DNA from: an uncultured bacterium
GTDB taxonomy: Bacteria; Desulfobacterota_D; UBA1144; Nemesobacterales; UBA2774
NCBI GenBank assembly: GCA_963705505.1
Contig: CAVPJU010000001.1
Location: 1 to 64,000, forward strand
DNA length: 64,000 nucleotides
Reading direction: 5' to 3'
Shown one piece after another: positions 1 to 64,000 of this stretch. The position numbers and the translations under genes were made by a program. The stretch's first letter is position 1; the number at the start of each line of letters is the position of its first letter. The notes under the pieces are model-generated. The model worked only from the letters and a program-made list of their open reading frames with translations, did no database searches and was not told the DNA's origin.

Positions 1-711
1 CATCGGCATGGGAGACGACGGCGCTGACCACCAAGCCGCTACGGTTCTCCATCAGCGCACGGCCCCTTGGTAACAGAGGATCGACGCCGTGTTATGGCTC
101 TTGCGATAGAGCCGCGCGTCCGGATCCGTGGTGCTGGCGTGGGTGTCATTGCTGCGCGACTGCCCCTTCCAGTCGGCTTGCGCATTGCGCCCGCCGCCAC
201 CCGGCCGCTGATCGTCGGTCCCGTCCTTCGGCCGAAAGCTCTTCTGGCTCGCCCACGCCTGAATCAGCGTGCCATCAACCGAGAAGTGCTCCTTCGACAG
301 CAAGCCACGGCTATCGGCCAAGCGCAGCACCTCGGCAAACAAGCCTTCTACCACTTCGATGCGCCAGCAAGCGGTCGCGGTTCTTCGAGAACGTCGAGTG
401 GTCCCAGATCGGATCATCGAGCGCCACGCCGACAAACCAGCGAAACAGCAGGTTGTAGCGCAGCTGCTCGCACAGTTGCCGCACGCTGCGGATCGAGTAG
501 AACACCTGCAGCAGCAGAGCGCGGATCAGTTTCTCCGGGGCGATGAATCCCGGCCGGTGTCAGCGTAGATCTCGTTGAATCGCGTGTTCATCGCCGCCAA
601 GGCGTCGTTCACCAGCACGCGAATCGCCCGCAGCGGATGATCGGACGGCACAAAGTCGTCCAGCTTCGCCACCGTGAACAGGCTTTCTTGCATCGCATCA
701 GGACCGCGCAT
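1..711 (-). CDS. IS5-family DDE transposase, frameshifted (about 540, 358, 60) and 3'-partial
   Basis: Pieces in different frames join as MRGPD..LDDFVPSDHPLRAIR / FYSIRSVRQLCEQLRYNLLFRWFVG..WDHSTFSKNRDRLL / HFSVDGTLIQAWAS..THASTTDPDARLYRK. Confidence 0.85.
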
Positions 712-800
712 CGTTCGAACCTCGAAGGAGAACTCGTGAAAACCCTTACTCGAACGATAGCGGCAATTGCCACATTTACAAGACGAATTTCAACAGCCTG
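1..800 (-). mobile_element. IS5-family insertion sequence, partial (runs off left window edge); left terminal inverted repeat at about 787-800
   Basis: Transposase fragments at 1-711; end sequence CAGGCTGTTGAAAT (minus strand) abuts TTAG at 801-804, a YTAR-type IS5 target. Confidence 0.85.
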
Positions 801-1237
801 TTAGGCGATATTTTGTGCCAGGCGCTTGGCAAAAAAGACATTTGAGTGCCCGACGGGATGATCCCTTATCGATGTTTGTTGCTCGTAGCCCAAGTGCATG
901 TAGAACCCCGGCGATTGGAAGCTGTGGGACGACAGGATTGCAACTATGCATCCTTTGTCCTTGGCGTTCGTTTCGGCCGCTTGCAGCAGGGCACGGCCCA
1001 CGCCCTTGCCTCGGTGTTCTTCGGTAACCCATAGTTACGACACATAGCAGCAACCGCCCCATGTGTACCCAGAGATTGCCCCAAAACCGTTCCCGAATCA
1101 TCCTTCTGAACGGCGCCGAATGACTCTCCGTCAAAGTACCCGGTTGCCCTGGAGTTGAACTCGTAGATGGGCTCCAAAAGGAAGGCCTCGAGTTCCTGGC
1201 AGTCGCCGCGACGCAGATCGACCGGTGGGAGCGTCAT
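801..1237 (-). pseudogene. GNAT N-acetyltransferase with a frameshift (about 1080) and an in-frame TAA (about 1035)
   Basis: N-part MTLPPVDL..IYEFNSRATG; C-part YTWGGCCYVS*LWVTEEHRGKGVGRALLQAAE..SFQSPGFY..LGY (acetyl-CoA motif A). Confidence 0.75.
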
Positions 1238-1374
1238 GCTGCCAACGAACAGAGCTACCCGGCGTCGAACGGACGGCGCGTGGGTCCGCCGGCGAAGCGT
1301 CGGTGTTGAGCGAGGGGGTTGCCCATGGCTGTTTTGCTCAGGTATGCGAGACGCGGAGGCTGGTCGGCCGATCC

Positions 1375-2946
1375 TCAGAGTTCCTGCTCCGGCACGAACG
1401 GTGCGAGCAGCATGTTCTGCAGCCGCATCAACGGCGTCACATCCGGCTCCTCGGTCAGCACGACATCTCCATCGTCGTCCATGGTCAGCCACTCGAGACT
1501 CCGGTCGTCCGCCGCGAATCGCAAGCGGTACGCGCTTTGCAGCTTGCTGATATGAATCACGCGGATGACTTCCTTCGCGAGCGGCGGGCATTCGGCGATG
1601 ATTCCAAGCTCCGTGTTCTTGCTGGCGGATCTCGGGTCAAGGTTCATCGATCCGATGAAGACGATCGTCCGATCGATGATCGCGGTCTTGGCGTGCAGGC
1701 GGCCAACCGACGCTCCTGGCAGCATGAGCCTTTTGTTGCGCACGATGCGCGTCGGGCTGAGCTCATAGAGATCCACGCCGGTCTTCAGCAGGTCGACACG
1801 GTAACGCGCATAACCGGTATGGACGAGGGGCTCGTCGTTGGAGGCGAGCGAATTGGTGAGGATTGTGACCTTGACATTGCGTTTCCGCAGCTCCCCGAAG
1901 GCCGCGACGCCCTTGGGCCCGGGAATGAAGTAGGGCGACGACAGCACCACTTCGATCCGCGACGCCATGACGAGATCCATGACGTTCATCGTGACGCTCA
2001 TCGATCGTGCCATCTCGTCTGAGGTCGCCGTCACCTTGGCGGGCGCATCGGCATACGCGTTGGCCTTGCCCCATACCAGGCCGAGCCGACCCGCTTCGAG
2101 ATCGTCGCTGATCGGGCCGTATCCCAGGATGTCGATCGGCGGCGGCGCAACCGCCATCATCTGCTCGCCTTCGTCGACGAGCTCGTTGAAATGCCGCTGC
2201 AGCTGTTCGCGATCGAGGCTCGTGTGGATGATGGTCTCCGCCGGATAGACCTGCGGACTGTTCCAGTAGGTGTCGAAGATCCTGGTGAGCTGTGGGACGA
2301 CTGCGCCCACGACCAACGCATCCATGTCGACGAAATTGTCGGTCGCGCTCCGCATGAAGTATTCGTCGGCGATGTTGCGCCCGCCCGCGACGACGATCGA
2401 GCCGTCGGCGATGAACAGCTTGTTGTGCATCCGGTGGTTGAGCCGCCCGAAGTCGGCGAGCGACGCAGTGTACTTGCTCGTCAGGCTGTCGCGTCCGCAG
2501 CAGAACGGATTGAACAGGCGCACCTCGACGTTCTGGAACGCGGTGAGGCCAACGAAGAGCGGATCGCCGCCTGAGGTATAGAGGTCGTCCACAAGCACGC
2601 GCACGCGCACGCCTCTCAGTGCGGCGTCGCGCAGATTGCGCAGCAGCAGCCGGCCCGTCCTGTCGTTCTGGATGAGGTAATACTGGACGTCCAGCGAATA
2701 CCTGGCCCGGCGCGCGAGCTGGATTCGCGCGTCGAGCGAGTAGGCGCCAAGCGGCATCAGGCGGAATCCCGTGAGGTCCGGCGCGGGCAGCGACGCCTGG
2801 ACGGTCCGCACCAACGGGCTTTCCGGCGACGGGGGTAGCGCTGTCGAGTAAGCCGCGTCCGGCCGCTGGGGAAGCGCGCCGCATCCGGCCAGCGCGATCG
2901 CGACGACGCAAGCAAACAGCGCGGCAAGCTGTCGGCGGCGATTCAC
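1375..2946 (-). CDS. Phospholipase D family lipoprotein (ClsC/YmdC-like cardiolipin synthase)
   Basis: Two HKD motifs (HNKLFIAD, HAKTAIID), GGRNI and GSMNLD, lipobox LAGC. Confidence 0.9.
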   Translation of the reverse strand: MNRRRQLAALFACVVAIALAGCGALPQRPDAAYSTALPPSPESPLVRTVQASLPAPDLTGFRLMPLGAYSLDARIQLARRARYSLDVQYYLIQNDRTGRLLLRNLRDAALRGVRVRVLVDDLYTSGGDPLFVGLTAFQNVEVRLFNPFCCGRDSLTSKYTASLADFGRLNHRMHNKLFIADGSIVVAGGRNIADEYFMRSATDNFVDMDALVVGAVVPQLTRIFDTYWNSPQVYPAETIIHTSLDREQLQRHFNELVDEGEQMMAVAPPPIDILGYGPISDDLEAGRLGLVWGKANAYADAPAKVTATSDEMARSMSVTMNVMDLVMASRIEVVLSSPYFIPGPKGVAAFGELRKRNVKVTILTNSLASNDEPLVHTGYARYRVDLLKTGVDLYELSPTRIVRNKRLMLPGASVGRLHAKTAIIDRTIVFIGSMNLDPRSASKNTELGIIAECPPLAKEVIRVIHISKLQSAYRLRFAADDRSLEWLTMDDDGDVVLTEEPDVTPLMRLQNMLLAPFVPEQEL

Positions 2947-3485
2947 TTCTTGGCCCGGCTCTCGTTCCAGTGGCGCAGCGCATCGAGCATCTTTTCGACG
3001 TGCTTGGTCGGATTGAGGCTCATGTAATGGTAGGCGATCGTTCCGTCGGGCGCGATCACATAGGAGATGCGATTCGCATACTCCGGGCGCGTCTGCATCA
3101 CCGCGTCAAACGACTTCATGACGCTCTGCGATTCGTCCGAAGCCACGGGGAACTTGCTTTGGCAAGCTTGCACCGAGAACTTCGTGAGGGTTTCGATATC
3201 GTCGGCGGAGACGCCGATTACCGTAGCGCCCAGTGAATTGAACTCCGCGATCGCCTCGGCGAAGTAGTGCGCCTCGACCGAGCAACCCTCGGAATAGGCC
3301 GCCGGGAAGAAATAGAGCACGACCGGCCCCTTGCGCAGCGACTCGGCCAGCGAGTAGCGAAAGACCGATCCGCCGAGTGCGGCTTCCTTGGTGAAGGCCG
3401 GCGCGGGCTCACCGATGTCCAGCGCGGCGTGCGCCGAAAGGGGAAGAGCAACGCCGAGCACGACGCAGGCAAGCAGATATCTCAT
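2943..3485 (-). CDS. Exported peroxiredoxin (BCP/PrxQ, AhpC/TSA family)
   Basis: VVLYFFPAAYSEGC peroxidatic motif, VIGVSAD, RISYVIAPDG, signal peptide. Confidence 0.9.
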   Translation of the reverse strand: MRYLLACVVLGVALPLSAHAALDIGEPAPAFTKEAALGGSVFRYSLAESLRKGPVVLYFFPAAYSEGCSVEAHYFAEAIAEFNSLGATVIGVSADDIETLTKFSVQACQSKFPVASDESQSVMKSFDAVMQTRPEYANRISYVIAPDGTIAYHYMSLNPTKHVEKMLDALRHWNESRAKK

Positions 3486-3675
3486 CGAAGACTCCAATCG
3501 GCCTCGGAGCCGCATCGGATTCGTCGTGTGGCGGGACGACTACTTACATTGCGATTCGTCGCCCGGGCACGTCATGTCCCGGCCGGTCATGTAAGCAAAC
3601 GCCGGCGCCGGCGACAGACACGACGTCCGCAGCGCGTGACGCGCGCGGCTCACAACTTCACAGGAGACCAGCATC

Positions 3676-4185
3676 ATGCGCAATGACAGCAACTCTTTCC
3701 AGTCGATGTGGAAGCATACCCTCGTCGCCGGCGCCGTCGCCGGCGCATTGTCGATCGCGTCCACCGCGGCCGTCGCAGGCGAATGCCCCGCCGACAAGCG
3801 GGTCCCGGATGGCCAGGGCCAAAAGATCAGCACCGCCGCTGCCAAAGGCGTCACCGACAACGTTCGCGGCAGCATCGACCTGTCGAAGGAACCGGCGGCT
3901 GTCAGCGGACGCCTGCTGCGGATCCGCCAGCTCGACATCCAGCCCGGCGGCGTCGTTCCGTGGCACAGCCATGGCAATCGCCCGGCGATGATCTACATCG
4001 TTTCCGGAGAGGTCGTCGAATACGCGAGCAACTGCGCAGCGCCGATCATGCACAAGGCAGGCGACGTGGCCCCCGAAAAGAACGGCACGCAGCACTGGTG
4101 GCAGAACACCGGAACATCCCCGGTGGTGCTCATCTCGGTGGATCTGTTCCCGGCCGAGATGAAGAAGGAAGAACACATGATGTGA
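3676..4185 (+). CDS. Exported cupin domain protein
   Basis: IQPGGVVPWHSH..YIVSGE..E..HWWQN cupin motifs; signal peptide; GGAG RBS. Confidence 0.85.
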   Translation: MRNDSNSFQSMWKHTLVAGAVAGALSIASTAAVAGECPADKRVPDGQGQKISTAAAKGVTDNVRGSIDLSKEPAAVSGRLLRIRQLDIQPGGVVPWHSHGNRPAMIYIVSGEVVEYASNCAAPIMHKAGDVAPEKNGTQHWWQNTGTSPVVLISVDLFPAEMKKEEHMM

Positions 4186-4224
4186 AGGCAGGACGCGCGG
4201 TTCGGCGTCCTTCGACCATGGGTG

Positions 4225-4257
4225 AGTGCGCCGGCGTTCGCGTCGGCGCGCTTTTTT
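4225..4257 (+). terminator. Intrinsic terminator after cupin gene
   Basis: AGTGCGCCGGCG-TTCG-CGTCGGCGCGCT stem-loop followed by T run. Confidence 0.7.
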
Positions 4258-4343
4258 GGCGCCTCGAAAGGTCGCCGGTCGTGCGCGCACTGCGCGTTAC
4301 GACCTTCCGGCCGGACTTGGCGGCGTTATTCGTTTTTCAGGGT

Positions 4344-5739
4344 TTACTGCAGCGGCGAGAGCTCGCCGAGGAGCGTCGGGATCAGCTCGGTGACGGTCGG
4401 ATGGATGTGCACGGCCGGCTGATCACCGTGTAGGGCGCGCCGGCGGCCATCACGTCGATGATGCGAGTGGATCGCCTCGTCGGCCTCGATGCCGAGCAGG
4501 GCGGCGCCGAGGATCTTCTTCGTCTCGGCGTCGACCAGCACCTTCATGAAGCCCTTGCGTTTCGCCGCGCTCGCGGGCGCGGCCGACGCGCGCCATCGTC
4601 ATCCGGCCGACCAGCGCCGGGCGCCCGAGGCGCGGACCTCGCGCTCGGTCATCCGGCCCGCGCGAGCGGCGGATCGGTGAAGAGCGCGTAGACCGGGGAT
4701 GCGGTCGATGACGCGCCGGTGCTCGCCGTCGAGCAGATTGGCGGCGACGATTTCGTAGTCGTTGTACGACGGTGTGCGTGAACGCGCCGCGGCCGTTGAC
4801 GTCGCCGAGCGCCCAGATCCCGGCGACGTTGGTGCGCAGCTCGTCGTCGACGTCGATGTAGCCGCGCGCGTCGGTCGCGATGCCGGCGCGGTCGAGCCCC
4901 AGGTCGTCGGTGTTGGGCAGCGCGCCCGACGGCGAGCAGCAGGTGCGAGCCGACGATCGTCGCGCGGCTCCTCCTCGCAGCTCACGCGCACGGCCGACGC
5001 CGCTCGTCGCGCTTCGCGCACGTCGAGGCACTCGGGCATTGAGCCGCACGCCGATGCCCTCGGCTTCGAGGATCGCCTGGACCGCCGCCGAGATCTCGTC
5101 GTCTTCGCGGGCGATGAGCCGCGGCGCCATTTCGACGACGGTGACGCGGCTGCCGAAGCGCCGGTACATCTGCGCGAACTCGAGGCCGATGTAGCTGCCG
5201 CCGACGACGATCAGGTGCTCGGGCAGGAAGTCGACGTCCATCATGCGCGTGTTGGTCAAGTACGGCACGTCGGCGAGCCCGGCCAATCGGCGGCACGCGT
5301 CGGCGCGCCCGCCGGTGTTGATGAAGATCTCGGGGCGCTTCCAGCTGCCGGCCGTCGACGCGGACGGTGCGCGGGCTCTCGAAGCGCGCCGTGGCCCTCG
5401 ATCAGCGGTCACGTTCGGGCGTGTTGCGAGCCACTTGTCGACGCCGCTCGATTCGACTGCGCGACGACCTCGTCCTTGCGCGCCTTGACCCGCGCCATGT
5501 CGATCCGGACCGCGCCGTCGATGATGACGCCGTAGTCGGCCGCACGGCGCGCGACCGTGCGCGGCGCGGGCGCTCGCGATCAGCGTCTTGGTCGGAATGC
5601 AGCCGACGTTGACGCAGGTGCCGCCGAAGCGCTTGCGTTCGATGATCGCGGTCTTGCGGCCGGCGCCGGCCAGGCGCACCGCAAGCGCGGGGCCGGCCTG
5701 GCCGGTGCCGATGACGATCGCGTCGAAGTCCTCGATCAT
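4344..5739 (-). CDS. Class I pyridine nucleotide-disulfide oxidoreductase (RclA/mercuric-reductase-like), several frameshifts
   Basis: IGTGQAG, GGTCVNVGCIPTK redox disulfide, GGSYIGLE, IWALGD, C-terminal HPTVTE. Confidence 0.85.
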
Positions 5740-5773
5740 CGGAATGCCCTTCGGCTGACCCGGCGACGCTCGC

Positions 5774-6275
5774 CTACCGGGCTCTCACGCTGGACGTGAT
5801 CGAATCGATGACGCTCGACGCCATCTCGAAGGCCGCCTGGCCGTCCCTGAATGTCGTGCCGCCGCGCGATGTACGCGAAATCGGTGTAGGCGGTCCACAC
5901 CAGGCCCTGCTCGTCCTCGAGCACCAGCACCCGCACCGGCCAGTCGAGGCCGGCGAACGAGTTCGAGGGGATGAACAGCGTGCCGAGCGGCGGGTTGCCG
6001 AAGATCAGCAACGTCGACGGCCGGATTTGCACGCCCGCATCTGCGGCGAGCTTCGACTGGTCGATCTCGTCGAAGAACCGGATGCCCTTGTCGGCGATAT
6101 CCTGCTTAAGACGCGCGATGGTTTCCGCCTTCGAATACGCGCTCTTCACCTTGACGATGCCGTTGTCCGTTGCAGGTGCGACCGTGCCGTCGGCATGTGC
6201 GATCCCCGAAGCGGAAAACGCAAGCGCCAGCGAAAGAGCAGCGAGCTTGCACAGGTTGGCGAACCGTTCATTCAT
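5774..6275 (-). CDS. Exported DUF302 family protein, frameshift near 5845
   Basis: LLIFGNPPLGT..GLDWPVRVLVLED motif; alternate frame continues AAFEMASSVIDSITSSVRAR*. Confidence 0.8.
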
Positions 6276-6360
6276 GATCTTTGCCTCGTGAGTTGGGTGC
6301 GATTGGAGGGAATGCGTCGTGCGGCGTTTTGTCGCCGCGGACGCGCGCCCCTTACGGTAT

Positions 6361-7372
6361 CTAGGAAGCGCGTTCTTGCGCGGCCGGCGCGCTCGCGATT
6401 CGCTCGACCGTCAACGCGGCGCCGATCGACAGGCACATCGTCAGGAAGGCGATCCATGCGTACGGCCAGAGCAACGGCATTCCGACCAGGATCAAGCCGT
6501 CGTTTGTCCGGGGACGAGCAATCCGCCCCATCCCATCAGGACGCCGCCGGCGAAGCACTTCAGCACCTGCTTCAGCGAGACGCGGGTGCTGCGAATTCGT
6601 CCGGCCGTGTAGCCCCCCAGCACGGCGCCGAGGAAAAGCGCCCAGAGAAGGAGCAATTTCGCGACCAGGCTGTGCACGACATTCCGCGCGCAAGCTCGGC
6701 CAGCGCGCCGGTGTAATCCCACGCGCCGACCAAGAGGAACATGACGAAGAACGTGATCCCGATCACGGTGGTTGCGCTGTGCGGCGCCCATACGCGGGTC
6801 GCAATCCCGTGACGCAAACGGGTCGAGAGCGGCCAATCGGACACCTCCGACGAGAGTGCGTGCAGCGGCCGGGCGACACGCCACAATAGGAAGGCGGCGA
6901 ACGGCACGGCAAGCCAGAGCGCTACGGACAACACCGGCGAGCCGTAGGGCAGCTTCACGGGCGCCGGCGGCGAAGATCCGGACGTGACGATGAGACAGCC
7001 GACGTAGATCCCGACTGGTGTGGCGAGGTACGCCCATTCGCCGGAACCGAAGCGCGCAATCGCGCCGAAGACACAAGCGCGATTGATGTACGCGCCGAGC
7101 CCCAGAAGGATCCCCCCGAGCACCGTGAGATAGCTCACGGAGTAGCCCCCCGGCATCGTCCGCAACCGATGGAACGCCGTGGCAAGCGCAAGACCGCCGC
7201 CGACCCAGATCGAGGCTTCGACCAGTGCGGCCAGCCGGTTGAAGCGCCGCTTGCCCACGACCTCATCGACGGCGGCCACCGTGCACGTCCCGCCGCGCTG
7301 GATGGCGAATCCCATCGTGCCCGCGCAAAGTGCGGCGACCAGAAACGCAAGGCTAGTAAGGATGATGTCCAT
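6361..7372 (-). CDS. YeeE/YedE family sulfur-compound transporter, two frameshifts (about 6680, 6505)
   Basis: GFAIQRGGTC, LGLGAYINRACVFG, GGVLMGWGGLLVPG..NDG; multiple TM helices spread over three frames. Confidence 0.8.
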
Positions 7373-7386
7373 CGCGTCGTCCGTTC

Positions 7387-8601
7387 CTACTTCGTCCTGC
7401 CGGCGAATCCGTCGACACCGCGCGCGAGCGGCGGGACCCGGTGGGTGACGGGATCATGAATCACGACGCCGTCGATCGGATCGACGGGGCGGTTCCACGG
7501 CGCGCGTTCGAGCATCGCCTTGGTGTCGGCGTAGCCTGCCTGCCAGCGAGCGCGAATGCCGTCAGGCGTGAAATCGATGTCCTTGGTGTGATCTTCGCCG
7601 TCGATCTTCGGCGCGATCAGGCGGGCGACGTGCATCGTCGAATTGCATCCCCATGAGGCCAGTTCCTTGACGACGGCGGACTCCCGGTTCTTCGCCGGCA
7701 AGTGCTTCGCGATCTCGCGGATGATGTGTCGCAGGTGATGGATCTGCTTCTGCCGGGCGATGTGGCTCTTGGCGCGACTCGCGTACTGGATGTCCTTCTG
7801 CCGTCCCATCACTTCCCATAGCGACACCGGGTCCGGGCCCTCGGGGTTCCACATTTGCACGGCGAAGATCACCGAATCCTGGCGCGGCTTGTCGTCCAGC
7901 ACCGCCTCGATCGGCGTATTCGAATAGATGCCGCCGTCCCAGTACGGATCGCCATCGATGAGTACGGCGGGGAACGCCGGCGGCAGAGCGCCGGACGCGA
8001 GGACGTGGTCGATGCACACGGCTTGATCGCGGCTGTCGAAATAGCGCATTTCTCCCGTGCGCACGTTTACCGCGCCGACCGTGAGCCGCATCTTGCGCGC
8101 ATCGAGGTGCTCGAGATCGATGAGGTCGCCCAGCGTCTGCTTCAACGGCGAGACGGTGTAATACGCGGCGCTCTCCACGCCAAGTTGCGAGTGCGAGCTC
8201 AGCCACGCCATCGGATTCGGAGTGAAGAAGGCGGGAATGCCCTTGAACATGGTCGTGAGGTTCGCCGACGCATTGGAGAGGCCCGTGAAGAAACTGAGAA
8301 GATCAGGGCCGGACTTCTGTTCGACCCGCGCCCAGAATTCCTGCAGGCGGCTCATCCTGTTCGCCTTGGAATTGCCGGCGATCAACGCGGCGTTGATCGC
8401 ACCGATCGATGTTCCGATCACCCAATCCGGCTCGACCCCCGCCTCGTGCATCGCCTGGTACACGCCGACCTGATAGGCGCCGAGCGCGCCGCCCCCCTGC
8501 AATACCAGCACGACCTGTCCGGGAAACCCGGGATGCGTGAGGGTGGCGGACGCGCCGTTACCGGAGCGCAAGGTGCGTTTGACTCTCTTCGTTGCCGTCA
8601 T
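7387..8601 (-). CDS. Patatin-like phospholipase family protein (DUF3734 C-terminus)
   Basis: GGGALG, GTSIG nucleophile motif, YWDGG. Confidence 0.9.
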   Translation of the reverse strand: MTATKRVKRTLRSGNGASATLTHPGFPGQVVLVLQGGGALGAYQVGVYQAMHEAGVEPDWVIGTSIGAINAALIAGNSKANRMSRLQEFWARVEQKSGPDLLSFFTGLSNASANLTTMFKGIPAFFTPNPMAWLSSHSQLGVESAAYYTVSPLKQTLGDLIDLEHLDARKMRLTVGAVNVRTGEMRYFDSRDQAVCIDHVLASGALPPAFPAVLIDGDPYWDGGIYSNTPIEAVLDDKPRQDSVIFAVQMWNPEGPDPVSLWEVMGRQKDIQYASRAKSHIARQKQIHHLRHIIREIAKHLPAKNRESAVVKELASWGCNSTMHVARLIAPKIDGEDHTKDIDFTPDGIRARWQAGYADTKAMLERAPWNRPVDPIDGVVIHDPVTHRVPPLARGVDGFAGRTK

Positions 8602-8629
8602 GGTGACCTCGGTGGAGATGGAACCTGGA

Positions 8630-9412
<783 letters not shown>

Positions 9413-9641
9413 GAGTGACTCCCGGTGCGTTGGTGTTGGGTCGGGGGCACGTCCACGCCGAAGCCGAGCAAGGGGGCGTCCGCATGCATTGCCGAGGACG
9501 CCGTAGTTCGTGGGGGCGTGGCGGCCCCGATCGCTGAGATAGTCATCCGATGGACCGAAATCCTTACTGCCGCCGCGTCGAAGTAAGCGGCCGCCGTGAT
9601 TTCCGACCAACCGCGGAGACGACTCACTGAGGTTACTCGCG

Positions 9642-10490
9642 ATGGGCGCAGAAAAGAACATCATCATCGTTGGCGGAGGGTTTCCGGGACGGCGCTCACG
9701 CGGGCGCTCGACGGCAAGCTGCCGTCGGGCTATCGGCTGCTGCTCATCAGCGAGGAAAGCCACACGACGTTCAACCCGATGCTGCCGGAAGCGGTAGGCG
9801 CCTCCATCTTTCCGGAGCAGGTCGTCGCGCCGATCCGCGAGATGATCACGCACGCGCGTTTTGTGATGGGCCGGGTGAACCACGTCGACGCGAAACGCAG
9901 GCTCCTCATCGCAGCGACGCTGGCGGGCGACATCACGTTCCCGTACGAACATCTTGTGCTGGCGCTCGGAAACCGGGCGCGGCTCGATCTCATCCCGGGC
10001 CTCGAGCAGCACGCTCTGCCGCTCAAGACCGTGGGCGACGCGATGCACATTCGCAACATGGTGCTGCGCCGGGTCGCACAGATCGAGCTGGAAAGCGATC
10101 CCGCCCTGCGGCGGCAACTCGGTCACTTCGTCATCATCGGCGGCGGCTTTTCCGGCGTCGAGACCGCGGGTGAGCTGGTCGACTGCCTGCGCAGCATCCG
10201 CCGCTACTATCCTCAGGTCGCATCAGACGAGCTCGCGGTCACGCTGCTCCACGACGGCCCGCGACTGCTGCCGGAGCTGTCCGAGCGCTTGGGCCTCGCT
10301 GCGCACCGGTCGCTCGCCCGCCGCGGCGTCGACGTCCGGGTGGGCGTTCGCGCGAATTTCGTCTGCGACAAGGCCGTCCTGGGCAACTCGACGCGGGTCC
10401 CCACCTCGACGGTCATCTGCACGATCGGCACCCGTCCGAACGCGCTGGTGGGGCGGATGACGGTACCCATGGAACGCGGGCGCATCGTCG
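9642..10490 (+). CDS. NDH-2-like NAD(P)/FAD-dependent oxidoreductase, frameshift near 9683, 3'-truncated at junction
   Basis: IIIVGGGF, FNPMLPE, LVLALG, IIGGGFSGVETAGEL; similarity stops after ERGRIV. Confidence 0.8.
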
Positions 10491-12290
10491 ATGTGGATAT
10501 CGATCAGGACGAACATCCGTACCGCGAGCGCCGTGAGATCGAGTCTCGACAGGGCCCTTAGAATATCGTTCAGAGGCGGCGCAGTCTCGGGAATAACGAT
10601 CGTCTCCATGAGCCTTCTCGGCGTCGGGATACTTTTTGTACTCTACGGCGGATATAGTGACAATGCGGAAGTGCTGAAGAGGGTTCCGTATCTTATAGTC
10701 GGGTACGGGTTCGGAGCGAGCTTCGTCGCGCTTTTTGCCCAGCTGGGCGGCGGTATTTACACGAAAGCGGCCGACGTGGGAGCCGACCTCGTAGGTAAGG
10801 TCGAGGCGGGGATACCCGAAGACGACCCCAGGAACCCCGCCGTCATAGCGGACCTCGTGGGAGATAACGTCGGCGACTGTGCGGGCCGTGGAGCCGACCT
10901 TTTTGAGTCGACCGCTGCCGAGAACATAGGCGCCATGATTTTGGGCGTTGCTCTCTTCCCTCACTTCGGAATTAAGGGGATTCTCTTCCCGCTCGTGGCC
11001 CGTGCCTTCGGTCTTATAGCAAGTATGATCGGAATCGGCATGGTCAAGTTAAAAAATGAGCAGGAAGACCCGATGGGCGCTCTCAACCGCGGATACTACA
11101 TCACCTGCCTCCTTGCGGCTGCAGGGTTCTTCGTCGCGACGTATATCCTGCTTAACAACAACCACTGGTTGTTCTTCGCGGGCGTGATCGGAATCGCGAC
11201 GAGCATTGCGTTCGTTTACATCACGCAATACTATACGGAATACAGGTACCGTCCGGTGCAGTTCATCGCCGAAGCGTCTCAAACGGGTCCCGCTACCAAC
11301 ATCATAGCCGGTCTCGCGGTAGGCCTCGAGTGTACCGCTCTTCCCGTGCTTGCGATTTCCGCGGCGCTTATAGGCTCATATTACTGCGGAATACACGGAC
11401 TGCAGGAGTATGCCGATATTTCCCGGAACAGCGCAGGTCTCTATGGTACTGCAATCGCTTGTATGGGAATGCTGGGTACAGCGGCATACATCCTTGCAAT
11501 GGATACCTTCGGACCTATTACGGACAACGCGGGCGGTATAGTTGAAATGAGCAAACAGCCTGAAGAAATCAGAAACAAGACGGACAGGCTCGATGCGGTT
11601 GGAAACACGACGAAGGCCCTCACGAAAGGATACGCGATCGGCTCTGCTGCTCTCGCGGCTTTCCTTCTCTTCTCGGCTTACATGGACGAAGTGACTCACC
11701 TTACGGGGAAGGTCTTCGATACGGTCGACATAGCGCAGGTACAGGTCTTCGTAGGCGGGCTCCTCGGTGCAATGTTGGTCTTCGTCTTCAGCGCGCTCGC
11801 GATAAGGGCGGTAGCCAGAGCAGCGTACTATGTAATCAGTGACGTACGCGCTCAGTTCAAGGAAAACCCCGGCATCCTCCAGGGCACTTCCAAGCCTAAT
11901 TACGCAAGGTGCGTCGATATCGTCACGAAAGGCGCGCTTAAGGAAATGATCCCTCCCGGTCTTCTCGCAGTCTGCATGCCTATAGCGGTAGGACTCGTAT
12001 TCAAGCAATTCGGTCTCGGGGCCGAGGCTGTGGCCGCGTTCCTGATGGTGGGAACGATAGCCGGCATCCTGCTGGCGACGCTTATGAATAACGGCGGCGG
12101 CGCCTGGGACAACGCAAAGAAATTTGTGGAGATGGGGAACTACGGCGGTAAGAAGTCGGAGACTCATAAAGCTACCGTAGTGGGTGACACGGTCGGTGAC
12201 CCGTTCAAGGACACAGCCGGTCCCTCGATCCACGTGCTCATTAAGCTACTCTCGACGATTACGCTTGTGCTCGCGCCATTGTTTATCTAG
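10491..12290 (+). CDS. hppA: Membrane H+-translocating pyrophosphatase (K+-independent type), 5'-truncated
   Basis: GGGIYTKAADVGADLVGKVEAGIPEDDPRNPAVIADLVGDNVGD, DNAGG, GNTTKA, GDTVGDPFKDT. Confidence 0.95.
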   Translation: MWISIRTNIRTASAVRSSLDRALRISFRGGAVSGITIVSMSLLGVGILFVLYGGYSDNAEVLKRVPYLIVGYGFGASFVALFAQLGGGIYTKAADVGADLVGKVEAGIPEDDPRNPAVIADLVGDNVGDCAGRGADLFESTAAENIGAMILGVALFPHFGIKGILFPLVARAFGLIASMIGIGMVKLKNEQEDPMGALNRGYYITCLLAAAGFFVATYILLNNNHWLFFAGVIGIATSIAFVYITQYYTEYRYRPVQFIAEASQTGPATNIIAGLAVGLECTALPVLAISAALIGSYYCGIHGLQEYADISRNSAGLYGTAIACMGMLGTAAYILAMDTFGPITDNAGGIVEMSKQPEEIRNKTDRLDAVGNTTKALTKGYAIGSAALAAFLLFSAYMDEVTHLTGKVFDTVDIAQVQVFVGGLLGAMLVFVFSALAIRAVARAAYYVISDVRAQFKENPGILQGTSKPNYARCVDIVTKGALKEMIPPGLLAVCMPIAVGLVFKQFGLGAEAVAAFLMVGTIAGILLATLMNNGGGAWDNAKKFVEMGNYGGKKSETHKATVVGDTVGDPFKDTAGPSIHVLIKLLSTITLVLAPLFI

Positions 12291-12323
12291 TTTTTAGCGA
12301 GTATTATTCGGGAGACTCTGTTG

Positions 12324-13778
12324 ATGTTAAAGCAACTCCTGAAACGAAAAAATATAAGCCAGATAATGCTTGAAGCGGACGACGAGCATCACGGTCTTAA
12401 ACGTGTGCTCGGTCCGCTGAATCTGGTAAGCCTCGGCATAGGCGCGATAATCGGCGCCGGTATTTTCGTACTGACCGGCCAGGCCGCGGCTATGTATGCG
12501 GGTCCCGCAATATCCCTATCGTTCGTTCTTTCAGGTTTCGGCTGTGTATTAGCCGGCCTCTGTTATGCCGAAATGGCGTCGATGATCCCCGTTGCCGGGA
12601 GCGCCTATACTTACTCTTACGCCACGCTGGGTGAGCTTATCGCCTGGATCATCGGCTGGGATCTTATTCTCGAATACCTGTTCGCGAGCTCGACCGTTGC
12701 TGTTGGCTGGTCCGGCTACGTCGTGAGCTTCCTTAAGGACTTCGGGTACATAGTTCCCGACATAGTATCGAGGGCGCCTCTATCGTACGACCCTCACACC
12801 GGATGGGCTTTATCGGGGGCGATTGTCAATTTGCCCGCTATAGTGGTTGTCCTGGTTGCGACAACCCTCCTGGCAATAGGCATATGGGAATCTGCCGCCG
12901 TGAATAGCGTGATTGTGGTGCTTAAGCTTACAGTGCTTCTGATGTTCATAGGAGTCGGGTTTTTTTATATAAACCGGGAGAACTGGCACCCGTTCATACC
13001 TCCTAATATAGGGACGTTCGGCAATTTCGGCTGGAGCGGTGTGGTCCGCGGCGCGGGCGTGATATTCTTTGCTTATATAGGCTTCGACGCGGTTTCCACA
13101 GCGGCCCAGGAAACCCGCAACCCCCAGCGCAATGTGCCAATAGGGATTTTGGCGTCACTGCTCATATCGACGGTTCTTTATATTGTCGTGGCATTGGTAT
13201 TGACCGGTGTGGTGGATTATCATCAGCTCAAGGTTCCGGATCCGATCGCCGTCGCCGTTGATGCTATGGGGCATAAGCTCTTCTGGTTCCGCCCTTTGAT
13301 AAAGATCGGGGCGATCGCTGGTCTGACGTCGGTAATCCTCGTGCTCCTTCTGGGCCAGACAAGGGTTTTTTATTCCATGTCGCGGGACAGGCTCCTGCCC
13401 GACCGCTTCTGCAAGATACATCCCCGGCTCCGCACGCCGATCTTCACCACGATTGTGACGGGGATAGCCGCTTCATTTTTTGCGGGCTTATTGCCTATCG
13501 GCATTCTCGGAGAGCTCGTATCGATAGGGACTCTGCTTGCATTCGTAATAGTGTGCTTGGGTGTCCTAGCCCTCCGTTATACCGATCCCGGGCTTCCGAG
13601 GCCTTTCAGGGCTCCTTTCTCCCCATATGTGCCGATACTCGGCGTGGGCGTGAGTTTCCTCCAGATGGCTGCCCTTCCTCTGGATACGTGGCTCAGGCTC
13701 TTTATCTGGATGGCGATCGGGTTCGTGATTTATTTTTTCTACGGCCACAAGCGGGCGATAACATCCTCTCAGAAGTGA
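12324..13778 (+). CDS. APC-family amino acid permease
   Basis: GAIIGAGIFVLTG, GSAYTYSY, FFAYIGFDAVST; many TM helices. Confidence 0.92.
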   Translation: MLKQLLKRKNISQIMLEADDEHHGLKRVLGPLNLVSLGIGAIIGAGIFVLTGQAAAMYAGPAISLSFVLSGFGCVLAGLCYAEMASMIPVAGSAYTYSYATLGELIAWIIGWDLILEYLFASSTVAVGWSGYVVSFLKDFGYIVPDIVSRAPLSYDPHTGWALSGAIVNLPAIVVVLVATTLLAIGIWESAAVNSVIVVLKLTVLLMFIGVGFFYINRENWHPFIPPNIGTFGNFGWSGVVRGAGVIFFAYIGFDAVSTAAQETRNPQRNVPIGILASLLISTVLYIVVALVLTGVVDYHQLKVPDPIAVAVDAMGHKLFWFRPLIKIGAIAGLTSVILVLLLGQTRVFYSMSRDRLLPDRFCKIHPRLRTPIFTTIVTGIAASFFAGLLPIGILGELVSIGTLLAFVIVCLGVLALRYTDPGLPRPFRAPFSPYVPILGVGVSFLQMAALPLDTWLRLFIWMAIGFVIYFFYGHKRAITSSQK

Positions 13779-13878
13779 TAAACGTTAAAACGCCTCCCTC
13801 CGGCACATTTTTGCCTCTTGATTAAAAACGAATAGATATTCAGTTGGATAAACCGGTTTTTGAGGTATTTGTATTAAT

Positions 13879-14388
13879 ATGACGGATTATATAATGATGG
13901 CGCTCTATCTTATCGTCTCTCTCGCGGGTCTTATTTCATTGATATTCGGTCTCCCCGGGAATTTCATCATACTCGGAGGCTCTCTGCTCTACGGCTGGTA
14001 CGGCGGTTTTAGCGAGATCACTCTCAAAATAATCATTATATTGATCGTCCTTGCTCTGGTAGGGGAGTTGATAGAGTTCCTTTTGGGTATCCTGGGAGCT
14101 AAAAAATACAGGTCCAGCAACAGGGCCATAGTCGGCTCGATAGTATTCGGAATCATAGGGGGGATATTGGGCGCTCCCTTCTTTTTCGGCATAGGGGCTG
14201 TTATAGGCGCTTTCGCGGGCGCTTTTGCGGGTGCGATAGCGATTGAGCTCACTCAGGGTAAGAAGATGGACGAGGCTATAAAATCGGGCTGGGGGGCATT
14301 CATAGGCAGGGTTGCGGGCACGATTTCAAAGGGCGCAATAGGTGTCGCGATGATTGCCGTAACTCTCACGGCTGTCCTCAAAAATTAA
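13879..14388 (+). CDS. DUF456 family membrane protein
   Basis: LPG, GAKKY, Gly-rich GAVIGAFAGAFAG helices. Confidence 0.75.
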   Translation: MTDYIMMALYLIVSLAGLISLIFGLPGNFIILGGSLLYGWYGGFSEITLKIIIILIVLALVGELIEFLLGILGAKKYRSSNRAIVGSIVFGIIGGILGAPFFFGIGAVIGAFAGAFAGAIAIELTQGKKMDEAIKSGWGAFIGRVAGTISKGAIGVAMIAVTLTAVLKN

Positions 14389-14547
14389 AATCGTTTTTGC
14401 GAAAGCTGGTCATACGGGCGGATTCTCCGATTTCGGGCTTGAAAATCCCTTTGCTGACTTATGTATAATTAGTCTTTCGGAGTAGATGTAAATTCTCGTT
14501 ATGGTAGATTATTCTGCTAATTTCGCGGGCAGTGTCGGAGTGACGTA

Positions 14548-15567
14548 ATGATAGATAAGCTCGAAGAGGTCAAAAAGCAGGCGGAGGCGGAGCTCGGCTC
14601 CGTAAGCGACGAGATCGCGCTTCAGAACCTTAAGGCGAAGTTTGTCGGAAGGAAGGGCGTCATAACGGAGTTATTAAAGGGCATGAAGGACGTACCCGAC
14701 GCCGACCGCCCTCAGATGGGTAAGCTCATCAACGAGACAAAGACCTTCGTCGAGGGGCTCATCGACGGCAGGCTTCATGACCTTAGGGAGGAGAAGAAGC
14801 GGCGCTCCCTTCATGAGGAGAAGATAGACGTTACGCTGCCCGGCAGGGGTATGCCCATCGGCGCGAGGCACCCCATAACCCAGGTAATGGAGGATATAAT
14901 AACTATCTTCGAAAGGATGGGTTTCGAGGTCGCCGAAGGTCCGGAAGTCGAAACGGACTACTATAACTTCGAAGCGCTGAATATCCCCAAGAACCACCCT
15001 GCGAGGGATATGCAGGACACGTTTTACGTATCGGATGAAATAGTTTTGAGAACTCACACCTCCCCCGTTCAGATTCGCGTCATGGAGAAGCGGAAGCCCC
15101 CCGTGAAGATTATCGCTCCGGGAAAGGTGTACAGGTGCGATAGCGATATTTCTCATACCCCCATGTTCCACCAGATAGAAGGGCTCCTCGTCGACGAGGG
15201 CGTCACTTTCGGTGATTTGAAGGGGGTGCTGACCGAATTCGTCAGGCTTGTTTTCGGAGAAGGTGTGGGAGTGAGGTTCAGGCCGAGCTTCTTCCCGTTC
15301 ACCGAGCCGAGCGCCGAGGTGGACATGGCGTGCTTGATTTGCGGCGGTAAAGGCTGCAGGGTGTGCAAGAACTCGGGCTGGCTCGAAATCCTCGGCTGCG
15401 GCATGGTCGATCCCGAGGTCTTCAGGAGCGTCGGCTACGACCCGGATAAATACTCGGGCTTCGCGTTCGGCATGGGGATCGAAAGGATAACGATGCTCAA
15501 ATTCGGCATAAACGACATAAGGCTCTTCTTCGAGAACGATATCCGTTTTCTAAAACAATTCACCTGA
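14548..15567 (+). CDS. pheS: Phenylalanine-tRNA ligase alpha subunit
   Basis: HPARDMQDTFY, LRTHTSPVQIR, FPFTEPS, GFAFGMGIER. Confidence 0.98.
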   Translation: MIDKLEEVKKQAEAELGSVSDEIALQNLKAKFVGRKGVITELLKGMKDVPDADRPQMGKLINETKTFVEGLIDGRLHDLREEKKRRSLHEEKIDVTLPGRGMPIGARHPITQVMEDIITIFERMGFEVAEGPEVETDYYNFEALNIPKNHPARDMQDTFYVSDEIVLRTHTSPVQIRVMEKRKPPVKIIAPGKVYRCDSDISHTPMFHQIEGLLVDEGVTFGDLKGVLTEFVRLVFGEGVGVRFRPSFFPFTEPSAEVDMACLICGGKGCRVCKNSGWLEILGCGMVDPEVFRSVGYDPDKYSGFAFGMGIERITMLKFGINDIRLFFENDIRFLKQFT

Positions 15568-15591
15568 TCGTATTTTCAGCTTCTTTGAATC

Positions 15592-15894
15592 TGTCATTTC
15601 GAGGCGCAGCCGAGAAATCTATTTTAGTCTTTTCTTTTCATCCCCTCTTTGCCTTTTTTATTTCCTTCCCCCTGGAAGGGGGAAGGGTAGGATGGGGGTG
15701 TCACCTTTCACTCATCTATTCAAGAAATCCCGTTCGTGCTGAGCTTTTTTATTTCCTTCCCCATAAAAAGGGGGAAGGAAAGGATGGGGGTGTTACCTTT
15801 CATTTATCAACCGGAGTCATCCCGATCTTGTTTCGGAATCTCATCTTTTTCCTTGAATTCCCTCCTTTTGTAAAGGAGGGTGAGGGTGGATTTT
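15592..15894 (+). repeat. Intergenic mosaic of palindromic mini-elements, cluster 1
   Basis: A1 15592-15620; B1 15653-15710 and B2 15744-15802 (near-identical direct repeats); C1 15727-15744; D1 15816-15841; E1 15858-15894; related copies near 49.8-50.2 kb and 55.95 kb. Confidence 0.85.
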
Positions 15895-15959
15895 TTCTTA
15901 GTTTCTTTAATCCCTTATCTCTCATCCTTTCTCCCACATCCCCTTCCTCTCCCCCCCGA

Positions 15960-15988
15960 TTGAGTAAAATCTCCGTCTGTGGTAGTAT
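15960..15988 (+). promoter_or_regulatory. Putative sigma-70 promoter of dcd
   Basis: TTGAGT-17 bp-TAGTAT with extended TGn. Confidence 0.55.
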
Positions 15989-16034
15989 GCTTTCCCTCTG
16001 CAGTGCATAATCCACATCTCGAGGAGTAAGGAAA

Positions 16035-16589
16035 ATGGGAGTAAAACCCGACCACTGGATCAGGAAAATGGCCAAAGAGCATAAAATGATAGACCCCTTC
16101 GTCGACGGGCAGGTTAGAGAGGGCGCGATATCATACGGCCTCTCGGCTTACGGATACGACATCAGGGTGAGCGACGAGTTCAAGGTATTCACGAACGTGT
16201 ATAACTCGGTAGTCGATCCCAAGGCGTTCGATGAAAAATCATTCGTCGAAATTAGATCCGAAGTCTGCATGATCCCCCCCAATTCCTTCGCCCTTGCCCG
16301 GACGGTCGAGTATTTCAGGATACCCCGGAGCACGATTACGCTCTGTGTCGGAAAGTCCACTTACGCCCGGTGCGGCATTATAGTAAACGTCACCCCGTTC
16401 GAGCCCGAATGGGAGGGATTCGTCACGCTCGAAATATCGAATACCACCCCGCTTCCGGCGAAAATATACGCCAACGAGGGCATAGCTCAGGTCATATTCT
16501 TCGAAGCCGACGAGATGTGCGAGGTCTCATACGCCGACAAGAAGGGCAAATACCAGAAGCAGATCGGGATCACTCCCCCTAAAGTGTGA
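16035..16589 (+). CDS. dcd: dCTP deaminase
   Basis: [36 protein letters not shown]. Confidence 0.97.
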
Positions 16590-16770
16590 TTCTGCCTGCC
16601 GGAATACCCCGTCCTGACTGGAAAAAATAGTATTGTTCCCGGAGGGCCTTCCGGTTTAGAAATTACTTCTATAAATGTATTAAAACCCCTTGATTTTATT
16701 TCCCTTTTTCGTCCTTCATGGTATACTTATAACTTAATAATTTCCCCCCTTTATGTAAGTTCGGAGGTAG

Positions 16771-19246
<2,476 letters not shown>

Positions 19247-19278
19247 CCTTTTAAATTAACCGCGATTGAACAACTAAA

Positions 19279-19644
19279 ATGCCCCAGTCTGTAAAAAATA
19301 TAAATAAAGTCCCTGTCGAGAAGGTATCCGCCGGGAGCTCCACGTACCGTCAGGTGCTGATAGGGCCTGAGGAAGGCCCGCATTTCGCGATGAGGCGCTT
19401 CATAATGGAGCCCGGTGGAGGCATCCCCGCGCACACCAATACCGTAGAGCACGAGCAGTACGTGCTGCGCGGCCGCGCAAAGGTAGGCATAGGCGATGAA
19501 GTCTACGACGTGAAAGCCGAGGACGTGCTGTTCATACCCGCAGGAATACCCCATTGGTACGAAGTCGTGGGCGACGAGAATTTCGAATTCCTCTGCATGG
19601 TCCCCAACCGGGACGACGAAATCAAATTAGTCGGAAATAAATAA
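19279..19644 (+). CDS. Cupin domain protein
   Basis: FAMRRFIMEPGGGIPAHTNTVEHEQYVLRG, FIPAGIPHWY. Confidence 0.88.
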   Translation: MPQSVKNINKVPVEKVSAGSSTYRQVLIGPEEGPHFAMRRFIMEPGGGIPAHTNTVEHEQYVLRGRAKVGIGDEVYDVKAEDVLFIPAGIPHWYEVVGDENFEFLCMVPNRDDEIKLVGNK

Positions 19645-19672
19645 TTTTCTCACTAAGGGAAATCAGGCTCAT

Positions 19673-20740
19673 TTAAGCCTTGAGATAGCCGTAGTTCTGA
19701 AGGACGAGGATCGCGATGCTTATGATTATCAGGTTCGCGATGGCTATCGGGAAAAGCACCTTCCAGCCGAGGTTCATCACCTGGTCGTACCTGAACCTCG
19801 GGAGCGTAAACCTCACCCATATAAAGAAAAACAGGAAGGCCAGCACCTTTCCCATGAATACGATTGGAGGCAGGTACCAGTATTTGTCGATGTCGATTCC
19901 GAACCATCCGCCGAAGGGGAGCGGATACCATCCGCCGAAGAATAGCGCTACGACCAGGCACGAGACCACGATCATGTGCGTGTACTCGGCCATGAAGAAC
20001 ATTGCGAATTTCATGCTGCTGTACTCTGTGTGATAACCCGCCACGATCTCCGGCTCCGCTTCCGGCATGTCGAACGGGAGACGGTTCGTCTCTGCAAACG
20101 CCGCAATGAGGAATACTATGCAGCCGAGTATCTGGGGGATTGCAAACCAGCACCTGGACTGGGCCTCGATTATGTCTTCGAGCCTCAACGATCCCGACCA
20201 CGCAATGACGCCCAATATGGATATCCCCATCGCGAGCTCGTAGCTTATCATCTGCGCTGCGCCCCTGAGCCCCCCGAGGAAAGAGTACTTGCTGTTGGAC
20301 GCCCACCCTCCGAGCACCACTCCGTAAACGCTCAACGATCCTATCGCGAGAACGTAAAGGATACCGACGTTAAGGTCTGCTATCTGGAGCTTGACGAATA
20401 TGGGCTCACTCAAGAGTCCGAAGATCGTCGTATGAAAACCCTTGCCTATCGGGACTACAGCCAGCGCTATGAGCGAGGTGATGAGGGCGAACGCTGGCGC
20501 TATGATAAAAAACGGCTTGTTGGCCTGCGCCGGTATTATATCTTCCTTGAATATGAACTTTACGCCGTCTGCGAGAGGCTGGAGGAGCCCGAACGGCCCC
20601 ACACGGTTAGGTCCCAGTCTGTCCTGTATGAACGCGCTCACCCTCCTTTCGGCGAGAGTAAGGTACGCGACGAGCGTGAGCACTACGAATAACAACAGCG
20701 CTATTTTTACGAGTGTAATCCCTGTTTCAACCCAAATCAT
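19673..20740 (-). CDS. nuoH: NADH-quinone oxidoreductase subunit H
   Basis: ERRVSAFIQDRLGPNRVG, AETNRLPFDMPEAE, RFRYDQVM. Confidence 0.97.
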   Translation of the reverse strand: MIWVETGITLVKIALLLFVVLTLVAYLTLAERRVSAFIQDRLGPNRVGPFGLLQPLADGVKFIFKEDIIPAQANKPFFIIAPAFALITSLIALAVVPIGKGFHTTIFGLLSEPIFVKLQIADLNVGILYVLAIGSLSVYGVVLGGWASNSKYSFLGGLRGAAQMISYELAMGISILGVIAWSGSLRLEDIIEAQSRCWFAIPQILGCIVFLIAAFAETNRLPFDMPEAEPEIVAGYHTEYSSMKFAMFFMAEYTHMIVVSCLVVALFFGGWYPLPFGGWFGIDIDKYWYLPPIVFMGKVLAFLFFFIWVRFTLPRFRYDQVMNLGWKVLFPIAIANLIIISIAILVLQNYGYLKA

Positions 20741-20760
20741 TATCCGTCTCTATTCGTAAT

Positions 20761-22359
20761 TTATTGGAGCCTGTCTGTGCCCAGCATGCCCAGATTGTCG
20801 TAATTCATTCCTTTGTACGCAGGGAGTCTTTCGGCTATTTCCAGCATTATCTCGGAAGGTTCACCGGACCTGAAGCTATCGGCCTCAAGAGTGTTGCCGA
20901 TGAGCGCGAGTATCTCGCAGTCGGGTTTTGCGGTCCCCGGCGGGGCTATCGCCCGTCTTACCCTCTGGACCCTGCCGCGGTCGTTCGTGTACGTGCCTTC
21001 CTTCTCATAAGGGCTTGCGCCCGGCAGTATTACGTGTGCCAGTCTCACGGTCTCGGTGAGCTTGTAGTCCTGCACTATGAGCAGCGAGAGTCCCGCGAGC
21101 GCCTCTTTTAACCTTGAGTGCTCGGAGGGCGGCGCGAATTTAAAGAGGTCTTCCCCGGCAACGTATAATACTTTGACGGCGCCGCTCATTAACGATTGTA
21201 TCAGCCCTTCTATTTTGTCCGGACCCGATGCAAAGCCCATGTCCTTCACGCCCGCGCTGTTGGGATAGGGGTCCGAGCTTATAAGGCCGAATAATTTCTG
21301 AGCGCTCGGGTCGCCCGTGTTCGAGACTATCCTGTCCGTTTTAAGGACCGCGCCGATTTTTTTAAGCAGATACAGCTCCTCGTTGGTTAGTGTCGGCGAT
21401 CCCGCTATCGCTATCGATTCCGGCGACGTCTCCCGCGCCCTCATAAGCCCTGACGATGCGAGGGCTGCCGCATCGACCCAGTCCGAAATCTCAAAACCCT
21501 CTCCTTTTCTGATAATAGGGTCTTTGAGCCGCGCCGCGCCTTCCTGAATCTTCCTGAAATCGTACCTTCCCCTATCGCAAATCCAGTATTCGTTCACGTC
21601 CATGTTCATTCTGGGCCTTACCCTCGATACTTCCCCCTTCCTCGGGTCGGCTCCAACTGTTATGTTGCATCCGTTACTGCAGAGTGGGCAAACGGTGTCG
21701 GTGAATTTCCAGTACCAGACCCGCTCCTCGTGCAGGGTGTCCTTGTTGAGGAGCGCCCCTACGGGACAGAGGTCCGTAACGTTTCCTGATAGCTCGTTAT
21801 CGAGGTTCTTCCCCGGGAATACCACGATCTTTTTTCTGAACCCTCTCCCGTCGAAGCCGAGCTCCCCCGTTTTCGTAACTTCGTCCGTAAACCTGACGCA
21901 CCTCGTGCACATGATGCAGCGGTTGGGATCGTAGAGTATCCTGTCGCTGAGGTAATATTTCCTTCTGACCTTCTTCTCTTCGGGCCCTTCGAATCTGCTG
22001 TGCCCCGGCCCGTGTTTGACCGTGGTGAGCTGCAGCGGGCACTCTCCGCCCTTATCGCATATGGGGCAGTCGAGCGGATGGTTGATGAGCGTGAATTCTA
22101 CTGTCGCCTTTCTTGCTTTTATCGCTTTTTCAGTATTTGTTTTGACTATCAGGCCATCTCTGACGTAAGTGTTGCAGGCTGGCATGACCTTGGGGACTCC
22201 TTCGACCTCAACGAGACACTGCCGGCACTGGGCCACGACGCTCAGGGCGGGATGGTAGCAAAAATGCGGGACTTCGATCCCGACGCGGGATGCCGCCTGA
22301 ATCAGATTGAGTCCGTCTTCGACCTCTACCTCGATTCCGTCTATCGTGAGTTTTGGCAT
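20761..22359 (-). CDS. nuoG: NADH-quinone oxidoreductase subunit G-like (short, 532 aa)
   Basis: FCYHP..CRQC..C, HPLDCPICDKGGEC, CIMCTRC..CP, CPLCSNGC..C; EKEGTYTN; adjacent to nuoH. Confidence 0.85.
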   Translation of the reverse strand: MPKLTIDGIEVEVEDGLNLIQAASRVGIEVPHFCYHPALSVVAQCRQCLVEVEGVPKVMPACNTYVRDGLIVKTNTEKAIKARKATVEFTLINHPLDCPICDKGGECPLQLTTVKHGPGHSRFEGPEEKKVRRKYYLSDRILYDPNRCIMCTRCVRFTDEVTKTGELGFDGRGFRKKIVVFPGKNLDNELSGNVTDLCPVGALLNKDTLHEERVWYWKFTDTVCPLCSNGCNITVGADPRKGEVSRVRPRMNMDVNEYWICDRGRYDFRKIQEGAARLKDPIIRKGEGFEISDWVDAAALASSGLMRARETSPESIAIAGSPTLTNEELYLLKKIGAVLKTDRIVSNTGDPSAQKLFGLISSDPYPNSAGVKDMGFASGPDKIEGLIQSLMSGAVKVLYVAGEDLFKFAPPSEHSRLKEALAGLSLLIVQDYKLTETVRLAHVILPGASPYEKEGTYTNDRGRVQRVRRAIAPPGTAKPDCEILALIGNTLEADSFRSGEPSEIMLEIAERLPAYKGMNYDNLGMLGTDRLQ

Positions 22360-22564
22360 AGGAAATTCGGTTAAGCGAGAGTCGAGAAAATATTATCTGA
22401 CCGGAGTTACCTTAGCAAGTAATGCCGGGATTATGGAAGAATTACAGCCGCATAAGGCGTATTGAGACAGTGAGGCCGTTTATTCGCGTCATAAAGGCGG
22501 GAGCTTGTACCAATAATTCATATCCCGATGATGGGGGCTTATGTTATAATTCACAGACGAGACT

Positions 22565-25500
22565 ATGCGTTCGAAAGTCCTTAAGCCTATTGTTATATTC
22601 CTTCTGTTACTATTTTTATTATCAGCGGTAATAATTCTTATAATTCAGACTCATTATTTCAGGCAGTTCGTCAAAATCACGACCAACGCCATCGTGAGCA
22701 CGCTGACCGCGCAGAATTTCACGATCGGCAGCATCGAAGGCAACTTCCTTAAGGGCATCACCCTCAAAAATGTCTCTTTCGCGATCGGGAACGAGAAGTT
22801 CCTCGACTGCGACGAGATATATATCGATTACTCCCTCCCCCTGATACTCGACGGGTCGATGCTTTTCAGCAAGGTGGTCCCGCTTCACGAAGTCAAAGTG
22901 ACGGGCCTTCGGGTCAACCTCGTCCATTACAAGGATGATTCCTGGAATTTTCAACGGCTTCAAAAATTAATGATTAAGGAAAGAAGGCCGAACCCCGACT
23001 GGAATATCTTTATACAAAACGCTGCTGTCCGTGATGCGAAAATGACGATCAAAGACGAAGCCAGGGGGGAGAGCTCCGTCTTCGAATTAACCGATGCGGA
23101 TTTTTCACTCAATATGTTCAATATAGCCGACAGAGCCGAGCTCGACGTCAGAGACGCTCATTTGACGGCGGCCTACCAAAGCATGGACTTTGAAAAATTG
23201 CATTTCGATAACATAACGGGGAAGGCCGTTTATTCGAATAAGGAAATGCCCGACAAGCTCGACGTAAAGCACGTGGTCTTTAATTATTTGGGCGCCGCGG
23301 TTACCGGGACGGGGACTATAACCAATATGATGAATCCGCGCTTCACATTAAACGCTTTCATCAGCAACATTAATTTCCCGGACATAGGAATTCTAAATCT
23401 GGAGGTAGACGCGCAGGGGAATTCCGTCCTCTGGAAGGATCTGCACGCCTCCGGGAAGCTGAAGCTCGCCGATTCATCGCTCATGGACAAGAGTCTCTCG
23501 GGCGGGATCGAATCTGTAAGTGTCGAAAACACGCACGTGGTTCTCAACAAGGGCAAGCTGAGCGCCGATTTCGGGGACGCCGCGTTTGACGGCACGCTCG
23601 ATCTTCTGGAAATGAAGGGCCGGCATGATAAAAAAAATGTGCTCGACCTCCAGTTGGACCTCCGGTCTCTCAAAGTCCCTCGTCTCCTTGATTTAATCGA
23701 GAAAAGTAACGGCGCGCTTAACGAAGGCATAAACAGGAATATAGATGCGGTTATAAATTCCAGATTAAAACTGGCGCTGGGATGGAGCAGGACTCAGGAA
23801 TTAACGGCCGGGCTCGATATAAGCGAGCTGGTTTTCACGGGAGGAGGGTCGGGAGAGATTAAATTAAAGGGCCCTCTCTCTATAAGCGCCTCGAAAATCG
23901 ATTACGATCTGGATGCGAGCTTCATGAAGACGAATTTCGGAGCTTTATTAACCGACCAGAAGTACGCGAGCGAATTCAATTCCACGCTCAAGGCGAAAGG
24001 GTCTTTGAATATCTCCGGAGATTCTCCGCAAAATATCGACACGGCAGTGCGCGGCGAGGTAGGGGCTTCGAAAATTTTCGGTATTCAGATCAAGCGCGGG
24101 CTTGTGGACGCTTCTTATAACGGAGCCTCCCTCGGCATAAGGTCTCTCATTCTCGAATCGGAGCCTTTCAGCGTTAATGCCTCCGGGGAGCTCGGCAAGA
24201 CCGGCGGAAGCGGTATTAAATATGACGTCGATATCAAAGACCTTAAGGTCGTCTCGAAGCTCGCGCCCGATTATCATTTCGGAGGGAGCCTCGGCCTTAA
24301 CGGTTATCTGAACGGAGATTTAAAGAGTCCGAGGGTCGTCGTCAACGCCAAAGGTTCGGATTTCGTTTATGAAGAGAAGGGTCTTAGGGCGAAAAAATTC
24401 GAATTGAAGGCGGACGGTTTTCTCGACCCCGATGACCCCAGGCTCAGTGCCGGCGGTGAAATAAAGGGCATAGAGATCGGGGGCAGAGAAATCCAGATGG
24501 CCGGTTTTAAGGCCGGGAGCAGGGGCAGCGAAATCGACGGCTCTTTGGATATCCAGGAGACATCGAAGAGGAAATATTCCGTCGATTACAAGCTCAGTGA
24601 CCTGGGCAGGGAAGAAACAAAGCTCGAATTGGAGAAGGTCGTGCTGAATTTTAAAAACGCGGTCCTGCAAAACCGGAGGCCTGTCTTTATATCGTTGCTT
24701 AAGGACAGAGTGAAGGTGAGCTCCTTTAACCTATATCACAAGGACAATTTCGTAGTCGGCGATCTCTCTTTCGGTTTCGATGAGAGCATCGACGGATCGA
24801 TCAGGCTCGAAAAATTGAGCCTCCTGGATGCGTCCGAGCTGCTCGACGTGGAGTTTCCGGTAAAGGGCCGGATGTCGGGGGAAATAAATGTCGGGTCTTC
24901 ACTCAAACATCCCGATCTAAGGGCCAATATAACGGTTAAGGATCTGGAGTATATGAAATTCAAAAGCGACGATCTCACGCTCTCGCTCCTCTTCTCGGGC
25001 AACAAGCTCGGTCTCAATCTTAAGATTACGGACAATAAGGAAGAGGTCCTTTCCGCCGTCGGCGACGCAAAAATCGACTTCGATCCGGAGAATATGGATA
25101 AGAGCATCCGGCAGGCTGTCTATAAAGCGACTATAAAATCGAGCGGCATAGATATCAGCCCCATAACCGCGTTCAACGATGAAATTCAGGAGCTGAACGG
25201 GAAGCTGCTGATAGATATGGTCGCGGAGGGAACCGGGAAAGACCCGAACGTGTCGGGCAGTCTCGAGCTCAGGGACATGACCATGAAGGTGGTGACCATG
25301 AGAAACAAGATCCAGATAGAAGATGCTGTCATGGATATGAACGGAAAGTTCGGCACACTCCGCCCCGCCACGATAAAAACGGGCGAGGGCGAAGGGGTAT
25401 TCGAAGGCAGGATAGATTTCCGCGATCTTTCCTATACGGGAAAGGGGAAAATGACCAATATGCTTATGAAAACGTATCCCGCCGATGTTACTGCAAACCT

Positions 25501-26461
25501 CGACGGCGATATTGAAGTTCAGGGAAAGTTCCTGAACACATTCATCAAGGGGAATATCACCGCCAACAAGCTCGAGGTTATGGTTCCCGCCAAGCCCCTT
25601 AAAGAGATCGAGAATATAAAGTTCTTGGATGAGAAGGATTCCGAGCAGGAGGAGTTCATATTCAAGGGGGAGAAAAGAGAAGATTACGTCGAGGAATACA
25701 TCGGTCTTGATCTCAGCCTTACTATCCCGAAGGACTCATGGGTAAAAGGGGGCGGAGCAAATATAGAGGTCGAGGGCAAGCTCGGTATCAATAAGAATTA
25801 CAACGAGCCTTATGTCATAACCGGGAATATAGATGTCATAAGGGGAGACTACCAGTTTATGGGGAGGCTTTTTAAGATAGAGAACGGTACCGTGAGCTTC
25901 AGCGGAAAGAAGATTACAGACCCGTTCCTCGACTTGCGCGCGACGTACCAGGTCTCGAGTGTGGAAATATTCATTAACGTTACGGGTACGGCTGAAAAGC
26001 CCAAGATACAGCTTTCGAGCGACCCCCCGCTCGATGAAAACGAGATTGTCTCTTATCTTGTGTTCGGCACGTCCTCGGACAAGCTCGGCACCGATCAAAG
26101 GGTGCAATTTCAGGAGAAGGCGGGCGAGGTGCTGGGGACTATGGCGGTCGGCGAGCTGAGAGAGGCGCTCGGCGAAGAGTTCGCGATCGACGTTATGACT
26201 ATCAAAGGGGGTCAGACCGGGTTCAGGGATACACACGTGGAGATAGGGAAATACCTCACTGAAAACCTCTACGTCGGCTATGAACGGCTGTCCTTCGAGC
26301 GGTATTTCTATGAGCGCTATTTCTTCAGTCCGGGGCTCCCCTCATCGACCGTTACGGCCAACAGGGCTGTTATCCAGTACAGGGTGTTCGATTTCCTCAC
26401 ACTGGAAAGCGAGTTAGGGGAAGAAGCCGGTGCGGACGTATTCTTCAATTTCGACTACTGA
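22565..26461 (+). CDS. tamB: Translocation/assembly module TamB family protein
   Basis: N-terminal TM anchor, long beta-rich body, DUF490-like C-terminus (DPFLDLRA, LSSDPPL..IVSYLVFG, IGKYLTENLYV). Confidence 0.85.
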   Translation: MRSKVLKPIVIFLLLLFLLSAVIILIIQTHYFRQFVKITTNAIVSTLTAQNFTIGSIEGNFLKGITLKNVSFAIGNEKFLDCDEIYIDYSLPLILDGSMLFSKVVPLHEVKVTGLRVNLVHYKDDSWNFQRLQKLMIKERRPNPDWNIFIQNAAVRDAKMTIKDEARGESSVFELTDADFSLNMFNIADRAELDVRDAHLTAAYQSMDFEKLHFDNITGKAVYSNKEMPDKLDVKHVVFNYLGAAVTGTGTITNMMNPRFTLNAFISNINFPDIGILNLEVDAQGNSVLWKDLHASGKLKLADSSLMDKSLSGGIESVSVENTHVVLNKGKLSADFGDAAFDGTLDLLEMKGRHDKKNVLDLQLDLRSLKVPRLLDLIEKSNGALNEGINRNIDAVINSRLKLALGWSRTQELTAGLDISELVFTGGGSGEIKLKGPLSISASKIDYDLDASFMKTNFGALLTDQKYASEFNSTLKAKGSLNISGDSPQNIDTAVRGEVGASKIFGIQIKRGLVDASYNGASLGIRSLILESEPFSVNASGELGKTGGSGIKYDVDIKDLKVVSKLAPDYHFGGSLGLNGYLNGDLKSPRVVVNAKGSDFVYEEKGLRAKKFELKADGFLDPDDPRLSAGGEIKGIEIGGREIQMAGFKAGSRGSEIDGSLDIQETSKRKYSVDYKLSDLGREETKLELEKVVLNFKNAVLQNRRPVFISLLKDRVKVSSFNLYHKDNFVVGDLSFGFDESIDGSIRLEKLSLLDASELLDVEFPVKGRMSGEINVGSSLKHPDLRANITVKDLEYMKFKSDDLTLSLLFSGNKLGLNLKITDNKEEVLSAVGDAKIDFDPENMDKSIRQAVYKATIKSSGIDISPITAFNDEIQELNGKLLIDMVAEGTGKDPNVSGSLELRDMTMKVVTMRNKIQIEDAVMDMNGKFGTLRPATIKTGEGEGVFEGRIDFRDLSYTGKGKMTNMLMKTYPADVTANLDGDIEVQGKFLNTFIKGNITANKLEVMVPAKPLKEIENIKFLDEKDSEQEEFIFKGEKREDYVEEYIGLDLSLTIPKDSWVKGGGANIEVEGKLGINKNYNEPYVITGNIDVIRGDYQFMGRLFKIENGTVSFSGKKITDPFLDLRATYQVSSVEIFINVTGTAEKPKIQLSSDPPLDENEIVSYLVFGTSSDKLGTDQRVQFQEKAGEVLGTMAVGELREALGEEFAIDVMTIKGGQTGFRDTHVEIGKYLTENLYVGYERLSFERYFYERYFFSPGLPSSTVTANRAVIQYRVFDFLTLESELGEEAGADVFFNFDY

Positions 26462-26518
26462 TCGTGTTGTTGATCCCTCTTCCCGAACGAGGTTAACCGT
26501 GGGAATAATTACATCGGG

Positions 26519-27706
26519 TCAATAACTATGCAGGAATTTCCTTATGCCCCTTACGGCCTGCATGATCCTTTTTTCGTTTTCCACGAGCGCAAACCTCAAA
26601 TATCCTTCGCCGTAATTCCCGAAGCCGACGCCCGGTGAGACTGCGACCTTGGCTTTCTCGATCAGCAGCTTCGAGAATTCGAGCGATCCCATGCTCTTGA
26701 ATTCCTCGGGTATCTCCCCCCAGACGAACATCGTCCCTTTGGGTTTCGGTATGTTCCATCCTGCCTTGGCGAGTCCCTCGACGAGCTTGTCCCTTCTGGA
26801 TTTATACAGTTTCCTCACTTCCTCGACACAGTCCTGGGGCCCGGTGAGCGCCGCGATCGAAGCGACCTGTATGGGGGTGAAGATTCCGTAATCCATATAG
26901 CTCTTTATTCGTTTAAGCGCCGATACTATCCTAGCGTTACCCACCATGAAGCCCACGCGCCATCCCGGCATATTGTAGGTTTTTGAAAGCGAATAAAATT
27001 CAACGCCTATTTCCTGAGCGCCGGGTACTTGGAGAAAGCTCGGTGCCTTATATCCGTCGAAGCACAGCTCGGCGTATGCGAGGTCGTGCACGACGATCAA
27101 TCCCGCTTCCCTTGCGAGCTCATAAACGTCCTTGAAGAATCCGATGTCCACTACAGTCGCGGTGGGGTTGTTCGGGAACGAGATCATCAACACCTTGGGC
27201 TTCGGCCATGTTTCCTTGACCGCCTTCTCGATGCCTTCGAGAATGTTCGAGTCTCTCGTAAACGGAACGCTGTGTACGTCCCCTCTCGAAATAATGACTG
27301 AATATATGTGGATCGGATATGAGGGGTTCGGCACTATGACCGTATCGCCCGGAGACAGGATAGAGAGCATGAGGTGGCATATCCCTTCTTTCGATCCGAT
27401 CGTAGCCACCACTTCGGTATCCGGGTCCAGCTCCACGTCGTATTTCTTTTTATACCACCCGGCGATCGCCCTTCTCAGCTTCGGTATGCCCGCCGATGCG
27501 GAATATCTGTGGGCCCTCGGGTCCTTCGCCGCCTCGATCAGTTTTTTTACGATGTGATCGGGAGTAGGCTGATCGGGATTCCCCATCCCGAGGTCGATTA
27601 TGTCGTCCCCCCTGGCCCTCGCTTTCGATTTCAGCTCGTTGACGATGCTGAAAACGTAGGGCGGGAGACGTCTTATTAATGAGAACTCTTCTGGTGTAAG
27701 TTGCAT
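26519..27706 (-). CDS. PLP-dependent class I/II aminotransferase (AlaC/YfdZ-like)
   Basis: [40 protein letters not shown]. Confidence 0.88.
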
Positions 27707-27799
27707 TTGCGTCCCTTTTTCATTTTCAAGTATTTTATTCGAATCCTTGACAATCTCAAGAAAATTAAGCGAAAATAGTAAAATCTGAATTTAAGGGTC

Positions 27800-28198
27800 A
27801 TGAATAAGAAAACCGGCTTAATTTCGATTTTATTGCTTTTAGTATTTGCTGTGCCCGGTGTATCCTCGCAGGAAGTTCGCCAGTATGGGAATGCATCATG
27901 GTACGGCAATTCCCTCAACGGCAGGAAAACGGCGAGCGGCGAATGCTATGACATGCACGGTTTTACGGGTGCTCACAGGCAGCTGCCCTTCGGAACATTG
28001 GTAAGGGTTAAGAATTTAAGAAACGGCAAAGAGGTAATAGTGAGGGTAAATGACAGGGGACCGTTCGTTAAGAGCCGTATAATAGACCTTTCCCGGGCGG
28101 CGGCGGTATCGCTGGGTATCCTGAACATGGGTACCGTGAGAGTCAGCGTTGAGGTTATCTCCCTGCCTGAAGATGAAAATCCCGGCTCTGCTTCGTAG
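27800..28198 (+). CDS. rlpA: RlpA-family lytic transglycosylase (DPBB domain only)
   Basis: GNASWYG, TASGE, AHRQLPFGT, VNDRGPF, RIIDLS. Confidence 0.9.
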   Translation: MNKKTGLISILLLLVFAVPGVSSQEVRQYGNASWYGNSLNGRKTASGECYDMHGFTGAHRQLPFGTLVRVKNLRNGKEVIVRVNDRGPFVKSRIIDLSRAAAVSLGILNMGTVRVSVEVISLPEDENPGSAS

Positions 28199-28255
28199 CG
28201 GGAATCCTTATTATAGTTTATCCTCTATTATCACTTGCTATCAATTTTCGAGAGC

Positions 28256-28930
28256 ATGAATAATAGATTAGTTCTATTATTGTTAATTCTCCCGGTAGTT
28301 TTTTCATGCGCAAAAAAGAGTGTCGAGTCCACACGTATACCGCAGAAGGGGCTGCCTTCGGGCGGTTATATAGAGGAGGGGTCTACCCAGGTGGGCAAGG
28401 CCTCCTGGTACGGAATAGAGGAGCATAACAAACATGCGGCAAACGGGGAGCGCTTCAGCAAATACGCATATACCGCGGCTCATAAGAGTCTGCCGATGGG
28501 CACAGTCGTGAGGGTGACCAATCTCGAGAACGGCAGGGACGTGATAGTAAAGATTACCGACAGGGGCCCGTTCGTAAGGGGCCGCATCATCGATCTCTCA
28601 TATGCCGCCGCACAGTCGGTCGGCATGCTCCAGAAAGGCACTGTCGAGGTCAAGGTAGAGGTCATTACCACTCCTTCCACGAGGGGCGGCAGTTATTTCG
28701 ATGCGCTTTATACGGTGCAGGTAGGCTCTTTTGCCGACAAAGGCAATGCGCTGACACTTAAAAGGGAGCTCGATATCGAGTATGAGGACGTGAGGGTGGA
28801 GTCGATCGATGTGAGCGGCGATAATTACTGGCGGGTGAGGGTCGGGCGGTACACGGATAAGGATGACGCCGAGGAGACCGCGTCCAGGCTCAGAATGAAC
28901 GGGCACAACGGAAGGGTTATAATGGAATAG
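28256..28930 (+). CDS. rlpA: RlpA lipoprotein with C-terminal SPOR domain
   Basis: Lipobox VFSC, GKASWYG, DRGPF..RIIDLS, YTVQVGSF..WRVRVG. Confidence 0.92.
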   Translation: MNNRLVLLLLILPVVFSCAKKSVESTRIPQKGLPSGGYIEEGSTQVGKASWYGIEEHNKHAANGERFSKYAYTAAHKSLPMGTVVRVTNLENGRDVIVKITDRGPFVRGRIIDLSYAAAQSVGMLQKGTVEVKVEVITTPSTRGGSYFDALYTVQVGSFADKGNALTLKRELDIEYEDVRVESIDVSGDNYWRVRVGRYTDKDDAEETASRLRMNGHNGRVIME

Positions 28931-29045
28931 TTTCATCCCCGTCCTTATATAATATTCGTTTGGGAATTAAAGCGGGCCGGTCCGTCGGAGCGGGGTCAGA
29001 TATAAGATCGCTGATTGATTGTTGAGTTTATCGAGGGTTTGATAT

Positions 29046-29912
29046 ATGAATGAATTCGTAAAATCGCACGGGCTCGGGAACGATTATTTCGTGCTCGACC
29101 GCTCCCGTATCTCATTTGAGCTCACGCCCGAGGTTATAAGGCTTCTCTGCAATAGGAACTACGGTATAGGCTCCGACGGGATATTGCTTCTTCTGCCGTC
29201 GGACAAGGCCGATTTCGGTCTCAGGATACTAAATCCCGACGGCAGCGAGGCCGAGAAGAGCGGCAACGGCCTCAGGATTTTCGCCAAGTATCTCTACGAG
29301 CACGGGCACACGGATAAAAAGGATTTTAAAGTCGATACGCCGGGCGGTATAGTCACGGCCGAATTGGAAGTCAAGAACGGCAGGGTCCCGTTCGTCACCG
29401 TGGAGATGGGGACTGCGAGCTTCGCAAGCGGGTCGATACCCGTGCGCGGGGACGAGAGGGAGGTCGTTAACGAAGAAGTGAGGTTCGACGGCGAGGTGTT
29501 GAAAATCACCGCCGTCTCGGTGGGGAATCCTCACTGCGTTGTTTTTACGGAGGAGCTCGACGAAGGGTACACGAGGCTGCTCGGCCCATTGATAGAGACG
29601 AGCGAGCTTTTCCCCAACCGCATAAACGTTCAGTTCGCCAGAGTCGTTTCGAACGACAGGGTGGAAATAATGATATGGGAGCGGGGGGCGGGATACACGC
29701 TCGCGTCGGGGAGCAGCTCCTGCGCCGTCGCGGCTGCGTGCGTGAAAAACGGCTTTACCGGAAGGAGCGTAACCGTATCGATGCCCGGCGGCGAGCTCGA
29801 TATCGAAATAAGAGAGGACTGGTCCATCAAAATGAGGGGAGCCGTGGAAGAAGTCGCTTACGGCACATTGAGCGACGATTTACTCGAACGTATAAAATCT
29901 CTCGGAGCATAG
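29046..29912 (+). CDS. dapF: Diaminopimelate epimerase family, serine-pair variant
   Basis: KSHGLGNDY, GIGSDG, NPDGSEAEKSGNG, VGNPH, WERGAGYTLASGSS. Confidence 0.88.
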   Translation: MNEFVKSHGLGNDYFVLDRSRISFELTPEVIRLLCNRNYGIGSDGILLLLPSDKADFGLRILNPDGSEAEKSGNGLRIFAKYLYEHGHTDKKDFKVDTPGGIVTAELEVKNGRVPFVTVEMGTASFASGSIPVRGDEREVVNEEVRFDGEVLKITAVSVGNPHCVVFTEELDEGYTRLLGPLIETSELFPNRINVQFARVVSNDRVEIMIWERGAGYTLASGSSSCAVAAACVKNGFTGRSVTVSMPGGELDIEIREDWSIKMRGAVEEVAYGTLSDDLLERIKSLGA

Positions 29913-29984
29913 TGATAATTCGAGTCTCCGCATTGAGGAAATTCGCACGCCTGAAAACCTGATTCTGTTAGTCCTAATCCGAAG

Positions 29985-31235
29985 ATGAGAAAACTTTTAA
30001 TTTCCGCCGGGACGGTCCTTCCCGTTTCCTCAAAGCCTTTAAAAAACGCCTCCGTATTGATCGCGGACGGAAAGATCAGAGAGATCGGAAAATCCGCCGT
30101 CCTCAGAAAGCGGTACGGGAGCACAAACGAGATAGATCTCGGAAAGGGGATACTTCTCCCGGGCTTCGTCAACGCCCATACGCATCTTGAGCTCGGGTGG
30201 ATAAAAAAGAGGCTCCGCAGCTTCAAGGGTTTTACGGGCTGGCTCGAGCAGATCGTAAAAGAGAAGAGGTTGGGCGTTACGAACGGCGAGATTATAGAAT
30301 CTGTTGAAGAGGGGATAGAAACGCTCATAGGCTCGGGTGTGACGACTGTTGGAGAGATATCCTCATACAACGGTATCGATAAGCCGCTCCTAAAAGACTC
30401 CGGTCTGAGGACCGTGCTATTCAGAGAAATTCTCGACAGCAACGAAGACGGAACCGATTTCTCGTCTTTGGAAGAGAGTCCGCTTTTTCAGGAAAGACTT
30501 TTCCCCCATTCGCCCTATTCATGCCGCCCCGGGCTGCTTAAAAAAGCGCTCAGGTCCCACAGGAAGAACGGCATTCCCCTGGGTATTCACCTCGGGGAGA
30601 GCGCTGACGAGGTTAAGTTCTTGCGAGGCGAAGAAAACTTTATAGAAAAAAAGATATTCCCGCTTATAAAAAAAAGCCCGTTTAAAAAGCCCCTGGCCGA
30701 TACACCCGTTTCGTATCTGAAAAATACCGGGCTCCTCGACGGTACGAGGATTACTCTCGTGCATATGGTGCAGGTCTCCGAAGAAGAGGCGGAAGAATTG
30801 CGCAGCCTGGACGCGGCGATAGTTCTTTGTCCGAGGAGCAACCTGTTCCTTCAGGTCGGTGCGCCGCATATTAATCAGTATTTGGATTTCGAAAGACTGG
30901 GCCTCGGTACCGACGGTCTTTCGAGCAATTACAACCTCGATTTTTTCGAGGAGATGAGGTTTTTCCATCTCCTGATATCCCGGGCAGCGGGAGCTAAAGC
31001 TGCTTATAAGACCGTGTATGCGGCGACTCTCGGAGGAGCGAAGTCTCTATATCTCGAGAATAAAACCGGCAGCATAGAGCCCGGCAAAGAAGCCGACCTC
31101 GTTTTTCTCAACACCGGGGTTGAATCCGGCGACCCTTACCTCTCCGTCATTTCATCGACAGCCGGGAATGTCAGAATGGTCATGGTCGGGGGACTCATAC
31201 TTTATTCCGGACAGGAATTCCTTTCTGAAATCTGA
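29985..31235 (+). CDS. Amidohydrolase, probable aminodeoxyfutalosine deaminase
   Basis: NAHTHLE, GEISSY, HSPYS, IHLGES, VHMV, CPRSN, TDGLSSNY; mqnA/mqnD nearby. Confidence 0.75.
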   Translation: MRKLLISAGTVLPVSSKPLKNASVLIADGKIREIGKSAVLRKRYGSTNEIDLGKGILLPGFVNAHTHLELGWIKKRLRSFKGFTGWLEQIVKEKRLGVTNGEIIESVEEGIETLIGSGVTTVGEISSYNGIDKPLLKDSGLRTVLFREILDSNEDGTDFSSLEESPLFQERLFPHSPYSCRPGLLKKALRSHRKNGIPLGIHLGESADEVKFLRGEENFIEKKIFPLIKKSPFKKPLADTPVSYLKNTGLLDGTRITLVHMVQVSEEEAEELRSLDAAIVLCPRSNLFLQVGAPHINQYLDFERLGLGTDGLSSNYNLDFFEEMRFFHLLISRAAGAKAAYKTVYAATLGGAKSLYLENKTGSIEPGKEADLVFLNTGVESGDPYLSVISSTAGNVRMVMVGGLILYSGQEFLSEI

Positions 31236-31237
31236 AA

Positions 31238-32284
31238 ATGTCAGGCCGCGTCGACAAGATATTCGTTTACGGAACGCTTCTCAGGGGGGAGGAGAGGAGC
31301 TGTTACATGCGGGATTGCAAGCTGGTGTCGATGCTCGAAGTCCCGGGAGTAATGTACGATGCGAAGAGGGGTTATCCGGCGGCTTTATTCGGCAGTGAAG
31401 CAGGCTCGGCGGTTACGGGCGAGCTCTACATCATGCAGGACCCGTCACAAAAGATAGCGGAGCTCGACGGTGTGGAGGGGACCGAATCAGGACTCTTCAG
31501 AAGGTCCCAAATTAAACATTCCGGTGCTGAATTCTTTTGCTATGAGCCTGGCCCCCTGCTAAATGACATCATAACGGACGACAACAGGATATTAAGCGGG
31601 AGCTGGAGGACTTACTCGTCCCGCGCCTTTACGGATCCCGTCGATTTCGCGCTCAGGTTCGAAGCTCACATTAAAGAGACATATAAAGAGCGTGCGGATG
31701 AAGACTCTGACGGTATCCTTTATATTAAGGGAAGTATACCCGTACTGGTTACTGCTCCCCACGCGACGGCACACGTGCGCATGGGTAAACTGAAGAGGCA
31801 GGAATTCTATACGGGCGCGCTTGCAGTGTTGCTGCATTCGGTAACCGGATGTCATGCGCTTTACACGGACAGATTGTCGCCGGTCGACCCCAATCACTCT
31901 GACGAATCCCCGTTTAAAGAAAAGATATACGGGATAGCCCGAAAATTCGGCATAGAATTATTGATCGACCTCCACGGGACGGGTTCTGAAAGGCCGGGAG
32001 ACGTTTTCCCGGGCATTGGGAGGAATAAAGAGTTTCTCAACGGAAGACCCGATTTTTACTCCGGGCTTGAACAATCGGCAGCTTCACACGGCGTCTCGCT
32101 CGGCTCGACGGACGTCTTTCCAGCGGCGCGACAGATGACCGTGACCAGGTTTTCCGCGACGAGGCTGGGAATACCTTCGATGCAGCTCGAGATAAACCAA
32201 AGCCTGAGACAGCCCGAAAGTTCGCCTGCGGATTTTATGAAGCTCGTGAATTTTCTCAAGGAGTTCATCGCGCGTCTTTATTGA
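31238..32284 (+). CDS. Fusion: gamma-glutamylcyclotransferase (AIG2-like) domain + N-formylglutamate-amidohydrolase-like domain
   Basis: IFVYGTL..YPA..VTGELY..LDGVEG..SGSW; then VLVTAPHA, LIDLHG, MQLEI. Confidence 0.7.
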   Translation: MSGRVDKIFVYGTLLRGEERSCYMRDCKLVSMLEVPGVMYDAKRGYPAALFGSEAGSAVTGELYIMQDPSQKIAELDGVEGTESGLFRRSQIKHSGAEFFCYEPGPLLNDIITDDNRILSGSWRTYSSRAFTDPVDFALRFEAHIKETYKERADEDSDGILYIKGSIPVLVTAPHATAHVRMGKLKRQEFYTGALAVLLHSVTGCHALYTDRLSPVDPNHSDESPFKEKIYGIARKFGIELLIDLHGTGSERPGDVFPGIGRNKEFLNGRPDFYSGLEQSAASHGVSLGSTDVFPAARQMTVTRFSATRLGIPSMQLEINQSLRQPESSPADFMKLVNFLKEFIARLY

Positions 32285-35156
32285 TCCGGCCTGCAAGCAC
32301 CTCAGCGATATGCTTTACATCCCTTCCCGTGAAGTGCTCTATCTGATGCCTGCATGATACGCCCGAGACGGCGATAATTGTCCGTGCGGAAACTCCCCTG
32401 ACGGCGGGGAATAACCGGTCTTCACCGATCGTCCTCGAGACCTCATAGTGCTCGCTCTCATATCCGAAGCTCCCCGCCATGCCGCAGCAGCCCGCGCCGC
32501 TCTCCTTCGCCTGAATGCCCGCGAGCGTCAGCATCTCCATCGTCGCCTCGATTCCCGTAAGCGCTCTCTCGTGGCAGTGCCCGTGATAAAGGACTTCGGG
32601 TGCGTCCTCTTTCCATTTGATATTGAGCCCGCTTTCTCTATTCACCCGATGTAAAAACTCCTCGAGCAGAAATGAGTTCCCGGCGAGTATCCTAGCGTCT
32701 TCGCTCCCGGGTAGTAGGTCGGGATACTCGTCCCTGAACGTGAGGATGCAGCTCGGCTCCGTGCCGATTACAGGAATCCCCTGTCTCACAAAAGGGGCGA
32801 GGAGCGCGACGTTCTTTTGCGCCCTCTCCCTCGCGGGCGTGATCAAGCCCTTGCTCAGCATGGGCCTGCCGCAGCAGACCCTCTCCCGTACGAGAATTAC
32901 TTCAAACCCGGCCGCTTCGAGAAGCTCCACAGCCGACTTCCCCACACCGGGATGGTAAAACGAGACCCACGTATCGTGGAAAAAGACCGCCTTCCTGTTT
33001 GAATTTCGCGCTTTATCTCGCCTCCCGTAGAACCAGTCCGTGAAACTTTCGCGGGACAGCCGCGGGAGATTTCGTTTAGGGTGAATCCCGAGACGTGGCA
33101 GGAGCCCCATTGTGAAGAGGCTTCCGATTATGAGATTCGATAACCGCGGTGTTAGCGAGGCGATACGGCTCATCCCGTGTACGTCCGAGAAAAAACGGTC
33201 GCGGATACTCACGCCGTGCGCGGCATTATAATGGGTGAGGAATTCAGTCTTCATCTTCGCCGCATCGACTTTTGACGGGCACTCCGTTTTACACGCCTTG
33301 CACGATATGCAGAGGTCGAATACGCCGTGCATTTCCTCGCTGCCTAGTGTCTCTATATCAATTTTTCCCGAAAGCACCGCTCTTAACGCATTGGCGCGCG
33401 CCCTCGTCGTGTCTCTCTCGTCTCGTGTGGCCATATACGAAGGGCACATGATCCCCTCGCCGAGCTTCCTGCACACCCCCTGCCCGTTACACATCCCGAC
33501 CCCTTCCGCAAAACCGTTATCGGACGACCAGTCGAGGTGCGTCCTGATTTCAATCGAGCCCGATTTTTTCCCGTATCTCAGGTTCTCGTCGGGCTTGAGA
33601 GGGTCGACGACCTTTCCGGGATTGAATGTGCCGCCGGGATCGAACGCGGCTTTAAGCTCCCTCATCGCCCCGTAAAGCTCCTTACCGAAGAGCCTCTCGT
33701 TTAGATAGCTCCTCTGGAGGCCGTCCCCGTGCTCCCCGCTCATCACGCCCCCGTATTTAAGTGCGAGCTTGAAGGCCTCGTCCATGAGCTCTTTCATTAT
33801 ATGTACGCCCTCTCCCGTTTTCAGGTTCACGAGAGGCCTTATGTGGAGGCAGCCCGCGCTCGCGTGCCCGTAAAATCCGGCCGTCGTCCCGAGCCGTCTG
33901 ATGAGCTCCGACACATCGCGCACGTATTCCGGGAGCGTACCGACGGGCACGGAGACGTCCTCTATGCACGGTATCGGCTTGTGGTCGTCCCTCCTGCTCA
34001 TCATGATCCCGAGCCCCGCCCTCCTCACTCCCCACACGTTTGACTGCTCTTCCGGCCTGAGCGCGAAATTGATTTTGCACCCTACATTTAAAGATGACGC
34101 AAGCGTGTCGGTCTTACTTTTTACCTCTCCTTCGCTCTCTCCGTAGAATTCAACGACGAGAAGGGCCTCCGGTTCCCCCTCGACGAACGAGAGCATGTTT
34201 CTATAACCCGCGTGCGCTCTTGTCAGATTGATGAGCATCGAGTCTATAAGCTCGATCGCAGACGGGTTCCGCTCTAAAATCTTAGGTACAGCTTCCATTG
34301 CGGAGACGATGCTGCCGAACTGAAGTATGGCTAGTCCGGTGAATGCGGGCCTCGGCACGAGATTGAGCGTGAATTCAGTGGCGATACCGAGCGTACCCTC
34401 CGATCCCGCGAGCAGCTTCGCCGGATTAAACGGGGAATCGAGGAAATAGTTGAGGCTGTAGCCGGACGCCCTCCTCCAGTGCTTCGGGAAGTCCCTTTTT
34501 ATCGCGTCCGAATATTTCTCACGGAGAGAGACGAGTTTTTTTAACAGATCGCCTCCGGGTCCGTTCGATTTTATGTGCGGACGAAGCTCGTTTTCGCTTA
34601 GGGCGCGAAGTTCCGTAAGACCGTTTTTACCGGTCAGGATTTTTGCCCCCGCGACGTTGTCCCCCGCCATACCGTAGAGGATGGAATGCGCCCCCGTGGC
34701 GTTATTGCCGACGACGCCTCCCGCGGTCGCTATTCTCACCGTGGACGGGTCCGGGCCGAACATCAGGCCGTACGGTTTCGAACTGTGGTTCAATTGCTCT
34801 ATGTAAATACCGGGCTGCACCCGGGCCGTTCTTGCTTCGGGATTTATTTCAATTACGTTGTTCATGTACTTTGAAAAATCGATGACCAGGGCCTCTCCCA
34901 CCGCCTGCCCTGCCAGGCTCGTGCCTCCCCCCCTCGGGAGTATCGCGACACCGGATTTTACGGCGATCTCGACGGCATTCGAGACATCCTCTTCGGTGCG
35001 TGGTATAACCACGCCGACGGGCTCTATCTCGTAATTGCTGGCGTCCGTGCTGTAGAGTGTCCTGCTCAGTCGATCAAAGCGCACTTCGCCCGTGATGTCC
35101 TTTTTCAGCAAAGCTTCGAGTTCGGATCGAGTGCGTGTTCCGGACGTATTCGGCAT
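32265..35156 (-). CDS. FAD-binding and Fe-S-binding oxidoreductase (GlcD/GlcF fusion, D-2-hydroxyacid dehydrogenase-like)
   Basis: RGGGTSLAGQ, GSEGTLG, GHASAGCLH, SGEHGDG, CNGQGVC, CISCKACKTECP, CCG domains. Confidence 0.9.
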   Translation of the reverse strand: MPNTSGTRTRSELEALLKKDITGEVRFDRLSRTLYSTDASNYEIEPVGVVIPRTEEDVSNAVEIAVKSGVAILPRGGGTSLAGQAVGEALVIDFSKYMNNVIEINPEARTARVQPGIYIEQLNHSSKPYGLMFGPDPSTVRIATAGGVVGNNATGAHSILYGMAGDNVAGAKILTGKNGLTELRALSENELRPHIKSNGPGGDLLKKLVSLREKYSDAIKRDFPKHWRRASGYSLNYFLDSPFNPAKLLAGSEGTLGIATEFTLNLVPRPAFTGLAILQFGSIVSAMEAVPKILERNPSAIELIDSMLINLTRAHAGYRNMLSFVEGEPEALLVVEFYGESEGEVKSKTDTLASSLNVGCKINFALRPEEQSNVWGVRRAGLGIMMSRRDDHKPIPCIEDVSVPVGTLPEYVRDVSELIRRLGTTAGFYGHASAGCLHIRPLVNLKTGEGVHIMKELMDEAFKLALKYGGVMSGEHGDGLQRSYLNERLFGKELYGAMRELKAAFDPGGTFNPGKVVDPLKPDENLRYGKKSGSIEIRTHLDWSSDNGFAEGVGMCNGQGVCRKLGEGIMCPSYMATRDERDTTRARANALRAVLSGKIDIETLGSEEMHGVFDLCISCKACKTECPSKVDAAKMKTEFLTHYNAAHGVSIRDRFFSDVHGMSRIASLTPRLSNLIIGSLFTMGLLPRLGIHPKRNLPRLSRESFTDWFYGRRDKARNSNRKAVFFHDTWVSFYHPGVGKSAVELLEAAGFEVILVRERVCCGRPMLSKGLITPARERAQKNVALLAPFVRQGIPVIGTEPSCILTFRDEYPDLLPGSEDARILAGNSFLLEEFLHRVNRESGLNIKWKEDAPEVLYHGHCHERALTGIEATMEMLTLAGIQAKESGAGCCGMAGSFGYESEHYEVSRTIGEDRLFPAVRGVSARTIIAVSGVSCRHQIEHFTGRDVKHIAEVLAGRINKDAR

Positions 35157-35340
35157 AGGCGCGATTAGTATAACTTGCCGCTCGGTGAAATATCCAATTC
35201 CGGACTCAGGCACAAGGCCGCTCGCCGTTCATAGTTCCGGACATTACAGACTTTAGAAAAATACTGGTATCATAAACAGATTTCAAAAAGCGCCTATTTC
35301 ACAGGCGCGCCGGGTATCGACCGTACACAAAAGACCTTAT

Positions 35341-35994
35341 ATGAAAGTTGCAATTGTTCCCGTAAAAGACCTCTCGAAAGCCAAGGAAAGACTGTCCTCG
35401 ATTCTGCCCCAGGACGTGAGGACAGACCTCGCCTACGCGATGCTTGAGGACGTTCTTACCGCTCTCACCGGTTCAAAGCTCCTCGACCGCATTTTTGTCG
35501 TGACTATGGACAGGAATGCCATAAGGATAGCCGAAGGCATGGGGATCGAAGTCATCGAGGAGACCGAGCAGAACGGGGAGAGCGACTCGGTCGACAAAGC
35601 GTCGCTAATCTGTAAGGATATGGGAGCCGAATCAGTGCTCGTTATTCCCGGCGACGCGCCGCTTATAAAAGCCGAGGACATCGATTTCATTATGGGAAAG
35701 GAATCAGGGTCTCCCTCCGTGATACTCGTCCCTGCGAGGGACAGGATGGGGACGAACGCCATACTCAGGAATCCGCCCGACGCGATCCCTTCACGCTTCG
35801 GTCACGACAGCTTCAGGAAGCACATAGACGAGGCCGGGAAAAGGGACATCCCCGTCGAGACATTTGAGAACGAGAGGGTAGGGCTCGATATCGACCATCC
35901 GGACGATTTAAAAATGTTCGCTTCCGTGAAGAGCGATACCAGGACCTACAGCTTACTTTCCAGAAAGAATATTCTCGCAAAGATTACGGGATAA
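35341..35994 (+). CDS. cofC: F420 biosynthesis guanylyltransferase CofC/FbiD
   Basis: VPVKDLSKAKERLS, PGDAPL, GTNA, FGHDSFRKH, LDIDHPDDL. Confidence 0.92.
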   Translation: MKVAIVPVKDLSKAKERLSSILPQDVRTDLAYAMLEDVLTALTGSKLLDRIFVVTMDRNAIRIAEGMGIEVIEETEQNGESDSVDKASLICKDMGAESVLVIPGDAPLIKAEDIDFIMGKESGSPSVILVPARDRMGTNAILRNPPDAIPSRFGHDSFRKHIDEAGKRDIPVETFENERVGLDIDHPDDLKMFASVKSDTRTYSLLSRKNILAKITG

Positions 35995-36023
35995 ACAATC
36001 CGGCGTTTAAAAATTAGTCCGCC

Positions 36024-37457
36024 TCAATAATTCAGGTTGACGACCATGAGTTTAAGCTCGGTCATCTCCTCGATCGCATACCGCACCCCTTCTTTCCCCA
36101 CGCCCGAGTCTTTGACCCCTCCGTAGGGCATGTTCTCCACGCGAAAGCTCGGGTAGTCGTTGACTATAACCCCCCCCACCTCGAGCGCGCCGTAGGCCTT
36201 AAACGCCTTTTTCATGTCCTTTGTAAATACACCGGCCTGGAGACCGTATCGGGAATTATTGACTTCATTAAGCGCTTCGTCGAAGTCCCTGTACCTCTCC
36301 ACGTGAACGACGGGTCCGAACACCTCTCCCGAGCTCACGTCGCATCTGTGAGGGACTCCCGTCAATACCGTAGGCTCGATGAGCGAGCCGTCCCTCCTTC
36401 CGCCTGTAATGAGCTTCGCCCCGCTATCGAGTGCGTCTTCGATCCACCTCATTATCCTGTCCGCTGACGCCGTATCTATGACGGGCCCAACGTCTGTATC
36501 TTCGAGCATAGGGTCGCCCAGCCTGAGCTTCTTTGTCTCTTCGGTGAACTTGCTCATGAACTTGTCGAAGACCTTTTCATGCACGTACATTCTCTGCACG
36601 GATATACAGCTCTGCCCCGCCTGGTAGAACGCACCCCATGCGTTCCTGCTCGCCGCGAAGTCGAGGTCGGGCGGGTCCTCGTCGATTATCGTCGCCGCGT
36701 TCCCTCCGAGCTCGAGCGTTACTTTCTTTTTAGGGTATTTCCGCATAAGCTCCCACCCTATCTCGTCGCTCCCCGTGAATGAAACCTTCTTTATTCTCTC
36801 GTCGTCTATCACTGCCTCTATCTCGGCTCCGGGCAGGGGCAGTATATTCAGCAGTCCCTCGGGCAGCCCGGCTTCGATCACGACCTCTCCCAGCGTGAGC
36901 GCCGAGAGCGGCGTCTGGGACGCGGGCTTGAGTATCATTGCGTTTCCCGAAGCTATCGACGGGGCGACTTTGTGGGCCACGAGGTTGAGCGGGAAGTTAA
37001 AGGGCGATATCCCCATCACTACCCCGAGCGGGAACCGTCTTGCGAGACCGAACATCCCTTCGTTCCCGGGCGCGATATCGATAGGCACCAGCTCGCCCTC
37101 GGCGAACCTGTTCGCTTCCTCCGCGGCGACCGAGAACGTAATCACTGCCCTGCTCACTTCAACCCTCGCTGTCTTGAGCGGCTTTCCGCCCTCTAAGACC
37201 AGTATCTTGGCGAATTCCTCTTTCCTCTTGCCGATTCCCTCGGCGATTTTTCTCAATATTCGGCTCCGCTCGTGACTGGGGCTCGACCTGAATTTCTCAA
37301 ACGCGCTCTCCGCGAATCCTATCGACTCGATAGCCTTCGCCCGGTCGGGGATGTTTATTATTCCCGCGACCTCTCCGTTATAAGGGCTTTTTATTTCTTT
37401 TTTCTTCCCGCTTTTTAACCATTTCCCGTTAATGAGGTATCCGTATTCCTTAGGCAT
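36024..37457 (-). CDS. NAD(P)-dependent aldehyde dehydrogenase
   Basis: SPFNFPLNL, SFTGS, LELGGNA, AGQSCISVQR, EVFGP, PYGGVKDSG. Confidence 0.93.
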   Translation of the reverse strand: MPKEYGYLINGKWLKSGKKKEIKSPYNGEVAGIINIPDRAKAIESIGFAESAFEKFRSSPSHERSRILRKIAEGIGKRKEEFAKILVLEGGKPLKTARVEVSRAVITFSVAAEEANRFAEGELVPIDIAPGNEGMFGLARRFPLGVVMGISPFNFPLNLVAHKVAPSIASGNAMILKPASQTPLSALTLGEVVIEAGLPEGLLNILPLPGAEIEAVIDDERIKKVSFTGSDEIGWELMRKYPKKKVTLELGGNAATIIDEDPPDLDFAASRNAWGAFYQAGQSCISVQRMYVHEKVFDKFMSKFTEETKKLRLGDPMLEDTDVGPVIDTASADRIMRWIEDALDSGAKLITGGRRDGSLIEPTVLTGVPHRCDVSSGEVFGPVVHVERYRDFDEALNEVNNSRYGLQAGVFTKDMKKAFKAYGALEVGGVIVNDYPSFRVENMPYGGVKDSGVGKEGVRYAIEEMTELKLMVVNLNY

Positions 37458-37686
37458 TTCGCCGCTCCTGTTGTTGTGTAGATTACCGATTATTATAAGG
37501 CTTATTTAAATCTTACTCTATCACGCCTGACCGCTGAAGGGAATTTTTCCGTATTGTATTTCGATTGGATACATTGTCCCCGTGTTGCGCCGGGAGTGAA
37601 CGGGATTGAGAAGTATTAGATACGAATAGGATATTGAGATTTTCAAGGCTGGTGAATTTTAAGGTAGACGCTTAAACACAAATATC

Positions 37687-38520
37687 TCAGATTTCCAGAA
37701 TATCGAGCCTCGCCTTTTCCTTTATTATCCCCTTCTCGTAAGCCCTGTTGAAAAGATACTCTAGCGCGCCTTTGCCCTTTTCCCCTAGCTCCCGCGTGTA
37801 TTCGTTCACGTACATGAGGACGAATTTCTCCCCGACGTCTTCCTTCATCCCGCGGCCGTACTCAAGCGCATATTCGAGCGCTTCGTCTTTATGAGCGAGC
37901 CCGTACTCTATGCTCTCCTTATGGGCCCTCAGTATCTCCTTCTGAAGCGCTTCACCGATGTCCCGCTTCACGACGTTTAAGCCGAGCGGAAGCGGAAGTG
38001 TAGTGTCTTTCGCCCAGAGCTCGCCTATGTCAAAGAGCATCCTGAGCCCGAAATCCTTATACGTGAGCTGTCCCTCGTGTATAAGCAGTCCCGTCTCTAT
38101 ATCTCCCCCGGCGACGGCCGGCATTATCTCGTCGAAGGGCATCTCCACGGGTATGAATCCGTCGGCGTATAAAGAGAGGAGGAGGTATGCTGATGTCAGT
38201 TTCCCCGGGACGCCTATCTCTTTCCCTTCGAGACTCTCCACAGGCTCTTTCGAGACGACTATAGGCCCGTAGCCTTCCCCCATGCTCGCCCCGCAGGAAA
38301 GTATTCTGTAATCGTCCTGCACCTTGAGATAGCCGTGCGCCGATATAGCAGTAACATCGAGCTCTTTATTGAGCGCGCGTCTGTTGAGCGACTGTATGTC
38401 CTCTATCACATGGACGAAGTCGATTCTGTCGGAAACGACCTTTCCCTTGGCGAGCCCGTAAAACATGAATGCGTCGTCCGCATCGGGGCTGTGTCCGAGT
38501 CTCATCGTTATTCTGCTCAA
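37687..38520 (-). CDS. mqnD: 1,4-dihydroxy-6-naphthoate synthase (MqnD family)
   Basis: GHSPDADDAFMFY, DIQSLN, GYGP, LLIHEGQLTY, LPLPLG, MYVN. Confidence 0.82.
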   Translation of the reverse strand: MSRITMRLGHSPDADDAFMFYGLAKGKVVSDRIDFVHVIEDIQSLNRRALNKELDVTAISAHGYLKVQDDYRILSCGASMGEGYGPIVVSKEPVESLEGKEIGVPGKLTSAYLLLSLYADGFIPVEMPFDEIMPAVAGGDIETGLLIHEGQLTYKDFGLRMLFDIGELWAKDTTLPLPLGLNVVKRDIGEALQKEILRAHKESIEYGLAHKDEALEYALEYGRGMKEDVGEKFVLMYVNEYTRELGEKGKGALEYLFNRAYEKGIIKEKARLDILEI

Positions 38521-38544
38521 TTTGTGTCTCCTTTGAGTTTTTCC

Positions 38545-39351
38545 CTATTGAGAATATATTGCAACGCGCGATATCTTTTCGCTCTCTCCCAGTCGGGAGA
38601 GATATTCACTGTATTTGATTATCCCGCGGGTCTCATTTTCCCCGAGGCCGTACCTTATCCTTTCGGTGAGATATTTATAGCATATCGATTCATCGAGTCC
38701 CGTCCTCACCGATTCGAGCTTCGCTATTTTCCCTGCAATGCCGAGTCCGTATTCCTTGGATTGATGAAGGGCGTCCAGGTTCTCCCCGAGCGCTACACCC
38801 TCGTTTACGGCGAATACCGCGTATACGAAAGGCAGCCCGGTTTCCGCAGTCCATATCTCACCGAGGTCAAAGACGCTCCAGCCTTCCGGGGGAGAATGGG
38901 TTATTTCGAGTCCCGTATCACCTATTATCATCCCCGCGTCGACGTCTTTTAAAAAATCGTCTCCCGTGTCCCTCGATATATAATCGGGAGAAAGGTTATG
39001 GAAAATCTGGAGGATTACCTTTAAAAGCGCTGTAGAGCTCTGTGACCTCCTGTCGACGGCGACCCGCTTGATGCCCTCGAGCCCGCCCTTTGCGAGCAGC
39101 ACGACGCTGTCCACCTTTCCGTTGGACGAGATCGAGATGTCGGGTACCGCGGTGTATGTCTTTCTCTTGAGGAACTCTGCGACCGGGATAAGCCCGAGGT
39201 CGATTTCTTTTTTCGACAGCAGCAACGAAAGTTGGGAAGGCGGAGTACGCGTTATATCGAAGTCGTGCCTGATCAGTCCCTGCTCGAGGGCGAACGTAAG
39301 CGGTTTTGCATTCATGAATGAAACAGAGCCTAGCTTTATCACTTTATGCAC
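38545..39351 (-). CDS. mqnA: Chorismate dehydratase (futalosine pathway)
   Basis: VSFMNAKPL, GKVDSV, SQSS, IIGD, DLGEIW..TGLPFVYA. Confidence 0.88.
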   Translation of the reverse strand: MHKVIKLGSVSFMNAKPLTFALEQGLIRHDFDITRTPPSQLSLLLSKKEIDLGLIPVAEFLKRKTYTAVPDISISSNGKVDSVVLLAKGGLEGIKRVAVDRRSQSSTALLKVILQIFHNLSPDYISRDTGDDFLKDVDAGMIIGDTGLEITHSPPEGWSVFDLGEIWTAETGLPFVYAVFAVNEGVALGENLDALHQSKEYGLGIAGKIAKLESVRTGLDESICYKYLTERIRYGLGENETRGIIKYSEYLSRLGESEKISRVAIYSQ

Positions 39352-39434
39352 CTGTGCTATGTAGAGCTAAGGGGTTTATTTTGAGAGTTACGGTTATTTT
39401 ACAAAGATTATAAGGTTACCTGAATTGAGTAATA

Positions 39435-40484
39435 TTAAAATGTGCTCAAATCCCCCTGCCATCTCCTGGGGAGGAATATGCTTTCATACATGCTGATCGC
39501 GTAAGAATCCGTCATGCCCGCTATGAAATCGCAGACCGAGCGCTCGATAGGCTCTCCCTCCCTCCGGTCCTTATTATAATATTTGCGGAGCTCATCCTCG
39601 TTTTCACAAAAGTACTGGTATAGCTCCCTTATAACCTTCTTCGCTTTGAGGAAGTTGTTCTTTATCTTCTCGTTCATATAGACCGTGTTGAAGAGATATG
39701 CCCTCAGCTCCACCATGGCATTTTCCACTTCGGCGCTCGCAGCCACTTTCTCGCCCTCATATTTGAGTGTCTCCGTGATTATATCGGTGACCATCCTGTT
39801 TATCCTTTCGGAATTAGTCCTGCCGAGCGCGCTCACGCACTCTTTGGGAACGTCCTCAATCGTTATGATGCCTGCACGTATGGCGTCGTCGAGGTCGTGG
39901 TTCGCGTAAGCGACGAGGTCTGAGACCCTTACGACCTGGCCTTCCAGAGTCTCCGGGCGGTATTTCGGGTTATCGACCGCTCCCATCCCCTTCGAATGCT
40001 TTGCTATGCCGTCCCTCACTTCATACGTGAGGTTGAGCCCCCTCCCGCCCTTTTCGAGCACATCGACGACACGGAGGCTGTGTATCACGTGCTTGAACCC
40101 TCCGGGGAATATCTCGTTCAGCGCCGCCTCTCCCGCGTGGCCGAACGGTGTGTGCCCCAGGTCGTGCCCGAGCGCGATCGCCTCCGTAAGGTCTTCGTTC
40201 AACCTAAGCGCCTTCGATATGGTCCGCGCGATCTGGGAAACTTCGATCACGTGTGTGAGCCTCGTCCTGTAATGGTCGTCCGTCGGGGAAAGGAATACCT
40301 GGGTCTTGTGCTTCATCCTCCTGAATGATTTCGAATGTATAATCCTGTCCCTGTCCCTCTGATAATCCGTGCGTATCGAGCAGGGCTCTTCGGGCACCAT
40401 CCTCCCCTTCGTCTCCGCGCTGAGCGCGGCGTAGGGGGAAAGTATTTGTCTTTCGATCTCTTCTGATTGTTCTCTTATGTTCAT
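39435..40484 (-). CDS. dgt: Deoxyguanosinetriphosphate triphosphohydrolase-like protein
   Basis: RDRDRIIHSKSFRR..KTQV, RTRLTH, GHDLGHTPFGHAGE, DFIAGMTD. Confidence 0.93.
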   Translation of the reverse strand: MNIREQSEEIERQILSPYAALSAETKGRMVPEEPCSIRTDYQRDRDRIIHSKSFRRMKHKTQVFLSPTDDHYRTRLTHVIEVSQIARTISKALRLNEDLTEAIALGHDLGHTPFGHAGEAALNEIFPGGFKHVIHSLRVVDVLEKGGRGLNLTYEVRDGIAKHSKGMGAVDNPKYRPETLEGQVVRVSDLVAYANHDLDDAIRAGIITIEDVPKECVSALGRTNSERINRMVTDIITETLKYEGEKVAASAEVENAMVELRAYLFNTVYMNEKIKNNFLKAKKVIRELYQYFCENEDELRKYYNKDRREGEPIERSVCDFIAGMTDSYAISMYESIFLPRRWQGDLSTF

Positions 40485-40497
40485 ATGTAACCCCGCC

Positions 40498-41256
40498 TCA
40501 GAGCCTTACCGATATCCCCTTCGAGTCCATGAATTCCTTCGCTTCGTTAATGGAATGCTCCCCGTAGTGGAATATCGATGCGACGAGCACAGCGTCGGCC
40601 TCTCCTTCCTTCACCCCCTCGGAAAGGTGCTCCAGGCTGCCCGCCCCCCCCGAGGCTATAACGGGTATCGAGACCGCCCGCGAGACAGCCCTCGTGAGAG
40701 GGATGTCGTAACCCGATTTCGTCCCGTCCTTGTCCATGCTCGTAAGGAGTATCTCCCCCGCGCCGTAGGACTCCATTTTCCTCGCCCATTCGAGCGCGTC
40801 TATTCCGGTCGGGTTCCTCCCCCCGTGAGTATATACTTCCCATTTCCCCGGGGATACGCGCCTCGCGTCTATCGCCACGACGATGCACTGGCTCCCGAAC
40901 CTTTTCGCCGCTTCCCTGACGAATTCCGGGTCCTTCACAGCGGCCGTGTTTATAGAAACCTTGTCCGCTCCCGCGAGAAGCAGCTGCCTCACGTCCTCGA
41001 GCGTCCTCACGCCGCCGCCTACGGTGAGTGGCACGAAGACCTCTCCCGCCGTCCTCTGCACGACGTCTATCATCGTCTTCCTCTCTTCGTGGGAGGCGGT
41101 TATATCGAGGAAGCAGATTTCATCGGCGCCCTCGTCGCTGTATTTCTTCGCTATCTCGACCGGGTCGCCCGCGTCCCTTAAATTGACGAAATTGACGCCC
41201 TTCACGACCCTTCCGTCTTTCACATCGAGGCATGGAATTATTCTTTTCGATAACAT
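40498..41256 (-). CDS. hisF: Imidazole glycerol phosphate synthase cyclase subunit
   Basis: [31 protein letters not shown]. Confidence 0.98.
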
Positions 41257-41978
41257 TACGAGTACCTTCGAATTGCGTCCCTGAGATCGATACTTCCGGT
41301 ATAGATCGACTTCCCCAGTATCACCCCGTAGAGGCCTATGTTTTCGAGCGTCTTTAATTTGTCGAGGTCGCCTGTACTGGCAATCCCTCCCGATGCGATC
41401 ACGGGGAGGGGAGATGACATGATGAAATCCCTCGCCGCGTCTATATTGATTCCCTCCATCGTGCCGTCCCTGTCTATGTTCGTGTTCAGGATCACGGACA
41501 CGCCCGCGTCGTGGAGCTTACGGAGCACGTCTCCGGTGTCTGCGTCTATGACCTCTTTCCAGCCTTTGACGGCTATCTTTCCGTTCTTCGTGTCGATCCC
41601 GACGGCGATCCCCCCGGGGAATTCATCGCACGCCTTTCTCAAGAATTCATCGTCGGTAAATGCCGCCGTCCCCAATATCACCCTCTTTACCCCCAATCCG
41701 AAGTATTTCCTTACGGTATCGATATTCCTTATTCCCCCTCCGGCCTGAACAGGGCAGGAGACTTTAGCGGCTATAACTTTAATCACGTCGAGATTCTTAG
41801 GCTCTCCGGTGAAAGCCCCGTCGAGGTCCACGACGTGGATCCATTCCGCACCGCTTTCCTCCCACTTCCGGGCAATTTCTCCGGGGTATTCTGAGAACAC
41901 GGTCTCAGTCCCCTCTTCCCCCTTATAGAGCCTGACGCATTTTCCGTCCTTGAGGTCTATCGCAGGGATAATGTGCAT
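41256..41978 (-). CDS. hisA: ProFAR isomerase
   Basis: [36 protein letters not shown]. Confidence 0.97.
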
Positions 41979-42662
41979 TTAATTCTCCAGGAGGTACTGG
42001 TTGAACTGCTCTGCCGTCTTCCTCGCTCCCTCTTTTGCCAATTCATCGGCGGTTATCCACTTGCCGCCCCTCTTGAAGAACTTCTCTATCTCAAGCACGT
42101 TCTGGAACAGCGGCCTCTGCGTCTCGGTGAAATATGTCTCCCACAGCAGCTTGCCGCTCTTTGTATCGAGCACCTCTACACTGAATGTTACTCCGGCAGG
42201 AGATTCGACCCCTACTGCAGACCCCTGCCTTTCGTTATATTCCGAAATTACTCCGGTCATGACAGCGTCGACGCCTAGGCTCTTCCCCGCGGCCACGGCC
42301 TGGTCTCTGTAGTACGAAGTGGGGGTTTCTGCTTTTATCTTGGCAAATTCCTTATCCGATTGCTGAAGGGGTGTTATTTTAATGCGGTATGCATCGGCGG
42401 TGAGCGCATCATAGAGGGATACAGTCATGTATCTCTCCTTTTCGGCAACGGCCTCTTTGGGCATGGTTTCCGAGAGCCTGGATTTTGAGCTGAACGGTAT
42501 GAGGGCCAGAGACTTGATTTTCTCCTTCTCAAAAGTCTTCGTCTCCTCTTTTCCGTCCCCCTGACCGTAGGCCTTCCCTGCGGTGAAGAAAGCGTAATTT
42601 CCGAAAATTACGAATAATAACAGGAAAAGAGAGAGCAGCCTGCGTATTGTTGATGATTCCAT
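41979..42662 (-). CDS. Exported hypothetical protein (CsgG/GNA1162-like alpha/beta fold)
   Basis: Signal peptide; LALIPF..LGVDAVMTG..VEVLDTKSGKLLW pattern. Confidence 0.6.
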   Translation of the reverse strand: MESSTIRRLLSLFLLLFVIFGNYAFFTAGKAYGQGDGKEETKTFEKEKIKSLALIPFSSKSRLSETMPKEAVAEKERYMTVSLYDALTADAYRIKITPLQQSDKEFAKIKAETPTSYYRDQAVAAGKSLGVDAVMTGVISEYNERQGSAVGVESPAGVTFSVEVLDTKSGKLLWETYFTETQRPLFQNVLEIEKFFKRGGKWITADELAKEGARKTAEQFNQYLLEN

Positions 42663-42763
42663 CTGTGTATAAATATACAGGAATATAGGATTAGTAAAAG
42701 CGCCCGGAGCGCGCCCTCGTCTCCCGATTTGAATTATCCTCTGATTTAAACATAATAAATAAA

Positions 42764-43177
42764 ATGAACTATTGGCTCGTTAAATCGGAACCTTCTACAT
42801 ATTCCTGGGACGCCTTCGTAAAAGACGGAAGGACTCACTGGGACGGTGTCAGGAATTATCAGGCGAGGAATAACCTCAGAGCCATGAAAAGGGGCGACCT
42901 CGTGCTCTACTACCACAGCGGCGCGGGACCCGGGGTCGTGGGAGTGGCTAAAGTCGTGAAGGAGTCGTATCAGGACCCTACTACTGATGACGACAGGTGG
43001 GTGGCCGTGGACCTTGAGCCCGTCAGGGCGCTGAAGACGGCCGTCCCGTTAGGCGATATAAAAAAGGAAAAGCGCCTTAAGAACATATCGCTCCTCAAAC
43101 AGGGCCGCCTCTCCGTAGTACCCGTTACGAAAGAGGAGTTTGATGTAATTGTTAGCATCGGGTCCACGGGCAAATAG
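42764..43177 (+). CDS. EVE domain protein
   Basis: YWLVKSEP, WDGVRNYQARN, YYHS, RLSV. Confidence 0.95.
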   Translation: MNYWLVKSEPSTYSWDAFVKDGRTHWDGVRNYQARNNLRAMKRGDLVLYYHSGAGPGVVGVAKVVKESYQDPTTDDDRWVAVDLEPVRALKTAVPLGDIKKEKRLKNISLLKQGRLSVVPVTKEEFDVIVSIGSTGK

Positions 43178-43219
43178 CCGTTTTGACATTCTCTCCCCTC
43201 CGAATTATGGTATCTCCCG

Positions 43220-44173
43220 ATGCTCCTTTCCGACTACGAATTGAATCTCATAGATAAGATGCTGAGCGGGGACCGCGCGTCCCTCGCACGCCTGATAACG
43301 CTTGCCGAGAGCAGGCATAAGTCCCTCGCCGGGATTCTCAAGCGTCTCGGCCCGAAGATGGGCGACCCCTATATCATAGGCATCACGGGCCCTCCCGGAG
43401 CCGGTAAGAGCACCATAACGAACAAGCTCATTCAATCTTACAGGGATAAGGGTAAAAAGGTCGGAGTCCTGGCCGTCGACCCGTCGAGCCCCTTTACGGG
43501 CGGAGCTATACTCGGCGACAGGATACGTATGCACGACCATGCGATGGACGACGGCGTGTTCATAAGGAGCATAAGCACGAGGGGTACTCACGGCGGGCTT
43601 TCGAGGGCGACTAAGGAGATAATCAAGCTCTACGGGGCTTACGGAATGGATTACGTCATCATAGAGACGGTCGGCGTGGGACAGACCGAGCTCGATATAG
43701 TGAGGGTTGCGGATACGGTGCTTGTCGTGCTCGTGCCGGAGGCCGGGGACGCCGTGCAGACGATGAAGGCGGGACTCATGGAGATAGCCGACGTTTTCAT
43801 AGTAAATAAGGCGGACAGGGAAGGGGCGGGCATTATCTCTTCGGAAATAAAGCAGGTGATATCCCTTAAGAGAGCGCACGGCGGCTGGACACCGCCTGTG
43901 CTTCTGACGAGCGCGCTCAGGAACGAAGGGATAGCCGGGGTTATAGACGAAATTGAAAAACATAAATCCTTTCAGTCAGGGAGCGGGTTGCTCAAGAAGA
44001 AAAAGGAAAAGAGGATAGAAGAGGAATTTTCCGAGATCATAAAAGAGCTCATGGAAATCAAGATCGCCCGCAGGCTCGGTGACGCCGAGATAAAAAAGAT
44101 CTACGCCCGTGTAAAGAGCGGGGAGTTAGACCCATACGAAGGCGCCGAGCTCGTAATATCCAAGATCATGTGA
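43220..44173 (+). CDS. meaB: Methylmalonyl-CoA mutase-associated GTPase
   Basis: GITGPPGAGKST, DPSSPFTGGAILGDRIRM, ETVGVGQ, NKAD. Confidence 0.93.
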   Translation: MLLSDYELNLIDKMLSGDRASLARLITLAESRHKSLAGILKRLGPKMGDPYIIGITGPPGAGKSTITNKLIQSYRDKGKKVGVLAVDPSSPFTGGAILGDRIRMHDHAMDDGVFIRSISTRGTHGGLSRATKEIIKLYGAYGMDYVIIETVGVGQTELDIVRVADTVLVVLVPEAGDAVQTMKAGLMEIADVFIVNKADREGAGIISSEIKQVISLKRAHGGWTPPVLLTSALRNEGIAGVIDEIEKHKSFQSGSGLLKKKKEKRIEEEFSEIIKELMEIKIARRLGDAEIKKIYARVKSGELDPYEGAELVISKIM

Positions 44174-44287
44174 TCCCGCATTATTTTGCAATTCGCATTC
44201 TCGAATAATTCGGCCGGTTTTTCGGAGATAATCCCCCGTCGCGAATATTCTTATAACTCCCCTCCCGGGATGGTATTATAATCCGGT

Positions 44288-44992
44288 ATGGAAGAGCTTC
44301 TCTTTCCCGTATCATTATTTTTGTTTATTTTCCTCCTGACCGCGGGAACCTCCGGAGGGGACCGTTATGCGGGAAAACGCTGGGAGATGGTTGAGAACCA
44401 GATAATCGCCCGCGGGATAAGGAACTCCGCGGTCATCCGGGCGATGCTGAATGTCAAGAGGCATGAATTTATACCGGAGGAGCTCAGGGACGAGGCTTAC
44501 AACGACAATCCGCTGCCGGTCGGAAAGGGGCAGACGATTTCACAGCCCTATATAGTCGCCCTGATGTCCGAGCTCCTGAACCCCGTTCCCGGCATGAAGA
44601 TACTCGAAGTGGGCACAGGCTCGGGTTATCAGTCTGCCGTCCTTGCCGAGACAGGGTGCGATCTCTACACTATAGAAATTGTCGAAGATCTGGCGAAAAG
44701 AGCGCGTCTTGTTCTCGAGGGTCTCGGCTATTCCAACATTAAATACAAGATAGGCGACGGGTACCAGGGCTGGGAAGAGCATGCTCCCTTTGACGCAATC
44801 ATTGTGACCGCGGCCCCCGGTCACATACCCGGCAGGCTTTTAGAGCAGCTGAAGGTACACGGGAAGATGGTAACCCCCGTCGGCGACGAGAGCCAGGAGC
44901 TTCTGCTTATCGAGAAGACGGATACGGGGGTAACGAAAAAGAGGATCACCGCGGTCCGCTTCGTCCCCATGACCGGAGGGTCCGGGTCTTGA
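44288..44992 (+). CDS. pcm: Protein-L-isoaspartate O-methyltransferase
   Basis: GQTISQPYIVA, LEVGTGSGY, GDGYQGW..APFDAIIVTA. Confidence 0.95.
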   Translation: MEELLFPVSLFLFIFLLTAGTSGGDRYAGKRWEMVENQIIARGIRNSAVIRAMLNVKRHEFIPEELRDEAYNDNPLPVGKGQTISQPYIVALMSELLNPVPGMKILEVGTGSGYQSAVLAETGCDLYTIEIVEDLAKRARLVLEGLGYSNIKYKIGDGYQGWEEHAPFDAIIVTAAPGHIPGRLLEQLKVHGKMVTPVGDESQELLLIEKTDTGVTKKRITAVRFVPMTGGSGS

Positions 44993-45041
44993 AGCTTCCG
45001 TTTTCGAAAGAATACACTGCCAGCCGCGTCGTTTGTTAAAT

Positions 45042-46043
45042 CTAAATATCCAGGCTGACCACGTTCCCGATCTCGATCTGCCTTGAGCTTTCGGTGATGA
45101 TACCGGTCGCGCTCTGCTCCTTGACTTCGAGCACTACTATCTTTCCTATGAGCGTTCCGGGAATTACTACGTCCTTATGGGCGTCCGGGTCATAAGCCTT
45201 CCGGGCCTGAGTGTATATCGAAAAAACGTTCCCGGGCACGACGTTATTGACTTGCCCGACGTCCATATAGACTATATCCCCCTTGCCGCTGAGCTCCGTA
45301 TTGTTCTTTGTATCTACGACGTAACCGTCCACTCTCTCAGTCCCCTTCCTCATTACTACCTCTTTTACGAAGGGCTCCTGTGGCCTGATCCTGGCGCCGC
45401 GGGTGATCTCCACGTATGAAGACGTGATTATTCCGGTCGATTTCCTTTTCCCGATTATTTCCATTAATTCGAGCTCGCCCTCTATCTGCACCTTATACCC
45501 TATCCTCTGACCGGTTATAGGGTGGAATACCGGCTTCGAGGTGCGGAATATGGTGAACATGTCCCCTGTGCTCACCCCGTTCTTCGAGCCCACGTTCGTG
45601 AACACGATGTCCCCCGTACCGAGCAGTATCTTGGGCGGCTCGGAGGTCAGTATAGTCCCCATGTGCTCCCATTCGCCGGGTGTGATAAACCCCTCCGTTC
45701 CCCCGCGGGAATAATAATAAACAGGCGGAGGCGGCTCTATGTCTTCAAACGACACCTTGTGCGCCTTGGGTTCGACTTTGACTACGGGAATATTGGGCTG
45801 CTTCGCTTTGAGCGCAATTACGTCTCCCGGATATATGAGGTTCGGGTTATCTATGTACGGGTTTATTTCCCATAGTCTCGGCCAGAAGAGCGGGTTGCCG
45901 AAAAACCTGCCCGAGATCTTCCAGAGCGAATCTCCGGGCTCCACTACGTATATCGTCGTGCCGTCTTTAGGGGGCGGCAGGCTGCCCTGCGCGAGGGCAA
46001 TCCCCGTTAATAGAAAAATCGCTATGATTGTTCTTACATACAT
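45042..46043 (-). CDS. LysM peptidoglycan-binding protein (TsaP-like)
   Basis: Signal peptide, YVVEPGDSLWKIS..WPRLWEINPYIDNPNLIYPG; GGAGG RBS. Confidence 0.85.
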   Translation of the reverse strand: MYVRTIIAIFLLTGIALAQGSLPPPKDGTTIYVVEPGDSLWKISGRFFGNPLFWPRLWEINPYIDNPNLIYPGDVIALKAKQPNIPVVKVEPKAHKVSFEDIEPPPPVYYYSRGGTEGFITPGEWEHMGTILTSEPPKILLGTGDIVFTNVGSKNGVSTGDMFTIFRTSKPVFHPITGQRIGYKVQIEGELELMEIIGKRKSTGIITSSYVEITRGARIRPQEPFVKEVVMRKGTERVDGYVVDTKNNTELSGKGDIVYMDVGQVNNVVPGNVFSIYTQARKAYDPDAHKDVVIPGTLIGKIVVLEVKEQSATGIITESSRQIEIGNVVSLDI

Positions 46044-46235
46044 CCCGTCTATCCTCCGTTGAGAACCGATATCCGGCATCGCCGGACTCGTTCCCCAGGC
46101 ATTATTTCCATTTTACACCCATTTTCGATGAATTAAAAGCAATTTTATGTTCTTTTAAGCTTTCATATAAACAACTTATAGACTATACTTAAGAACGCTT
46201 GTAAAGTTTAGAGGGTTTGATTCCCGTCTGGCCGT

Positions 46236-47723
46236 ATGGAAAACCAGATACTGATTAACATTACGTTCAATGAAACGAGGGTAGCCGTCATGGAAAAAGG
46301 CTCCGTGGCGGAGCTTTATATAGAGCGGAAGTCCGCCCCCCGTATGGTGGGGAATATATACAAGGGGATAGTCGGGAAGGTGGTGCCCGGCATGCAGGCC
46401 GCGTTTATCGATATAGGTCTCGGCAAATCGGGATTCATCTCCGTCGAGGACGTTCACGAAGATTCTCTTTACGAATATTTTCTCGATAGCGGATCCGAGT
46501 CCCAGCAGTCGAAGAAGCAGGACAGGAGCCTCATACAGGACATCCTGAGGGAAGGGCAGCACGTTCTGGTTCAGGTGCTAAAGGAGTCCGTCGGCGGCAA
46601 GGGGGCGAAGCTCTCCTCGAATATCGGGATACCGGGCAAGTACTCGGTCATTTTAGGAACAGCGGACATCGTCGGAATTTCGAGAAAGATAGAGGACCCC
46701 CTCGAGAGGGAAAGGCTCGGCGAAATTATAAGGAGGGTAAGACCCGAAGGGACGGGGATTATCGCAAGGACTGCGAGCGCGGGAATAACTGCCGAAGAGC
46801 TCGAGCAGGATATCAGGGACCTTGTCCGTCTATGGGAGGATGTAAAGAAAAAAAGCGAAGAACAAAAAGCCCCTTCGCTCATCTATGAAGAGCCGAGGCT
46901 TTACATAAAGGCCGTACGGGACTTCGTTTCGAGCGAATACAACAAGATCATCGTGGACTCCGAGTCCGTATTTCAGGAGATTAAAACTTATTTGAAACGC
47001 AATTTCCCGGACTCCTCTGTCAATGTCGAGCTCTATAAGGACCCCGAGCCCCTGTTTGCGAGGTTCGGCGTCGAGAGCGAGATCAGAAAGATATTCAATA
47101 AAAAGGTATGGCTAAAATCGGGCGGCCACGTAATAATCGAAGAGGCCGAAGGTCTCACCGTAGTGGACGTGAATACGGGCAGGTACCAGAGCGGGAAGAG
47201 CCAGGAAGAGACAATTTATACACTCAACCTCGAGGCGGCAGCCGAAATAGTAAGGCAGATAAGGCTCAGGAACCTCGTGGGCATAGTAGTCGTGGATTTT
47301 ATAGATATAAAGAACCGTCAGCTGCGGGATCAGATATACGAGGCGTTCGTCGAGGCGCTGAAACAGGACAGGGCGCGCTCAGCCGTGCTCGAGATGTCGC
47401 TTTTCGGCGTCATACAGATGACCCGTCAGCGCGTGAGGGAGAGCATACTGACGGAGCTCGCGGAGCCGTGTCCCTACTGCGAGGGCTCGGGTTACCTCAA
47501 ATCCAAGGACACGATAAGCTACGAAATTATCAGGGAGATCAAGAGCCGGATACTGAAGCCTTTTGTAAAGAGGGTGGAGGTGCAGGCGAGCCTAAAGGTC
47601 ATACACAGACTGAAAGAGTCGGAGCATGAAAACTTGAGGAAACTGGAAAAAGAGCACGGAGTCGAGATCGCTTATAAACCTGTCGAGGGAAGGATAGGGA
47701 AATTCGAGGTCATAGCGGACTGA
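46236..47723 (+). CDS. rng: Ribonuclease E/G family (RNase G)
   Basis: GNIYKG..PGMQAAFIDIG, VDVNTG, QIRLRNL..VVDFID, CPYC. Confidence 0.93.
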   Translation: MENQILINITFNETRVAVMEKGSVAELYIERKSAPRMVGNIYKGIVGKVVPGMQAAFIDIGLGKSGFISVEDVHEDSLYEYFLDSGSESQQSKKQDRSLIQDILREGQHVLVQVLKESVGGKGAKLSSNIGIPGKYSVILGTADIVGISRKIEDPLERERLGEIIRRVRPEGTGIIARTASAGITAEELEQDIRDLVRLWEDVKKKSEEQKAPSLIYEEPRLYIKAVRDFVSSEYNKIIVDSESVFQEIKTYLKRNFPDSSVNVELYKDPEPLFARFGVESEIRKIFNKKVWLKSGGHVIIEEAEGLTVVDVNTGRYQSGKSQEETIYTLNLEAAAEIVRQIRLRNLVGIVVVDFIDIKNRQLRDQIYEAFVEALKQDRARSAVLEMSLFGVIQMTRQRVRESILTELAEPCPYCEGSGYLKSKDTISYEIIREIKSRILKPFVKRVEVQASLKVIHRLKESEHENLRKLEKEHGVEIAYKPVEGRIGKFEVIAD

Positions 47724-47840
47724 GGGGCGCACATTGATTACTCCCGGCGATCCGCATCGCATCAGGCCAAATATAATTTTAACAATTCGGGGTTATTATT
47801 AGTTCATTAGTCGGGCTCAAGCAACGAATCGGGACCGTGT

Positions 47841-48601
47841 ATGAGAAATGTTTTCAAATACCTGTTAATAACAGCCCTCGTCCTTCTGATCGGCTGCAGC
47901 AGAGATAAGCGGGATGAATCCGTCAATGAAGAAGCCTCCCCCGAGGTCACGGAGGAGCCCGTTACGGGGACGGGACCGGTTCGGAAGAGGAAGCTCCGGA
48001 GAGCGGAAACGCCGTATCTGACATCCCCTCGCTCTCTGATATCAGGTCCGTGAAAATATTAATGCCGTCCGATAACCCGAGAGACGGGTTTAAAACGGAG
48101 ATCGATTACGATAAATCGCAGGCCGAGAATACCGACTTTATTTATGAGTGGAAGGTAAACGGGAGTGAGATAACCGGCGCTAACGAAGGGGAGCTTAAAT
48201 GGCAGGAGGGGTTTAAAAAAGGCGACACCATAACCGTCACGGTTACGCCCTACAACGACCTCGGACAGGGGGCGACCTCGGCGGAGGGTAGTTTCAGGAT
48301 ACCCAACTCACCGCCTGTCATAACATCTCAGCCTGATACCTCTTTTGAGAAAGGGAAGTTCAGCTACACGGTAGAGGCACAGGACCCGGACGGCGACGCT
48401 ATGGATTTCAGTCTCAAGAACGCTCCAAAGGGTATGACGATTGAGCCCGCGACCGGCCTCATCGTCTGGGAGTACGACGAAAAGGAAGCGGGAGATTATA
48501 AAGTAACCGTTATCGTTACTGATTCCGAAGGGGCCCGGGCAGTTCAGGATCTGACTTTATCCATACACCCTCAGGGATCGACCGCCGGAGAAGCGCAATG
48601 A
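47841..48601 (+). CDS. Lipoprotein with Ig-like domains, frameshift near 47970
   Basis: Lipobox LIGC; shifted frame TGSEEEAPES.. reads into NSPPVITS..AQDPDGD..PKGMTI..TGLIVW. Confidence 0.7.
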
Positions 48602-48767
48602 TTCTTTCATCGGTGTTACCCTGTCGGATATAACCGTCGGCGGTATTTTTTTGTTATACAGAGTAATAAATCACAGGTATATTTTAAAAAGAAACCGGTT
48701 ACTGCCGGTCCCGGTTTTTCAATTGAGCTCGAGACGGAAGCTGGTTCCTGCTTGCTCAGGTGATGTT

Positions 48768-49190
48768 ATGAGATGGTCTTTTCAAACAGGAATGTCCATA
48801 CAAAAAAAGATCGAGACGAAGCCTGAAATGGCGGCTTCGCGCTTCCACGAAAACTCGCCTCAGGTGCTTTCGACTCCTTCCCTTATAACGTTCATGCAGA
48901 CTACCTGCGCCGACCTCATGGCTCCCTTCCTGGATAAGACCGAGATGGTCGTGAGCGTAAGGATGGAGATGAGACATTTGGCCTCGACCCCCATCGGATC
49001 GACGATAACCATAAGAGCGGAGATCGAGAGGATAGAGGGCAACAAGGTCTATTTCAGGATAGATGCCTACGACGAGATCGAGAAAATAGCGGACGGCTAT
49101 AACGATATGTTCATCATCAATGAAGAGAGGTTCGAAAGGGGCATCAGAAGGAAGCTAGAGGCTGATTCCGGGAAGGTACAGTCTTTATAA
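48768..49190 (+). CDS. FlK-like hotdog thioesterase family protein
   Basis: VLSTPSLITFM, HLASTPIG, F..AYDEIEKIADG. Confidence 0.8.
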   Translation: MRWSFQTGMSIQKKIETKPEMAASRFHENSPQVLSTPSLITFMQTTCADLMAPFLDKTEMVVSVRMEMRHLASTPIGSTITIRAEIERIEGNKVYFRIDAYDEIEKIADGYNDMFIINEERFERGIRRKLEADSGKVQSL

Positions 49191-49290
49191 GTGTCCGTTC
49201 ACATATTCGCATTAGACCTGTTATAGTTGAAAATTCGCGGCGTTACTTAAATCCCCCGATTATCCCATAGAGACGAACGGAGTGAATATC

Positions 49291-49714
49291 ATGAGTAAAG
49301 GCGTACTCGAAAATTTATATCACGTAGCTATCGCCGTGAGGAACCTCGACGAAGTCGAGAGGCTCTACGAGACGGCGCTCGGCCTTAAAGTCGCGCACAG
49401 GGAAGTAGTGGAAGATCAGGGAGTCAGGACGTCCATGCTCGTCCCGGAAAAAGGCGGGACGGCGGTCGAGCTGCTGGAACCGCTCGACGGGGAGTCCCCG
49501 ATCTCGAAGTTTCTGGAAAAGAGGGGGGAAGGTATCCACCATATCTGCTTTCTCGTCGATGACATAGAGGCCGCTCTCGAAAGGCTTAGGAAAGAGGGTG
49601 TGAAGCTCATAGACGAGAACACCGCGTCCGGGCTCGTATCATTCGCGAGTTGCGTTCATACACCCGAAAGCGATGAACGGGGTGCTGATCGAGCTCGCCG
49701 AGCTGTCTAAATAA
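49291..49714 (+). CDS. mce: Methylmalonyl-CoA epimerase, frameshift near 49619
   Basis: HVAIAV, VEDQGV, VELLEP..SPISKFLEKRGEGIHH; shifted frame TPRPG..VAFIHPK..GVLIELAE. Confidence 0.88.
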
Positions 49715-49757
49715 CTTAACCGCGCTTGTATATATATAAAGAACCTGTTTGTTATTT

Positions 49758-50205
49758 TGTAGGAGCGGCTTCCATCCGCGACCTTACTCAGCTCGTTATC
49801 ACCAACCCGACCAATGTTGTCATTTCGAGCAACGCGAGAAATCTAATCTTTAGTTTTCAATTCCCTCCTTAGAAAAAGGCCGTGCTCCGGCTGGCTCCGC
49901 CCTGACGAGAGGGTTAGGGCGGATTTGCCTTTTTGTCATTCCCGTGAAAACGGGAATCCATTTCCTTTAAATTTCCCTTCCCCCTTGAGGGGGGAAGGCG
50001 AGGATGGGGGTGATAAATCACGTTCATCCTGAGGCGCGGAATCTGCGCTCATAGACGATTTCTGCATAACTTCTCTGCCTCAGCCAAAATCCGAGGCTCT
50101 ATCCGTTCGTCCTGCTTGTCCGGCGAAGCTTTAGCGAAGACGGAAGCCTGCCGAAAGGTCGAAGGATGTCGCCTATATTATCATTCCCGTGAAAATGGGA
50201 ATCTA
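49758..50205 (+). repeat. Intergenic mosaic of palindromic mini-elements, cluster 2
   Basis: GTAG-REP 49759-49781; A2 49818-49844; E2 49861-49926; G1 49934-49960; B3 49972-50012; C2 50019-50044; C3 50102-50168; G2 50181-50205. Confidence 0.88.
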
Positions 50206-50226
50206 CCCACCCGGCCAACCCAATCC

Positions 50227-50622
50227 CTACTTCTCCCGGATCTTCTCCAGCACCCACAATCTTTTGCCCGTCCATCTTCCCCAGCCCGGCACCAGAAGTA
50301 AATATTTACCGTTAAGCCTCTGCCCCTCGGCTCTTATTACGAGCCTTATGCTGTTTGAGGCTAACGTCTCGAAAACGCCGCTATCCCATACCTCCCACGC
50401 CCCGCTCCCCCAGCTGTCCTCGGCTCTGTTCACATTCCCGCCGTTACGCGGGAAATCTCCGGAGCCCTTCTCTTCTATCGCGATTCTTTTTTCCCTGTAT
50501 TTTTTGGGGATATTTTTCGGGATGATCCAGTGCCTCACCTCCCCGTCCTTCTCGAGGAGGAGGTCATAGTGTTTGTTCGATGTTTTATGTCTTCCGATTA
50601 TAAAGCTAGACGTTTCTTTCAT
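50227..50622 (-). CDS. Stand-alone LigD 3'-phosphoesterase-like domain protein (divergent)
   Basis: H..HYDLLLE.DG..HWIIPK..KRIAI..WGSG.WEVWDSG.F..LNGKY. Confidence 0.75.
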   Translation of the reverse strand: MKETSSFIIGRHKTSNKHYDLLLEKDGEVRHWIIPKNIPKKYREKRIAIEEKGSGDFPRNGGNVNRAEDSWGSGAWEVWDSGVFETLASNSIRLVIRAEGQRLNGKYLLLVPGWGRWTGKRLWVLEKIREK

Positions 50623-51370
50623 GGATTAATTTAAGCCCGCGGAGCGTGAGGAACTCGTCCACTTCCTCGATCGTCCTGCTTTCGGGCGCGATGAGACTCG
50701 CGACTCCGCCTGTCGCTATCACCCGGGGCTCCGTTTTCATTTCCGTTTTTATCTTTTCCACTATTCCGTCCACAAGCCCGGCGTAGCCGTGTATGAGTCC
50801 CGATTGAATACTCTCGACCGTAGTTTTCCCGATTATGTTTTCAGGCTTTGCGATCTCCACCCTCGGGAGCTTCGATGCTTCCTGATAGAGCGCCTCTGCC
50901 GAAATCATCAGCCCCGGCGTGATGACTCCCCCCATATATTCCCCCTTTTCCGATATGCAGTCGAACGTGGTCGCCGTGCCGAAGTCAACGACTATGACGC
51001 TCCCCCTGCATTTCTCGAATGCCGCGACGCCGTTTACTATTCTGTCCGCACCCACTTCCTTGGGGTTATGATAGAGTATGGGCATGCCCGTCTTTACTCC
51101 GGGCCCTACCACTACGGGGATGACGTCGAAGTAAGTTTTGATCGCGTTTGATACGGTCGACTGGATCGTCGGGACGACGCAGGAAATTACGGCGCCCTTT
51201 ACCGATTTCAGGTCTATATTCTTTATGTCCATTAATTCCCGGAACAGGATGCCGTATTCGTCCGAGGTCTTGGATTTGTCCGTACCGATCCTCCAGTGGC
51301 ACTTTATACTGCTGCCCTCGAATACTCCGAACACGATATTCGTATTCCCTATGTCGACTGCAAGGATCAT
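50606..51370 (-). CDS. coaX: Type III pantothenate kinase
   Basis: AVDIGNTN, VGADR, VVDFGTATTFD, ATGG. Confidence 0.96.
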   Translation of the reverse strand: MILAVDIGNTNIVFGVFEGSSIKCHWRIGTDKSKTSDEYGILFRELMDIKNIDLKSVKGAVISCVVPTIQSTVSNAIKTYFDVIPVVVGPGVKTGMPILYHNPKEVGADRIVNGVAAFEKCRGSVIVVDFGTATTFDCISEKGEYMGGVITPGLMISAEALYQEASKLPRVEIAKPENIIGKTTVESIQSGLIHGYAGLVDGIVEKIKTEMKTEPRVIATGGVASLIAPESRTIEEVDEFLTLRGLKLIHERNV

Positions 51371-51463
51371 TCTTATCTCTCCGAAACTCTATAAGTAAAT
51401 CCGTGTTATTTTTTATTTCAAGCGTGAGGGAGCGTTATCGGTCTGCCGCATCGGTGCACGGTT

Positions 51464-53719
51464 TTATTTCAGGCCCCATCTCCTTCTGAGCGACCACTCC
51501 GAGAATAATAACCCCAGTATCAGTAAAAAGAACACCGGGTTGTCCCAGAGCAGCACGGTCTCATATCCGGTTATCGTCTTTTTGCGGGAGTTTTCAATCC
51601 TGAGTGCGTCCGGGTTGTCGCGGGTCGTTATAAAGTTCCCCCCTGTCGCCCGGGCTATCGACTTGAGAAAATTTAAATTCGAAGTCGGCCCCCTTAATTC
51701 ATCCTCCGGCGGCTCGACGATAAAGGAGGCTTCGGAGACGTCGGAATCCGTATGGTCAGCGGACTCCCCGTCAGGGCGGGCGGTTATCTTGTATACCCCG
51801 GGTTGGGTGACCTCGATCTCTTTTACGAGCTGCCGCCCGGCATCTCTTTCGGGCTTTATCTCGGCCTTGCTTCCGTCGGGCAGAGTCAGTTCGGCCTTTA
51901 TACTCTCTCCCGTATCATCCCCGTTCAAATCCCAGATGCCCAGCTCTGCTTTTTCTCCCGGATTATATACGGCCTTATCGGTCTCGACCCTGATGTCTTT
52001 CAGCTCCGGGTCGTTTACGAACCAGAGAAAAAGCCTGTTCCAGAATTTTTCATAGATGGGGGAAACGTCTCCCTCGCTGCCGTAAACGAAATTCCATTTC
52101 CAGGACGAATCCGAAAGGAATGTAGCGACCTTTCCCGAGTGCACCTTTGCGACGGCCAGTATCGGCTCTCCTTCAGGCGAGACCAGCAGGGGCACGGCGT
52201 CGGGGTTGAGCCCCTGGACCATATTGAACCCTTCGAGCGCGGGCATGCTGTCCCACTGCTTCTCGTTTTCCTCCTTATTGGGGACTATCTTCATAATCGG
52301 GTGGTTCTTGCCGGCCATTGTGAGCTTGGGCTTAAACGTCTCTTCGCTTATTGTATCCGTGGGTGTGTGCGGCATGTAGCCGAGCTCGACAGGCAGTATC
52401 TCTGAAATAGGGGTCCTCCCGTAATTCCCGCTGTCGAAGCTCTTGTTTCCGCCGATCATGAGGAACGCTCCCCCGTCGTTCATTACGTAGTCCCTGATGC
52501 TCCTCAGATGAAAGCCGAAGATTCCGTATGGCTGGAAGTTGAAATTCTGAAATATCACTATGTCGAAGGTTCCAAGCTCGCTCCCGAATATCTCGTTTAC
52601 GGGGAACGGTATCAGGCTCAGCTCGTTCTCCGACGCAAACACCAGGTCGGAAGGGTCCCGCAATATGAAGAACGAAACGAGGTCTATGTTGGGATTCCTT
52701 TTAAGCGCCTTCCTCAGGAACCTGACGTCCCACGAAGGGCTGCCCGCCACATGGAGGACGCGTATCTTATTTATTATTACATCGGTGTAAAAAGACTTCT
52801 GGTTGTTCTCCGCAATCAGCTCGTCCGACAATACGGGTATCGATACGGTATAAATTTTTCTGCCAAGCGTAATGGGGTTGATTTCGAAGTCTGCTTTCCC
52901 TTCCTTCGTGCGCGGGTCGATGTACACCTCTTTTATCGATATAAGCTTGTCGCCCTCGTATAAAGACGCGGGGATACTGATCCCTGCGGGTCCGCCCGAC
53001 TTGACGACGACATTAATAGAGTAGGGGTATCTGAGGAAAGAGACCTCGTTCGAATTGATCTTATCTATCCATATATCGTCTGTTGCGTCCCCGGGAAGCG
53101 CGCCGACCGTATTGATCCTGAAGCCTGCTTTTTTAAACGCTTCGTCCCCGATGACGTCCGCCGATTCCCCGCTGTCGGCGCCGTCCGAGATCAGGAGCAC
53201 CTCGTCGAGCTCTCCCTTCCGGTTCTTTTCCCCGAGTTCATTCAGCAGCTTCCCGAGCTCCGAGTGTTTGCCCGCGGGTTTTTTCTGCGCTATCGATTCC
53301 TCTGATGCGGGGTTCAGGCTTTCGTCGAACGTATAGTAATCGACGTTAAAATTCTTTCCGATCCGTGAAAAGAAATCGGCGTTATTCCCGAGGAAGCCCC
53401 TGACCGAATCTATCCTGCTCTCACCGCCCGGGTCTCCCGCAAGGTTCATGCTCCAGGAGCCGTCCACTACCACGGCCAGGTTCCTCTTTTCTTCCTTAAA
53501 GCTGTCGACCCTGAGAGCGGGGTTTATCAATAGCAGCGCGATGATTATAAACGCGAGGGCATGGAGCGAGGTCAGGATTATTCTCCTTGTCGCGCTCTTT
53601 AGATGCCTCGTGCTCCGGAGCGACCCGTATATCACGATTGCGAATAAAATGAGGAATACGACGCTTTCCGTGAGGCCGGGAGGGTTGAGGAAAACGAGTT
53701 TATTTACCGCTGTCTCCAT
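51464..53719 (-). CDS. Membrane-anchored vWA + glutamine-amidotransferase-like domain protein
   Basis: Two N-terminal TMs, VVDGSWSM (MIDAS-like), LISDG, SFFILR..ELSLIPFP, GGAFLMIGG..SF, C-terminal TM EW..RRRWG. Confidence 0.75.
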   Translation of the reverse strand: METAVNKLVFLNPPGLTESVVFLILFAIVIYGSLRSTRHLKSATRRIILTSLHALAFIIIALLLINPALRVDSFKEEKRNLAVVVDGSWSMNLAGDPGGESRIDSVRGFLGNNADFFSRIGKNFNVDYYTFDESLNPASEESIAQKKPAGKHSELGKLLNELGEKNRKGELDEVLLISDGADSGESADVIGDEAFKKAGFRINTVGALPGDATDDIWIDKINSNEVSFLRYPYSINVVVKSGGPAGISIPASLYEGDKLISIKEVYIDPRTKEGKADFEINPITLGRKIYTVSIPVLSDELIAENNQKSFYTDVIINKIRVLHVAGSPSWDVRFLRKALKRNPNIDLVSFFILRDPSDLVFASENELSLIPFPVNEIFGSELGTFDIVIFQNFNFQPYGIFGFHLRSIRDYVMNDGGAFLMIGGNKSFDSGNYGRTPISEILPVELGYMPHTPTDTISEETFKPKLTMAGKNHPIMKIVPNKEENEKQWDSMPALEGFNMVQGLNPDAVPLLVSPEGEPILAVAKVHSGKVATFLSDSSWKWNFVYGSEGDVSPIYEKFWNRLFLWFVNDPELKDIRVETDKAVYNPGEKAELGIWDLNGDDTGESIKAELTLPDGSKAEIKPERDAGRQLVKEIEVTQPGVYKITARPDGESADHTDSDVSEASFIVEPPEDELRGPTSNLNFLKSIARATGGNFITTRDNPDALRIENSRKKTITGYETVLLWDNPVFFLLILGLLFSEWSLRRRWGLK

Positions 53720-53761
53720 AAGTGTAAATTTACCACAGGGCTTCCGGGTTTTCTCGGCGGC

Positions 53762-54721
53762 TTAAAATATAAGCAGCCTTCCGTCCTCCATTATCAATTC
53801 GCCGTCCACACTTACGGTGGGTTTCATGACCACGCCGTCCAGATGACTCGCCACTCTGACCGTCCCCCCCATGCTCTTATTGTCGCCGAACGCGATGTGT
53901 ATGGTCCCTATCGCCTTTTCGTCCTCGAGCACACTCCCGGTGATGAGAGCCTTGTCGTGAGTCCCGATACCGAGCTCCGCGAGGTTAAACGCGAGCTTCC
54001 CGAACGGCGTCATTATCGAGAGGAGTCTCTCCGCTCCCTTTCCGCCCGTGATTTCAGTCGCGAAACCCTCCTCCACCTTAACCCTTATCACTTCGTTATT
54101 CAGCTTTCCGACTCCGGCCATCGAGCCGTCGAACACCACCACACCGCTCGACTTCCCCTCGAGCGGGGCTACGTAGGCCTCCCCGGCGGGCAGGTTGCTG
54201 AAGTCCCCCGGCTTATGGTTGAGGCCCGTATCCGCGTGCCCCTCCCTCCCCTCGACGACGAGATTGATGTCCGTGCCAATCCCGGAAGTGATCCTCACGT
54301 TCGACCCGCGGCTTATTATTCCGGCGAGCTTATTGCTCCTCTCGGCGATGAGCTCGTAATTTGCGTTGAGCGTCCTCGCCATCGTGTCTTCGGTGATCCC
54401 CGGCAGCGTCGCGATCCTGACCCCGGCCTTGCTCGCGTTTCGTCTCGACTCCGTGTGGCTGAGTGACTTGGATGTCGGAATGAGCACCACGTCCATGAGC
54501 TTCATGAATTCGGCGACCGGCTGTGGCGGCTCCTCTCCGTTCGATCTGCGGGGCAATATCTCGGTGATTACCGCCTCCGCTCCCAAACTTTTAGCCGCTT
54601 CCCAGAGCGCGTACCCGATTTTTCTTAGCGGCTCGTCGGTGATGACGAGCACGTTCTCGCCCTCTTTAACCGCCATACAGTCCTTCACCGCTATCATCGC
54701 TGCGCTCATTAGCTTGTCCAT
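53762..54721 (-). CDS. M29-family aminopeptidase-like protein
   Basis: GEEPP, SLSHT, NLPAGE, AELGIGT, EDEK..GTIHIAFG, HLDGV. Confidence 0.85.
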   Translation of the reverse strand: MDKLMSAAMIAVKDCMAVKEGENVLVITDEPLRKIGYALWEAAKSLGAEAVITEILPRRSNGEEPPQPVAEFMKLMDVVLIPTSKSLSHTESRRNASKAGVRIATLPGITEDTMARTLNANYELIAERSNKLAGIISRGSNVRITSGIGTDINLVVEGREGHADTGLNHKPGDFSNLPAGEAYVAPLEGKSSGVVVFDGSMAGVGKLNNEVIRVKVEEGFATEITGGKGAERLLSIMTPFGKLAFNLAELGIGTHDKALITGSVLEDEKAIGTIHIAFGDNKSMGGTVRVASHLDGVVMKPTVSVDGELIMEDGRLLIF

Positions 54722-54891
54722 CTATGGGGCCTCCTCTCTTTCTTCATTTTTCCGTGCGTAAAAGTTTCGGTATTATAATATGCCCATCCCGTCCCGCCCT
54801 GTAAATCCGGGCGCGCGGTTTGCAGTCGTAGGGAATATGTTTGATTACGCTGCCGTTTGATGCGCAGGAGACTAAATGCAGAGGAGTGAAA

Positions 54892-55893
54892 ATGGCTGAT
54901 ATCGGTTTGGTCGCACCTTACTGGAACGACTTGAAGACTGAAGAGCTGGTCGAGACAGCCGGGCTTGCCGAGGAGCTCGGTTATCATTCGATATGGGTCC
55001 CCGAGATGTGGGGGCGCGACGCGTTTTCCATCCTCGGACTTATCGCGGCGAATACGAAGAGGATCAGGCTCGCGACGGGGATAATCCCCGTTTTCAGCAG
55101 GAGCCCTGCCGTAATCGCGCAGACGATAGCGACTCTCGACGAGATTTCAGGCGGGCGCATGATGCTCGGCCTGGGCACGAGCGGTCCGGTCGTGATAGAG
55201 GACTGGCACGGCGTGAGATTCGAGAAGCCCCTTCAGAGGACTAAGGAGTACGTGGAGATAATTAAAATGATTCTGAGAGGCGAGCGCGTCGATTATAAGG
55301 GCGAGATATTCTCGCTTAAGGGTTTCAGGCTCCAGTTTAAGCCCCTGAGGAGCGATATCCCCGTTCTCGTGGCGGCGATAGGCCCCAAGAATATACGCCT
55401 CGCCGGGGAGGTCGCCGACGGCTGGATACCGTTTCTCATACCGAAAGAGAGCCTGAAGGACGCCGGGAAGGAGCTTCTCGAAGGGGTGCGCTCACGCGGG
55501 CGGGAAAAGGATAAAATTATGGTCTGCCCGTACATTGCGGCGTCCGTATCTCAGGATGAGGAGTCCGCAAAAAAAGTGGTCGCGGAGCACATAGCGTATT
55601 ACGTAGGCGGCATGGGGACTTATTACTTTAATACCGTAAGCCGTTACGGATTCGGGGATGAGGCGAACGATATAAAGAAAGCCTGGGAAGGCGGGAAGAA
55701 GAGCGAAGCTGTTCAGGCGGTGAGCGAAAGGATGCTCGATTCGCTCTCCGTTTCGGGAACGCCCGGGCACGGCAGGTCGATAATATCGGATTATATAAAC
55801 GAAGGAGCGGATCTTCCGGTGCTGGTCTTCCCTCCGAAGGCCTCCCGCGCGCTCGTGAGGGAGACGATGATAAGCCTCGCCCCCGGCGCTTAG
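54892..55893 (+). CDS. LLM-class (probably F420-dependent) oxidoreductase
   Basis: AEELGYHSIWVPE.WGRD, TLDEISGGR..LGLGTSGP.VIE.WHG, AAIGPKN..LAGEVADGW. Confidence 0.88.
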   Translation: MADIGLVAPYWNDLKTEELVETAGLAEELGYHSIWVPEMWGRDAFSILGLIAANTKRIRLATGIIPVFSRSPAVIAQTIATLDEISGGRMMLGLGTSGPVVIEDWHGVRFEKPLQRTKEYVEIIKMILRGERVDYKGEIFSLKGFRLQFKPLRSDIPVLVAAIGPKNIRLAGEVADGWIPFLIPKESLKDAGKELLEGVRSRGREKDKIMVCPYIAASVSQDEESAKKVVAEHIAYYVGGMGTYYFNTVSRYGFGDEANDIKKAWEGGKKSEAVQAVSERMLDSLSVSGTPGHGRSIISDYINEGADLPVLVFPPKASRALVRETMISLAPGA

Positions 55894-55945
55894 TGTTTAT
55901 CTCGCATTATTCTCTGGCTTAAGCTTTCCGTGGAAGAACTATTAT

Positions 55946-55982
55946 TTCCCTACTTTTGTAAAGGAGGGTCAGGGTGGATTTT
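55946..55982 (+). repeat. Palindromic mini-element E3
   Basis: 35/37 identical to E1 (15858-15894). Confidence 0.85.
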
Positions 55983-56113
55983 CTCAATCCCCTATCATTC
56001 CTGTGCTTAACTAAAAGGTGAGGGGTCACGCGTATGTCACAGAAGTTGGAAGTAAGTGCTCTCGAAGTCCCGCAAACGGACCCACCTTTTCGATGCTTAC
56101 TATTATGCGCTTT

Positions 56114-57328
56114 CTAGCAGCTTATGAAGTCTTTGAGCACGCCGCCGTTACTCAGCTGTCGGAGCTTCTTTAACGCGCGTCTCTCGATCTGCCTTATGCG
56201 CTCCCTCGTAAGGCTGTACCTGTTTCCGATCTCGTCCAGGGTGTAGGACTCCTCATATCCTATGCCGAACCTCATCCTGAGTATGTCTTCCTCCCTGTCC
56301 GTTAAATTGGACAGCGCTTCCTCGATCTTCTCCGCCATCGAAACCGTCGCAAGGAGCGTATCGGTTGCGGGCCTCGTGTCCGGTATGAAGTCTATGAAGC
56401 TGTTCTTGCCCTCGCCGGTATTCGGATTCACCGCGTCGAGGTAGACGATGTTAGTCGAAGTGGCTTTTATAACCTTGTTGACCTTCTTCACGCTGAGCCC
56501 CGCTTCCATGGCGACGTCCTCGATGTCCGGGTTCTCGCCGTTCTCGTTGCGGAGCATGTTGGCTGTTCTCGTGATCTTGTTCGCCTGCTCTAGCACCCGC
56601 ACGGGTATCCTTATCACCCTCGTCTGGTCAAAGAGCGAGCGCGTTATGCTCTGGATTATCCACCATGAGGCGTAAGTCGAAAACCTGTATCCCTTCGATG
56701 GGTCGAATTTTTCAACCGCCTTTATCAGTCCGATATTCCCTTCCTGTATTATGTCGGCGAGCGGGAGTCCCCGTCCCATGTAATTTTTTGCGATGCTTAT
56801 AACCAACCTGAGGTTTGATTTCGTAAATTTATCCTTGTTGGACGTCTCTTTATTTTTGTAAGCTCTCAGGAGGGCGGACATCCTGTTGAGCATCGTTTTT
56901 AACGGGAGGTGCTGCGCGCCGCTCGTCTTTTCAGCCCCGTTTGACTTTTTACCGTTGTGGCGGCAGTCGCAGACTTTTTGTGTTTTTGTTTTCCTGAGTG
57001 ATTTTTCCGTGAGCTCGTTTATGAACGCTTCGAGCTTACGCGCTCTGGCATTATACTTTTTTATCTTGGTAGCGATCCTCAGTTCTTCGGACGCGGAAAG
57101 AAGGGATTCGGTCCCCACTTCTTTAAAATATGACTGAAGGAGCCTGTAATCCTCGTCCGGAATCACTCTCTGTTTGCCGCCGGTTCTTCCGTTGGAGCTG
57201 ACGCTCATGATGTTTTGCTCGTAAGCGTATTCGTTCATCATCGGCTTCTGTCTGCCGAAGTCATGATTGCTCAGCAAACTGCCTGTCATTAAAGCTCGGG
57301 ATGATTCTTTTAAATTGTTCCGACCCAT
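56114..57328 (-). CDS. Alternative RpoD/RpoS-like sigma-70 factor (no region 1.1)
   Basis: YFKEVG, NLRLVISIAK, DIIQEGNIGLIKAVEKFD, RFSTYASWWI, TLDEIG..LTRERIRQIE. Confidence 0.93.
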   Translation of the reverse strand: MGRNNLKESSRALMTGSLLSNHDFGRQKPMMNEYAYEQNIMSVSSNGRTGGKQRVIPDEDYRLLQSYFKEVGTESLLSASEELRIATKIKKYNARARKLEAFINELTEKSLRKTKTQKVCDCRHNGKKSNGAEKTSGAQHLPLKTMLNRMSALLRAYKNKETSNKDKFTKSNLRLVISIAKNYMGRGLPLADIIQEGNIGLIKAVEKFDPSKGYRFSTYASWWIIQSITRSLFDQTRVIRIPVRVLEQANKITRTANMLRNENGENPDIEDVAMEAGLSVKKVNKVIKATSTNIVYLDAVNPNTGEGKNSFIDFIPDTRPATDTLLATVSMAEKIEEALSNLTDREEDILRMRFGIGYEESYTLDEIGNRYSLTRERIRQIERRALKKLRQLSNGGVLKDFISC

Positions 57329-57369
57329 TTGAGTGACCCTCCGATTTTTTATCCTCGGACTATTTCAGA

Positions 57370-57385
57370 TGCAATGTTCATGCCA
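57370..57385 (-). promoter_or_regulatory. Sigma-54 (-24/-12) promoter of the sigma-70 gene
   Basis: Minus strand TGGCAT-GAACA-TTGCA with exact GG-N10-GC spacing; GGAGG RBS at 57338-57342. Confidence 0.8.
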
Positions 57386-57474
57386 TGAGGCAATAGTATG
57401 TCCCAATACCCTATGATCATTAATAAATATGAATTTATGCGGCTTCGGAGTTTTCCGGCTTGAGTCGGGAGTCG

Positions 57475-57491
57475 ATGACAAAAAATGTCAT
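57475..57491. promoter_or_regulatory. Candidate enhancer-binding-protein site
   Basis: Perfect ATGACA-N5-TGTCAT palindrome about 115-130 bp upstream of the predicted sigma-54 start site. Confidence 0.55.
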
Positions 57492-57789
57492 TGCGCAGGT
57501 AATTAGTCAGAATTTGAAAGCGCAAACTGTATGGCGGCGCTGCCGAAAAATATCATGTAATGTTCCCGGAGAGACCTTTTGTGCGCTTATAGGCAATTTA
57601 AACTAAGGCTGAAAGAATTAAATCTTTTTTTGATTTATAAAGGGTATTTAATGCCCTGGGGTTATTTGCCTCAAGCCCGTTTTCGATTTATTGACAAGAC
57701 GCGGGATTGGAGTGAATATTAGCGGGGTCGGTAGAACGAATCCGTAAAACTCCGCTACCGCACTAAAGCTTTTCGCGAGGGTTTATCTA

Positions 57790-58713
57790 ATGAAAATACT
57801 TGTCACCGGCGGCGCAGGATTTATAGGGTCCTGGGTAGCGGATGTATATATCAATGGAGGTCATGAGGTTCTTATCTTGGATGACCTGTCCACCGGAAGA
57901 AGAGAAAACATTCCCGCAGACGCGTCCTTTATAGAAGGCGATATAAGAGATGCGGACTTGGTCCGGGGCGTCTTTTCCGATTTCCGGCCGGATATCGTAA
58001 ACCATCATGCGGCACAGATCGACGTCAGAAAATCAGTCGAAGACCCCGCATATGACGCGTCCGTCAATATTATCGGCACGCTTCGCCTCCTCGAGTCCTC
58101 CGTCAGGAGCGGGGTGAAGAAGTTCGTCTTCGCATCGACCGGGGGCGCGATTTACGGTGAGCCCCGGGTTATCCCTGCCGACGAAAAAACACCGCCCATG
58201 CCCATTTCCCCATACGGGACGTCGAAGTACGCGGTCGAGAAATACCTCGAATACTACAAGTACATTTATTCCCTCGAATACGTCGCCCTCAGGTATGCCA
58301 ACGTGTACGGGCCGAGACAGAACCCGCACGGAGAGGCCGGGGTCATAGCGATATTCTGCAGCCGCATACTCGCCGGGAAACCGTGCATAGTGTTCGGTGA
58401 CGGGGCTCAGACGAGGGACTACGTCTATGCGGGCGATGTGGCGAAGGCGAATCTGAGCGCTCTTTCGGCTCCTTCGGGAAGCTACAATATCGGGACGGAG
58501 ATCGAAACCTCCGTGAACGGCCTCATTGCCGAGCTCGGAGCCGCATCGGGAGTGAAGTTCAAGGTCGAGCACGCGGATGCGCGCGCCGGTGAAGTCGGGA
58601 GGATCAGCCTCGATGTGAAGCTCGCCGGAAAAGTTTTGGGCTGGTCGCCGGGCGTGTATCTCAAGGAAGGAATAAAAAATACATGGGAGTGGTTTAAGGC
58701 AGGCGCTCCCTGA
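57790..58713 (+). CDS. UDP-glucose 4-epimerase-like NAD-dependent epimerase
   Basis: TGGAGFIGS, HHAAQ, FASTGGAIYG, YGTSK, RYANVYGPRQ. Confidence 0.92.
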   Translation: MKILVTGGAGFIGSWVADVYINGGHEVLILDDLSTGRRENIPADASFIEGDIRDADLVRGVFSDFRPDIVNHHAAQIDVRKSVEDPAYDASVNIIGTLRLLESSVRSGVKKFVFASTGGAIYGEPRVIPADEKTPPMPISPYGTSKYAVEKYLEYYKYIYSLEYVALRYANVYGPRQNPHGEAGVIAIFCSRILAGKPCIVFGDGAQTRDYVYAGDVAKANLSALSAPSGSYNIGTEIETSVNGLIAELGAASGVKFKVEHADARAGEVGRISLDVKLAGKVLGWSPGVYLKEGIKNTWEWFKAGAP

Positions 58714-58843
58714 GCGAATTAATTAGCGATCTCTCCCGGCCGGGTCCAATTTATCGCAGCGCAGGGTGTCTCAAGCGCCTCGTGCGGTTTGATTGCGAAT
58801 CCGGGCTTTTGAGGTATCCTTAATCCCCGCGGAGGTTCCATAG

Positions 58844-59035
58844 ATGAAGAAGAGAGAAGATTTTCTTTATGACGTTAGAGTGACCGACAGGCATATAAAA
58901 GAAGGGGTCATTACGAAAAAGGATTATGACAAGCATTTGAGCAGCCTTCCCGATGTGGAGGACAAGAGCGAGCCACTTATAATTGAGGACGAGAACGAGA
59001 AGGGGCGTGTTGAACTTAACGACGAAGAGGAATGA
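58844..59035 (+). CDS. Small hypothetical protein
   Basis: GGAGG RBS; LYDVRV..I..G.I....Y..HL..LPD pattern; acidic tail. Confidence 0.7.
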   Translation: MKKREDFLYDVRVTDRHIKEGVITKKDYDKHLSSLPDVEDKSEPLIIEDENEKGRVELNDEEE

Positions 59036-59250
59036 ACTTAATGAAATGGGATTACAAAGTTATTTCCGTAGATAAACTGTTTCAGGGAAGCGAAGACCAC
59101 GATATAGCCGTCTCTAAGGAAGCGGCCGCAGCCAGAAGGAATAAGGTGGGGCAGGGCTTGGAAAGCACCTTAAACCAGCTTGGAGAGGAATCCTGGGAGC
59201 TTGTTTCAATGGCCGGGGATTTCGGAATTTTTAAAAAGGCTAAAAATTGA
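59032..59250 (+). CDS. DUF4177-like small protein
   Basis: KWDYKV..LNQLGEESWELVS..FKK; ATGA overlap with upstream ORF. Confidence 0.75.
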   Translation: MNLMKWDYKVISVDKLFQGSEDHDIAVSKEAAAARRNKVGQGLESTLNQLGEESWELVSMAGDFGIFKKAKN

Positions 59251-59279
59251 TAAGCCGGCGGATATTATAACGTGCCGCC

Positions 59280-60812
59280 TCATTCCCATTCGATAGTGCT
59301 CGGGGGCTTGGTCGAGATATCATAGACCACCCTGTTTACCCCCCTCACCTCGTTAATGATACGGACTGAAATCTTCTCGAGCAGGTCATACGGGATGCGC
59401 GCCCAATTGGCCGTCATACCGTCGAGGCTGGTTACGGCCCGGATCGCTATGACGTTCTCGTACGTCCTTTCGTCCCCCATCACGCCTACGGTCTTTACGG
59501 GTACGAACACGCAGAATGCCTGCCAGATGTCGTCGTAGATTCCCCCTTTCTTTATCTCCTCTATGAATATCCGGTCGGCCTGTCTTAAAATTTCGAGCCT
59601 CTCTTCGTCTATCTCGCCGATGATCCTGATACCGAGACCGGGGCCGGGGAAGGGGTGGCGGTTGAGGATATCATCGGGGACCCCGAGCTCGCGGCCCACG
59701 GCCCTCACCTCGTCCTTGAACAGCTCCCTCAGCGGCTCGATCAGCTTCAGGTTCATCTTTTCGGGGAGCCCGCCCACGTTGTGGTGCGACTTGATCGTCG
59801 CCGAAGGTCCCTTGACGCTCACGCTCTCTATGACGTCCGGGTAGAGCGTCCCCTGCGCGAGAAAGCGGGCGTCCTTTATTTTCGATGCCTCCTCCTCGAA
59901 CACGTTGACGAACTCCTCGCCGATTATCTTCCTCTTCTTTTCGGGGTCAGTAACGCCGCTGAGTCTTTTTAAGAACCTCTCTCTCGCATCCACATGTATG
60001 AGGTTAAGCCCCATATGCTTGAACGACTCGACCACCTCTTCGGATTCGCCTGACCTCAGCAGGCCGGTATCCACGAATATGCAGCGGAGCTTATCCCATA
60101 TCGCGCGCTCAATTATCACTGCGGCGACGGCGGAGTCCACTCCTCCCGAAAGACCGCATATGACGGTCGAATTCCCGGCCTTTTCCCTTATGTCCTTTAT
60201 CGCTGTCTCTACGAACGACCGGGGCGTCCACGTGCCCTCGCACTTGGCGATTTTAAATAAGAAGTTCGATAGTATTTCCTTGCCGAATTTTGTATGAGCC
60301 ACTTCGGGGTGGAACTGCGTTCCGTATATCCTCATCTCCCGGTTCTTCATGGCCGCCGCGGGAGAGTTCTCGCTCTCGGCGATCGGTACGAACCCCGGCG
60401 GAAGCTCGAGCACGCGGTCCCCGTGCGACATCCACACACCGCTCTTGTCGGGTATTCCGCTCAACAGGTCGAACCCGTCGAGTATCTTGAGGGTTGCGGG
60501 CCCGAACTCGCGCATATTAGAGCGCTCGACGATCCCTCCGAGAAGCTGGGCGGTGAGCTGCATGCCGTAGCATATGCCGAGTACGGGGATGCCGAGCTCG
60601 AATAACTCCCGGTCAATGCTTGGGGAGTTGTCGTCCCACACGCTTGCGGGACCCCCCGAAAGTATTATCGCCCTGGGTTCTGTTTTCTCTATTTCTTCAA
60701 TGGGTGTGCTGAAGGGCTTTATTTCCGAATACACGCCCAGCTCTCTTATCCTCCGGGCTATGAGCTGTGTGTACTGGGAGCCGAAATCAAGGACTAAAAT
60801 AGTTTCACGCAT
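59280..60812 (-). CDS. guaA: GMP synthase (glutamine-hydrolysing)
   Basis: [45 protein letters not shown]. Confidence 0.98.
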
Positions 60813-60883
60813 ATTGCTTTTTGAATAAAGAAATCAGTACCGGTATCGATGAGACAAGCGGAAATAATTCGCGGCTTAATGGA

Positions 60884-62359
60884 TTACTCGATTCTGTAAT
60901 TAGGGGCCTCTTTCGTAATGATTACGTCGTGGACATGACCTTCTCTGAGCCCCGCGTTCGTGACTTTAATAAACTTCCCGTTGCTCCTGAGTTCCTCTAT
61001 CGTGCCGCATCCCGTGTAGCCCATCCCTGCCCTCAGCCCTCCGATGAGCTGGTATACGGTGCCGCCTATGGGGCCTCTGTAGGGTATCCTCCCCTCTATT
61101 CCCTCCGGCACAAGTTTCGATTCTATCATGTCGTCCCCGAGGTTCTGCGCGTACCTGTCCTTGCTCCCCTTCCTCATCGCTTCGATAGAGCCCATTCCCC
61201 TGTAGACCTTGTACGTTCTCCCCTGAAAGAGTATGACCTCGCCGGGCGCCTCGTCCGTCCCCGCGAAAAGGTTTCCGATCATTACCGAATGCGCCCCCGC
61301 GGCGATCGCCTTTACGACGTCTCCCGAGTATTTAATGCCGCCGTCCGCTATTACCGGGATACCATGGAGCCCGGCGATCCTCGTAACGTCCTGGATCGCA
61401 GAGACCTGAGGTACTCCTATGCCGGCTATCACGCGGGTAGTACATATCGAGCCCGGCCCGACGCCCACCTTGACGCCGTCGGCACCGGCTTTTATCACCG
61501 CATCCGCGCCCTCTCCCGTGCCGATGTTCCCAGCGATCAGCTCGATGCCGGGGAAATTGGACCTCGTCGATTGTACCGCGTCTATGACCCTCTTCGAGTG
61601 TCCGTGAGCGGTGTCGATTATGATTACGTCGCATCCGACTTCGAGGAGCGCTTCTATCCTTTCTTCCCTGTCGGGACCTACGCCCACCGCCGCCCCGCAT
61701 CTCAGCCTTCCCAGGCGGTCTTTGGACGCCGTGGGGTATTTCTCTATTTTTTCTATATCCTTCATCGTTATAAGCCCGCGGAGTCTGAATTCCTTATCGA
61801 CTACCGGGAGCTTCTCTATCTTGTATTTATGGAGGAGTTCCTTGGCTTCTTCGAGCGTGGTTCCTTCGCCCACGGTTATGAGTCTCTTCTTCGGAGTCAT
61901 GACCTGCTCGACCTTGTAAGACAGGTTCTTCTCGAACCGGAGGTCCCTGAAGGTGATTATTCCGAGGAGCGTGTCGTCTTCCTTCGTGACGGGAAGGCCC
62001 GTGATGTTCTGTTTGAGCATGATTTCGAGAGCGTCACTGACCTTGTGCTTGGGTTTTACTGTCAGCGGGTTTACTATCATTCCGCTCTCGTACTTTTTTA
62101 CTTTTTTTACTTCCGCTGTCTGTTCCTGGATATCCAGATTCCTGTGGATGATTCCGATTCCGCCTTCCTGAGCCATGGCTATGGCGGTGCTCGACTCCGT
62201 GACGGTATCCATGGCCGCGCTTATCAGCGGTATGTTCAGCTTTATATTCCGGGTGAGCTGAGTCGATACCTCCGCTTCGTTGGGGAGGATTTCGGAATAG
62301 GCGGGCACCAGAAGAACGTCATCGAAAGTTAGACATTCTTCCACATTTTCAACACGCAT
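60884..62359 (-). CDS. guaB: IMP dehydrogenase
   Basis: [13 protein letters not shown] pair, [22 protein letters not shown]. Confidence 0.98.
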
Positions 62360-62373
62360 AAAAATTTCCTTTT

Positions 62374-62751
62374 CTACCTCTTGGATGTCGTTCTTCTTGA
62401 AGCGGTTTTTACCGGAGCTTTCTTTCTTTTACTCGCCGCGCTCGGGGCCGGAGCTTTCTTCTCTTCCGCGATCGATATGAGTCTTGCCGGGGTTTTGACG
62501 ATTTCGATTATCTTCTTCCTCATTTCCGGCAGGGTTACGCCGAGCTCTATCTCTATTTCCTGTTCTTTTTCCCCCAGGTTAATGAATACGGGCAGTACCC
62601 CGACGTACGTTTTGGCATCGACCCGCTCGAACCCCAGAGCTTTAAGCAGTTTTTTCGGAAGAGCGGGAAACTCGAGAGTTGCGATTTCCGCTGTTTCCTG
62701 GGGCAACAGGCCGTCCTGGCTTACACTTATCTTAAGTCGGGTGGATTTCAT
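62374..62751 (-). CDS. Hypothetical protein with basic C-terminal tail
   Basis: GAGG RBS, co-oriented directly upstream of guaB. Confidence 0.6.
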
Positions 62752-62975
62752 ATATTCCCTCGCCTCGTAAAGATGATAAACATCCCTTATATATTTGGTA
62801 AAAAGTTAACTATGCGCTCCAAATGAACTTCTGTTTTTTCCCGAAATCAGATCGAAAGGTAAAACTCCATACCTGCTATTAAGCTGAATATTTTACTTGA
62901 TTTTATGGAATTTAGCAAGCTTAAACTCGATTGAGCCCTGAGGTGAATTTTTATAAAAACCCCCTGTATCCGGTT

Positions 62976-64000
62976 TCAGGGCGATTCTTCGTAATCCACG
63001 ACCTCGAGGTTGTATTTCAGCCCGAGCATTCTGCCAGCCGCCGGGAAAACGGCATAGAAGGGTATGGACTCGCCCGGCTGGATGTTGGAATTGAGCCCCG
63101 CAAGCTTTTCCGGGTTGTAAAAGTCGATGTTCCCCGACTTCTTTTTCAGCTTCAGGAGCGTGTCGCTGAGGGGGGACGCCTTAAGCTCGTTTTCGGTGAA
63201 TGTGTTGCCGGCATACACTTCGTCATCATAGACGGTCTGCCCTTCCGATATGAACTCGCTCTTTATCTTTATGTAGCTGACCGGGCGGCCGGATTCATTT
63301 GTAACGGTGCCCGATATGACGTACATGGGCCCGTTTCTCGTGTCGAGCCACTTGCCGCGGTGCTCCGTTATGATAACGTCCTTCTTTAAAGGCTCGGTGA
63401 TGCTGGCCGGGATCACCGATTCCACGGCCCTTTCTATCTTCTGGGCGCTTTCCTTCGGTATAATGCCGGTGTTCGACAGAATGATATAAGAAGCCGCTAC
63501 GATTACTGCGAAGACGGTTAGCGTCAGAGCGCCGTATGCGGCCCTCGAAAATATTCCGCCCTTTGATTTCTGTCTTGTCGGATGGATTCTGAATGAGTCG
63601 TAACGGGGAGGCCTCTGGCTTCCGCCCGTGTTTTTCACCGCGTGAGGATTTGTGATAAGTACATCCATGTCCACACTCAGTCTCTCAGGTGTATCTCTCG
63701 TGTACGCCGGTTCCTTCGCCCGGGCTTCCTGATACGGATTACGAGCTTCGGCCCGTTCAGGGATACTCTCATTTTTGATTATGCTGAGTTCGTCTGACTC
63801 CAGGCCTTCGTCCTCGAACATCTTGGGAATCCTGTGTGGGTCCTCAGCCGGCTCGTCGTTTATTCTGAGGCTATCCCAGCTGAAGTCCGATTCCTGTTTT
63901 CTCAGGTCCCGGTTGTGCTTTATCTTCAAGTCGTCGATACCTTGTTCTGTCTTGCTTATGCTTACGAAATCCTCCCAGTTCCCTTCATCCCCGGTCAGCT
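62976..64000 (-). CDS. DUF3426-like membrane-anchored protein, 5'-partial
   Basis: Acidic linker, single TM, YVISGTVTN..YIKI..IQPGESIPF; frame stays open to window edge. Confidence 0.65.
   Translation of the reverse strand, partial: LTGDEGNWEDFVSISKTEQGIDDLKIKHNRDLRKQESDFSWDSLRINDEPAEDPHRIPKMFEDEGLESDELSIIKNESIPERAEARNPYQEARAKEPAYTRDTPERLSVDMDVLITNPHAVKNTGGSQRPPRYDSFRIHPTRQKSKGGIFSRAAYGALTLTVFAVIVAASYIILSNTGIIPKESAQKIERAVESVIPASITEPLKKDVIITEHRGKWLDTRNGPMYVISGTVTNESGRPVSYIKIKSEFISEGQTVYDDEVYAGNTFTENELKASPLSDTLLKLKKKSGNIDFYNPEKLAGLNSNIQPGESIPFYAVFPAAGRMLGLKYNLEVVDYEESP

Follow-up and report, generated by a model that had tools for sequence, protein, structure and literature searches.

Diaminopimelate epimerase (DapF), which serves both lysine and cell wall synthesis, works with two catalytic thiols in its textbook form and is a target for antibiotics. 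The locus described here raises the question of whether a DapF homologue with serine in place of both catalytic cysteines can fill that role and, if so, whether its host depends on it. The gene lies in a 64,000-nucleotide stretch of DNA from an uncultured bacterium (hereafter, the window), whose genome comprises 2.88 Mb in 10 contigs and is 93.6% complete. An initial annotation of this stretch had offered two alternatives for the encoded protein: a serine-based DAP epimerase, or an enzyme with another substrate. The gene and the codons discussed below are:

29046..29912, + strand: dapF, Ser/Ser-type diaminopimelate epimerase, 288 aa plus stop
29033..29037, + strand: GAGGG, Shine-Dalgarno-like from its sequence, 8 nt 5' of the dapF ATG
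29148-29150, + strand: Cys35 codon, in the LCNR / 'CDR' motif
29256..29258, + strand: Lys71 codon AAG, class-specific and adjoining Ser72; Met in Cys-type enzymes
29259..29261, + strand: Ser72 codon AGC, first catalytic Cys position (Anabaena Cys75)
29631..29633, + strand: Gln196 codon CAG, class-specific, 2 residues past the conserved Asn194; Glu in Cys-type enzymes
29694..29696, + strand: Tyr217 codon TAC, class-specific; Glu in Cys-type enzymes
29706..29708, + strand: Ser221 codon TCG, second catalytic Cys position (Anabaena Cys224)
29715..29717, + strand: Ser224 codon, class-specific; Gly in 42/42 Cys-type rows

In the translation, Ser72 sits within EAEKSGNG and Ser221 within TLASGSS. When aligned by phmmer to solved DapFs (2otn, 9mro and 3ejx), both serines fall opposite the catalytic cysteines of ..CGNG.. 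and ..ACGTG.., as the initial annotation had claimed; in the Anabaena enzyme (9MRO), PMC12039745 describes these residues, Cys75 and Cys224, as the ones alkylated by aziDAP. The annotation had also considered that other cysteines might align into the active site, but in the alignment to solved DapFs and homologues no cysteine aligns at either catalytic position. The motifs it had listed as intact are all present and are kept in both the serine and the cysteine class: GND (G11-N12-D13), N.DGS (N63-D65-G66-S67), GNPH (160-163) and ERG (212-214). With Ser72 and Ser221 standing in for the thiol/thiolate cysteine pair, the predicted enzyme is outside thiol-type DapF in the strict mechanistic sense.

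Apart from this replacement, the protein is a genuine member of the DapF family. It scores 249.3 bits against TIGR00652 (cut-off 114.65), with residues 3-276 of 288 covered, and 194.5 bits against PF01678 (DAP_epimerase; cut-off 34.7) in two domain stretches that correspond to both repeats. Its top PDB sequence matches are all DapFs (phmmer, E 3e-61 to 4e-50). AlphaFold2 predicted its structure with a pLDDT of 97.2 and a pTM of 0.93 when given our 125-row alignment A1, the single-sequence model reaching a pLDDT of only 43.5. A Foldseek search of the PDB with the A1-based model returned DapFs at ranks 1-20, the best being 9mro_A (TMq 0.89, rmsd 2.2, 37% identity). The model has the two pseudo-symmetric alpha/beta domains of the family with the catalytic positions at the N-termini of the central helices: helices 73-85 and 222-234 begin directly after Ser72 and Ser221. 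No natural Ser/Ser DapF chain occurs among the PDB matches by sequence (phmmer) or fold (Foldseek), and the serine-bearing matches 2q9h and 2q9j are engineered single mutants. The other activities of the fold that we scored (bifunctional DapF/Glu racemase, histidine racemase CntK and proline racemase) all stay below their curated cut-offs (NF038284, 70.6 vs 350; NF033599, 18 vs 300; PF05544, 23.2 vs 27).

The substrate-binding residues are likewise in place. N12, N63, N74, N161, N194, E212 and R213, which we take to be the DAP-binding positions in line with the literature, are all found in the window DapF. In alignment A1, conservation of N12, N63, G73, N74, N161, N194, E212, R213, T218 and G222 reaches 85% or more in each class, Ser/Ser and Cys/Cys alike.

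The serine pair is no peculiarity of this one gene. Both positions are serine in 120 of the 120 close homologues listed (75-92% identity), the named ones of which come from metagenome-assembled genomes (MAGs) of Candidatus Dadabacteria, Thermodesulfobacteriota or 'Deltaproteobacteria'. Further afield, the best 150 matches among the cluster representatives of a 1.84-billion-protein library include 92 Ser/Ser and 46 Cys/Cys proteins, together with 2 S/C, 1 C/S, 1 T/C and 1 S/T; the remaining 7 rows (2 '-/S', 2 'S/-', R/S, S/P and S/A) are cut short or misaligned at one of the two positions. The natural mixed pairs (C/S, T/C, two S/C and S/T) belong to the full-length DapF-family representatives P0194, P0211, P0246, P0255 and P0267; these may represent intermediates, or their chemistry may be one-directional or of another kind.

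Alignment A1, which holds 78 Ser/Ser, 42 Cys/Cys and 5 mixed rows, separates the two classes at further columns as well: K71/M, I78/C, Q196/E, I210/V, Y217/E, S224/G, M246/L and V267/A (Ser/Ser vs Cys/Cys). Lysine occupies position 71 in 79% of the 78 Ser/Ser rows and in 0% of the 42 Cys/Cys rows, where methionine accounts for 93%; glutamine occupies position 196 in 92% of Ser/Ser rows vs 2% of Cys/Cys rows (glutamate in 83%), and tyrosine position 217 in 64% vs 0% (glutamate in 62%). Position 224 is serine in 91% of Ser/Ser rows and glycine in 100% of Cys/Cys rows, and position 78 is cysteine in 81% of the Cys-type rows and isoleucine in the Ser/Ser class. Cys35 is present in all 78 Ser/Ser rows vs 27 of the 42 Cys/Cys rows (64%).

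On a FastTree tree of the 125 A1 rows, built with the catalytic trait columns excluded, the Ser/Ser label changes 5 times, vs 38.0 times with shuffled labels, and 0 of 500 shuffles gave a value as low; the starred branches of the tree force at least 2 changes. The label is thus strongly clustered on the sequence tree, in a pattern compatible with more than one origin; the representative P0125, with 'MSGNG ... ASGTG', may stand for a separate Ser/Ser origin. When a profile built from 69 Ser/Ser rows (alignment A2) was used for searching, 119 of its best 120 matches were Ser/Ser with K71 and Y217, and the other row reads D/S by regular expression. In one Ser/Ser-profile match, the 443-aa protein P0467, DapF occurs together with GNAT acetyltransferase domains (PF13673, PF13302, PF13508 and PF00583), which could reflect either a fusion or two genes merged in gene calling. 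Named Ser/Ser members belong to Methylomirabilota/NC10, Nitrospirota, Candidatus Solincola (Actinomycetota), Planctomycetota, WOR-3, SAR324, Midichloriaceae, Bacteroidales and Gemmatimonadetes, and include one Clostridium sp. MAG. Since the class includes Bacteroidales and Clostridium MAGs of gut type, the trait may well extend beyond aerobes.

The codons behind the two serines vary only synonymously. In a set of 38 distinct Ser/Ser genes, the serine at 72 is encoded by AGC (34) or AGT (4) and that at 221 by TCG (18), TCA (9), TCC (8) or TCT (3); this variation at both sites implies drift under selection for serine. We conclude that, as judged from these alignments, the window gene is a member of a large, coherent Ser/Ser branch with its own signature of K71, I78, Q196, Y217 and S224.

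Does the host have any other way to make meso-DAP? The initial annotation had asked for a second, Cys-type dapF to be sought in the genome, and none was found: the window dapF is the single PF01678 gene of the assembly at E <= 0.01, and neither PF01678 at that threshold nor TIGR00652 finds a second DapF of any type in the 93.6% of the genome that is present. Exactly one TIGR00652 match is found in 29 of 31 genomes up to order level, the source genome included, and all 29 are Ser/Ser (the two related genomes that have no match are 90% and 74% complete). With 29 of 29 single DapFs being Ser/Ser, a Cys-type copy hidden in the missing ~6% of the genome is unlikely. Among MAGs from other groups, the Ser/Ser protein is the only DapF in 4 of 5 (NC10, Bacteroidales, Gemmatimonadetes and another member of the Thermodesulfobacteriota); in the fifth, the Clostridium sp. 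MAG, a Ser/Ser DapF is accompanied by a Cys/Cys one.

The rest of the pathway is present in the source genome. It encodes dapA (377.8 bits), dapB (299.6 bits), lysA (522.8 bits) and murE (537.6 bits), as well as a DapL at C6:582996-584114 that scores 625 against TIGR03540 (cut-off 593.25). Its MurE bears DNPR, which we take to be a meso-DAP signature. A plant-type DapL (TIGR03542) was considered and rejected: all matches in the genome fall below the cut-off, and the best of them is the TIGR03540-type DapL itself. A bypass through meso-DAP dehydrogenase (Ddh) was rejected as well, there being no TIGR01921 match in the 93.6%-complete genome at E <= 0.001. Because DapL yields LL-DAP whereas LysA and MurE use meso-DAP, an epimerase is required, and with the pathway genes present and neither Ddh nor a second PF01678 gene found, the window DapF is the only route from LL-DAP to meso-DAP that we see in this DapL pathway. 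The genome also contains a second LysA-like PLP decarboxylase in the region C3:16203-19588, which matches in two stretches of one 418-aa frame (114 and 103 bits) below the lysA cut-off; it adjoins an aminotransferase-like gene and probably belongs to another pathway.

Gene fusions elsewhere in the Ser/Ser branch point in the same direction. Several representatives are fused to a LysA-type decarboxylase (P0148, P0153 and the partial P0146), one to a Mur ligase (P0154) and two to an alanine racemase (P0135 and P0195). Although some of these may be merged gene calls, they fit a role for Ser/Ser DapF in lysine and peptidoglycan synthesis.

Of the two alternatives put forward initially, the serine-based DAP epimerase is favoured by the sole DapF gene, the need for meso-DAP, the retained DAP-binding residues and the fusions in the Ser/Ser branch. 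The window gene very probably encodes a working housekeeping LL-/meso-DAP epimerase of a natural Ser/Ser type, an activity that we predict from sequence.

The most serious competing explanation is the second of those alternatives, a neofunctionalised racemase, epimerase, dehydratase or isomerase of DapF fold that acts on a non-DAP substrate while an unrecognised enzyme supplies meso-DAP. The fold does host other activities: the window DapF matches the O-ureidoserine racemase 7vdy with 139 bits, and histidine racemases and PhzF have the same fold. In the related proline-racemase superfamily, loss of a cysteine accompanies dehydratase activity. Paralogy exists in the Clostridium sp. MAG and, as described in PMC13728532, in Anabaena sp. 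YBS01, each with a Cys/Cys and a Ser/Ser protein, and a GGACT domain is found both fused to one Ser/Ser representative and two genes downstream of the window dapF (see below). We nevertheless consider this explanation quite unlikely, and do not favour the other-substrate proposal of the initial annotation: all DAP-binding positions are kept, the gene is the sole member of the DapF family both here and in the 29 of 29 relatives with a match, DapL, LysA and MurE demand an epimerase in a genome where Ddh was not found, the fusions point toward lysine and peptidoglycan, and the scores against NF038284, NF033599 and PF05544 are all below their cut-offs.

A still less probable explanation is that the protein is a dead pseudoenzyme retained for structure or regulation, much as E. 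coli DapF activates RppH. Both textbook catalytic residues are indeed absent, and E. coli DapF is described as moonlighting with its partner RppH (entries 6d13 and 6vck; PMC13728532). However, the substrate-binding residues are kept as strictly as in active enzymes, both serines are invariant across a huge branch, the DapL–LysA–MurE pathway would be broken in whole lineages, and PMC13728532 cites Ser/Ser DapFs as catalytic. As for an error of sequencing, assembly or reading frame that would have made cysteine codons read as serine, AGC at Ser72 is one base from TGC, but we regard this explanation as refuted for practical purposes, since two independent sites would have to be hit, TCG at Ser221 is two bases from either Cys codon (TGT or TGC; the codon argument of the initial annotation holds), the 120 of 120 listed homologues from independent assemblies and the 29 of 29 relatives agree, and the two sites between them employ four synonymous TCN codons and two AGY codons.

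The surroundings of dapF show a conserved gene order (window 26519-32284). An aminotransferase gene on the - strand is followed on the + strand by an RlpA gene, an RlpA gene with an SPOR/FtsN-like tail, and dapF; 3' of dapF, also on the + strand, come an aminofutalosine-deaminase-like amidohydrolase gene and then a GGACT-domain gene. Among 27 named loci of Dadabacteria-like genomes, the RlpA pair lies upstream in 15, the amidohydrolase gene downstream in 16, and the GGACT gene is present in 10. The GGACT protein (31238-32284, + strand, 348 aa) has its gamma-glutamyl cyclotransferase-like domain at residues 8-124, and nothing in Pfam or NCBIfam matches its other ~220 residues. In the Ser/Ser representative P0150, an N-terminal GGACT domain is fused to DapF, which suggests a recurring GGACT–DapF association. 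The class-I/II aminotransferase (26519-27706, - strand) scores 641.8 vs a cut-off of 647 for alanine transaminase (NF006033) and 604.6 vs 648 for LL-DAP aminotransferase (NF006604); the genome's clear DapL is the one on C6.

Returning to the DAP epimerase that we favour, DapA, DapB and then DapL would lead to LL-DAP, and the window DapF would convert LL-DAP to meso-DAP, feeding LysA for lysine and MurE for peptidoglycan. By homology, and in line with the literature as cited in PMC13728532, the reaction would be a cofactor-independent, two-base 1,1-proton transfer in an active site that is predicted to be closed and water-excluding, between the two pseudo-symmetric domains. The roles of thiolate and thiol would fall to a base/acid pair of serines, Ser72 and Ser221, which lie at the N-termini of the central helices. 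The class-specific changes (K71, Q196, Y217, S224 and I78) probably adapt the active site to catalysis by hydroxyls: E to Q196 and E to Y217 remove two acidic side chains and M to K71 brings in a basic one, a combination that may stabilise an alkoxide. As a side effect, the serine pair would escape inactivation by a disulfide. Structures of the Cys-type enzymes from P. aeruginosa and C. glutamicum contain such an inactivating Cys–Cys disulfide (as cited in PMC13728532), and because Cys-type enzymes are inactivated in this way, oxidation resistance of the window DapF is plausible by analogy.

How does this protein compare with characterised enzymes? We set it beside five canonical Cys/Cys DapFs (EC 5.1.1.7): Anabaena 9MRO, B. 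anthracis 2OTN, A. thaliana 3EJX, E. coli 4IJZ and H. influenzae 1GQZ. It has 36-38% identity to them (Foldseek), shares their two-domain fold (TMq 0.83-0.89), and has the DAP-binding residues and the pathway role in common; at the position of Gly47 in Anabaena and Gln44 in H. influenzae it has Gly45, as in the Anabaena and plant type. It differs from them in both Cys-to-Ser replacements and in K71(M), I78(C), Q196(E), Y217(E), S224(G) and M246(L), and its catalytic pair lacks the ability to form a disulfide of the P. aeruginosa/C. glutamicum type. For Cys-type DapFs, PMC12039745 gives kcat/KM values of 1e4-1e5 M-1 s-1.

Engineered serine variants offer a second comparison. C73S and C217S H. 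influenzae DapF (2Q9H and 2Q9J) and C67S and C209S HisR also have a serine at a catalytic position of the same fold, but they are single mutants in thiol-tuned sites with hindered catalysis, made for crystallisation according to PMC11602996, whereas the window protein is a natural double-serine enzyme whose surroundings appear to have co-evolved. In the wording of that source, the Cys-to-Ser change in HisR 'hinders catalysis'. Because such engineered mutants are poor catalysts, a natural serine pair would need a re-tuned site.

The closest relatives by type are the DapFs of Lamer et al. (J Mol Biol 2025), cited in PMC13728532 as having two catalytic serines in the same fold. This bears out the remark, in the initial annotation, that serine-pair DapFs had been reported; our literature search on Ser/Ser DapF returned no report beyond that one, which we found through the citing paper, PMC13728532. 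The window DapF shares with the Lamer enzymes, as they are described there, the family, the fold and both serines, and DAP epimerisation is presumed for it. By its serine pair and predicted fold it is of the Lamer Ser/Ser kind, and it may belong to the same branch as the characterised enzymes, with which it was compared by description. According to PMC13728532, the Ser/Ser DapF of Anabaena sp. YBS01 is inactivated by Ser-to-Cys replacement, and in that organism a Cys/Cys and a Ser/Ser DapF occur side by side, which is read as a possible answer to oxidative stress. The source genome and the 29 of 29 relatives with a match differ from that arrangement in having the Ser/Ser type only. Because the Ser/Ser gene is the only DapF in this lineage, it must carry the housekeeping flux. 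No cyanobacterial Ser/Ser member was found among our named matches, most entries being nameless.

As a kind, then, Ser/Ser DapF is already in print and widespread, and the window gene is an ordinary further member. That a natural DapF can be free of thiols, that epimerase chemistry can run on hydroxyls, and that thiol-directed inhibitors, such as aziridine-DAP and those of the ebselen type, would probably miss Ser/Ser organisms, has likewise been published. The addition made here is a modest one: a lineage that has the serine enzyme as its sole DapF, and a list of class-specific candidate tuning residues. We tentatively suggest, as a reading that is possible but somewhat short of probable, that the Ser/Ser enzyme, in Dadabacteria-like lineages as well as in the NC10, Bacteroidales and Gemmatimonadetes MAGs, serves as the sole housekeeping DAP epimerase rather than as a stress backup, and that it is enabled to do so by a fixed second-shell set (Lys71, Gln196, Tyr217, Ser224 and the invariant Cys35) that re-tunes the site for alkoxide chemistry. 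If the sole-copy reading is true, the breadth of the branch (Ser/Ser in 92 of the 150 nearest cluster representatives) would imply that a substantial fraction of bacteria make meso-DAP without any thiol.
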